From positions 124,001 to 188,000 of the forward strand of contig JAPDFW010000081.1 in the NCBI GenBank assembly GCA_028826165.1: DNA of 64,000 nt, in the 5' to 3' direction. Below, one piece after another: positions 1-64,000 of the stretch (position 1 is the first letter of the stretch; each line of letters begins with the position of its first letter). Origin of the DNA: Anaeramoeba ignava BMAN. Its lineage: Eukaryota; Protista; Anaeramoebae. Under the pieces are notes generated by a model that had not been told where the DNA came from, did no database searches, and saw only the letters and a list, made by a program, of their open reading frames with translations. The position numbers were made by a program, and so were the translations under genes.

Positions 1-350
1 ATATAAATTATAAATATTGTTTATTTATTATAAAATATAATAAAATAATTAAAAATAATAAATCAAAATAAAATTAAATCGAAATAAAATTAAATAAAAA
101 AAAAAGCAATTTTGAGAATAATAAAATATTAAAATCTAGAATTAAATTAAATAACTTTAGGCATTAAATATTGTTTACTTATTATAAAATATAATAAATT
201 AATTAAAAATAATAAATTAAAATAAAATTAAATCAAAATAAAATTAAATAAAAAAAAAAGCAATTTTGAGAATAATAAAATATTAAAATCTAGAATTAAA
301 TTAAATAAATATAAATTATAAATATTGTTTACTTATTATAAAATATAAAA
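1..350. repeat. AT-rich direct repeat, ~154-bp period, ~2.3 copies visible (may continue left of the window)
   Basis: 'aaatattgttt' recurs at ~12, 166 and 320; 'tctagaattaaattaaataa' recurs at 135 and 289. Confidence 0.8.
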
Positions 351-559
351 AAAATTAAATTAAAAGGAGAAAAATTAAATTAAATTAAAAGGGGAAAAAT
401 AAGTTCCAAATAAATAAAAACAAAAAATTTTTTTTTAATTCATTTTCTATTCATTTTCTATTCATTTTCTTTTCAAAATTTTTTTAAAAGTAAAAATAAA
501 TAAAAATAATAAAAATTAAATTAAAAATTAAAAGTTCACTTTTTTTTTTTAATAGCAAA

Positions 560-3500
560 ATGTCAAGATTTAGAAGAACACCATCACCACCAAAAACACC
601 AACAACCGTATTATCACATTCGAAAACATCAGTTTTACGATTAAGACCACACTTTTTTGTTCATATTTCAGATGAGAATAAGAACACAGTACGATTACTT
701 GAAGGACCAGTTACTTACACACTTAGTCAACAAGAATCATGTGTTAGAGGACCTGAAGCAATGATTTTAGTCCCACCAGGTCATTATGCAAGAATTGCCA
801 ATCCAGTCATGAGAGATAAAGATGGAAATCCGATAAAAGATAGTCATGGACAAGTAAAGAAAAAAAAAAGCAAAAAAAAAATTTAAATAAAAATTCTCAT
901 TTATTTTTTCATTTTGAAATTTTAATTAATGTTTTGATTAGGTTCGATTAAGAAATGGAGATGTTGAGATTGTTTTACACAAACCCGAACCATTTGCACT
1001 TTATCCAGGAGAAGAACTTGAAGGAACTGTAAGAGAGTTTTATTTTAAATTTAATTTTAATTTTAATTTTGATTTTAATTTTAATTTTAATTTTAATTTT
1101 ATTTTAATTTTAATTTAAATTTTAATTTTAATTTTAATTTTAATTTTAATTTTAATTTTAATTTTAATTTTAATTTTAATTTTAATTTTAATTTTAATTT
1201 TAATTTTAATTTTAATTTTAATTTTAATTTTAATTTTAATTTTAATTTTAATTTAATTTTAATTTTAATTTTAATTTTAATTTTAATTTTAATTTTAATT
1301 TTAATTTTAATTTTAATTTTAATTTTAATTTTAATTTTAATTTTAATTTTAATTTTAATTTTAATTTTAATTTTAATTTTAATTTTAATTTTAATTTTAA
1401 TTTTAATTTTAATTTTAATTTTTAATTTTAATTTTAATTTTAATTCTAATTTTTATTTTAATTTAATTTTAATTTTAATTTTAATTTTAATTTTAATTTA
1501 AATTTATTTATTTAATTTTATTTTAATTTTAATTTTATTTTTATTTTATTTTGATTTAGATTACTCCCCTCAAAATTGTATTGGAAGGACAAGCCCTTAG
1601 ATTAGAAGCAATCCGAAACTTCGAAGACACAATTCTCGAAGACAACAAACCGAAGAAAATCAAACGAATTGCAGGGGAACAATGGTATTTCATAGGGCCA
1701 GGAACATATATACCGCGAGTAGAAGTAGCAATCAAAGAAACAGTCCGAAACTCAATCATTTTATCCAACGCAGCATTGAAGTTACGAGCAAGACGGGAAT
1801 GCATTGACTGCGACGGAAAGACACGGAAAACCGGGGAAGAATGGCTTGTGCGACGGGAAGGAGAGTATTTGCCCAACATTGACGAGATTGTAGTGGGACC
1901 CGTGCAAGCAGTTGTGCTTGTTCGAGAAAAAGCGGTTCATTTACAAGCAGTAAAGACATTCAAGGACATTTACGGGGTTGAGCGCAAGGCAGGAGACGAG
2001 TGGCTTGTGACGAGCGAGATGTCAACAATGCATATTCCCGATGTGTATGAGAAAGTCATGGGCGAGGTCCGAATCACTGAGTTGACAAGCATGCAATATT
2101 GCGTGATTTTGGATCCAATTGACAGCGACGGCAAGCAGCATCTCGGACAGAAGAAAATGATTGTCGGACCCAAGCAGTTCTTCCTGCAGCCAGGCGAGCG
2201 ACTCGAGAAGGGCATCCAGGATGTTTTCCTTCTTGGAGAACAAGAAGCGTTACTTTTACGTTGTAAAGAGAAGTTTTATGAAGTTGACCCGATCAAAAAC
2301 AAAAAAGTGGAACGCGAACCAGGAATCCGTTGGATGGTTTACGGACCCAGACAATATGTCCCCCCCACACAAGTCGAAGTTATTGAGAGAAGATCATCAA
2401 TTCCGTTGAATGACAACGAGGGAATTTATGTCAGAGATTTGAACACAGGAAAAGTCTCATCAGTCATCGGCGAAACCTATATGCTCAAGCCTAACGAAGA
2501 GTTGTGGCAGAAGGATCTACCGCCGATTGTGGAGAAACTTATCGGACAGGATGAGGACGCTCTTTCGGGACGCGCATGGACTGCAAAGAAACAGCGCAGA
2601 TCCACACGCGACAAAACAAAAGTTGTCACTTACCCCATCCCGCACAACGCCGCAGTGCAGATTTACGACTACAAGAAACGCGAGGCAAGAGTGCAATTCG
2701 GTCCCGATCTCGCAATGCTCGGACCCGATGAGCACTTCACTCTTCTCTCAATCTCAGGAGGCAAGCCCAAACGTCCTGACGTGATCCAATCCGTTACTCT
2801 TCTCCTCGGTCCGGACTTCATGACAGATATCATCACAGTCGAGACAAGCGATCACGCACGGCTTTCCCTTCAACTTTCATACAACTGGCACTTCGAGGTC
2901 GACAAGGAAAGCCAAGAAGATGCGCGAAAAATTTTCCAAGTTTCGGATTTTGTTGGTGATGCGTGCAAAGCAATAGCGTCGAAAATCCGAGCGCTTGTAG
3001 CTACGAAATCATTCGACGAATTCCACAAAGGATCCGCTCGAGCAATCCGTATTGCCGTTTTTGGACTGGATTCAGATAATCATGTCAACGACTGTTTCCG
3101 TTTCGAATCAAATAATCTAGTGATCACAAACATCGATATTCAATCCGTTGAACCGGTGGATAAAGACACACTTCTTTCGCTCCAAAAATCGGTTCAACTC
3201 GCTATCAAAATCACCTCAGAATCCCAAGAAGCCGCTGCAAAGCACGAGGCTAAGCGTCGCGAAACAGAGGCTAAAGGAAAACTTGAAAACCTCAAAATCG
3301 TCGCAAATTCACAAGCTGAAAAAAAACGCAAAGAGCTCCTCGAACACAAGGCAGAATGCGCCGCTATATCAACAACTGGAAAGGCTAAAGCTGAGGCACA
3401 AGCTAAAGCCGAGGCTGCTCATATCATAGGTACTATGTCCGTCCAGCAGGCTCAGCTTGAATCTCAAACTCTTAAGATTGACCAGGAATCAAAACGCAAA

Positions 3501-3800
3501 ATTATCGGTAACCGTTATGATTTGGATTACACTCACCAGGAAAGAATGGATAATCTTGATTTGGAAAAGGCTAAAAATTTATCCGAAATTAAATCTCAAG
3601 CTCTTAAAAAAATTGTTGATGCTATTAGTGTCCAAACTCTTCAAAATATTGCAAAGGCTTCTCCTTTGTTCAAGTCTCGTATCTTGAAGGGTCTTGGTGT
3701 TCGTAATTATCTTATTACTGATGGAAAATCTCAAATCAATATGTTTGGTGATGGAATGAATCAAATGAATCAAATGAATCCAAAGGATGAAAAGAAATAA
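560..3800 (+). CDS. MVP: Major vault protein; exons 560-853, 942-1028, 1560-3800
   Basis: Vault repeats (GEEWLVRREGEYLP, GDEWLVT, GPRQYVPP), shoulder domain (LGPDFMTDIITVETSDHARLSLQLSYNWHF) and C-terminal coiled-coil cap. GT-AG introns join the exons in frame. Confidence 0.97.
1040..1555. repeat. (TTTTAA)n hexamer array filling MVP intron 2
   Basis: Direct reading of the sequence. Confidence 0.95.
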
Positions 3801-4238
3801 TTTTTTCTTTTTTTCAATTCTTTTCCAATTCTTTTCCAATTCTTTTCCAATTCTTTTCTTTTTCGGTTTTAATTAAAAAAAACCAAATCCAAATCCAAAA
3901 AACAAAAAACAATATTTTATTTTTATTTTTATTTTTATTTTTTTTAATTTCAAAAGAAAAAAACAAAAACAGAAAACAAAATTGGAGAATCAATTTGTCA
4001 AAAGAAAGAAACAACATTTTATTTCATTTTGAATTTGAATTTGATTTTGATTTTGATATTGAATTTGAATTTGATTTTGATTTTGAATTTCAATTTGATT
4101 TTGATTTTGAATTTGATTTTAATTTTAATTTGATTTTGAATTTCATTTTGAATTTGAATTTGAATTTGATTTTGAATTTCAATTTGATTTTGAATTTGAT
4201 TTTGATTTTGATTTTGATTTTGAATTCCATTTCGAATT

Positions 4239-6545
4239 TTATTTAAATTTAATTTGATATTTTGGATAACGATTGGATATTTGATTCTGTCGATCTTCAT
4301 GACTGAAATACAAAAGAGAAGAAATTTTTTGATAAAGAACAATGATTTTTCTAATGTGATCTCTATTAATTATTTTTTATATATCAATTTAGGTTATTTT
4401 ATATTTTATTTTTTATTTTTTATTTGAATAAAAATTTACCCAATTTCTGTTTGTGCAAGTTCGTTTTCACTTTCTTGTGTCCAAATTGAAAACCGAATAA
4501 AATTAGGTTTAATAGTTACAACAATTCCACAAATAAGTTCAGTTTCTGGAAATTGTTCTCCAATCAAACCAAGCAACTATTTTATTTTAAATTGAAAAAT
4601 AAATATTAAATTAAATATTCAATTAATTATTAAAATAAATATTAAATATTAAATATTAAATTAAATATCAAATATTAAATATTAAATATCAAATATTAAA
4701 TAAATATTAAAATATTAAATATTAAAATAAATATCAAATATTAAAATAAATATTTAAATTAATTATTAAAATAAATATCAAATAAATATTTAAATTAATT
4801 ATTAAAATACCAAATCAATCCAAATTTTATCATGAGGTAATTCTTCCTGAAAATAATTTTTATAATGATTATGTTCAATTTGAAACTGGAAATCCCAAGC
4901 TCCACCACCAATATTTTTTTCATCTTCCCATTCAGGTTTAATTCCTTCTCGGAAGAAGAAAAGGGAATTTCCAGGTTGAATTTCACTCGGCATTCTAATT
5001 TTGTTATAGATTGACCAAAAACTTTCAACCTAATTTTATTAATAACAAAAATATCAAATATTTAATAAATATTATTAATTAATTCAATGTTAAATATTTA
5101 ATAAATATTCTTAATTAATTCAATGTCAAATATTTAATAAATATTATTAATTAATTTAATATCAATTATTTAATAAATATTCTTATTAAATTCAATGTTA
5201 ATTATTTAATAAATATTCTTATTAAATTCAATGTCAATTATTTAATAAATATTCTTAATTTATTTAATGTCAAATATTTGGTAAATTCTTATTAAAATTA
5301 TTTAATAAATATTCTTAATAAATTTAATATTAAATATTTATTAAATATTCTTAATTTATTCAATGTCAATTATTTAATAAATATTCTTAATAAATTTAAT
5401 GTCAATTATTTAATAAATATTATTAATTAATTTATTATCAATTATTTAATAAATATTCTTATTAAATTCAATGTTAATTTATTTAATAAATATTCTTAAT
5501 TTGTTCAATGTCAATTATTTAATAAATATTCTTATTAAATTTAATATCAAATATTTAATAAATATTATTAATAAATTTAATGTCAAATATTTAATAAATA
5601 TTCTTATTAAATTTAATATCAATTATTTAGTAAATTATTATTAAATTTAATGTCAATTATTTAATAAATATTCTTATTAAATTCAATGTTAATTATTTAA
5701 TAAATATTCTTAATTTATTTAATGTCAAATATTTGGTAAATTCTTATTAAAATTATTTAATAAATATTATTAATAAATTCAATATCATTTATTTAATAAA
5801 TATTCTTATTAAATTTAATATTAATTATTTAATAAATATTATTAATAAATTCAATGTCAATTATTTGGTAAATATTCTTAATAAATATTCTTAATTAATT
5901 TAATAAATATTCTTAATAAATTTAATATCAATTATTTATTAAATATTCTTAATTTATTTAATAAATATTCTTAATAAATTCAATGTTAAATATTTAATAA
6001 ATATTCTTAATAAATTCAATGTCAATTATTTAATAAATATTATTAATTAATTTAATGTTATTTATTTAATAAATATTCTTATTAAATTTAATATCAATTA
6101 TTTAATAAATATTATTAATAAATTCAATGTTAATTATTTAATAAATGTTCTTAATAAATTTAATATCAATTATTTAATAAATATTATTAATAAATATTCT
6201 TAAATTATTTAATAAATATTCAATGTCAAATATTTGGTAAATTCTTATTAAAATTATTTAATAAATATTCTTAATTTGTATCCAATTTTTTGTTTATTAA
6301 TTTAAATTTTGTTTTAAAAAATTTTTTTTTGCTTTTTTTTTTTAAAAAACAAAAACACAAACAGTTGAACATTCAGCAATTTTTTGGATTCGATCTTTCC
6401 AATCTATTGTTTGTTGTCGATTCTTTGGTAAAGCCCAAAAAATCCAAGAACCATTTAATGGATGTAAAGTTGAATCAATATCTTCATCAGGTTCATCTTT
6501 TAATGAATAACTGTCTTGAACTTCAATTCGATTAATACTTAACAT
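4239..6545 (-). CDS. eIF4E: Cap-binding translation initiation factor eIF4E; exons ~6545-6363, 5029-4811, 4576-4440, ~4362-4239
   Basis: Spliced protein has HPLNGSWIFW, TVESFWSIYNKI, FFFREGIKPEWED..N..GGAW, LIGEQF and ICGIV...RFSIW, i.e. the conserved eIF4E tryptophans. Confidence 0.93.
5045..6280. repeat. Degenerate ~36-bp AT-rich tandem repeat in eIF4E intron 1
   Basis: Recurring 'aattatttaataaatattcttattaaattcaatgtc' variants. Confidence 0.8.
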
Positions 6546-6724
6546 TTTAGTGTAATTTATGTAAATTATAAAAACGGAAAAAAAAAGGGAAAAAAAGGAA
6601 AAAAAATAATAAAAAAAAAAGAAATAAAAAGAAAAGAAAAGAAAAAAAAGAAAAATAAAAAATGATTTCCAAAATTTTTGTTTTTTTATTTTTCATTTTT
6701 TTTCTTGTTTAAAAAAAAAAAAAA

Positions 6725-8441
6725 ATGCAACAAAATCCTCCAATAAAATCAACTAAAATTTTACTTCAATATCTCCAAGAAAAAAATTATGATTCAATTT
6801 TTTCGAAATTACAAAAAAAAACAAACATTCAAATTCAACACGAATGTTTAACAGAATTAGAAAAATACATTTTAAACGGAGATTTTGAATCAACAGAAAA
6901 AATAATCACTAATTTGGAAAAAGAAGCAATTTTTGAGAAATTTGTCGCAAATAATTTGCCAATTTATCATTTAAAACACCGCAAAATTGAGGAATCACCG
7001 CCTCCAAGATCTTCTCAAAGCATGTGTTTTGATCCACAAAAAAAAACCGTTTTTTTAATCGGCGGAATTTATGAAAAACACAAGTTGCATGATTTTTGGA
7101 AATTTGAAATGGATAAAAAAATTTGGACAAAACTTGATTCGCCGTTTAAAATATCAGGCGATGAAAAGGACAGCAATAAAGACGGTCAATTCAAAATACA
7201 CAAAAAGGAAACCGTTTATAAATTGTTTTGGAACCCTTCGAATTCGAATCTTTATGTCTTTAGACAATTTACAAATGAAAAAATACCTTTGCAATTATTC
7301 GCTTATAATTTTCAAGCCTCTGTTTGGGAATTCATCGAAACAGTCATCGATCCACAAACTCCCAATTTTATACACAGCGATATTGTTATGGATCATTTTG
7401 ATGGGATGCTTTATTGTTTTTGTGGATCGCAAAATTCTGTTGTTGGATTTTATCAGTTTGATCTGAAAAATTTGAAGTGGAATCTTCTTTCCCAAACAAC
7501 AAAAAATAATGAAGTAATACTTACTCGGGAGAACTGCTCTTTGATGCTGGATTCCAAGAATTTTGGCGATAAAGTGATTATTGAATTTTCATCAATTCAA
7601 ATGAGCAAAAAAATTAATTTATTTTTTTCCAAATTATTTATTTAAATCTATCTAGGTCATAATTATATGTGGGGGAAAATATGACGAAGATCCCTTATCA
7701 GACATCATTCTTTTCAACACAAAAACTCAGCAATTCACAATTCATCACCCAAATATTTACAAACAAGGAATACGAAAAGATTCATTGATTCGATCTTTTC
7801 TTGATGAAGAAGACGCAAAAATCTATCTTCTCTGCGAAAATAACAAAAGAGATATAAAAACCCCCAAAAGAGAGCTGTGGGTCTATGACATTGCGGGAAG
7901 AAACTGGGGTGAATGCCAACTCAAAACACAAAAAACAAAGGAAAACAAAACGCTTTTTGATTATAGAGAAGGTCATTCAACACTTTTTGACATCAACTCA
8001 AAAACGATCCACTTTTTTTTCGGGATTGTCCACAAACAAAATTACCGCGAAAAACTCCAGTGGGAACGTTTGCAAATGAAGTATAAACGAACAGTGTTTA
8101 TGAACGACTCTTTCCAATTAGTAATCGAACCAAAAAAAGATCTCAAAGGTGTTTTGTCTTCTTTATTGTTTATTATTCGAAAAGAGCTTTTCCTCGAATT
8201 ATTGGATGAAGGAAACCAACTTCTCTGTGTTGAGCTTCTTCAGAATAAAATCACTCCTTTAGTTAATCAGGATTCTTGGGCTGAAAACAAAGAATTGAGA
8301 GTTTTATCCAATTTGATTTTTTCCACTAAACCTCTCAATCACGATAAAACTAAATCAAGAGAAAAAATATTGCAATTAATTATGCAAAATCTACCGAATG
8401 AAATGAAAGCCCCAAAAACAAAGCTTTCTGATATCATTTAA
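6725..8441 (+). CDS. Muskelin-like LisH/CTLH/Kelch protein; exons 6725-7573, 7656-8441
   Basis: N-terminal LisH (KILLQYLQEKNY...LQKKTNIQIQH..LTEL...ILNGDF), Kelch repeats (PPPRSSQSMCFD...FLIGG...LHDFWKF), muskelin-like C-terminus (FIIRKELFLEL...LPNEMKAPKTKLSD). No N-terminal discoidin domain seen. Confidence 0.75.
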
Positions 8442-8569
8442 AATTCATTTTGAAATTTAAAATCAAAATTAAAATTTAAATCAAAATTAAAATTTAAATT
8501 CATTTTGAAAATTTAAATTCATTTTGAAAATTAAAATTTTTCAATTTTGTGTTTGTTTTATTTATTTAT

Positions 8570-10593
8570 TTAATCTTCATAATTATCAGCTAAGGTTAAC
8601 AATGAATTTTGGATCTCAAGTTTTGCATCAGAATCCAATCCATTATGTACAAATTCTGGAAATAATTCAGTGCGAATCCTCATAAACCTGTCAGTAAAAG
8701 AACGCAAAAATGAACTTATTGATCTTGAACTTGTCAAAGTGCTAAACAAAGGGAATTGCTGAACATGAGTATTTCTTGGGAAACGAGCGCTGCTTTGATT
8801 AGAGATTTCGCGCTTTGTTTCCTCTTGCTGAATCTGCTGAATTAATTGATTGAGATGAGAGTTGTTTTTGTTCTCTTTGGGAAGAAGAATAGAGTTTTTT
8901 TGTTGAGGATAAATTTTGACTCCATTTTCATTTACTTCAGAAGTAAAAATTCTTGGGAAAGAACCAGAAGTTTTAAGAGGAGAAGAAATCACATCGTAAG
9001 TTCGCGAAATGGCCCGTGTTTTTGACAGGAAATCTGAGATGAAATCTGATGTGTTTTGCTTTGGTTCGTTCGGTTTGTTTGAAAATTGATGCTCAAGTTC
9101 AACGCCTCGGATCACAAAATATTCCGAGTAAAGAAGAGAGAAGTCAAATGGCTGATAAAGAGGCGATAAAGGGCTTGTGAATAATGGATTTTGAGGTGAG
9201 TATAAGGATTCTGTTTCGGAAAAAACGGATTTGAATGAACTGTCCATATATATTTTTTGAGAGCCTTGAAAGTAACCGCGGTCTTCAATAAGAGGAAGAG
9301 GAAAACAAGCAAAAGCAGAAGCTAGTTTCATCGAAGCACGGATATTCACCAATTTTGTCAAATCATGGATCGAGAATCGCGTGTTCATGACTTGGTGCGG
9401 TCCAAGCAAATTCACCAAATAGGATGCGAGAATAGAGCTTGTTTGGTAATAATTCGAACCGTTGTATTTCAAAAGAGGAAAGTTTATTTGCGAACTCTCG
9501 TTTTTTTGGTTCGAATTTGTCGTAAATTTTGCCTGTTTCTTCGTCTGATCTTCAACTTCAAGTGGCACATAAATATGACATTTTTCAACAATATTCGTCA
9601 ACGAAAGTGCTGAATTTAAAATGAAAGCATCATTTGAAATTTGATCCAAATTGGATAATGAATTTGGAGACGTTGCAAAAACAATTTTTTTAATTTTGGG
9701 ACATTCCCCATTGAGATAATCGAAAAAAGCGTTAGCAAAACCAGCAAATCCGTTCAAATGATCAACAGAAGCATAAATTCCCTGAAGAGCATCACTTTCC
9801 TCAAGAAAAAACCGAAAACGATCCGTAATTTCATCTTCTTGATAAGTATTTCCGTTAAACGCTTTTTCTCCCTCAAAGAAGCACTCTAAAGGGTTACTTT
9901 CGCGGCGGAAATTGCTCAGCTCAAAGATGCTTTTGGGATGTAATTCAACCCCAAGAAAGTCGCTCCAAAATTCAACCATATCATCAAGTGGCGGAAGTTC
10001 TGGCTCTATTTTATTTTTTTCTTTTTTTTCTTGATCTGTCCGTTCGTTCATTTTGGGTTGATTATCTTTTTCTCCAAAATAACCATCTTGCTCAATTTTA
10101 TTCGGCTCTGTATCCTCTTCAAATGATCGTAAATACCAGTTTTTTTGGCGCGGTTTTTCGAACTCGATCATTTCTATTTTGCCGTCCCAAGTCGGGATAA
10201 AGTCATCTTCGTTCGTGATTTCTGTTTGGCTGATTATCTGGAAGTTAGAGTATTTGTCTGGGTCTTTTTTTGTTTGATTTTGTTTGGATAATTTGTTGAT
10301 GCGCGGATCGAAGTCATTGTAAATAAATCCGTTGGAAGGCATATTATTTAGCGAGCCTTTGTTATCAAAACATAAAACTCTTGGTGTTCTTGTTTCTTCG
10401 TTCTGGAAGTGGTTTATTAATTTATATTGAGGATATTTTTGATTTTTTTATTTTATTTTAAATAATTTACATATTTTGTTATTCCTGTTCGAAATAAATT
10501 ATTATTTTTTTGTTCTTGTGAATCTTGGAGATTCCAATAATGAGAACCAAGATAATTCGAATAAGGTCCAAATTGAAGAGAAATGAATTCCAT
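8570..10593 (-). CDS. MSTO1: Misato/DML1 tubulin-like protein; exons 10593-10471, 10402-8570
   Basis: MEFISLQFGPYSNYLGSHYWNLQ N-terminus, TPRVLCFDNKGSL, VEFWSDFL...LHPKS, DRFRFFLEESDALQG. Confidence 0.92.
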
Positions 10594-10693
10594 TTATATT
10601 TTTTTTAGAAAGAAAAAAAATGAAAAATGAAAAATGAAAATTTCATTTTTTATTTTTTAAAAAATAAAATATAAAATATAAAATATAAAATAT

Positions 10694-13304
10694 ATGGAAG
10701 AAAAAAAAACTCTATTTCAAGTATCAATGAAACGTCTTGATTCTATGATTAAATCCTATGATTTTCTTCAAGACCGTTCTGCGAATTCTTTATTAAATCC
10801 CACAATAAACGAATTAGAAAACAAAGAGCAAAGAATAAGTCAAATTCTTAATCAACTAGATTCTTGTATTAAAGAAAATGATCAAATACTTGAAACACTG
10901 CGTAGTCTTGATTGGTCAGGGCAGCTCCCAAAATATACTGGAAAATTGTGGATATTTTTTTATTATATATTTTAATTCCAATCCAATAATTTAATATCAT
11001 TTTTGGATTTTTATAAATTTTTTAATTCAAATTATTAAGAAAACAAAAAAACTAATTTATCAATTTTAATTTGGGATTTTTAAACAGACCAATTCCTCCA
11101 TTATGTGGTGCTATTCCTTTTCCACCAGATCAAGAAATACCGCCAAATTATTTAGTAAATTTTTATTTGAAATGAAAAGAATTGATTTATATTTATAATT
11201 TAAAATATTTTTTTTTCTTTTTGATTTTGGATAATAGGTTGCAGTGAAGACTCAAGAAACGGATGAACCTATTTTATGTTATGTTAAAAAAAAAACAGAT
11301 CAAGGTGCTTATGAGGTTGTTGATGCTGATGAAGTGAATGAACCTAGGTTAATCTTAAATTTAATTAATTTTGAATTTTGAATTGAATTTTGAATTGAAA
11401 TATTTTTGAATTGAATTATATTTGAATTGAATTATTTTTAAATTGAAATATTTTTAAATTAAATTATTTTGGAATTGAAATATTTTTAAATTGAATTATA
11501 TTTAAATTGAATTATATTTAAATTGAAATATTTTTAAATTGAAATATTTTTAAATTGAAATATTTTTAAATTGAAATATTTTTAAATTGAAATATTTTGG
11601 AATTATATTTAAATTGAATTATTTTTAAATTGAAATATTTTTAAATTGAAATATTTTTAAATTGAAATATTTTGGAATTGAAATATTTTTGAATTGAAAT
11701 ATTTTTAAATTGAAATATTTTTAAATTGAATTATTTTTAAATTGAAATATTTTTAAATTGAATTATATTTAAATTGAAATATTTTTGAATTGAATTATAT
11801 TTGAATTGAATTATTTTTAAATTAAATTATTTTTAAATTAAATTGAATTATTTTTAAATTGAAATATTTTTAAATTGAATTATTTTGGAATTGAAATATT
11901 TTTGGAATTGAATTATATTTAAATTGAAATATTTTTAAATTGAAATATTTTTAAATTGAATTATTTTTAAATTGAAATATTTTTAAATTGAATTATTTTT
12001 AAATTGAAATATTTTTGAATTGAATTATATTTTAAATTGAAATATTTTTAAATTGAAATATTTTTAAATTGAATTATTTTTAAATTGAATTATTTTTAAA
12101 TTGAAATATTTTTAAATTGAAATATTTTTAAATTGAAATATTTTGGAATTGAAATATTTTGGAATTGAAATATTTTTATATTAAATTTAATTTTAAATTG
12201 AAATATTTTTAAATTGAAATATATTTAAATTGAATTATATTTAAATTGAAATATTTTTGAATTGAAATATTTTTAAATTGAAATATTTTTAAATTGAAAT
12301 ATTTTTAAATTGAAATATTTTGGAATTAAATATATTTAAATTGAAATATATTTAAATTGAAATATATTTAAATTGAAATATTTTGGAATTGAATTATTTT
12401 GGAATTGAATTATTTTGGAATTGAATTATTTTTAAATTGAAATATTTTGGAATTGAATTATATTTAAATTGAATTATATTTAAATTGAATTATATTTAAA
12501 TTGAATTATATTTAAATTGAATTATATTTAAATTGAATTATATTTAAATTGAATTATTTTTAAATTGAAATATTTTGGAATTGAATTATATTTAAATTGA
12601 AATATTTTTAAATTGAAATATTTTGGAATTGAATTATATTTAAATTGAAATATTTTTAAATTGAAAATTAATTTGAATTGAAATATTTTTAAATTGAAAT
12701 AAATTGAAATATATTTAAATTGAATTATTTTTAAATTGAAATATTTTTAAATTGAATTAAATTTAAATTGAAATATTTTTGGAATTGAATTAAATTGAAA
12801 TATATTTAAATTGAAATATATTTGAATTGAAATATTTTTAAATTGAAATATTTTTAAATTGAATTATTTTTGAATTGAAATATTTTTAAATTGAATTATA
12901 TTTAAATTGAAAATTAATTTGGATTTAAAAAAATAGAATATTTCTTGTTACAAGAGATCAATTAGTTCCACTTCCAAGATGGTATCCAATATTAGATGTT
13001 CGTGAAACAGAATTTCCAGTTAAATCAAAAGTTCGAGCAATTTATCCAGAAACAACTGCTTTTTATTCTGCTGAGGTTATTGCACCACCAAGTGGAAGAA
13101 CAACACCAGTAAATTATAAAATTAAAATTAAATAAAAATAAAAATTAAAATTTAAATCGGAAAAATTAAAAATAAAATCGGAAAAAAAAATTGTTTTAGA
13201 ATCCACCTAATCCTTATGATTATAAATTAATTTTTGAAGGAGAAACTGCAATTCATACTGTAAATGCTCGACATGTTGTTGATGAGAAATTTTTTAAAAA
13301 TTAA
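10694..13304 (+). CDS. SGF29: SAGA-associated factor 29 (tandem Tudor); 5 exons
   Basis: Spliced protein contains PIPPLCGAIP, YEVVDADE, LVPLPRW, VRAIYPETTAFYSAEV and YKLIFEG, all SGF29 signatures. Confidence 0.88.
11370..12925. repeat. ~16-bp tandem repeat (aattgaaatattttta)n in SGF29 intron 3
   Basis: Direct reading of the sequence. Confidence 0.9.
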
Positions 13305-13476
13305 ACAGGAAAAAATATTTCTTCTTTTTTTTTAATTTTTAATTTTAATTTTGATGAAAAAAAAAATAATAAAAAAAGAATTTTAAATCGTTAAAAAATT
13401 TTTCATTTTTATTTTATCAATTAATATTTTATCAATTATTATTTTATAAATTATTATTTTATCAATTATTTTATCA

Positions 13477-15383
13477 ATGGGTAATGCAATAAATTCATGT
13501 GTTTTTGTTCCACCAGTTCAAGTACCAGAAATTAACACAGAAAATACAGAGTTTGTTTTAACAAAAAATGGACATAAAATACCAGTTGCTTGGTATACAC
13601 CACAAAAAAAGAATTCATCAATTCTTGAAACAAAAAATTTAAATGATTTAAATGCAAGAAATAATTCAAACAATTTCAATTTTGGTCTTAGAGAATTTTT
13701 GAAGCATTTTCCTGAGTTTTCTCGCAATAAATCCCAAAATTCTTCACTTGCAAAAACTCATTCTAAAAGAAAAGATAATCAAAATAGTTCTTGGACAATT
13801 ATTTTTAGTCATGGAAATGCTGAGTCTATTACTTTACTTTCTGATTGGGCTCAAAGGCTTGCTGAAATTTTAACTGTTAATGTTCTTCTTTATGAGTATT
13901 CTGGTTATCCTTATGCAGAAGGAGAAGTAAATTCAATTCAATTCAATTCAATTAAATTCAAAATTCAATTCAATTCAATTCAATATTTAATTCAATTCAA
14001 TTCAATTCAATATTTAATTCAATTCAATTCAATTCAATATTTAATTCAATTTAAAATTCAAAATTCAATTCATTTCAAAATTAAATTCAAAATTCAATCC
14101 AATTCAATTAAAAATTCAATTCAATTCAATTCAATATTTAATTCAATATTCAATTCAATATTCAATTTAAAATTCAAAATAAAATTCAAAATTCAATTTA
14201 ATTCAAATTCAAAATTCAATTAAATTCAATATTCAATTTAATTCAATTCAATATTCAATTTAATTCAATTAAATTCAATTCAATTCAATTCAATTTAATT
14301 CAATATTCAATTTAATTCAATATTCAATTCAATTCAATATTTAATTCAATTCAATTCAAATCAAAATTCAATTCAATTCAATTCAATTTAAAATTCAATT
14401 CAATTCAATTCAATTTAATTCAATATTCAATTCAAAATTCAATTCAATATTCAATTCAATTCAATTCAATTCAATTCAATTCAATTCAATTCAATTAAAT
14501 TCAATTCAATTCAAAATTCAATTCAATTCAATATTCAATTCAATTCAATATTCAATTCAATTCAATTCAATATTCAATTCAATATTCAATTCAAAATTCA
14601 ATTCAACTCAAAATTCAATTCAATTTAAAATTCAATTCAATATTCAATTCAATTCAATATTCAATTCAATTCAATTCAATATTCAATTCAATTCAATTCA
14701 ATATTCAATTAAATTCAATTTAAAATTAAAATTCAATTAAAAATTCAATTCAAAATTAAAATTCAAATTTCAAAATCAATTATAAATTAAAACTAAAAAA
14801 GTGTTCGGAAAAAAATACATATGCATGTATTGAAAGAGCATTTGAATATGCAGTAAAAGAAAAGCATATAAATCAAGATCACATAATCCTAATGGGATTT
14901 TCATTAGGAACAGGAGCTACAACTCACATTGCAACAGAAAAAGATGTAGCAGGAGTAATTCTAGTGTCTTCATTCACATCATGCGTTAGAACACAAGTTG
15001 AATTATCATATTTATCAATAATTGATCAATTCACAAACATTACAAAAGCAGCCAAAATTAAAAGTCCAACTCTTTTAATTCATGGAACAGACGATCAAAG
15101 AATTCCAATAAGACATGCAAAAGAACTTTATTCAAAACTCAAAAAACCTGTCGAACCCGTTTGGATTGAAGGTGCTGACCATTGTAATATGGATGAAGGC
15201 AATTTTGGTGACCAGTTTTATGCTGCTTTGAATAATTTCTTGGATTGGTTAAGGCTTGAAAGGCGAAAAAAGAAAAAAAATATTTATAAAAGACGTTCAA
15301 GATTTACTCGTAAATTAGTTTCTGAACGTTATGTTCCTTCTGTTAAAAAAACTCTTTCTAAAAAAGGTTGGATTGATATTTAA
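13477..15383 (+). CDS. ABHD17-like alpha/beta hydrolase (depalmitoylase family); exons 13477-13927, 14802-15383
   Basis: IIFSHGNAE, YEYSGY, nucleophile GFSLG, LIHGTDD, WIEGADH. N-terminal MGNAINSC is a likely acylation site. Confidence 0.88.
13930..14780. repeat. (AATTC)n pentamer array in the hydrolase intron
   Basis: Direct reading of the sequence. Confidence 0.92.
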
Positions 15384-15484
15384 ATGCTTTTTTATGGAAG
15401 AAAAATTTTAATTTTAATTTTAATTTTAATTTTAATTAAAATTTGAAAGAAAAATTTTAATTTTAATTTTTATTTTGAAAAAAA

Positions 15485-15524
<40 letters not shown>

Positions 15525-15558
15525 TGGAATGATTAAAAAAAAAATGAGTTCTTCTTTT

Positions 15559-18500
15559 TTAAACTTTGAAATGATAATTAAATCTAGCAGATGCTTGTTT
15601 TGCAAGTTCTTCTCGATGAGCTTTTAAAAAAAGAAATTAAAAAAAGAAATTAAAAAAGAAATTTTAAAAAGAATTTGTTTTTGAATAATAATTACCTGGA
15701 TGAGCAATTGAGATTAAAAGTTGAGCTCTTTGAATTAAAGATTTTCCATGAAGGTTAACAATTCCATATTCAGTTGCAACGTAATGAATATGATTTCGAG
15801 AAGTTACAACACCTGCTCCATTTGATAAACCAATTACAATTCTTGATTTTCCTTTATTTGTTACTGAAGGAAGTGCGATAATTGGTTTTCCCCTTTCTGA
15901 TAATGAAGCACCTTTATAATAAAATAACAGTAAAGGAATTTTTAATATTTTGAATATTTTGAATATTTAATTTAAATATTTTGAATATTTTGAATATTTA
16001 ATTTGAATATTTTGAATATTTAATTTGAATATTTAATTTGAATATTTAATTTGAATATTTAATTTGAATATTTAATTTGAATATTTAATTTGAATATTTA
16101 TTTTGAATATTTATTTTGAATATTTATTTTGAATATTTATTTTGAATATTTATTTTGAATAATTTAAATATTTATTTTGAATATTTATTTTAAATATTTA
16201 ATTTGAATATTTTGAATATTTTGAATATTTATTTTAAATATTAATTTGAATATTTAATTTGAATATTTATTTTAAATATTTATTTTGAATATTTAATTGA
16301 ATAATTAATTTGAATAATTAATTTGAATATTTAATTTGAATATTTAATTTGAATATTTAATTTAAATATTTATTTTAAATATTTATTTTGAATATTTATT
16401 TTGAATATTTAATTTGAATATTTTACCTCGAATAAAATCATTTTGTCCTCCAACTCCTGAATACATTTTCATTCCAAGTGAATCTGCACAAGCTTGTCCA
16501 GTAATATCGATTTCTAAAGCTCCATTAATAGCAGTAACTTTTGGATTTTTTGAAATAATTCTAGGATCATTTGTAATTGCGCAATCATCCATATGAATAA
16601 GTGGATTATTATGCTTTAAAAAATAAAAATAAAAATAAAGATAAAAATAAAAATAAAAATAAAGATAAAAATTAAAGAATAAAAAAATCTTACAATAAAT
16701 TGATACATTCTTTGAGTTCCCATTACAAATGTTGCCAAAATTCTTCCAGGCATAAATTTCTTTTTTGAGTTATTAATAACTCCTTTAGCAACTAAATCAA
16801 TAACTCCTTCAGCAAATCTTAAATAATAATAAAATGATTTTTTTTTTGAATTTTAAATTGAATAAATTATATTTTGAAAATATCTTGAAAATATCTTTGA
16901 TGAATACAATTCGGTATGAATACCAAGATCTTTATGATTAGTTAAATTTGCTAAAACAGCATCAGGAAGTGTTCCAATTCCCATTTGAAGTGTAGCTCCA
17001 TCTTCAACAATAGAAGCTCTAAAATTTTATAATTTTTCAATCAATTAAAAAAAAATTGGAATAAAAATTGGAATAAAAAATCAAATAATTTTTCAATTAT
17101 CATTTTGAAATCATTTTGAAATCATTTTGAAATTATACATGTTTGCTGCAATTTGTTTTGTAATTTCTGTAGTTTTTGGTGGGTGAAATTCAGGTATTTT
17201 TGAATCAACTTCAACATATTTTTCAATTTTGCTTAAATGAATAAAACTATTTCCAAGTGAACGTGGCATATTTGGATTAATTTGTGCAATAATATGTTTT
17301 GAACTTTCAAAGGCAGCTCTTGTTGCTCCAATCTTAATTGAAATGATATAAACGATTAGATATTAATTATTAATGAAAAATATTTGAAAAAGAAAATTTT
17401 CAGTTTTTATGAATAAATACCTCAACTAGAAAATTTTTTTTATTTCAACACAAAATTAAAGTAAATTGAAAAATGAGAATTTTTGATGTTGGTTTTTGTT
17501 GAAATAATCGAGTAAAATATTAATTACCACCACTAAAAATTTGAAAACAAAAATTGAATTGAATTGAATTGAATTGAATTGAATTTAATTTTGAATTGAA
17601 TTGAATTGAATTGAATTGAATTGAATTGAATTGAATTGAATTGAATTGAATATTGAATTGAATTTTGAAATGAATTTTGAAATGAATTTTGAAATGAATT
17701 GAATTGAATTGAATTGAAATTAATTTTGAATTGAATTTTGAATTGAATTGAATTGAATTGAATATTGAATTGAATTGAAATGAATTGAATTGAATTGAAT
17801 ATTGAATTGAATTGAAATGAATTGAATTGAATTGAATTGAAATGAATTGAATTTTGAATGAAATGAATTGAATTTTGAAATTGAATTGAATTGAATTGAA
17901 TTGGAATTGAATTTCGATTGAATTTGAATTTTGGAATTGAATTGAATTTGAATTGAATTGAATTTGAATTGAATTGAAATTTGAATTTTGAATTGAATTG
18001 AATTGAATTTAATTGAATTTTGGATTGAATTAAATTTTGGATTATGAATTGAAATGAATTTTGAATTTGAAAGAAATTACAGAGAACACTAAATATAAAA
18101 TACAGTAAATAAGTAAATAAAATAAATTAAAATCAAAATTAAAATCAAAATCAAAATGAAAATGTACATTTCCATGTTCATCAGGGGGAGAAACATTCAA
18201 AAAAGTCCAATCTATTGGAATATAATTTTTTCGGAAAAGATCAGGAATTTCTGAAAGGAAACAAGGAGTATAAGTTGCTCTTCCTTCAGCAACAGCTTTT
18301 CGTGTATTTTTATCAATAAATCCAACATTTGGCCAAAAAGAATCTTTAACATCTGGATGTGCATGATAAACATCTCCTTCTAAATGAATATGATATACTT
18401 CAACATTTCGGAATTCATTTGCTCTGTTTTTAAGTGCTTTCATTAAAGTACTTGGATTAGCTGCAATACTATTAATTTTGAATTTAAAATTAAAATTCAT

Positions 18501-19126
18501 TTATAAAATTAAAATTAAAATTAAAATTCATTTATAAAATTAAAATTAAAATTAAAATTAAAATTAAAATTAAAATTAAAATTAAAATTAAAATTAAAAT
18601 TCATTTATAAAATTAATATTAAAATTAAAATTAAAATTAAAATTAAAATTAAAATTCATTTATAAAATTATAATTAAAATTAAAATTAATATTAATATTA
18701 AAATTAAAATTAAAATTAATATTAAAATTAAAATTAAAATTAAAATTAAAATTAAAATTAAAATTCATTTTTAAAATTAAAATTAATATTTATTTGGAAA
18801 TTGGAATTGAAGTTTTAAACCTGTGAAGATAAAGTCTGTCTCCTGATTTAATATCTTTAACACATTCTTCTGGTGTATTAACTTTTTGGGATGTTATCGC
18901 TTTTAGATTAAAAAAATTTTTTATCAATTTCGATTTTTTAATTTTTAATTTTTAATTTTTTAATTTTTTTAATTTTTGCTCAGTCATGATTAAATGAGAT
19001 GGAAAAAAAAAATGTTAAAAAAATTAAAATTAAATATTTACTATGAGCTAATCTAATTGGTAATTTTGGTGTAACTGAAATTAAACTTTTAACAGAAGAT
19101 CTTTTTTTTGGAATAATTTTCAACAT
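15559..19126 (-). CDS. Acetyl-CoA hydrolase/transferase family protein (acetate:succinate / 4-hydroxybutyrate CoA-transferase type) with N-terminal targeting-like leader; 12 exons including 3 microexons
   Basis: Spliced protein: YTPCFLSEIPDLFR, VSPPDEHGNCSLGVE, IAQINPNMPR, VEDGATLQMGIGTLPDAVL, DLGIHTE, AINGALEIDITGQACADSLG, YSGVGGQNDFIRGA, GAGVVTSR..IHYVATEYG. Confidence 0.93.
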
Positions 19127-19334
19127 GATTAAAAAAAAGAAAAGAAATGAAATAAAAATTTAGAAAGAAAAAAAATGAAAAAAAAAAAACTAAAAAAAAA
19201 TTTTTTTAAAATAAAATAAAATAAAAATAAACAAAAATGACCCCCAAATAATAAATAAAAAATAAAAATAATAAATTAAAAATATTTCATTTTTTTCTTT
19301 TTTAAAAAAAAAACAAAAATCAAATCTTTTTCAA

Positions 19335-19568
19335 ATGAACGTTCATATTGAATTTTGTCTTGTTTGAAATTATGATCCTGAATTCGCCGATTTAAAGAAT
19401 GCTTTAGAAAAGGAATTTCCAGATATTAAAGTCAAAGGAAATGAAAAAGAACCAAGAGTTGGAGCTTTTGAAGTAACAGTGAATGGTAAATTGATTTATT
19501 CGAAACTGAAAACACATGAATTCCCAAGTAATAAAGAGATTATTCAATCGATTAAGAAACTAAAATAA
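19335..19568 (+). CDS. SelW/SelT/SelH (Rdx family) selenoprotein, 77 aa; TGA at 19365-19367 read as Sec
   Basis: MNVHIEFCLV-U-NYDPEF...PRVGAFEVTVNGKLIYSKLKTHEFP: a CxxU motif plus the Rdx GAFEV..NG.LIYSK motif, with a SECIS downstream. Confidence 0.93.
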
Positions 19569-19665
19569 GGAAACAATCTACTTTTTACTTTTTACTTTTT
19601 ACTTTTTACTTTTTACTTTCAATCCAATTTCATCATCTTTTTTTTTTCTTTTTCTTTTCTTTTTA

Positions 19666-19740
19666 GTTGTAAAAAAGAGACAATGAAATAACCAACTAAA
19701 ACTCTTTTTGAGCTGATGGTTGTTGAAATCTCATTACAAC
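19666..19740 (+). promoter_or_regulatory. Eukaryotic SECIS element (form 2) in the selenoprotein 3' UTR
   Basis: Helix I gttgtaa/ttacaac and gaga/tctc; ATGA at 19683 pairing with GA at 19725; helix II aataacca/tggttgtt; apical AAA followed by ctc/gag mini-stem. Confidence 0.9.
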
Positions 19741-19835
19741 AAAAAAGATTTAATAAAAAAAAAAAAAGGAGATTGAACCTAAAATACAAAAACATTTTTC
19801 ATTTTTTATTTTTTTCATTTTTATTTCAATAAAAA

Positions 19836-21280
19836 ATGGAAAATTATTTAAATTTAGAAAAACTTTCAAATGATTTAAAAAATTTATTTCAAAATGAAAA
19901 TGAAAAGAAGAAAGTTATTTTGATTTTGAAATAATTTGTGAACAAAATCAAATTTCATTTAAAACTCATAAATCAATTCTTTCTTCAAGAAGTCAATATT
20001 TTAAATCTCTTTTTAAATCCAAAATGAAGGAATATCAAGAAAATAAAATGATTCTAAAAGATGTTTCAAGTTCAATTCTATTTTCAATTTTGAACTATTT
20101 TTATTCAGGAAGAATTGAAATTAATTTAGAAAATGCAATTCAAATTTTAATTTTTTCTTCCAAATATTTAATTGATGAATTAATTGAAATTTGTTCAAAT
20201 TTTATCAAAAACAATTTTCAATTTGAAACTGTTGTTGATGTTCTTAAATTATCTGAATCAATGAACTTCAATCAGTTATTGGATTTTTGTTATCAATTTA
20301 TTTTGGATAATTTTGAAGAATTTATCAAAACTTCATTTTTTCTTGAACTTAAAGAAAATCATTTAAACTCAATATTATCAAATGATGAAATTCCAATAAA
20401 TGAATTTGAAATGTTTCAAGCAATAATAAAATGGGGAAAACATGAATCAAATATTAATCAAGTTTCGAAAGTTATTGATAAAATCAGATTTATTGATTTT
20501 TCAAAAGAAGAACTTGAAGATAGTTTGAAAGAAGATTTAATTCCAAAACAAATTTCAGAAAAATTAATTCAGTTCAAAAAAATTAAAAAGGATAAAAAAG
20601 AATTGAAAGAATTTATTGAAAAAGAAAACCAAGATCAAAATGGAAATTCATTCATTTTCAGAACAAGATTTAGAATGGAATTTAACACAACGATTATTAA
20701 AAGCATTGAATATGTTAAAAAATTAAAAGAATGGATAAACGATGGTGAATTCTTTTCACGAATGAAATTGGGATTTTCAGCAATACAAGATGGATTTGAT
20801 TGTAAGAAATGGCATTCCAAATGTGATAATAAAGGGAAAACATTAGTTATTATCAGAACAGAAGATAATTTTATTTTTGGAGGATTTACTTCAATTGGAT
20901 TTACGAATGATAGATCAAAATGGAGAAAAAAGGATAGAAAAGATTATGGAGGATACATTATTGATCCAAAAGCATTTATTTTTTCATTAAGAAATGATAA
21001 AGATGATAGAAAACCTGAGAAATTCTCAATCCAAAAAGGAGAAGAAGAGTTTGCAATTCTTTATCATGGAAATTTAGGTCCAGTTTTTGGAAGTAATCAA
21101 AATCCATTTGAAGGACCTGATTTTGCTTTAAATAGTAATTTACAATCAGGTTATTCAAATCTTGGAGAAACTTACAATCTCCCAAATGGAATAGAGTATG
21201 GAACAAATGAAACCCAAAATTATTTAACAGGTTCTTATGATAAATGGGAAGTTGATGAACTTGAAACTTATTTTATTTAA
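19836..21280 (+). CDS. BTB-BACK-TLDc protein; apparent 1-nt deletion near 19905
   Basis: FKTHKSILSSRSQYFKSLF (BTB) lies in frame upstream of ORF 20024; C-terminal TLDc (WHSKCDNKGKTLVIIRTEDNFIFGGFT...GPVFG...ELETY). The ATG at 19836 is out of frame by one base. Confidence 0.85.
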
Positions 21281-21308
21281 AAAATAAAATGATATAAAAA
21301 AAAAAATT

Positions 21309-23630
21309 TCAATTAAAATTAACTGATAAAAATTGTTTATATAAAGACATAAATTTAGCCATAAAAGCCTCGATATGGATAATAGGTTTTGTGCCTAATT
21401 TGCTACGGTGTTCAAAGAAGGCTGCCCAGATAATAACTTGCTTTTGCATTTCTCCACCAACTTTTTGAATCAATTCAAGAGTTAATTTTTTGAAAATCAA
21501 ATCTGGAGGGATGCAATGTGTTAGCAACTCGAAAATGGAATTACGCAGAATCAGCAAGCGCGCAGGGGATTGTTCTTCGATCATCAAATGTGCCATTTTG
21601 ATTATCAATTTCTCCCAATCGGGCGGTTGAATGGTCTGATTTTGTGAGAACGGATATTGATCCATTTTTGCCGACTCAAGAATTAAAAGAGCTTTTCGGA
21701 GATTGAATTCAGATTTTTCAATGATTGTATCAGCAAAATAATTTGGGAGTTTGATTCCTTCTTTTTTGCAAGTTTTGTAGAGGACAGTCTTGATTTCCTG
21801 GGAGGATGGGCTTGGGATTCGGATGCCAAGGCATCTGCTTTTGAGAGGATCAATAATGCCAGAAATATTAATGCAATCCATGAATATTCTGCATGTTCTT
21901 GTGTATTTTTCCATTGTTCTTCTCAATGCTTGTTGCGCTTCTTTTGTAAGTTGGTCGACTTCACTTAAAATGACTACTTTGAAGTCGCGTTTTTTTTGAG
22001 TGTTTTCAAGTGTGTTTGTTTTTGGTTTTTCTTTTTGGTTTGTTTTTTTGAATTGCGATTCCAACGTTGATTTTGATTCAACTATAATTGGAGCAGATGA
22101 TGCGATTTCTTTGATGATTTCTTGGATGACTTTTCTGTCGTTTACTCCTGCGTCGCTTGGATTGAGTTCTATATGAAATGGGCTTGAAAGAACTGTTAAT
22201 TCTGTTTTTCCTCCGCTTTTAAATGAAAATTCTCTTTGTGTCATTGAGAGATTTTCAACTTGTGGCCCGTACATTTCTCTTAGTAAACTGAGTATTCTTG
22301 TTTTTTTTCCTGCTCCAGATGGTCCATAAAAGAGAAGGTGTGGGAGATCTTCTGTTTCTGCCTAAAAATTTTTATAATGAATTTTTCAATAAATTTTTTA
22401 ATGAATTTTTTATATAAATTTTTTAATGAATTTTTTAATGAATTTTTATATAAATTTAATTATAAATTTAATTATAAATTTGATTATAAATTTGTTTATA
22501 AATTTAATTATAAATTTGTTTATAAATTTAATTATAAATTTAATTATAAATTTTTATATAAATTTAATTATAAATTTAATTATAAATTTTTTTATAAATT
22601 TGTTTATAAATTTAATTATAAATATAATTATAAATTTGTTTATAAATTTAATTATAAATTTAATTATAAATTTAATTATAAATTTAATTATAAATTTAAT
22701 TATAGATTTAATTATAAATTTAATTATAAATTTAATTATAAATTTGATTATAAATTTAATTATAAATTTAATTATAAATTTAATTATAAATATAATTATA
22801 AATTTAATTATTTAAATAAATATATAAATATAAATTTAATTATAAATTTAAATTTAATTATAAATTTAATTATAAATTTAATTATAAATATAATTATAAA
22901 TTTGTTTTATAAATTTTTAATGAATTTAATTATAAATTTAATTATAAATTTAATCATAAATTTAATTATAAATTTAATCATAAATTTAATTATAAATTTA
23001 ATCATAAATTTAATTATAAATTTAATCATAAATTTAATTATAAATTTAATTATAAATTTAATTATAAATTTAATTATAAATTTAATTATAAATTTAATTA
23101 TAAATTTGATTATAAATTTGTTTATAAATTTAATTATAAATTTAATTATAAATATAATTATAAATTTAATTATAAATTTAATTATAAATTTAATTATAAA
23201 TTTGTTTATAAATTTAATTATAAATTTAATTATAAATTTAATTATAAATTTAATTATAAATTTAATTATAAATTTAATTATAAATTTAATTATAAATTTA
23301 ATTATAAATTTGTTTATAAATTTTTTATATAAATATAATTATAAATTTGATTATAAATATAATTATAAATTTAATTATAAATTTAATTATAAATTTAATT
23401 ATAAATTTAATTATAAATTTAATTATAAATTTAATTATAAATTTAATTATAAATTTGTTTATAAATTTAATTATAAATCTAATTATAAATTTAATTATAA
23501 ATTTAATTATAAATTTAATTATAAATGTTTTGAAATTTGTTTTTACAAGTTCTTTGAGATGTGGTGTTAATTTTTTATGTATATCTAATTCTTCAAGTTT
23601 TTTGGGTCGATATTTATCAAGAAATAACAT
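21309..23630 (-). CDS. RFC3: Replication factor C subunit 3 (yeast Rfc5 type); exons 23630-23547, 22361-21309
   Basis: DKYRPKKL, LPHLLFYGPSGAGKKT, HIELNPSDAG..DR.VIQEIIKEIA, AQQALRRTMEKY, PLKSRCL, IHIEAFMAKFM. Confidence 0.95.
22370..23525. repeat. 12-bp tandem repeat (aatttaattata)n in the RFC3 intron
   Basis: Direct reading; it produces the spurious KFNY/INLI ORFs. Confidence 0.93.
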
Positions 23631-23759
23631 TTTTAAATTTTGTTTTTTTTTTTCTTTTCTTTTTTATTTTATATTTTTGATTTGGAAAAAATGAAAAAAA
23701 TGAAAAAAATTTTTTTAATCTTTTTTCATTTTTTCTTTTTTCTTTTTTCTTTCTTTTTA

Positions 23760-25118
23760 ATGAAATCATATTTTATTGGAGGTTTAGTTGGATATCTTGT
23801 TCTTTGGTTATTTTCTGTTGTAAAAATTAATGAAGTTTCCAAAAAAAAAAACTAAAAAAATTTTTTTCATTTTTAATTTAATTCAATTTAATTCATTTTT
23901 TAAGATTGGTTTAATCAGACTTTATATATCAAAAAAACGATTATATCCATATTCTAAATTGCAAATTCATTTTCACATTTTACTTTTCTGTTTTTTAATA
24001 GGTTTATAATTTTGATTAAAATTAAATTTGAAATTAAAATAAAAATAAAAGAAATTAAATTTGTTTTTTTTTTTGGAATGAAATTTATTAATAATAGTCC
24101 GAATTGTCTGGATATGTTTTGAGGGTTCATCAGATATTACAGCTTTATTAATTCTAAATCGATATGCTTGTACAGGATTTTTTACAACTTTTACATATAT
24201 AATTTTTTTTTGGTAAATTATAATAATTAAAAAATAATTAAAAAAAAGAAAAAGAAAAATTGAGAAGAAAAAAATTTTTTTTTCTTGATTAAAAAAAAGG
24301 GCTGAAATTTATCACTTTTTATCACATCTTTCATATCGAATTGGATTAGATAAGTTGAAAATTCCTTTTATTATTGTTAATGTTTGTCTTTATATTGCCA
24401 CAACTGTTTATTCCATAATTTTTATTGATGACGAAGTTACTCATCGAAAAAGAGGTAATTCAGATCCTATTTATAATTCAAGTGTTCTTTTGATTGCTGC
24501 AATTTCTTTTGTTGCATCTCTTGGATTTCTTGTTTACGGATTTTTATTATTAAGACAAATCAAGGTTTTTATCTCAAGAATCTAATCAATATTAAATATT
24601 AAATATTAAATATTAAATATTAAATATTAAATATTAATTATTAAATAAATATTAACTAAATATTAAATATTAAATATTAAATATTAAATATTAAATATTT
24701 AAATTGAAATCCAAAAGAAAGCAATATCTGTTGTTTCAAGCAAAAAGAAATCATTAGTTAGAATGGGAATTTTTACAGTAATATTTAGTTTATGTTTCCT
24801 TTGTCGATTTATTATTCTCCTTTATCGACCAATTACAAATAAATTCTTAGCTGAAGGAGTAAAATATTAATATTAATATCAACAAAAAAAAAATTCAAAG
24901 AAATTATTTTAATCAATGAATAATTTTTTCTCAAATCAAAATAGCTTTATTTTTCATTATCTTATTATATTCCAGAAATGGTTCCATCTTTAATTCAATT
25001 AAGTGTAATGTTTCCAAGCTTTCCAAAAAGTTTTATTCAACCAATTCAAGAAAAAGAAACAATTTTCCAAAATCAAGATGATGAATCTTTACAACCTTAT
25101 TTTTTACAAACAAATTAA
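23760..25118 (+). CDS. TOM1/THH1/GPR137-like multi-pass (7TM-like) membrane protein; 6 exons
   Basis: Spliced protein has ~7 hydrophobic segments with FFTTFTYIIFFWAEIYH, LGFLVYGFLL, CFLCRF and YYIPEMVPS motifs. Confidence 0.75.
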
Positions 25119-25413
25119 AATTACAATTAATATTTTTTTATTTCCAAATTCTTCCAATTTGTTTTTGTTTCTTTTTCTTTTCTATTTTTTTTTGGATCGT
25201 TAGAATTTGTGATTAAATTCATTAAATAATAAAAGAAATAAATGAAATAAATGAAATAAATGATTTAACGAATAAAAATAACTAAAAGAAAAATAAAAAC
25301 AAAAACTATTTAAAATTGAAAGAAAAGGAAATTTTTTTTATCCATTTTTCTTTTCGTTTTTTTTTTTGATTTAATTTAATTTACAAAATAAAAGAGAAAT
25401 AACGATAAAAATT

Positions 25414-27073
25414 ATGTCAGGGATTAAAGTAGTTTGTTTAGAAGGACCACATGGAGCTGGAAAGACTTCATTAACAGCACAATTTACAGAAGCTGGATTT
25501 TTAACTTTAGATGAAGCTTTTCTTGATCTTGAAAGTGATGCACTTCATCCTCAAACTTTAACAATGGAAGTTCATTGGTCTAGTTGTTGGTTTCAAAGAA
25601 TCTTAAAAATTGCTCATAAATTAAAAAAGTCTGAAGAAAGTAAAGATAAAAATATTGTTCTTGTTGCAGATCGTTCACCTTTTTCTGCAGTTTATTGTAA
25701 GAAAAATTGAAAAATAAAAATAAAAATAAAAATTATAATTATAATTAAAATAAAAATTCATTTATAAAATTAAAATTAAAATTAAAATTAAAATCGGATA
25801 AAAATTAAAATTATAATTAAAATTATAATTAATATTAAATTTAAAAAAATTAAAATTAAAATTAAAATTAAAATTAAAATTAAAAATTAAAATTAAAATT
25901 AAAATTAAAATTAAAATTAAAAATTAAAATTAAAATTAAAATTAAAATTAAAATTAAAATTAAAATTAAAATTAAAATTAAAATTAAAATTAAAATTAAA
26001 ATTAAAATTAAAATTAAAATTAAAATTAAAATTAAAATTAAAATTAAAATTAAAATTAAAATCGGATAAAAATAAAATTAAAAATTCAAATTAAAAATTC
26101 ATTTTAAAATTAAAATTAAAATTCATTCATAAAATTAAAATTCATTCATAAAATTAAAATTCATTCATAAAATTAAAATTCATTCATAAAATTAAAATTC
26201 ATTCATAAAATTAAAATTCATTCATAAAATTAAAATTCATTCATAAAATTAAAATTCATTCATAAAATTAAAATCGGATAAAAAATTAAAATTAAAATTA
26301 AAATTAAAATTATAATTATAATAAAAATTCATTTATAAAATTAAAATTAAAAATTAAAATTAAAATCGGATAAAATTAAAATTATAATTAAAATTATAAT
26401 TAATATTAAAATTATAAAATTAAAATTAAAAATTAAAATTAAAATCGGTTAAAATTAAAAATTATAATTAAAATTAAAATTAATATTAAAATTAAAAATA
26501 AAATTAAAATTAAAAATAAAATTAAAATTAAAATTAAAATTAAAATTAAAATTAAAATTAAAATTAAAATTAAAATTAAAATTAAAATTAAAATTAAAAT
26601 TAAAATTATAATTAAAATTCATTCATAAAATTAAAATTAAAATTATAATTAAAATTCATTCATAAAATTAAAATCGGATAAAAAATTAAAATTAAAATAT
26701 ATAAGACGCAAAAAATGGTTATTTACTTGAACCAGTAATAAAAGCACAAATCAAAGAATTAAGAGACCTTGCAAATATTTCAATTTATACAGTTTATATC
26801 AAAGTTGAAAAAGAAAAATTATGGGAAAGAATTCAAGAAAGATTAAAAGAAGAACCAGAAAGAAAGGCTTATAACGAAGATTCCCGAGATTGGTTCGAAA
26901 AAACTGTTGAATTTTATGATAATTTTCATTGGGATATTTCTATTGAAAATAATGAAGAAAGTATTTCAAAAGCAAAAGTTGCTTTAATAAAACTTTTAAC
27001 AAAAGAAACAATTTTAGAACAACAACCACAAGAAATCCAACAAAAAACACAATCAAATTCACTTAAAATTTGA
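25414..27073 (+). CDS. P-loop nucleoside/nucleotide kinase (thymidylate/dNMP kinase-like); exons 25414-25697, 26706-27073
   Basis: VVCLEGPHGAGKT Walker A, VADRSPFS motif, lid LWERIQERL...R. Confidence 0.75.
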
Positions 27074-27330
27074 AACTTAAAATTTAAAATTTAAAATTTA
27101 AAATTTGAAACTTAAAACTTAAAATTTGAAACTTAAAATTTAAAACTTAAAATTTAAAACTTAATTTAAAACTTGAAATTTGAAACTTGAAATTTAAAAC
27201 TTGAAATTTAAAAATTAAAAATTAAAAAAGTGGATCAAAATGAATTAAAAAATTTTTTCATTATTTTTTCATTTTTTTTTTTCATTTTTTTTTTCATTTT
27301 TTTGAAATAAAAAATAATTCAAATTCAAAA

Positions 27331-28138
27331 ATGACTGAAGCTTTAAAAGTTGAATATTGTCCTCATTGTAGATTACCACCTGAATATTGTCAATATGGAC
27401 CTTGTTTTTCTAAATGTAAAGTGTGGCTTGCTGAAATACATCCTGAAATTTTAGAGTCAATTAAAAATATTCCTAAACAAACAAAAAAAACAGAAGAAAA
27501 AACAGAAAAAAAAACGAAAAACACTTCAAATCAAGAAACTAAACAAGTTGAAAATAAAAAACTCATTCCAAACGAAGAAAAAGAAAAAGAAAAAGGAAAT
27601 ACAGTTAAAAATTTAATTTAAAAAATTTAATTTAAAAATTTTATTTAAAAAATTTTATTTAAAAAGGATGGAAAAATTATAATTTCAAGATCTCGTCGAG
27701 GAGGAAAAAAATTTATTACAATTATTGAAGGATTAAGTCAATTTGGTTTGTTTTGATTTTTTTAATTGAATTTAATTTAAATTTCAAAAAAAGAAAAGAA
27801 AAAAATTTTTTTTTAACTCATTTCTTATTATTATTATTTTTAAAAAAATAATAGAAGTTGATTTAAAAAAAGCTACAAAATTATTTGCGAATAAATTTTC
27901 ATGTGGTTGCAATATTGAAAAAGATTCAGATGATACAGTGTGTATTCAAGGAGATGTTCATTTTTCTCTTCCTGATGTTCTTTTGAAAGAATTTAAAATA
28001 CCAAAAACACAAATCCATTTAAATGAACAAATAACAAAAGCAAAGAAAAAATCCAAAAAGAATAAAAATAATGTTCCAAAGCATAAACAAAACCGAAAAA
28101 AACCAACAAGAAAAGAAAGATTAGCATCAAATAACTAA
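27331..28138 (+). CDS. DENR: Density-regulated protein / Tma22 (SUI1 domain); 3 exons
   Basis: VEYCPHCRLPPEYCQYG...CKVWL; exon 2 IIISRSRRGGKKFITIIEGL; exon 3 DLKKATKLFANKFSCGC...IQGDV. Confidence 0.92.
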
Positions 28139-28516
28139 AATTCATTTACAAAATTCATTTACAAAATTCATTTACAAAATTCATTTACAAAATTCATTTA
28201 CAAAATTAAAATTCATTTACAAAATTCATTTACAAAATTCAAATTCATTTACAAAATTAAAATTCAATTATAAAATTAAAATTAAAATTAAAATTAAAAT
28301 TAATTTACAAAATTAAAATTCAATTCAAATTCATTTACAAAATTAATTATAAAATTCATTTATAAAATTAAAATTCAAATTAAAATTCATTTATAAAATT
28401 TATTTTTAAAATTAAAATCAAAATAAAATCTAAAAAGAAATAATTGAACAGTTTTTCCTTTTTTTGTGTTTATTTTTTTTTTGTAATTTTTGTCTTTTGT
28501 AAAAAAACAAGAAAAG

Positions 28517-28547
<31 letters not shown>

Positions 28548-28569
28548 GAAAAAAAAGAAGAAAATCAAA

Positions 28570-31500
28570 TCACTTCTTTTTAACAGCAACTGTGTGTGTA
28601 ACGTTAACTGGAACAACACCAGTTCTAATAAAAGTGGAAGTTACTTGATGATGAACAATTTCTTCTGAATTTTGTTTTTTTGAATCCTCCCATTTTTCTT
28701 GTTCACGAATATGTTCCTGCATTTCAATTTCGCGTTCCATCCACATTTGTTTGTTTTGATGGAAACGGTCTGAATGATTTTGGGGAGAATTTTCATTATT
28801 AGTTTCAAGGGACGAATTAGGGGGAGCAACACCATCGAGATCATCCCAATTAGTTTCTGGATTAGAAGGAGGAGGAGGAGGATTGTTGGATCTTCTTTTG
28901 TGTCTCCAGATATAGAAGACGGTTGCGCCGACAGGAATGATTACAAGAAGAGAAAGTAAAAGAAGAGTATTGAAGGGGTTGTTGATGAAAGAAACGGAAT
29001 TTGATTCGGCAAGAACAGAGGAGTTGTTAGGATTCTCGAGAACAGTTCCGAGCTGGAGTGACGAGACGGCAACAGTGTATTGGACCTCGATGTCTTTGGT
29101 CTTGTCGAGATATGTGAAGGGATAGTCAACAGCAACTGGTTCTTGTGTAACCGCAAATGTTGTCCAGTCGATGAAAACTGGTTTGAGAACTTTGCGACGG
29201 AAAATATAAGTCGGTGTTGTTTGGGCTGTTAGTTCCAGTGTTGCTGAGGCGTGGAGTGTAATCGAGTGATCTTCTTTGTTTGTTTCTGAGGTGAGTGAAA
29301 TGGTGGTTGGTGTTCCTGGAGTGATGACGTAGGTAAACGGATTGGCGGTTGTTGTTGTGATTGGGACAGATGCTGACAGCGAATTGATTGTGTCGAATTC
29401 AAAGCTGGCTTGTGCCACGAATATGCGGTAATCGCCGTCGGGTGTGGCAATGATTTCTCCAGTTCCTTCGTAGCTCATTTCGGCGGTCATTGCGTAGGTG
29501 TCTCCAGGTGCTATGTCCATGTATGTTTTGATCATATAAGTGGTTCCGTTGTAAGTGGAAACCAAGATGGCGTCGAAAACTGTGTTGTAGAACTGGATGT
29601 TGGAAATGGATGGCGGGAAATAGAGATAGAAAGTCACATTGTAGGCAATGCTTGATCCCATGTTGACGATGGTGATATTGGAGGTGATTGTTCCAGCAAC
29701 GCCTTCCATAAGAACCTGACTTTCTAAAGGAAGTGAGGATGTCAATGAGCCGATTTCAGTAACCCAGAAGGTGATCAAGATGTTGGGTCCGAAAAGATCG
29801 AGATATCGCGGGCCTGTTGTTGATGTTTGTGGGTTGTTTTGGAAGTCGTTGTAGGTTAGAGTGGAGTTATAAGATGCGTAATTTTGGCCGTAATCGAGGT
29901 TTTTTGAATACCAAATGCATGCGAAGTAGAGATATGCCTGATCGGGTCCTGTTAAACGTTTGAGTGGGAATGTTTCGATCCAATCAAAATCAAATCCGAC
30001 TCGCATCACTCCATCAACAGGCAAGAAGAGTTGTGCATATATGGTTTGTGAAGCAGCATGATCCAAGTAGTTTAAGGCGGTAGAAAGACTTTGGTCTTGA
30101 ACAGAGAGTTGGCGCAGATTTTGGACTGCTGTAGCGTTGATGACTCCGTTGGTTTGATATTCCCAATTGCTGTCCATGTATTCGAACAACTTAATAGTTG
30201 ATGAATATCCACTTGTGAAGTATACATTCCCGTCTGCGTCAGGGAACCCAATCATCAGCGATGGGATTGAGAGATTGATGTGAAGATAAAGCAATGAGCC
30301 TAAATTGTGTGTGGCGTATTTTTCGCTGTTTTCGCCTTCTTGGTTGTATTTGTGTGGAGTGGAAGTGGTTTGTGTTGGATCGTTGTAGCAGGGGAGATAT
30401 TGGAAGTACTCGTTGTTTAAGGTCACGTTGAATTCGTGGAGCTTGCTGGTTACGTTTGCGTTTTCCTGGAATGTCTGATGTGATCTCCATAATGTAGTAA
30501 TATATTGCGTGATATCCATCCTTCACAGACGCAGCATTCAAACTGGCGCGATCGTAGAAACTAGTTGCAAATGAGGATGGATCGGGATGCGGATAGATAT
30601 TCATGTATCCCTCAAGTTCAGGAGGAACAATCACATCCATGAATTTGTATTCGGTGACATGCTGAACGTTTGTTGTCAATCGCTTCAAGAGATCGTTGGG
30701 ATTGATTGTGATGTTTTGGAAATCTTCGGAAACAATTGCGTCTTGATACAAGTCCCAGTCAAACCCTGCGTTGTTGATAAACTCGATTTTGGCAATTGTT
30801 TGTGTGCCTGCAGTCGGTTGAAGAATGGATACTGTTGATCCAATTCCAACTGTTACGCAGATGGTTGAATCAAAGAATCCGTAGCAGTTGGAATAAACAA
30901 GATCGCTATATTTGCGATCAATTTCAGGTGCGTCATAAAGCTCGAAAATCTGCATGATTCGAGAAAAGTTGTTGAGAATTGTGGATGCAGGAAGGGTTTC
31001 GAGATACAATGAGATGTGACTTGTTCGAGAGATGACTGAGCGACCGGGGTTACTTATAGAGATGTATGAATTGGGACCACCTGCAGGATTCCAATAAGTG
31101 AATGTTCCTCCCTCAAAGATCTGGGTGTTCAAACTTTCGTATGGTCGTCCAGAAAGTTGGCTCATTTTGAGAATAACATTGACAGTTTCCTTTGAGCCTC
31201 CTCGCAGATTCAATCCGAAATAGAGATAATCGCGCGGTGTTTCTGTGTAAACAACGTTGGGCACTTGCGAGGAAGTTATTGAATCATATTCACTGGCAAT
31301 TTCACATGAGAAATTGGTGAGTCGTGGATCGTTTGTGGTGAATGAGGGATCAATAGGAACAACATTAACTCTGTAAACATTTGAGAGATATGTTTTGCGT
31401 GTGATGCGATTTCCGACATTTAATCTCCAAGGATTGAACTTGCAAGTGTAATAGTTTTTGAGTGCTTCAGTGGTGAGGTTAAGACCCGATACTTGGGAAG

Positions 31501-34500
31501 TCACATTCTTAAGATATTGGAGTCGAATCCATCCGTAAGTGTATCCTGGAAGAGTAAGATCATCGCCATTAACTGATATGGAATGAGACTCGTCTTGACC
31601 CACAAGAACAGTGTCATCGCGATTTCCAAGATTGTCTGAGAACCACCCAGAATAAGGCAAAGTAAGAGGATTTGTGTTACTTGACGAATAAGTAATGGAA
31701 TACAAAAGACCCTTCCAAATCGGGAAAGAAAGAAGATTCTGAGGACGCAGAACAGGTTGGTCGATGTTGGGAAGAACGTTGTCCATGTGATATGGGAAAT
31801 CCTTTGCTAATGGCTGTTTGGTCGTAATCGGAATTTGTCATATCCCACATGTCTTGAGTAACGTATGAATCTGGATAGAAATTCTGCACATTAGGCGCGT
31901 AATTCCAGGTTGTTGTTAAGTTGTTTGTGCGTGCAGTCAGCATAGGAAGAGACAAACTTACGTTCTGACAGGAATCGTTCTGTGATTGATAGTCTTGCTC
32001 AGTGCACAACCGAAGATAATAAATGTCGGTTTGTTGTTGGGAATCTAACTGATCTCCAGAAAGATAGACGCTTCCATCAGTTGGTTCTGAATAGCACACA
32101 CCATATTGAGCAGAGGCGGTTTGTGAAACATAGTTATCAATAGAATCATCATTGATCAAAAGTGTGGAATTGATTGTTGAATCGTAGAATTTGGGCACGT
32201 ATTGCTCATACTTGTTAAATTCCCAGTAATTGTTGGATGAGCATACTGTCGGATCAAAGAATTTCGGGAAATTGTTTGTAAGCTTCATTTTCACAATAAC
32301 ACTCGCGTATTCGCTTGTTAACCAAATAAACTGTGGTTCACCTGAGGGTTGCGCAAGTTGGAAGGTTGTTGTGAGTAAGAAGCTCTTTGATGGAGGTGGT
32401 GAAGGAGACATCGAGACAAACATTGTCTGAATTGGCTGCACCCATCTCCTTCCGAAAATATCTGTCCATTCCAATCGAGTTGTTTGGCTGCAGGATGCCA
32501 TCATTCTGCTTGATGAAGAGGTGAGATATTGTTGAACAGGGATTGTCGAAGTTCCCAGTTGTGTCATACTTGTGAAAGACGAACTCGAAACAACCATTGA
32601 TGGTTCTTCTGTGGGATGCAATTCCATAATTCCGTAGACTGATCTATGCATTTTGAGTTCTTGCATATACACTCCAAAATTAACAAATGGTTGCAAATAT
32701 TCGTTGGGGTTCACGTATGATTCGTTTGAATAAGTTCCGCGATGCAGCACAAACTTGAATTTCATAGCGGGAAGAGAAAGATATGCTGTGCGAGAAATTG
32801 ATATTGATTTGGTGCTACTGAGTGTGTACTGCTCAAATGCTGGTGTGGTTGTGAGATTGTAGATCATGCCCCACACTTGCATATCCAAAGAAAGGACATC
32901 CGGACTTGTGATGTTCTCAATGTTGATCTGTATCTTGTTTATGCTTGAAATGTCTTGGTTGGTGATGTTCCCTCGCTTGAACATAATCACATACGTGAAA
33001 TTTTCTGTGTAGTATTGAACATCATAAATCGCCGCTTCATCACAAGAGAATGTGATTGCCTGTGTGTAGTTTGTTCCGGACCTAAACTGAACAGTATTAC
33101 TTAAATTGAGAACAATCATACCTCCTTTCTGTGTTGCATATCCATCCATTTCGGCAACAACTCCGTGAGCATACACAAACTGGATTTCTGGGTATTCAGC
33201 ATATGATCCATTCTCGTCAAAATACATAAGATCTGCGACAATTGTATCGTTGCTTGCGAAAGGCACCAAATAATGTGTGATTTCAACATCTTCTGAGTCG
33301 ACAAAATCTGTGTAAAATGTCTTGACCCGATCGCAATTCATCAATATCTCATTGGAATATTGGTTTGCACTCAATCCAGGATATTGAGTTGAATCGAAAA
33401 AATCCTGGAACCATCACCTCTGCAGCAGCATTGTTCAATCCAGGTGTGCAATTTCCTGTGGGAGAAGGATATCGGTCAATAGTGATGACTGTGTTGCTGT
33501 CTGTGATTCCTTCAGGAAGAGGAACAGTATCAGATTCGAAGAAGTATATATCATTTCGAACAAAGGTGAGGTTGGCTTTGGAATAGTTCTTTCCAGGAAC
33601 TGGGTTGCTGATATTCTCTACTGCTCCATAAAATTCAAGAGAGCCTTCGATTGTTGTTAAATCACAGAAAACAAGCAGTCTTTGTGTTGCGATATCGTAA
33701 TAGACATCTGCATCTGGAGCATAAGTTTGGCGAACAACAGTGCCAACAGATTCAATGTTTGTCTGATAAAATGCGTTTTCGATGTCCGAAAGTGAATATC
33801 CAAGAGAAGTGTTGTATTCCCAGAGATCTTTGTGGATTTTCACAGTTGTGTCCCAATCCACAGCAAGAATGGAGTGAGCACCTGCAAGGCTTGGATAGAA
33901 TAACAAGTCAAACTCTCCTTCAGAAGTAAACGGAAAGATGAATGGAGTGCCTGCACTTCCTGTTTGATAATAAGTCCAGTCAAGAACAATTTCATGTGTG
34001 ATTACTCCCTGTTGACTGCCATCGAGTAATGGAGAAATCAAAGGAACAAAAGCGTAATGCACAACATCTGTAGCAACTGTGTTTTCTTTGTTATTCATGT
34101 TGAGTGTGTTTTGCACGTAGTTTCCTGATCCTTGCAGCGGATATGTTGATGATGGAGAAGGATTACTATCTGTACGCAATACAGCTGCTGCTTTGGTATT
34201 GAAATACACACCGCCGATATTGTAGAATCGTGACTGATTGGAAGGAACATCAAAGTATTCATAAGAATTGTACAACATCATAAGTGAATAGAGTCCCTGA
34301 GTGACTAATGGGTCATACACATGGAAGGTGACTGTGAAATTCTGTGAAGAGATCGGCGCAATATCAGCAGAGCAATTAAGATAAATGGATCCATTCAATT
34401 TGGATGAAGGAAGACTTGTGTAATTGTATCCAAATTCGCACTCTTCAGGAATATCCACCCATTCAATACCTTTGACCAAGAATGTGTAGAAACGGAATCC

Positions 34501-36275
34501 TTCCAAAGTAGATGAGAACAAGTTTCGATAGTTCAAATCAATGGTCAAAGAAAACGATTCCAATGCGGGAATGCTGTATTCTGAGTCAGGAATGAAAACC
34601 TGGAGAATCACAGGACGTGCAAAAGCAAGATAGTACATATTGTACCACCATTGATATGAACTTGATGTGAGTGCTGGTGCTCCTATTGTCATCAGTATCT
34701 GGCCATGCCCATATTTCTTGTACATTTGCAAAACATAATTGTCACTTGGAACGTGTGGAACAGTTCTTAGCCAACCTTGTGAGTCTTTGTACATCAAACT
34801 TGTGCTAACAGGATCGATTCTTGTTAAAACCTGGATATCAGGATCAGGAGTTGGTACGCTAGGCATGTAGGCAAACAAGAACCCCATTTTGCTTACTGTT
34901 CCGTTTGAAGTTGCAAAGCAAAGAGTAGTATGCAAGAACTCCATTTCGTCATCTGTTTCTGTGGCTGTGCAATTTTGAACAAATACCGGATCTGTATACT
35001 GTGATATGTATCCGTAAGTTAAGTTGAAAGTGCCTGGCGAAAGAAGCCCAAGTAATTCAAGCAAATATGGTCCTTTTCCACTTGAAACCACGTATCCTCC
35101 ATTTTCAATATAAGTTTCAAGGTTTTGAAGCGTTGATGAGTTGAATCCACCTGCTGTTTGGTTTTCAGTTCCTGAAACAAGATCAGGGAACACAATCAAG
35201 CTGAATTGGTTCAATCTTCCCAAGTAGATATCATCAGGAGTGAGATATAAGAATTTGGTTGAGCCAATGTAAGGGTATCCCAAACTAATCCATTGAGCCT
35301 ATTAAATGCAACAAACCAATTAATTAATTAATTAAAAAATACAAATAAAAATAAAAATAAAAATAATTTACATAAGTTAAACACTGAGTATATTTGCCTA
35401 AATAAACCCTCAAACTGTCACAATAATAAGCTCCTTCATAAGCAAGATTCTGGGTATATCCATTAAACTAAAAAAAAATAGATTAAAAATTAAATTTGAA
35501 TTTGAATTAATGAAAATTGTTTTGCTTTATTTACCAATCCTTCATATCGGAAAACTGCCAGATCTCCATCAAAAATTGCTTTCGATTTGGAAATGTTTAA
35601 TGTGTCAACTACATCATAATAGATGAAATAATTCGCTTCATCAGATGGATTTGGCATACCAGATGTATCAATATTGATAATTGCTCCTTGATCAAATTCT
35701 ATTGTTTCCTTTATTTTTCAAAAATCCAAAAAAAAAAAAAAAAAGCGAAAAAAAAAAAGCGAAAAAATTTTTCGTAATTATTACTCAAAAAAAAATAAAA
35801 TTAATAATTTTATTAATTTTAACTTACATTATCAATAGTATGACTAAATGGATAAGGATAAAGAATAAAACGTGAATTATATTTAGAAATGCGCAGAAAA
35901 ACATATTCATAAGCTTGTCTATTTTAGGGGTGAAAAAAAAATTAAAGGAAAAAAAAATCGAATTAAAAAATTAAAAGGAAAAAAATATTTCTGAATTAAT
36001 TCTTACTGTATGCAACTGGAATTTTGCAACGGACCAAAGGGAATTATTGCTGGCTGCATTAATTGGTTGTCAGTTAAACCTTTTTGTGTTTTTTGTACGT
36101 GTTTGTGAGGAATATAATTGAATTTGTATTCATGTTTTTTAGGTTCTGGATTTTCAATTTGCTGTTCATATAATTTTTGATAATTCAATTCATTTAAAAC
36201 ATCTTCAATTTCCCCTCCAAGAGTCGATGAGAGGAAGAAAAGCACTAAAATCAAAGCTAAAATCTTGTTTCGCAT
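28570..36275 (-). CDS. ~2,450-aa type I membrane/surface protein of unknown function; 4 short 5' exons, then a 6.7-kb exon with three apparent +1 frameshifts
   Basis: Signal peptide MRNKILALILVLFFLSSTLG; GT-AG exons lead in frame into ORF 35283; four consecutive overlapping minus-strand ORFs of the same composition (many N-x-S/T sites); single TM (LLLLSLLVIIPVGATVFYIW), then RHKRR and a Pro-rich tail. Confidence 0.8.
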
Positions 36276-37399
36276 CTGCAAAAAAAAATTTGGAAAAACA
36301 AAAAAAAACAGAAAAAGTAATTAAAAAAAAAAGTAAAAATCACAAATAATTTTGAAGTAAAAAAAAAACAAAACAAAACAAAGTTGTGATAAAAAGAAAA
36401 GAAAAAATTAAAAGAAAAAAAATGAATTAATTTTGTTTGTTTTTTTTTTTTTAATTAAAAAATTTTTTTTTTTTTTAATTTTTTATAATTAAAATTTTTT
36501 AAAAAATTACTTAATTGTAAATTTAATTAATTTTGGTTTATTTAGTTTGTTTTAATTTATTTTAAATTAATAAATTTTTTTTAATTAGAAAAAGATCAAT
36601 AAAAAAAAAAGAAGAAAGAAAAATAAATTAATTAAAAAAAATTTAATTTAAAAATAAAAACAATTTTTTTGATTGTTATTTGAACTTTTTTTTTCTTTTA
36701 AAATAAATAAAATAAATTAAAAAAATATTTATTTATTAATAATCTTTTTCTTTTATTTGCTTTGTTGTTATTTTTATTTATTTATTTTAGTCTTCAATTT
36801 ATTTATTTAATTTTTTATCATTTTTCATTTATTAATTATTGACATTTTTTATTTAAAATAATATCGATCAATTGATCGGCTTGATAAGAATACAGTTTTA
36901 TTTTTAATTTATGGGATATTTATTTGATCGGAATTTTTCAATTTTTTTTTTTAAATTAAGAATTTTAAATTAAATTTTATTTTAAATTCGTTAATTCAGT
37001 TCTTTTTTTAAATTTTTTTTTTAATTAAAAAAACAAAAACAAAAAAAAAAGAAAATCCAAAAAATTTTTTCCACTTTTTTTTTTTTTAACCCAAAAACAA
37101 AAAACAAAAAACAAAAACAAAAACAAAAATTTCAATTTAATTTCAATTTAATTTCTTTACAAAGATCACTTTTTTCTCAATTAAATTTAAATTAATTTTA
37201 AATTGAAATTTAATTTTCTATTTTTTTGATCAAATTCGTTAAAATTAAGAAATTAAAATAAAAAACAAAAAAAAAGGAAAAAAGAAAAATTTCCTTTTTT
37301 AAAATTTAAATTAATTTACTTACTTATTTTAATTATGATTGTTATTATAAATTGAACTATCCAAAATTATTCTCCTTTTTATTTAAAAAATTTTGATCA

Positions 37400-40300
37400 A
37401 TTTATTATATTTAAAAAATTAATAGATTTTAAATTAATATTTACTTATAAATTAATTCTAAAAATATAATTAATTAATATTTATAATTAAATACTTATAA
37501 TTAATATTTAATTTTATTTATATTTTATTATTAAATATTTTTAATTAAATTTATATTTAAAAATTAATAGATTTAAATTAATATTTACTTATAAATTAAC
37601 TATAAAATTATAATTAATTAATATTTATAATTAAATATTTGTAATTAATAATTAATTATATTTATATTTTATTATTAAATATTTTTAATTAAATTTTTAT
37701 TTAAAAAATTAATAGTTTTAAATTAATATTTACTTATAAACTAATTATAAAATTATAATTAATTAATATTTATAATTAAATACTTATAATTAATAATTGA
37801 TTTTATTTATATTTTATTATTAAATATTTTTAATTAAATTTATATTTAAAAAATTAATAGATTTAAATTAATATTTAATTATAAATTAATTCTAAAATTA
37901 TAATTTATTAATATTTATAATTAAATAATTATAATTAATAATTAATTTTATTTATAATTTATTATTAAATATTTTTAATTAAATTTATATTTAAAAAATC
38001 AATAGTTTTAAATTAATATTTAATTATAAATTAATTCTAAAAATATAATTAATTAATATTTATAATTAATACTTAATTCAAAAACTATTTAATTTTATTT
38101 ATATTTTATTATTAAATATTTTTAATTAAATTTTTATTTAAAAAAATTAATAGATTTAAATTAATATTTAATTATAAATTAATTATAAAATTATAATTAA
38201 TTAATATTTATAATTAAATATTTATAATTAATAATTAATTTTATTTATATTTTATTATTAAATATTTTTAATTTAATTTATATTTAAAAAATTAATAGTT
38301 TTAAATTAATATTTAATTATAAATTAATTCTAAAAATATAATTAATTAATATTTATAATTAAATATTTATAATTATTAATTAATTTTATTTATATTTTAT
38401 TATTAAATATTTTTAATTAAATTTATATTTAAAAAATTAATAGATTTAAATTAATATTTAATTATAAATTAATTCTAAAATTATAATTAATTAATATTTA
38501 TAATTAAATATTTATAATTAATAATTAATTTTATTTATATTTTTATTATTAAATATTTTTAATTAAATTTATATTTAAAAAATTAATAGATTTAAATTAA
38601 TATTTAATTATAAATTAATTCTAAAATTATAATTTATTAATATTTATAATTAAATATTTATAATTAATAATTAATTTTGTTTATATTTTATTATTAAATA
38701 TTTTTAATTAATTATATTTAAAAAAATTAATAGTTTTAAATTAATATTTAATTATAAATTAATTCTAAAATTATAATTTATTAATATTTATAATTAAATA
38801 TTTATAATTAATAATTAATTTTATTTATATTTTATTATTAAATATTTTTAATTTAATTTATATTTAAAAATTAATAGTTTTAAATTAATATTTACTTTAT
38901 AAATTAATTCTAAAATTATAATTAATTAATATTTATAATTAAATATTTATAATTAATAATTAATTTTATTTATATTTTATTATTAAATATTTTTAATTAA
39001 ATTTATATTTAAAAAATTAATAAATTTAAATTAATATTTAATTATAAATTAATTCTAAAATTATAATTTATTAATATTTATAATTAAATATTTATAATTA
39101 ATAATTGATTTTATTTATATTTTATTATTAAATATTTTTAATTAATATTATATTTAAAAAATTAATAGTTTTAAATTAATATTTAATTATAAATTAATTA
39201 TAAAATTATAATTTATTAATAATTATAATTAAATACTTATAATTAATAATTAATTTTATTTATATTTTATTATTAAATATTTTTAATTAAATTTATATTT
39301 AAAAAAATTAATAGATTTTAAATTAATATTTAATTATAAATTAATTCTAAAATTATAATTAATTAATATTTATAATTAAATATTTATAATTAATAATTAA
39401 TTTTATTTATATTTTATTATTAAATATTTTTAATTAAATTTTTATTTAAAAATTAATAGATTTAAATTAATATTTAATTATAAATTAATTCTAAAATTAT
39501 AATTTAATTAATATTTATAATTAAATATTTATAATTAATAATTAATTTTGTTTATATTTTATTATTAAATATTTTTAATTAAATTTATATTTAAAAATTA
39601 ATAGATTTAAATTAATATTTAATTATAAATTAATTCTAAAATTATAATTTACTAATATTTATAATTAAATAATTATAATTAATAATTAATTTTGTTTATA
39701 TTTTATTATTAAATATTTTTAATTAAATTTATATTTAAAAATTAATAGATTTAAATTAATATTTACTTATAAATTAATTCTAAAATTATACTTAATTAAT
39801 ATTTATAATTAAATATTTTTAATTAATAATTAATTTTATTTATATTTTATTATTAAATATTTTTAATTAAATTTATATTTAAAAAATTAATAGATTTAAA
39901 TTAATATTTACTTATAAATTAATTCTAAAAATATAATTAATAAATATTTATAATTAATACTTAATTCAAAACTATTTAATTTTATTTATATTTTATTATT
40001 AAATATTTTTAATTAAATTTATATTTAAAAAATTAATAGATTTAAATTAATATTTACTTATAAATTAATTCTAAAAATATAATTAATTAATATTTATAAT
40101 TAAATACTTATAATTATTATTTAATTTTATTTATATTTTATTTAATATTTTTAATTAAATTTATATTTAAAAATTAATAGATTTAAATTAATATTTAATT
40201 ATAAATTAATTCTAAAAATATAATTAATTAATATTTATAATTAAATACTTATAATTAATAATTGATTTTATTTATATTTTATTATTAAATATTTTAATTA

Positions 40301-42470
40301 AATTTATATTTAAAAAATTAATAAATTTAAATTAATATTTAATTATAAATTAATTCTAAAATTATAATTAATAAATATTTATGATTAAATACTTATAATT
40401 AATAATTGATTTTATTTATATTTTATTATTAAATATTTTTAATTAAATTTTATATTTAAAAAATTAATAGATTTAAATTAATATTTACTTATAAATTAAT
40501 TATAAAAATATAATTTATTAATATTTATAATTAAATACTTATAATTATTAATTAATTTTGTTTATATTTTATTATTAAATATTTTTAATTTAAATTTATA
40601 TCTAAAAAAATTAATAGATTTAAATTAATATTTAATTATAAATTAATTCTAAAATTATAATTTATAAATATTTATAATTAAATACTTATAATTAATAATT
40701 AATTTTATTTATATTTTATTATTAAATATTTTTAATTAAATTTTTATTTAAAAATTAATAGTTTTAAATTAATATTTAATTATAAATTAATTATAAAATT
40801 ATAATTTAATTAATATTTATAATTAAATATTTATAATTATTTAATTTTATTTATATTTTATTATTAAATATTTTTAATTAAATTTATATTTAAAAAAATT
40901 TATAATTTTAAATTAATATTTACTTATAAATTAATTCTAAAATTATAATTAATTAATATTTATAATTAAATATTTATAATTAATATTTAATTTTATTTAT
41001 ATTTTATTATTAAATATTTTTAATTAAATTTTTATTTAAAAATTAATAGATTTAAATTAATATTTAATTATAAATTAATTATAAAATTATAATTAATTAA
41101 TATTTATAATTAAATATTTATAATTATTATTTAATTTTATTTATATTTTATTATTAAATATTTTTAATTAAATTTATATTTAAAAATTTAATAGTTTTAA
41201 ATTAATATTTAATTATAAATTAATTCTAAAATTATAATTTATTAATATTTATAATTAAATATTTATAATTCAAACTATTTAATTTTATTTATATTTTATT
41301 ATTAAATATTTTTAATTAAATTTATATTTAAAAATTAATAGTTTTAAATTAATATTTACTTATAAATTAATTATAAAATTATAATTTATTAATATTTATA
41401 ATTAATACTTAATTCAAAACTATTTAATTTTGTTTATATTTTATTATTAAATATTTTTAATTAAATTTTTAATTTAAAAAATTAATAGTTTTAAATTAAT
41501 ATTTTACTTATAAATTAATTCTAAAATTATAATTAATTAATATTTATAATTAAATATTTATAATTAATATTTAATTTTATTTATATTTTATTATTAAATA
41601 TTTTTAATTAAATTTATATTTAAAAATTAATAGTTTTAAATTAATATTTACTTATAAATTAATTATAAAATTATAATTTAATTAATATTTATAATTAAAT
41701 ATTTATAATTAATAATTAATTTTATTTACATTTTATTATTAAATATTTTTAATTAAATTTATATTTAAAAAATTAATAATTTTAAATTAATATTTAATTA
41801 TAAATTAATTATAAAATTATAATTTATTAATATTTATAATTAAATATTTTTAATTAATAATTAATTTTGTTTATATTTTATTATTAAATATTTTTAATTA
41901 AATTTATATTTAAAAATTAATAGTTTTAAATTAATATTTACTTATAAATTAATTATAAAATATAATTTATTAATATTTATAATTAATTTTAATTCAAAAC
42001 TAATTTTAATTTTTTATATATTTTATTATTAAATATTTTTAATTAAATTTATATTTAAAAATTAATAGTTTTAAATTAATATTTACTTATAAATTAACTA
42101 TAAAATTATAATTTAATTAATATTTATAATTAAATATTTATAATTAATATTTAATTTTATTTATATTTTATTATTAAATATTTTTAATTTAAATTTATAT
42201 TTAAAAATTAATAAATTTAAATTAATATTTAATTATAAATTAATTCTAAAATTATAATTTATTAATATTTATAATTAAATATTTATAATTAATAATTAAT
42301 TTTATTTTATTTATAATTTTTATTTTTATTAAAATATTTTTTTTTAAATTAAATTATTCTAAAAAAAAATTATTAAATTTAAATTAATATTTTGTTTATA
42401 TATTTTATTATTAAATATTTTTAATTAAATTTATATTTAATTAAAAAATTAATATTTATAATTAAATTTT
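37400..42470. repeat. Satellite array, ~145-bp unit, roughly 35 copies, almost entirely A/T
   Basis: Marker 'aatag' at 37421, 37566, 37711, 37856, 38001, 38149 and onward. Confidence 0.92.
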
Positions 42471-42580
42471 TATTTAATATTTATCATGGTTGTTTTAATT
42501 TTATTGAAAATTCATTTTAAAGTTTTATTTTATTTATTTTTTTTTAAAAAAAAAAAGTGTCAATTTTTTCTTATATGATC

Positions 42581-43560
42581 TTATTGATCATCTTTTGTAT
42601 TTTGCTCTTTTTCTTGTTTCACATTTTCTGTATTTGTTTTAGAATTATCATCTGGTGCATTTGGCGAATCTCCACTTGATTCAGAACGAAGATCCGAAGA
42701 AAATGAATCAGTCTTGTTTCTTTGCTTTTCAATTTCTGCTAAATCTTCTTTATATTTCTTTTTCAATTCTTTTGCTCTTTCTAAGTAAACCTTTTTGTTT
42801 CAAAAGAAAAAAAGAAAAAATAAATTTTTTTTTTGATTTAATAACAAATATCAACTCAAACCTGCTTTTCAGAATCAGGTAATTCTTTCCATTTTTTTCC
42901 AATTTTACTACTCAATTCCCAAGCCCTAATTTTGGGGAATTCACTTTTGATTTGAGGAGTAACTTCTTTCACCCACAAAAGATATCCAGTCATTGGTTTC
43001 TTTAATTTTTTTTTTAGATCAGGCTTTTTTTCTTCAGGTTTTTTCTTTCTTTTTTTAGCTCTTTTTTTTCTTCTTCTTGATCTAGCTGCTCGAGTCATTA
43101 TTATTCGCTCTTCTGAACTAGTTGTTGTTTCTTGTGAATTTTCTTTTTGAGCTTCTTTATACTCTTGCATTTTTTGATTATATTTTCTTTGTTCTTCTCT
43201 TGATCGTTCAAAGTAAATCTTTTTTTTGTTTAGTTTAGTTTTGTTTTTTAAAAAAAAGAGAAAAAAGATCAAAACAAAAAATTATTAAAATAAATGGCTG
43301 TTTTAAAACAACAACATTTTAAATTTAAGTTGTTCGGTTCAATATTTTAATTTGTAAAAGAATGTATTGGAAATTACTTTTTTGGATTCAGAATCTAAAG
43401 CTCTCCATTCCTCTCCTGTTAATTTGCCAAGTTTCCCAAGTGAAATATTTGGATTTTCCTTTGTAATCCGCTCTCGAACATCCTCAGCAAAAAGTATATA
43501 AGCATTTAATGGTCTTTTTGGTTCTTCTGGTTTTTTATTATCTGTGGATTGTGTGGACAT
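42581..43560 (-). CDS. Two-HMG-box protein; 3 exons
   Basis: PKRPLNAYILF...LGKLTGEEWRAL and KKPMTGYLLWVKE...SKIGKKWKELPDSEKQ. Confidence 0.9.
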
Positions 43561-44188
43561 TTTGTAAATTAATAATGAGAATCAATCCAAACAAAAAATT
43601 AAAGTGAAAAAAAAAAACCAAAATAAAACAAAATCAAAACAAACCTAAAATAATTAAAAAAAACAAATGAAAAAAAAAAATAAGAAATCATAAAAGAAAA
43701 AAAAAAGAAATGATCTTTTTCTTTTTAATAAATTTAAATCCAGTTATTCCACATTTCTTTTTTCTGGAAAGGATCTCTTTTCTTTATCTAATACTCCCAA
43801 CCCCAAATCTACCTTCATACGTTAAAATATTGAAAAATAAAAAAAAATTTTTTTTTTATTAAATAAATTAAAAAAAATAAATTAAAAAAAAATTAATTAA
43901 AAAAAATAAATTATTTACCCCTTTTTAAGCAAAAAAACAAAAACAACAAAAAAACAAAAACAAACATAAATTTTATTTCTTCTTTTACTTATTCTTTTTC
44001 TTTTAAAAATTTGATTAAAAATTGGATTAAAAAAAAAAATTGTTTTTATTTTATTCTTTTTGATTTTTTTATTGTTGAAAAAATTGTGAATTTTGTTTTT
44101 AAAAAAGAGAAGAAAAAATTTTTTTTTTGAAAGATTTTTTTGAAAGATTTTTTTAAAAGATTTTTAAAAGATTTAAAAAAAAAATGAT

Positions 44189-46755
44189 TTAAATTCGGAT
44201 TTGATAAGATCCTGCTTTTGTAATATAACGAACCCATTTAACAGCTTCATAATTAGATTTCTCAAAAACTTTCAAGAATCGAACACGAAGACCTGAGGAT
44301 GTATACATTGGAACCTGAAAATCCATTGAAATTGGAGGTCTACTCCAAGTTTTATTCGAATCAACTCCTCGAATCAAGTTAATTTCTGCATTAATTGATG
44401 ATTCAGTTCTTCCTGGAAATCGTTTAATTCTAAAAAATTTTTTTTGATTGATTGATTTAAAAAAAATAATAAGATGAATTTTTTCAATTAATTTTCTCTT
44501 CTTCAAAATAATAAAACAAAAAGTTAAAAACCTCCAAACAATCGCTTCTGCTGTTGGATCGTATTTCGCTCTACCGATTGTTGTTGATGTTTTTGTATCT
44601 GCTGTGTTTTTTGGAACTGGAATTCGAATGACTACTTTGGATGCAAATAATTTTTCCGAAAACTCTGCTCTGATTGTAACTTTTGCCTCAACTGTAGATC
44701 CTCCTTGTTCCTTCACAACTGGCATCACTTTAAATGGTAACATAACATTTTCTGTGGTTCGATATCTTTAAGACGAATATTTAAAATATAAATAAAAATA
44801 TATAAATATTTAAATATTTAAAATATTTTTTCTTTCTTTTTAATTGAGTACTTCATTAACTCAAAAACACCATCTGGAGGAATAAATGAGATTGTACGAT
44901 CGCTATCAAATTTACCTAGCTTGACACATTGATGGAAAGTGCAATCATCAAGTGCAATAGCTGAATCTCGACTTTTTTTTTTTGAATTAAAAATTTGATT
45001 TTCCAAAAAAAGAAAAAATCAATTTTATAAAAATAAATTGAGAAATTTTTTTGTGATTATTATATTATACGCTTTGGATGTTTTTGTGGTTTGTTCTTCT
45101 ATTGCAACTTTATCGTTGAGACCCAATTTGCATTCTGGCATTCCTGATAATTGTGATTTCATAACAATTACTCCTGCAACATCAGATTTGAGAACATTTC
45201 CTGAGTTTGACATTAAAAGATTTACGCTCTCAATTACATCAAGAAATAGTTCATTTCTTGGATAAAATATATCATCTTTTCTCCATCCAATAACTCCAGT
45301 TGCCTTAATTGCAATTTTTTTAGCTGTTTCTGCAGAATCCTTTTTTGTTTTATTTTTTGTTTTAATTTTTTTTACTTTTTTAATTTATATTATTTTGAAT
45401 TTTTACTTTATCTTGTCGGAAGTTTTCTTGATTGATATATAATTTCAGAATATCAGTTGAAGAATTTTGTGGATATCCGAAATCGATAGTTTCTTTAATT
45501 TTTTCAATAAAATTCAATCAGAATCAAAATAAAATAAAAATAAAAATTAAAATTCATTTTAAAATTAAAATTAAAATTAAAATTAAAATTAAAATTAAAA
45601 TTAAAATTAAAATTATAATTAAAATTAAAATTAAAATTCATTTTAAAATTAAAGATTAAAATTAAAATTAAAATTAAATTTAAAATTAAAATTAAAAATC
45701 ATTTTAAAATTAAAATTAAAATTAAAATTAAAATTAAAATTAAAATTAAAATTAAAATACCATCTAAAATCTCATATATTAGAGAAAAGTTGTTTCTAAT
45801 TGAATTCTCATTAACTGAACCAAAATAACTTTCTAAAACACTAACTAAAGTTTTTAAAAACTCAAAAACCAAAGCTGCATTAACATTTTTTTTGGTTACT
45901 GCAACAATAAAAATATTGCTAATTCTTTGAAACATAAATATTGTATCTTCCATTTGTTTTATTGGGCATCCAATTTCTTTTGCTGCGATAACTTCAATTC
46001 TAAATGATTCAGCAAAATTTTTACTAATAAAATTTTTTTTTACAAAATTAATAAATAAATTAATAATTAATTTTATAAATAATTTTGTAATTGATTTTAT
46101 AAATAATTTTATAATTAATTTTATAATTAATTTTATAATTGATTTTATAAATAATTTTATAATTAATTTTATAATTAATTTTGTAATAGATTTTATAAAT
46201 AAATTAATAATTAATTTTGTAAATAAATTTAATAAATAATTTAATAATTAATTTTATAAATAAATTAATAATTAATTTTATAATTAATTTTATAATTAAA
46301 TTTATAATTAATTTTATAAATAAATTAATAATTAATTTTATAAATAAATTAATAATTAATTTTATAAATAATTTTATAAATAAATTAATAATAAATAATT
46401 TTAATTAAATTTAATTTTATAAATAAATTTTAAATAATTAAATTTATAAATAATTTAATAATTAAATTTATAAATAATTTAATAATTAAATTTATAAATA
46501 ATTTAATAATTAAATTTATAAATAATTTAATAATTAAATTTATAAATAATTTAATAATTAAATTTATAAATAATTTAATAATTAATTTTATAAATAATTT
46601 AATAATTAATTTTGGAAATAAAAATTGAATGTTTCAAATATAAATTGAAATAAAGAAAATTAAATAAATAAAATTATTTACGGAATATCTTCTCGATACA
46701 TTCGAGAGATTAGAATTGATCCTTTTTCATTTATAAAAGTAATTGCAGAAATCAT
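44189..46755 (-). CDS. AP2M1: AP-2 complex mu subunit; ~7 exons
   Basis: [45 protein letters not shown]...[91 protein letters not shown]. Confidence 0.95.
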
Positions 46756-46835
46756 TATAAAAAAAAAATAAAAAAAAAAAATGAAAAAAATGAAAAAAAT
46801 GAAAAAAATGAAAAAAAAAAATTATTATTATTATT

Positions 46836-46906
46836 CTCCAGCACTGGGAATTGAACCCAGATCAATTGATTTAGAGTCAACTACTTTGCCATTAAGCTAT
46901 ACTGGA
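46836..46906 (-). tRNA. tRNA with CTA anticodon (UAG-decoding, amber-suppressor type); charged amino acid unknown
   Basis: Reverse complement TCCAGTA-TA-GCTT-AATGGCA-AAGT-A-GTTGA-CTCTAAA-TCAAT-TGAT-CTGGG-TTCAATT-CCCAG-TGCTGGA-G folds into a full cloverleaf with U8, A14, G18G19, U33, TTC and A58; oligo-T Pol III terminator about 15 nt downstream. Confidence 0.92.
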
Positions 46907-47092
46907 TTTTTTTAATTTATTTTTTTTTTAAATAAAAAACAACAAAAATAAATAAATATTTTTTAATTAAAAAAAAATTTAATAATTGGTATATTTATAT
47001 TATATTTTTAAAAATATTTTTTCTTTTTATTTTTTAATTAAAATTTTTTTTTTTTTTCATTTTTCATTTTTTATTCAAAATAAAATTTAAAA

Positions 47093-48554
47093 ATGGAAAA
47101 AAGAATAAGAAATAATAAAATGAAATTACAAAAAGAAAAAGAAAAAGAAAAAGAAAAAGAAAAAGAAATAAATGATGAAAAACCCAAAAATGAAATAAAG
47201 AAAAGACCTAAAAGAACAAAACAACGAGTTTTAATGTTATCTTCAAGAGGAATATCAACTCGATATAGATTTTTAATGAAAGATATTTTTTCACTTCTTC
47301 CTCATGCAAAAAAAGATGCTAAACTTGAAAAAAAAAATAGTCTTACAGAAATTAATGAAATTGCAGAAATTCTTTCTTGTAATAATTGTATCTTTTTTGA
47401 AACTCGCAAGAAATATGATCTTTATCTATGGCTTTCTAAGTGTCCAAATGGTCCTTCAATTCGTTTCAAAGTTTTTAATGGTATTTTGAATATTATAATT
47501 AATATTAAAATTATTTCGAAAATTAAAATTATTTTGAAAATTATTTTTAATATTAAAATTCATTTTCAAAATTATTTTGAATATTAAAATTATTTCCAAA
47601 ATTAAAATTGATATTAAATTCATTTTCAATATTAAAATTGATATTAAAATCATTTTCAATATTAAAATTGAAATTAAATTCATTTTCAATATTAAAATTA
47701 TTTTGAATATTAAAATTGAAATTAAAATTAATATTAAAATTATTTTGAAAATTAAAATTGAAATTAAAATTATTTTGGATATTAAAATTGAAAATTAAAA
47801 TTATTTTGGATATTAAAATTGAAAATTAAAATTCATTTTCAAAAATTTTCAATATTAAAATTCATTTTCAAAAATTTTCAATATTAAAATTCATTTTCAA
47901 AAATTTTTAATATTAAAAATCATTTTGGATATTCATTTTCAAAAATTTTCAATATTAAAATTCATTTTCAAAAATTTTTAATTTTCAAAAATTTTCAATA
48001 TTAAAAAAGTAAGTACAATGGATGAACTCAAATTTGTTGGTAACAGCCTAAAAGGCTCTCGACCAATTTTAACATTCGATCAACAATTCGAAACAACAGC
48101 ACATTTCCGATTAGCAAAACAAATAATGACAGAAATATTTGCAGTACCACAAGGATTACGGAAATCCAAACCATTTATTGACAAAGTGCTTTCATTTATG
48201 ATTGTAGACAACAAAATTTGGTTTAGATGCTACCAAATCATTTGGAAAGAACAAAATATTGCTCAACAAGGATTAACAGATAACGCTGATTTAAATGTTC
48301 TTGAAGATGAAAATAATTTACTTGAAATTGGACCGCGTTTTGTTCTCCAAATTGTTCGCATTTTCTCTGGAAGTTTTTCTGGTTCAACTCTTTATTCAAA
48401 TCCTGACTTTGTTTCTCCTGCTCAAATTCGATTTTCTCAAAAACAAAAAAAAGTTAATAGATTTTATGCTAAAGCTAAAGCAAGAGAACAAAAACAAGAA
48501 CGTGATTCTCAAATTGTGGTTCCAAAAGATGGTCTTGAAGATGTTTTTAAATAA
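47093..48554 (+). CDS. BRX1: Ribosome biogenesis protein Brix/BRX1; 2 exons
   Basis: VLMLSSRGISTRYRFLMKD, DLYLWLSKCPNGPSIRF, TMDELKFVGNSLKGSRPILTFD, LLEIGPRFVL...IFSGSFSG.TLY.NPDFVSP. Confidence 0.96.
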
Positions 48555-48686
48555 AAATTTCAAATCAAAATACAAATTACAAAAATCAATAAAAATTTTT
48601 TCAATAGATCCAAAAATTATTCTTTTTCTTTTTCTTTTTTTAATTTTTTTGTTAAAAAAAAAAACAATTAAGTTTTTGATTTTGAA

Positions 48687-51590
48687 TTAAATTTTGGATT
48701 TTGAATTAGATTTTGAAATGGATTTTGATTTTGATTTTGATTTTGATTTTTGAATTTCCAGAATTTGATTTTCAATTCCAGCTCCAACTTTATTTGAAGA
48801 AATATTTAATTCGCATAAAGATTGAGATTTTTGGAAAGCTTTAACTAAAGCTTCGCCACCTTTTTTTCTAATCAAATTTGCGGATAAATTAAGGGTTATA
48901 AGCGAGGAATTATTATCAAGAATTCTTGCGAATTCGAGAGCAGTGTCATCTCTGACATAATTTTGGGTCATATTGAGATATTTTAAAGAGGTATTATTTT
49001 CAACAGCTTGCGCAATTGTTTTGTTTGATGAGCTCATAAAATTCCATGATAAATCAAGCGAAGTCAGATTGCGGGAATCCTTCAGAGAATCCGCAAGAAT
49101 TTGTGTATCAGCTGCGCTCAAATAATTATTTGATAAATTCAATTTCTTGAGGTTTTGAAGTCTTGTCACGTAATTAATAACTTGTCCCTTGTCCTCAAGT
49201 TTCCGCAAAACGCTTGAGAGATCAAGGGCTTCCACCTTGGGATGCTGCTTAAGAACAGCAAAGAACTGTTCGCAGGTTGTGAATGGCTGGTTTGAAAGAT
49301 CGATATTTTTCCACAAACTTGGATGAAAGGAAATTTCGGTTGAAAATTTGGATGTCATTGCAAATAAAATAAGATGCTTTTTTTCAAGAAGATGAAGAAT
49401 GCGGAGCAGCAATTCTTTTGAGAGAGAAGTGAGCTGGAGATTTTTGGGTGTTTCGTTTGCTTTGTCCCGATTTAACCGCCCAAAAACAGGAGTTCGTGCT
49501 CCAGATTGCGTGATTGTATTTTCGTTTTGGCTTGTATTTTCGTTATTTTTTGCCTCCATATCTCTAAAGAAACACAACTCCTTAAATTGCTCAATCTGGA
49601 GGACAAGCGCATCGATCTGTTTTTGCTGGAAAAGCACTTCGTCGATGAGCTGGTTATGGAGTTGGGAGAGCCCCTTAATTTTTTCATAAGGACAATCATT
49701 TTGCAAATGGTTCATCATTTCTTGTCTTTTCAATTCAGTATTACAACCACTTGCATAATGAGGACATTTTATTATTTTTTGCCTGCATTCGTTTTCCATA
49801 TGATCCTCAATTTCTTCCTTAGGAACCCATTCTTTGCAGAGTTCGCATTGAATTGGTGTTCTTTTGCATTCTGTTTTCAGATGTTCTTCCACTTGCGATA
49901 ATTGCAGTTTTGCGCCGCATTTTTGTGGACAGTCCACTAATTTGAATGCGCAAATTTCGTTGTGTTTTTCTTGATCTTTTCGTAGTATTTTTTCTTCACA
50001 TCCTTCGTTTTCACATGTTACTTCCTGGAATGGACACTGTTTTAAATGCTCCTTTATTTCGTTGCGTGCGCAGATGTGTTCGCATGATTTGATGTGGTTC
50101 GGACACTTTATTAGTAGTCCGTCAACCATATTTTTGAATACTTCGTGGAGTGTGTTATTTTCTGTGATTTTTAATTCTTCTCCACAAACTGGGCATTTTT
50201 GGTTAGATTTTTTTGCTGATTCGAAGCATCTTTTTTTTTTAATTTCGATGATAATATTCATAATTAATATTCAAAAATAATATTCAAAATAATATTCAAA
50301 AATAATATTCAAAAATAATATTCAAAAATAATATTCAAAAATAATATTCAAAAATAATGTTTTAAAAATAATATTCAAAAATATTTTGTTTTAAAAAATA
50401 ATTTTAATTTTAAATTTTAAATATTCAAATTTTAAATTTTAATTCTGTTTTAAATTTTAATTTTGTTTTAAATTTTAATTTTGTTTTAAATTTTAATTTT
50501 GTTTTAAATTATAATTCTGTTTTAAATTTTAATTCTGTTTTAAATTTTAATTTTGTTTTAAATTTTAATTTTGTTTTAAATTTTAATTTTAATTTTAATT
50601 TTGTTTTAAATTTTAATTTTGTTTTAAATTTTAATTTTGTTTTAAATTTTAATTCTGTTTTAAATTTTAATTTTGTTTTAAATTTTAAATTTTAATATTG
50701 TTTTAAATTTTAATTTTGTTTTAAATTTTAATATTGTTTTAAATTTTAATATTGTTTTAAATTTTAATTTTGTTTTAAATTTTAATTTTGTTTTAAATTT
50801 TAATTCTGTTTTTAAATTTTAATTCTGTTTTAAATTTTAATTCTGTTTTTAAATTTTAATTTTGTTTTAAATTTTAATTTTGTTTTAAATTTTAATTTTG
50901 TTTTAAATTTTAATTTTGTTTTAAATTTTAATTCTATTTTAAATTTTTTAATTTTGTTTTAAATTTTAATTTTGTTTTAAATTTTAATTTTAATTTTGTT
51001 TTAAATTTTAATTTGTTTTAAATTTTTTTGTTTTTAAAATTTTGTTTTTTTTAATTTTGTTTTAAATTTTAATTTGTTTTAAATTTTTTTAATTTTGTTT
51101 TAAAATTTTAATTTTGTTTTAAATTTTAATTTTGTTTTTAATTTTTAATTTTGTTTTAAATTTTATTTTGTTTAAATTTTTTGTTTTAAATTTTTAATTT
51201 TGTTTTAAATTATAATTCTGTTTTTAAATTTTAATTTTGTTTTAAATTTTAATTCTGTTTTAAATTATAATTCTTTTTTAAATTTTAATTCTGTTTTAAA
51301 TTTTAATTCTATTTTAAATTTTAATTCTGTTTTTAAATTTTAATATGTTTTAAATTTTAATTTTGTTTTTAATTTCCTTTTTCATCCAATTTTTGAATTA
51401 TGTAAAAAATAAAACAATTTTCTTTTTAGAAAAAAACTCACTTAGCACAAAATGTATGTTTGCAATCCGAAACAACTGGATCGACAAATGGTAACATACA
51501 AATTTTACAAATCAAAGAAGGACTTATTTTATCAATAGGATCAACATATTCAAAATACTCATTTATTTCTAAATTTTCATTTTTTTGCAT
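48687..51590 (-). CDS. RING + TRAF-type zinc fingers + coiled coil + F-box + RNI-like LRR protein; 2 exons
   Basis: Exon 1 CKICMLPFVDPVVSDCKHTFCAK joins CFES...CPVC (RING). Repeated C-x-C...HL..EC fingers, LTSLSKELLLRILHLL (F-box), then LxxLNLSxNxL repeats. Confidence 0.85.
50400..51370. repeat. ~18-bp tandem repeat (gttttaaattttaatttt)n in an intron
   Basis: Direct reading of the sequence. Confidence 0.88.
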
Positions 51591-51815
51591 TTCAATTATA
51601 AAGAATAAAGAAAGATTTTATTTTATTTTATTTTATTTTGTTATTTTGTTTTATTTTGTTTTGTTTTGTTTTGTTTTATTTTATTTTGTTTTATAAAAGC
51701 GAAAAATAGAAAAATGAAAAAAAAAATTGAAAAAAAAAATAAAAAAGAAATTTTTCTTTTGGTTCATTTATTTAGTCAAAAAAAAAAAAAGTAAAAGAAA
51801 AATATCTTTAATTTA

Positions 51816-54800
51816 TCATTTATAATATTTAGATTTTGCTCCAATTCCTGAAGTTTGCAATTTATAAACATTATTCCCTCTTTTCAATAAATAACTATGA
51901 AAATTCAAATTATCCACAAAATCTTGAAAATTCCCAACTTGTAAACCAATAGATTGAGCCACATTGAAAAGTTCTTGAAGAGTGTACAAATTATTATAAG
52001 TTTGTTCAGAACGGCGGTTTAATTCATTGATGAATCTATTGACTTCATTTTTCTTACTAATTCCACTTCCACGAGAAGGATCAATTTGACCGAATTCATC
52101 AAAAAGAGTATCTGAAAGAGATTCGCGCATAATTTCAATTGCATCTTCAGCATCTTGACGAGTAACATCTTCTCTCAATTCGGCTTTTGCTTTGGCCTCT
52201 GATAGCCGAATCAAGGATTCAAGTTGTCTTGTTGTTATTGGTGTTGAGTTTGAGTTGCGATGCTTTGCGCGGAGATTAAGATAGAAGTCCTGGATCACTT
52301 GCTTGGCCTCTTGGGTCAAACCAGGAACAACATATTGTCTTGCATATGAAATGTATTTGCGCAATAGCACTGTTGGAATTGGATCCGTTTTGTTACCCTG
52401 AATCAATCGTGAGCGTAGTGTGCTTTTTTCATCTCTTTCAGGAAGTCCTCCTAGCATCAAAGAACTTTCTATGGAATTGCTTATGCTACTTTGTGTGAAT
52501 TTTTCATGCGCTTTATGCTGCGCTTTTGTTCTTTTGATCCGTTTTATATTGCTTTCTTTCCCGTAAAATTGGGAATAAATTTGTGAAGATTCTTTTGTTT
52601 GTTCTTGTGATTTCTTTTGTTTTTCTTTTGTTTTGGGTTGAGTATGAAGCGCCATAACATGTGCTGATAAAACTTCATCTCGCGCTTCATCTGGTCGGTC
52701 TAGTAAAATAAATACTAGATCAAATCTCGAAAGAAGTGCTGTTCCCATCTTTAAATTTTCATGCACTGTTTTGGATCGATTGTAATGTCCTCCAACTGGA
52801 TTTGCTGCGGCAATTATCGATGTTCTTGCTGGTAAATTGCATACAATCCCAGCTTTCGCTACTGAAACACTTTGTTGCTCCATTACTTCTAATAATGCTT
52901 GATGTTCTGTTGTCATTTTGTCAAATTCATCAATGCAATTATGCATGATAATTCCGTTTGATAGGAAGTTATTAGTTCCTTTCATTGTAAAATCGTAAAC
53001 GTATTCTATATTTTTAATTTCTTGTTTAGATGTAATTTCGTCAAAGAATATCCCATTTTTTAAATTTATATCTCCAACACAAATCTTATCTCCAACTTCA
53101 ATTTCGTTCACATACACCCACTTCATAAACTTGCTTTCTTCACACCCATTTTTATCATACTTCAAAATTTCATTATCTTCTGTTAGTTTAATTTTTCTTC
53201 CTGTTTTGCTAACTAATAAATATACTTTTTGTTTATTTAAAATCTTAAAAGCACGCTTAATTGCAAAAAAATCAAGTTTCCCGCTTATTAAATCTAATCC
53301 ATAAATTTTAAATTCTGGAAATAATTCTGAGTTCTCTTCTCTTGCATCTTTGAAAAGTTCCCCAAATGTTTTCTTCTCTCCATTTTCCAAATAAAACTCC
53401 GAATCATCTGTTGTACAACAAACTCCTCGATCTCCTAAAACAACTGCTCCCGCCTCCAAAATATAATCTCCAGATGAACTCTCTTTCATTACAGTTACTG
53501 TGTTATGAATAAAAACTCCGTTTACAAGAAAATTATGTGATCCTTCAATTGTGAAATCATATACATAAGGATATTTAGTCTCTTCTAAATCTATAGAAAT
53601 AATTTTACTCCATTCAACTTCAAATCCCTCTTGAATTATCATCTTGCTCTTTTCTTTCTCTTGTTCTTTGGAAACTTCGAAGCTCAAAAATTTTGAATCA
53701 TAATTTTGTTTTGATGTTGCTATCAAATTCCCAATATTCAAATCAACTGCTTTTTTCCAAATTAGATTGCTTATATTCAAAACATAACAATCGCGTATTT
53801 TCAGTAACAGTAATGTTTTCCCCATTTTCTAATTGAATAGATACCATATGATTTGGTGATTTAATTTTCCAAAACGCTTCAATTTTTTGTGGTTTAATTT
53901 TTAACGAAGAATCATCCAAAGAAGTGACTAAAAATTTCTCAATATCTGGTATTTCTTCATAATTAGATTTATCATTTTCATTTTCATTATTATTATAATT
54001 ATAATTATTCAATTTTGTACTATAAACTCCATCAGCTTCTTTTTGGGGTTTACCCTTTGTAAACGCGGTTTCTACAATATCACAAATTTTATAGCTTTTC
54101 CCATTAGAACTATTAAAAACAACAGAATCAGGAGCAACACACAATCCAGATGATGTTGTTGTATTTCCACAAACATATACTCCTCTTGGTGCAATATTTG
54201 CAATTGATCGAAGCATTTGTGAATTATGTGTTACAGTGCAATCCTCAAGTAAAAATCTTCCATTCCGATTAATTTCAAATCCACAATAATCACAATATCC
54301 TTTTTCTTCTTCACAAACAATATCAATTCTATTCATGAGTTTGTGCTTTAATATTTCTTTGTTGTTATTATCATATGCTTCATAATTTTTGTATTGTTTA
54401 TTTGATATTATTCCATATTTAAATTGCAAAGGTATTTCTTCAATTCTTTCTGAAAATATCTTCAATAAATAAATTCCTTGATTTGAATCTTTTGATAAAT
54501 TCATAGTCTCAATATAAAATTCATATCCAATAAATTTTAATAAATCTGCAACATCTTTTATTAATTTTGAAATTTTGGTCATTCTGAATTCCAAACTTTT
54601 TCTTTCATTATTAATTTTAATTCCAGAAGAAAAAATATTAGAATCAATCAATCCTGCAAGTAAATTTAGTTGATATTTTGGGCAATTATATTTATATTGA
54701 AAGGGAATATGCTTCTTCTTCTTTGTTAAAATATCGAGTTTCTTCATCTTCTGAAAAAATTCTTGTTTATTCGCTTTCAAAATGCATTGAATTTCTTGCG

Positions 54801-57211
54801 AAATTGTTTTTCTTAATAATCCATAACAATTAAGTTCATTAGATATTTTTGGAAGCATTTCAAAAAAATTAGATTCATTATCACTTCCAAGCCAAAGTCC
54901 AATTAAATAAGGTTCAATATTTACTCTTTTCTTAGGGAAAATAACAGGTACTCGAAATGCTTGATATTTTTGTTTAAATTCTTCAGACATACCTATATAC
55001 TCTTCAACAGAAATGTCCAAAGTATATTTTCTTTCATATTTACATTGTAAACGAATCGCTTTCTCAAGAGCTTTACTTTGATTTTGATTTTGATTTTCTT
55101 TGATTTTGTTTTTGTTAATTGGAATTCGTTTTATAATTGTTTTTTTATTTGTATCCATTTGAGAATTGATTAAAATTTGATATTGCTTTGCTTTTTCATC
55201 CCATCTTAAAATAGTTTTATGAAAAGAATCTATCAAAGTTAGTAAATGATACTTATTAACCTTGAAATCAGCTCCAAAATAATTTTTAATTTGAAACATT
55301 AAATCTTTTCCTTTTGAAATTGAAAGGACGATTCTTTGTTTAGAATCATCTCCCATTAATTTATCTCCAACAATAATATTTTTAGCTTTTTTTGTTACAC
55401 CTGAACTCATTAAAATCTTTGTATTTGGTGCCAAACATTTCCCTTTTAATTTTGATTTTGATTTTAATTTTGATTTTAATTTTAATTTTGAATTTGATTT
55501 TGATTTTGATTTAAATTGATTTTGATTTTAATTTTAATTTTAATTTTAATTTTGATTTTGATTTTAATTTTGATTTTGATTTTAAATTTGATTTTGATTT
55601 TGATTTTGATTTTGATTTTAATTTTGATTTTAATTTTGATTTTGATTTTAATTTTGATTTTAATTTAGATTTTGATTTTGATTTTGATTTGATTTTGATT
55701 TTGATTTTGATTTAAATTGATTTTGATTTTGATTTAAATTGATTTTGATTTTGATTTTAATTTTAATTTTAATTTTGATTTAAATTGATTTTGATTTTAA
55801 TTTACCTAATCCAGGATCTCCAACTACAAGAACATGAGGATCACTTCTAATTGATAAATTACCTTTGCTTTCATTAGCAGAATGTCGAGAACCTCCAAAT
55901 AAAGCAAGTGTCATCCCTGCTTTTACCATTTCATGCCCAAAAATTGAAGGACAAACTGAATTCACTATCAAACTAAACAAATTTTTCTCCTCAACAATTT
56001 CACGAATTGCATATAAATCAGTCAAAGAAAATTGAGGAAGAATCAAAGAACTATTATCAGTATTTTTTTCAGTAATAATCGAATGCACATTTACACAAAG
56101 ATAAAACATATTTTGCTGTTTTGATCTTCCTCTTCTTGGGTCTTGACTTTCAAGAGTAGTAACTTTAACAACACCAGAAACAATAACAACATCTCCAGGA
56201 ATACAAGAATCAACAAGATCCTCTGTTAGTTCACAATCCTGGAGTCTTGGAACACGACCTGAATCAACTTGATCATCTAGAAGCATTTCTTGAATTCTTA
56301 TTTTTTGCCAATCAAAGGTAACTGCTGAATCTCGATCAGGTTGAAAAGCATGACTTTTGCATCCAACAGAAGTGCAAATTGAAGGTGGATTGAGTTTCCC
56401 CTCTTTGAAATGACGCCGTATTCTTTGACTACATTTCAAACAAATAAAATCCATTTCTCTAACCATTGGTTTAATTGAACCAACTCTAATCACAGTTCCT
56501 TGTATTGATACAAATTTTTCAATGTTATTTGATTTAATTGCTCGAAGTTGTGTTAAGGGTTTCCAATTATATAATCTGACTGTAAGTTTTGGAAGAGGAA
56601 TATTAAACTTTTTTTGTTTTTTTTTCTTTTTTTCTTTAGAATTTTGATTTTGATTTTGATTTTGATTTTGATTTTGATTTTGATTTTGATTTTGATTTTG
56701 ATTTTGATTTTGAATTTCATTTTGATTTTGATTTTGATTTTGATTTTGAATTGTTTTTTTGAGAGAATTAACAATTCTAAAAAGAGCTAATCCTAATGTT
56801 TGAAAAACTGTTTCTGGTTGATGATATAAAACTTGTCTTAAATTTTGATGTTCTACTTTTTTTTCTAAAAGTTGAAAATCTAAATAAAGAACATTTGAAG
56901 TATTTAAATCACTCTAAAACAAACATAAACATAAATATAATCATAAATATAAATATAAATATAAATTCAATTTTAAACTGTTTTACTTCTAAATATAATG
57001 ATTCATTTTCTTCAAAAAATTTTTGGAATTTTTGTATTAAAATTAATCTAGGATCTTCTTTTTGAATATTTTCTTGGAAATCATCTGGAAAATATAAATT
57101 CCATCCAAATGTTTTTTGAGATTCATTTAAATTTAGATTTAAATCATTTTCTGAATCTGAATCTGAATCATTTATAAAACCAAATGTATCTTTCATTGAT
57201 CTCATTGTCAT
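51816..57211 (-). CDS. MCM8: MCM8 helicase precursor with three inteins; 4 exons; one apparent +1 frameshift inside intein 2
   Basis: GWNLYFP N-terminus, GRVPRLQDCELTEDLVDSCIPGD, CPSIFGHEMVKAG. After intein removal: GDPGLGK|SQML...VYVCGNTTTSSGL|TVT...LEAGAVVLGDRGVC|CIDEFDKM, then ALLSRFDL and ITTRQLESLIRL. Confidence 0.95.
52938..53417 (-). mobile_element. Intein 3 (mini-intein, 160 aa) immediately before Walker B
   Basis: Starts CTTDDSEFYLENG, ends YVYDFTMKGTNNFLSNGIIMHN followed by Cys-IDEFDK. Confidence 0.93.
53502..54141 (-). mobile_element. Intein 2 (mini-intein, ~213 aa, 640 nt = 3n+1) at GL|T
   Basis: Starts CVAPDSVV, ends YVYDFTIEGSHNFLVNGVFIHN followed by Thr. Confidence 0.9.
54223..55437 (-). 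mobile_element. Intein 1 (405 aa) in the MCM8 Walker A motif, with a degenerate LAGLIDADG-type endonuclease domain
   Basis: Starts CLAPNTKILMSSG, block B VNKYHLLTL, PYLIGLWLGS and LLAGLIDSN motifs, ends FLLEDCTVTHN followed by Ser. Confidence 0.93.
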
Positions 57212-57414
57212 TTTAATTTACAAAAAAAAATGAAAAAAAAATGAAAAATGAAAAAATTTTTTTTTAATCTTTTATAGTTTTTGATTTTTAAATTAAAAAG
57301 AATTTTTTAAAGTTTTTTAAAAAAAGGAAATTGATTTAAAAAAAGATTTAAATATTGGAAAAAGAATTTAAAAAGAATTTTAAAATTGATTTAAAAAAAA
57401 TAAATTAAAAAGAA

Positions 57415-57968
57415 TTTGATTTAAATATTAATTTAAATATTGATTTAAATATTGATTTAAATATTAATTTAAATATTGATTTAAATATTGATTTAAATAT
57501 TGATTTAAATATTTGATTTAAATATTGATTTAAATATTTATTTAAATATTGATTTAAATATTTGATTTAAATATTAATTTAAATATTTATTTAAATATTT
57601 GATTTAAATATTGATTTAAATATTGATTTAATTATTGATTTAAATATTGATTTAATAGTTTTGATTTAAATATTGATTTAAATATTGATTTAAATATTGA
57701 TTTAAATATTGATTTAAATATTGATTTAAATATTGATTTAAATATTGATTTAAATATTGATTTAAATATTGATTTAAATATTGATTTAAATATTGATTTA
57801 ATAGTTTTGATTTAAATATTGATTTAAATATTGATTTAAATATTGATTTAAATATTAATTTAAATATTAATTTAAATATTGAATTAAATATTGATTTAAA
57901 TATTGATTTAAATATTTATTTAAATATTATTGATTTAAATATTATTGATTTAATAGTTTTGATTTAAA
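57415..57968. repeat. 12-bp tandem repeat (gatttaaatatt)n; a shorter copy lies at ~61068-61205
   Basis: Direct reading; lies 3' of each ankyrin-BTB-TLDc copy. Confidence 0.9.
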
Positions 57969-60814
57969 TCAAATAAAATAACATTCAACTTCCGAAACTT
58001 GCCAATTTGAATAAGAACCTGCTAAATAACTTTTTGATTCATTAGTATTATAATTAATTCCTTGTGGAAGTTGATATGCATGCCCAAAATTTGAATAACC
58101 TGGTTGTAAATTTGAACCAAGATAAAAATCATGACCTCCTCCAAAAACTGGTCCATAACTTGTATTATAATGAATTGCATTTCCTTCAGATCCATTCTTG
58201 ATTGGAAATTTTTGAGGTGGTTTTTTGGAATTTTCTAAACTGAAAATAAAAGCATCTTTATCAGAAATATAAGATCCACTTGAATATGATGATTTGAAAC
58301 CAACTTTAGTAAATCCTCCAAAAATGTAATTATCTGTAGTTTTAATAATTATTAATGTTTTTCCTTTGTTATCAGTTTTAGAATGAAATGTTTGTGCTGA
58401 AAATCCATAATTTTTAGCTGAGAATCCAATTTTCATTTTATTGAAAAATTCATCATCTGAAATCCATTGTTTCAATTTTTTCATAAATTTAATTTTTTCG
58501 ATAATTGTTGATTGAGTAAATGGTTTTTGTAATTCATGTTCACTCTTAATCTTTTCGATTTTTTGATCTTTTTCTTGAATTGTTTGATCTTTTTCTTGAA
58601 TTGTTTGTTGAATTTTTTGAAGTTCTTGATTTTTTTCTTGTTGAATTTTTTCAAGTTTTTTTTGTTGTTCAATTCTTTGAATTCTTAAATGTTCAATTCC
58701 AACTAAAAAAATATCAGGAAGAAATCCAAATTTTTGAACTTTTTTTAACGCTTCATCTTCAATAGAATTGATATTAATTTTGAGAATAAATTCTTTAATC
58801 ATTTTAGAAAGTGTTTCTGATTTTGTAATTTCATCAATTTCATCAGGAATTGCTTTGATTTTTTCTTTTCCCCATTTTTGAATCATTTCAAATAATTCAA
58901 TTCCTAAATTTGACCAAATATTTGTTCCTTTTTCCAAAATATAAATAAGTTGTTCTTTGGTTAATTTTGTTATATTTTCTTGTTGAATTAGTTTATCAAA
59001 GTTTTTAATCATAAATTTCAAACAATATTTATTCAATTTTTTTGATTGGATTTTTTGATTTTATGAATAAATAATCACACACATTATTTTCATTAATGTT
59101 TTTAATAATTTGTTCTTGAAGAAAATTTGCAAGTAAATTTAGTTGAAATTTATTTGAAAAAACCCACAAATCAAGCAAATTTTGTATATTGAATTCTATT
59201 TTACTTGTGTAAATATATTTGATTAACTTTTTCATAATTTTTGATTTAATTTCTGGAAAATAAACATCTTTTGTTATTTTTTCTTTAAAAAAAAGAGCAA
59301 AAAAAGGACTTCTTGCACTTAAAATAGATTTATGACAAGGAAATTCTTTTAAATTTTTTCCTACTTTAATTGTAACATCTGAATGATTTTCTTTTGTTTC
59401 CAAAAATTCACAATAATCTTGAATAAATGCTTGTGTAAATTTTTGAATGTTTTCAATATCAACTTGTTCAAATTTTCCATTGTTTTCAATTACTTTTTTA
59501 AATTAAGAAAGAAAAATGAATAAAATGAAAAATGAATTTCAAAAAAAAAAATTGTTTTAATAAATGATTTACTTTTTTCATTATTAATTTCATTATCAAT
59601 TTCATTATCAATTTCATTATCAATTTCATTATCAATTTCATTATCAATTTCATTATCAATTTCACTACTAGTTTGATTATCAATTTCATCTTCAATTTCA
59701 TCTTCAATTTTCTTATTATCTTTTTCTCTAAAAACAAAAATCATAAGAAATTTTGATTTTGATTTTGATATTGATTTTGATTTTGATTTTCAAATTGATT
59801 TTCATTTTGATTTTGATTTTAATTTTGATTTTCATTTTGATTTTGATTTTGATTTTGATTTTGATTTTGATTTTGATTTTGAATTTGATTTTAATTTTGA
59901 TTTTGATTTTAATTTTGATTTTAATTTTGATTTTGATTTTGATTTTGATTTTCATTTTGATTTTGATTTTAATTTTGATTTTGATTTTGATTTTAATTTT
60001 GATTTTGATTTTGATTTTGATTTTGATTTTGATTTTGATTTTGATTTTGATTTTGAATTTAATTTTGATTTTGTTTTTGAATTTGATTTTGATTTTGATT
60101 TTGATTTTGATTTTGATTTTGATTTTAATTTTGATTTTGATTTTGATTTTGATTTTAATTTTGATTTTGATTTTAATTTTGATTTTGATTTTGATTTTGA
60201 TTTTGATTTTGATTTAAATATTGATTTAATTATTGATTTAAATATTGATTTAAATATTGATTTAAATTTTGATTTTAATTTTGTTACATTATTTGATTTA
60301 ATGTTTTGTTTCTTCTTGTAAATATAATTCTTTTAGTTTTTTGATTTAATCTTTGAGGAATTTTTTTTAAAAATTTTTGAGGACTTGATAAAACAGAAAC
60401 ACATTGATCATGTTTAAGTTTTGCAGCAATTTGTTGAGGGAAATGTCCTCTTAAATTTGCAACTTGTTTTGCATTATGACTTAAAAGTGAAACAATTATA
60501 TTAAAATTTCCAGTTAAACAAGCTTTGTGGAGAGGTGTATTTCCTTCATCATCTTGAATATTTGGATCAGCTCCATTTTCTAAAAGCTTTTTAAAAATTA
60601 AAAATTAAAAAATTAAAAATTAAAAATTAAAAAATTAAAATTAAAATGATTAAAAGATATTTACAAAATTAACAATATCAATTCCAGAAGCTTGAACTGC
60701 AAAATGAAGAAGTGTTTTTCCTAATGAAATTTTTTGATTAATATTCCCTTCTTCTTGAATAAATTTTTTAACTTCTTTTAATTTCAAATTTTCAATATTT
60801 TTGAAAATAGACAT
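57969..60814 (-). CDS. Ankyrin-BTB-BACK-coiled coil-TLDc protein, copy A; 4 exons; 1-nt insertion near 59060 (pseudogene or assembly error)
   Basis: 5' exons encode GKTLLHFAV...LLENGADPNIQDDEGNTPLHKAC and splice through an acidic exon into BTB (FPCHKSILSARSPFF) and TLDc. Frame break 'ttc ata aaa tca' versus 'ttc gca aat caa' in copy B. Confidence 0.85.
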
Positions 60815-61205
60815 TGTAAGTTTGTTAGTTTGATTGTGTTAGTTTGATTGTGTTAGTTTGTTTTAATTATAAAAAATTAAAAAGAAATGAAAAAAATGGA
60901 ATTTAAAAAAATTTTTTGTTTTTATTTCTTTTTTTTTTTAATTAAAAAATTTTTTGGATCAATAAACTGTCGAATTTTATATTTTTTTTTCTGTCGAATT
61001 TTTATTTAATTATTTAATTACTTGTTTAAATGACTTTAAGAAATTAAAAAGAAAATTAAAAATAAATTGATTTAAATATTGATTTAAATATTTGATTTAA
61101 ATATTATTGATTTAAATATTATTGATTTAAATATTGATTTAAATATATTGATTTAAATATTAATTTAAATATTAATTTAAATATTGATTTAAATATTGAT
61201 TTAAA

Positions 61206-63771
61206 TCAAATAAAATAACATTCAACTTCCGAAACTTGCCAATTTGAAGAACCTGCTAAATAATTTTTTGATTCATCAGTATTATAATTAATTCCTTGTG
61301 GAAGATGATATGTATGCCCAAAATTTGAAGAACCTGATTTTAAATTTGAACCAAGATAAAAATCATGACCTCCTCCAAAAACTGGTCCATAGTTTGAATG
61401 GTTATAAATTGCATTTCCTTCAGATCCATTCTTGATTGGAAATTTTTGAGGAGATTTTTTGGAATTTTCTAAACTGAAAATAAAAGCATCTTTATCAGAA
61501 ATATAAGATCCACTCAAGTATGAATTGAAACCAACTTGAGTAAATCCTCCAAAAATGTAATTATTTGTAGTTTTAATAATTATTAATGTTTTTCCTTTGT
61601 TATTAGTTTGAGAATGAAATGTTTGTGCTGAAAATCCATAATTTTTAGCTGAGAATCCAATTTTCATTTTATTGAAAAATTCATCATCTGAAATCCATTG
61701 TTTCAATTTTTTCATAAATTCGATTTTTTCGATAATTGTTGATTGAGTAAATGGTTTTTGTAATTCATGTTCACTCTTAATCTTTTTAATTGTTTGAACT
61801 TTTTCTTGTTGAATCTTTTGTATTTGTTGATCTTTTTCTTGTTGAATCTTTTGTATTTTTTGATCTTTTTCTTGTTGAATTTTTTGTATTTGTTGATCTT
61901 TTTCTTGAATTGTTTGATCTTTTTCTTGAATTGTTTGATCTTTTTCTTGAATTGTTTGTTGAATTTTTTGAAGTTCTTGATTTTTTTCTTGTTGAATTTT
62001 TTCAAATTTTTTTTGTTGTTTAATTCTTTGAATTCTTGAATACTCTATTCCAATTAAAAAAATATCAGGAAGAAATTCAAATTTTTGAACTTTTTTTAAC
62101 GCTTCATCTTCAATAGAATTGATATTAATTTTGAGAATAAATTCTTTAATCATTTTAGAAAGTGTTTCTGATTTTGTAATTTCATCAATTTCATCAGGAA
62201 TTGCTTTGATTTTTTCTTTTCCCCATTTTTGAATCATTTCAAATAATTCAATTCCTAAATTTGACCAAATATTTGTTCCTTTTTCCAAAATATAAATAAG
62301 TTGTTCTTTGGTTAATTTTGTTATATTTTCTTGTTGAATTAGTTTATCAAAGTTTTTAATCATAAATTTCAAACAATATTTATTCAATTTTTTTGATTGG
62401 ATTTTTTGATTTGCGAATAAATAATCACACACATTATTTTCATTAATGTTTTTAATAATTTGTTCTTGAAGAAAATTTGTAAGTAAATTTAGTTGAAATT
62501 TATTTGAAAAAACCCACAAATCAAGCAAATTTTGTATATCGAATTCTATTTTACTTGTGTAAATATATTTGATTAACTTTTTCATAATTTTTGATTTAAT
62601 TTCTGGAAAATAAACATCTTTTGTTATTTTTTCTTTAAAAAAAAGAGCAAAAAAAGGACTTCTTGCACTTAAAATAGATTTATGACAAGGAAATTCTTTT
62701 AAATTTTTTCCTACTTTAATTGTAACATCTGAATGATTTTCTTTTGTTTCCAAAAATTTACAATAATCTTGAATAAATGCTTGTGTAAATTTTTGAATGC
62801 TTTCAATATCAACTTGTTCAAATTTTTCATTGTTTTCAATTACTTTTTTAAATTAAGAAAGAAAAATGAATAAAATGAAAAATGAATTTCAAAAAAAAAA
62901 ATTGTTTTAATAAATAATTTACTTTTTTCATTATTAATTTCATTATCAGTTTCATTATCAATTTCGTTATCAATTTCATTATCAATTTCATTATCAATTT
63001 CACTATCAATTTCATCTTCAATTTTCTTATTATCTTTTTCTCTAAAAACAAAAATCATAAGAAATTTTGATTTTGATTTTGATTTTGATTTTGATTTTGA
63101 TTTTGATTTTAATTTTGATTTTGATTTTGATTTTAATTTTGATTTTGATTTTGATTTTGATTTTGATTTTAATTTTGATTTTGATTTTAATTTTAATTTT
63201 GATTTTCATTTTGATTTTAATTTTGATTTTGTTACATTATTTGTTGATTTGATGCTTTGTTTCTTCTTATAAATATAATTCTTTTGGTTTTTTGATTTAA
63301 TCTTTGAGGAATTTTTTTTAAAAATTTTTGAGGACTTGATAAAACAGAAACACATTGATCATGTTTAAGTTTTGCAGCAATTTGTTGAGGGAAATGTCCT
63401 CTTAAATTTGCAACTTGTTTTGCATTATGACTTAAAAGTGAAACAATTATATTAAAATTTCCAGTTAAACAAGCTTTATGAAGAGGTGTATTTCCTTCAT
63501 CATCTTGAATATTTGGATCAGCTCCATTTTCTAAAAGCTTTTAAAAATTAAAAATTAAAAATTAAAAAATTAAAAATTAAAAATTAAAAAATTAAAATTA
63601 AAATGATTAAAAGATATTTACAAAATTAACAATATCAATTCCAGAAGCTTGAACTGCAAAATGAAGAAGTGTTTTTCCTAATGAAATTTTTTGATTAATA
63701 TTCCCTTCTTCTTGAATAAATTTTTTAACTTCTTTTAATTTCAAATTTTCAATATTTTTGAAAATAGACAT
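61206..63771 (-). CDS. Ankyrin-BTB-BACK-coiled coil-TLDc protein, copy B (intact); 4 exons
   Basis: Same exon structure as copy A, with an uninterrupted 515-aa terminal ORF. Confidence 0.9.
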
Positions 63772-64000
63772 TGTAAGTTTGTTTGTTTGTTTGTGTTAGT
63801 TTGATTGTGTTAGTTTGTTTTAATTATAAAAAATTAAAAAGAAATGAAAAAAATGGAATTTAAAAATTTGTTTTTGTTTTTATTTCTTTTTTTTTCTTTT
63901 TTTTTTAATTAAAAAATTTTTTGGATCAATAAACTGTCGAATTTTATATTTTTTTTTCTGTCGAATTTTTATTTAATTATTTAATTACTTGTTTAAATGA

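Follow-up and report, generated by a model that had tools for sequence, protein, structure and literature searches.

The window analyzed here, that is, the whole 64-kb stretch of Anaeramoeba ignava DNA, belongs to a genome assembled into 147 contigs (42.8 Mb, 22% GC) and carries clearly eukaryotic genes, among them those encoding the major vault protein, an intein-interrupted MCM helicase, the ribosome-biogenesis factor BRX1 and the mu subunit of a clathrin adaptor. The two latter are transcribed divergently, and the 335-bp gap between them, an ordinary host context, houses the sole tRNA gene that ARAGORN finds in the window (Table 1), denoted here as tRNA(CUA) after its anticodon. The first-pass annotation of the window, made from the letters alone, had taken this gene as a possible sign of an amber recoding system, in which UAG would be a sense or specially recoded codon. 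In the Anaeramoeba literature examined, the genetic code of the host, its stop codons and suppressor tRNAs are not discussed, and the sole statement on host tRNAs is the tRNA count given for A. pumila (a species whose GC content is 52.7%).

Table 1. Features of the tRNA(CUA) locus and of its surroundings in the 64-kb window.
Feature	Position	Strand	Basis
tRNA gene, 71 nt, anticodon CUA (reads UAG)	46836..46906	-	ARAGORN; Rfam RF00005; genome DNA search
Anticodon C34-U35-A36 in the 7-nt loop C-U-CUA-A-A	46872..46874	-	ARAGORN (anticodon position 33/71); sequence reading
A-box-like Pol III promoter element, tRNA positions 8-19, fits TRGCNNANNGG	46889..46899	-	Sequence reading
B-box GGTTCAATTCC, fits GGTTCRANNCC	46847..46857	-	Sequence reading; genome pattern scan
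11-T run, likely Pol III terminator, beginning 15 nt past the tRNA 3' end	46811..46821	-	Sequence reading
Short T-rich tandem repeat directly adjoining the tRNA 3' flank	46749..46825		
Gene for the mu subunit of a clathrin adaptor, with several exons; its ATG lies some 79 nt downstream of the tRNA	44189..46757	-	ORFs; Adap_comp_sub proteins as top matches of the C-terminal exon
Two-exon gene for the ribosome-biogenesis factor BRX1, divergent transcription	47093..48554	+	ORFs; Brix/BRX1 homologs at E around 1e-44
MCM-family helicase with inteins, one bearing a LAGLIDADG-type endonuclease block	51816..55434	-	
Four successive long ORFs (515-649 aa) in different frames, overlapping by up to 280 nt	28570..35283	-	

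The gene models for the adaptor mu subunit, as well as those for eRF1 and GlnRS considered below, were read exon by exon, with the exons left unjoined. In an exhaustive library search, the top representatives matching the adaptor-mu exon were plant genes. The BRX1 product shares 46% identity with the A. flamelloides protein; at the A. flamelloides BRX1 loci the neighbors are others, no CUA tRNA was found, and synteny is broken. Elsewhere in the window, the intein-laden MCM gene agrees with the published "massive intein content" of Anaeramoeba, which includes three inteins in the MCM8 of A. ignava BMAN (PMC10710043). The four overlapping ORFs listed in Table 1 are rich in Ser, Thr and Asn, appear to encode segments of secreted or surface proteins, and may be parts of one gene of very large size, interrupted by frameshifts or short introns.

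The structure of tRNA(CUA) is canonical throughout. Rfam family RF00005 matches it over the full length of the model (positions 1-71) with 67.1 bits (E=2e-12; gathering score 29), inside the 50-77 bit range of the other tRNA genes of the genome. The acceptor stem has 7 bp, with one G-U pair, and direct reading of the sequence gives U1-A72, C2-G71 and C3-G70 which, together with the discriminator G73, make up the Glu/Asp-like acceptor end already pointed out at first pass. The D stem has 4 bp, including G10-U25, and closes a 7-nt loop with A14, G18, G19 and A21; in the Rfam and ARAGORN alignments the anticodon stem has 5 bp and the variable loop 4 nt, and the T stem, of 5 bp, carries the loop UUCAAUU. 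Each of the 21 stem pairs is either Watson-Crick or G-U, and U8, A14, G18, G19, A21, U33, G53, T54, T55, C56 and A58 are retained, so that the cloverleaf, the four paired stems and the D- and T-loop bases that characterize the elongator tRNAs of RF00005 are complete. The claims that an intact UAG-reading tRNA gene lies at this position, and that its anticodon, read along the minus strand, occupies 46874-46872 (on which sequence reading and ARAGORN agree), are therefore borne out.

Type 2 promoters of Pol III have well-established A-box and B-box consensus sequences, and elements fitting both are found inside the gene. Downstream, the 61 other tRNA genes sampled in this genome carry a run of at least four T at an offset of 0-29 nt, with a median of about 4-5; the T-run of tRNA(CUA), at +15, lies beyond that median, and since the genome is 78% AT it is weak evidence for a terminator. 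In all, tRNA(CUA) is a true tRNA gene of the Anaeramoeba nucleus, of Pol III type.

When the 71 nt were searched against the DNA of the whole genome, only the gene itself was returned, whereas most of the sampled tRNAs of this genome are present in 2-3 copies each. A genome pattern scan for a CUA loop followed by a B box yielded no second CUA tRNA, the two other candidates being non-tRNA sequences, and equivalent scans for tRNAs with UUA or UCA anticodons found none, their matches corresponding to ordinary Ala, Leu, Lys, Ser and Tyr genes or to non-tRNA DNA. Pattern scans of metagenomic and viral sequences gave nothing carrying the 3' half of tRNA(CUA); the suppressor tRNAs recovered were all of phage type, and their acceptor stems are unrelated. 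The search for further copies and for a close paralog advocated at first pass thus ended, genome-wide, with a single-copy gene that is, over its full length, at most 71-73% identical to any other tRNA. That stems so perfect coexist with such divergence suggests that the fold has been under selection.

The identity of the gene was addressed by comparing 60 tRNA loci from the genome in a structure-consistent alignment, in which body identity excludes the anticodon arm. tRNA(CUA) falls, like the Glu, Gln, Asp, His and Gly tRNAs, into the short class, whose variable loop has 4 nt, and its body is closest to that of Glu(UUC) (0.69), followed by Glu(CUC) (0.61), Asp and Cys (both 0.59), the third Glu type (0.57) and Gln (0.46); among themselves, the three Glu types range from 0.65 to 0.78. 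Glu therefore ranks first, by a small margin over Asp and Cys. In addition, U1-A72, C2-G71, G73, the length of 71-72 nt and the 4-nt variable loop are common to tRNA(CUA) and the tRNA-Glu genes of the genome, and although the anticodon is not YUC, as it is in tRNA-Glu, a single change converts CUC into CUA. Glu is thus, from these sequence comparisons, our best guess for both ancestry and charging, though the margin is small. The resemblance to tRNA-Gln that had been perceived in the anticodon arm and variable loop did not survive the comparison: the Gln(UUG) and Gln(CUG) genes, with 96% similarity to each other, both possess G1-C72 and A73, and on this acceptor difference and a body identity of only 0.46 a Gln origin is rejected.

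The next question was whether UAG is read as a sense codon. A CaaX prenylation box must form the last four residues of the protein, so Ras-superfamily GTPases offer exact C-termini, and 70 genes of this superfamily, nearly all with a CaaX box, were read to their 3' ends. Their stops are TAA in 42 cases, TGA in 25 (36%) and TAG in three (4%). The three genes ending in TAG (contig C101, 228050-229040; contig C104, 229051-229851; contig C90, 166650-167429) encode intact domains and have the TAG immediately after the CaaX box, which indicates that TAG terminates; read-through would lengthen the products by 9, 25 or 43 residues, most of them hydrophobic, and abolish the CaaX signal, and no nearby in-frame back-up stop was found after any of the three. 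It can be observed, as a separate matter, that TGA ends more than a third of the sampled genes despite the 22% GC of the genome, whereas TAG, of equal base composition, ends very few.

The search for in-frame TAG pointed in the same direction. When the ORFs of at least 200 codons in the window were delimited by TAA and TGA only (n=21), TAG appeared in frame seven times, always within 23 codons of an ORF end, while in the other two frames of the same ORFs it occurred 76 and 47 times. Across the genome, none of 150 Ras-domain matches contained an in-frame TAG, and among 134 kinase-domain matches TAG was seen in four, none of them genuine. One lies in a DYRK-like kinase gene (contig C8, 4976-5869) that is nearly identical to another (contig C98, 13760-14659); two compensating frameshifts around subdomain VI of the C8 copy create the false in-frame TAG, the true frame having no stop, and this copy is either a young pseudogene or the product of a homopolymer assembly error. 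The other three kinase cases are intron acceptors or a frame slip, and the TAGs flagged in GlnRS matches are likewise intron acceptors. Hence, no genuine in-frame TAG was found in the approximately 55,000 conserved codons of these 284 Ras and kinase matches, a sample in which the rarest sense codon, AGG, amounts to about 1 per 1000 codons. Nor was any genuine case found of a pair of long ORFs bridged by TAG in about 246 kb of DNA from the same genome (approximately 0.6% of it).

The rarity of TAG, which the first-pass annotation had correctly noticed, has a broader basis. In the window, no trinucleotide of the same composition is scarcer than TAG/CTA, which occurs 595 times (TGA/TCA, 2827 times) and reaches only 0.59 of the Markov-1 expectation. 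The three TAG among 28 TAG plus TGA stops fit the genome-wide TAG:TGA trinucleotide ratio (binomial p=0.46). Since the share among stops matches the ratio among trinucleotides, the scarcity of TAG is a general compositional feature and not one specific to stops. Within the sampled DNA, the genome uses the standard code and UAG is a rare but real terminator; full reassignment of UAG is effectively excluded, and the proposal that it acts here as a sense or specially recoded codon finds no support in the conserved genes in which it was sought.

Two eRF1 paralogs are encoded in the genome. Copy 1 (contig C34, 33995-35700) keeps the GTS motif and E55, reads TATNIRN in the TASNIKS loop (K63R and S64N, at an exon junction), has Ala at residue 70 and carries YLCDSRFH in the YxCxxxF region; copy 2 (contig C94, 67944-69400) also keeps GTS and E55, reads SSAKRIKS in the loop, has Ser at residue 70 and carries YRCDNRFH in the YxCxxxF region. 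Both have an intron at the same K63/S64 position, and in both the TASNIKS loop is non-canonical. The G of UAG is contacted by T32 of the GTS motif, a residue that is lost in Iotanema along with the reassignment of UAG (PMC5304391); it is unaltered in the two A. ignava proteins. In turn, Ala70 restricts the decoding of UGA, not that of UAG, in Euplotes eRF1 (PMC3025575). With GTS intact and Ala70 tied to UGA, the peculiarities of these release factors do not point specifically at UAG. Of the motifs singled out at first pass, the NIKS loop is altered in both paralogs, and the intact GTS speaks against a change at UAG. Given the effect of Ala70 on UGA, our analysis raises the possibility that the recognition of stop codons has been split between the two copies; in this genome, TGA ends 36% of the sampled genes.

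An additional aminoacyl-tRNA synthetase, for which a search had been advised at first pass, did not come to light: the genome contains one GluRS gene and two near-identical GlnRS genes, and no divergent extra Glu or Gln synthetase was found in it. The GlnRS genes (contig C59, 485548-486409, and contig C1, 1347358-1348484) share about 95% identity over the catalytic exon. Identical copies of many Ras/Rac genes are also present on different contigs, seven Rac-like C-termini of our sample being identical, and, together with the GlnRS pair, these copies suggest recent segmental duplication or uncollapsed haplotypes.

Many aberrant tRNA-like genes occur in this genome. A dense array on contig C104 (286764-294071) repeats one and the same body of acceptor, D arm and T arm (G1-C72, A73) with varied anticodon arms, namely Gln CTG, Asp GTC and ATC, Met CAT, Trp CCA and Glu CTC with an oversized loop, and all its members score between 50 and 77 bits with Rfam. 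On the minus strand of contig C126 (427264-427339) there is a tRNA-like gene of 53 bits with an Ala-like body and an 11-nt anticodon loop, which ARAGORN called Leu(TAA) with a 4-nt intron.

The explanation that best integrates these observations, and to which we give about even credence, is that tRNA(CUA) is a low-abundance natural amber suppressor in a standard-code genome. In this scheme, the gene would be transcribed from its internal A and B boxes, and the transcript would end at the downstream T-run and receive a CCA tail. The product would then be charged by a synthetase able to tolerate A36; GluRS is favored because the acceptor end and the body are closest to those of the tRNA-Glu of the genome, in which case the tRNA may insert Glu. 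Once charged, it would compete with eRF1 at the approximately 4% of genes ending in UAG and cause some read-through, the cost of which would be small, and the suppressor tolerated, because such stops are few. The anticodon is complementary to a stop codon still in use, as expected of a natural nonsense suppressor, and the intact tRNA structure, the score within the range of working genes, the Glu-like body, the intact GTS motif and the evidence that UAG is a real stop all count in favor. The single copy, against 2-3 for most sampled tRNAs, and the distant T-run count against it, as do the role of the anticodon in charging by Glu and Gln synthetases and the many aberrant tRNA-like genes, both considered below.

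The main rival, possible rather than probable, is that the gene is silent or unused, i.e., a divergent single-copy tRNA, probably a former minor tRNA-Glu whose anticodon mutated to CUA, that is either untranscribed or not aminoacylated. The anticodon is normally among the identity elements recognized by GluRS and GlnRS, and a tRNA with CUA may consequently be charged poorly by them. The Glu codons, moreover, are still covered by two tRNA-Glu(CUC) and two tRNA-Glu(UUC) genes, and UAG closes intact CaaX genes that read-through would damage. Because aberrant tRNA-like genes abound in this genome, including arrays in which one body bears oversized loops and a variety of anticodons, an odd tRNA gene is from the outset less likely to be functional, and the single copy fits as well. 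What silence does not explain is the lack of any decay: stems, invariant bases, A and B boxes, T-run and Rfam score are those of working tRNAs, and an unexpressed gene that has diverged so far should display mismatches, unless the anticodon change is very recent.

Less likely still is a dual or gene-specific use of UAG, with a few programmed in-frame or read-through UAGs, or with an "ambiguous intermediate" on its way to reassigning UAG, helped by altered release factors. A dedicated and intact cognate tRNA is indeed present, TAG is the rarest stop (4%, compared with 36% for TGA), both eRF1 paralogs deviate at TASNIKS (TATNIRN with S70A in one and SSAKRIKS in the other), and a CUA anticodon lets UAG change its meaning independently of UAA (PMC5304391, PMC11687900). 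However, neither the conserved codons nor the scan for bridged ORFs revealed a genuine in-frame TAG, the apparent cases being a frameshifted duplicate gene and intron acceptors; the share of TAG among stops fits the trinucleotide bias; GTS is intact and Ala70 has been linked to the loss of UGA recognition, not to that of UAG (PMC3025575); and the three UAG stops lack a nearby in-frame back-up. It is accordingly a long shot that A. ignava represents a living ambiguous intermediate, where UAG would be a terminator and, at the same time, decodable through a Glu-like tRNA(CUA) in a small set of genes outside our sample. The same low likelihood attaches to the companion idea that the balance would be set by two specialized eRF1s, one with TATNIRN and Ala70 (Euplotes-like and biased to UAR) and the other with SSAKRIKS.

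It is very improbable that the CUA anticodon arose through an error of assembly or polishing that conceals an ordinary Glu(CUC), Gln(CUG) or Lys(CUU) gene. A single base decides how the anticodon is read, and the frameshifted near-identical gene copy mentioned above reveals indel differences in the assembly or in the genome; yet substitutions are rare in polished assemblies and the remainder of the tRNA is flawless. A 3-kb stretch with the gene is present in five sequencing runs of two studies, none of them recorded as RNA, an observation that bears on the presence of the stretch and not on the anticodon base.

Finally, a pyrrolysine-type system derived from sulfate-reducing symbionts, with a tRNA-Pyl charged by PylRS, is effectively refuted: beyond the CUA anticodon, the loop CUCUAAA, G73 and a minimum-free-energy fold that can lengthen the anticodon stem, tRNA(CUA) departs from tRNA-Pyl (small D loop without G18G19, no TΨC, 3-nt variable loop, 6-bp anticodon stem) in its normal D arm with G18G19, its TTC-containing T loop and the two bases between the acceptor and D stems, and the PylS catalytic domain (TIGR02367) gave no match in the genome while the Methanosarcina acetivorans control scored above the cut-off. 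The first-pass annotation had itself regarded the D and T arms as unlike Pyl, and rightly so; of the Pyl-like traits it described, the loop and G73 stand, whereas the possible sixth stem pair and the 3-nt variable loop give way to the 5 bp and 4 nt of the Rfam and ARAGORN alignments, and the search for PylRS that it recommended came out negative. ARAGORN does label the gene as "tRNA-Pyl", but this label is assigned automatically to any CTA anticodon and, in eukaryotic annotations, should not be trusted at face value.

The reassignment of stop codons is thought to start with a suppressor tRNA that competes with the release factor, and hardly any organism is known at that stage. The importance of tRNA(CUA) therefore hinges on its expression and charging. 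If it is active, a culturable protist with a standard code, a tRNA(CUA), rare UAG stops and two odd eRF1s would make that stage testable. If it is silent, the lesson is only one of caution: a CUA tRNA that looks intact, combined with a scarcity of TAG, does not by itself indicate a new code.

Compared with known systems, tRNA(CUA) recalls the tRNA-Sup(CUA) of variant-code eukaryotes, such as the tRNA-Gln(CUA) of Tetrahymena or the Leu-type tRNAs of phyllopharyngean ciliates. Like them, it is of canonical cytosolic type, reads UAG but not UAA and has a body resembling that of a normal family, in this case Glu, as in the ciliate Oligohymenophorea sp. PL0344, in which UAG means Glu and the CUA tRNAs are 69-93% identical to tRNA-Glu (PMC10553269). 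Those organisms, however, use UAG widely as a sense codon and usually have several copies of the tRNA, whereas in Anaeramoeba UAG terminates, none is in frame in the sample and the gene is single-copy. Condylostoma, the karyorelictids and Blastocrithidia provide a second parallel, as they combine a tRNA cognate to a stop with the use of that stop as a terminator and have unusual residues in the N domain of eRF1, but in-frame stops are abundant in their coding sequences (PMC4967479). In the Anaeramoeba sample, by contrast, none was found. A third term of comparison is offered by the yeast SUP genes and sup-7 of C. elegans, laboratory point mutants that are nearly identical to the parent tRNA gene. 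They share with tRNA(CUA) a stop-reading anticodon in a genome that still uses the stop, and, as in their case, competition with eRF1 would be expected at a cost in fitness. Unlike them, tRNA(CUA) has no parent closer than approximately 70% in its genome, and it must then be either old or derived from a divergent singleton.
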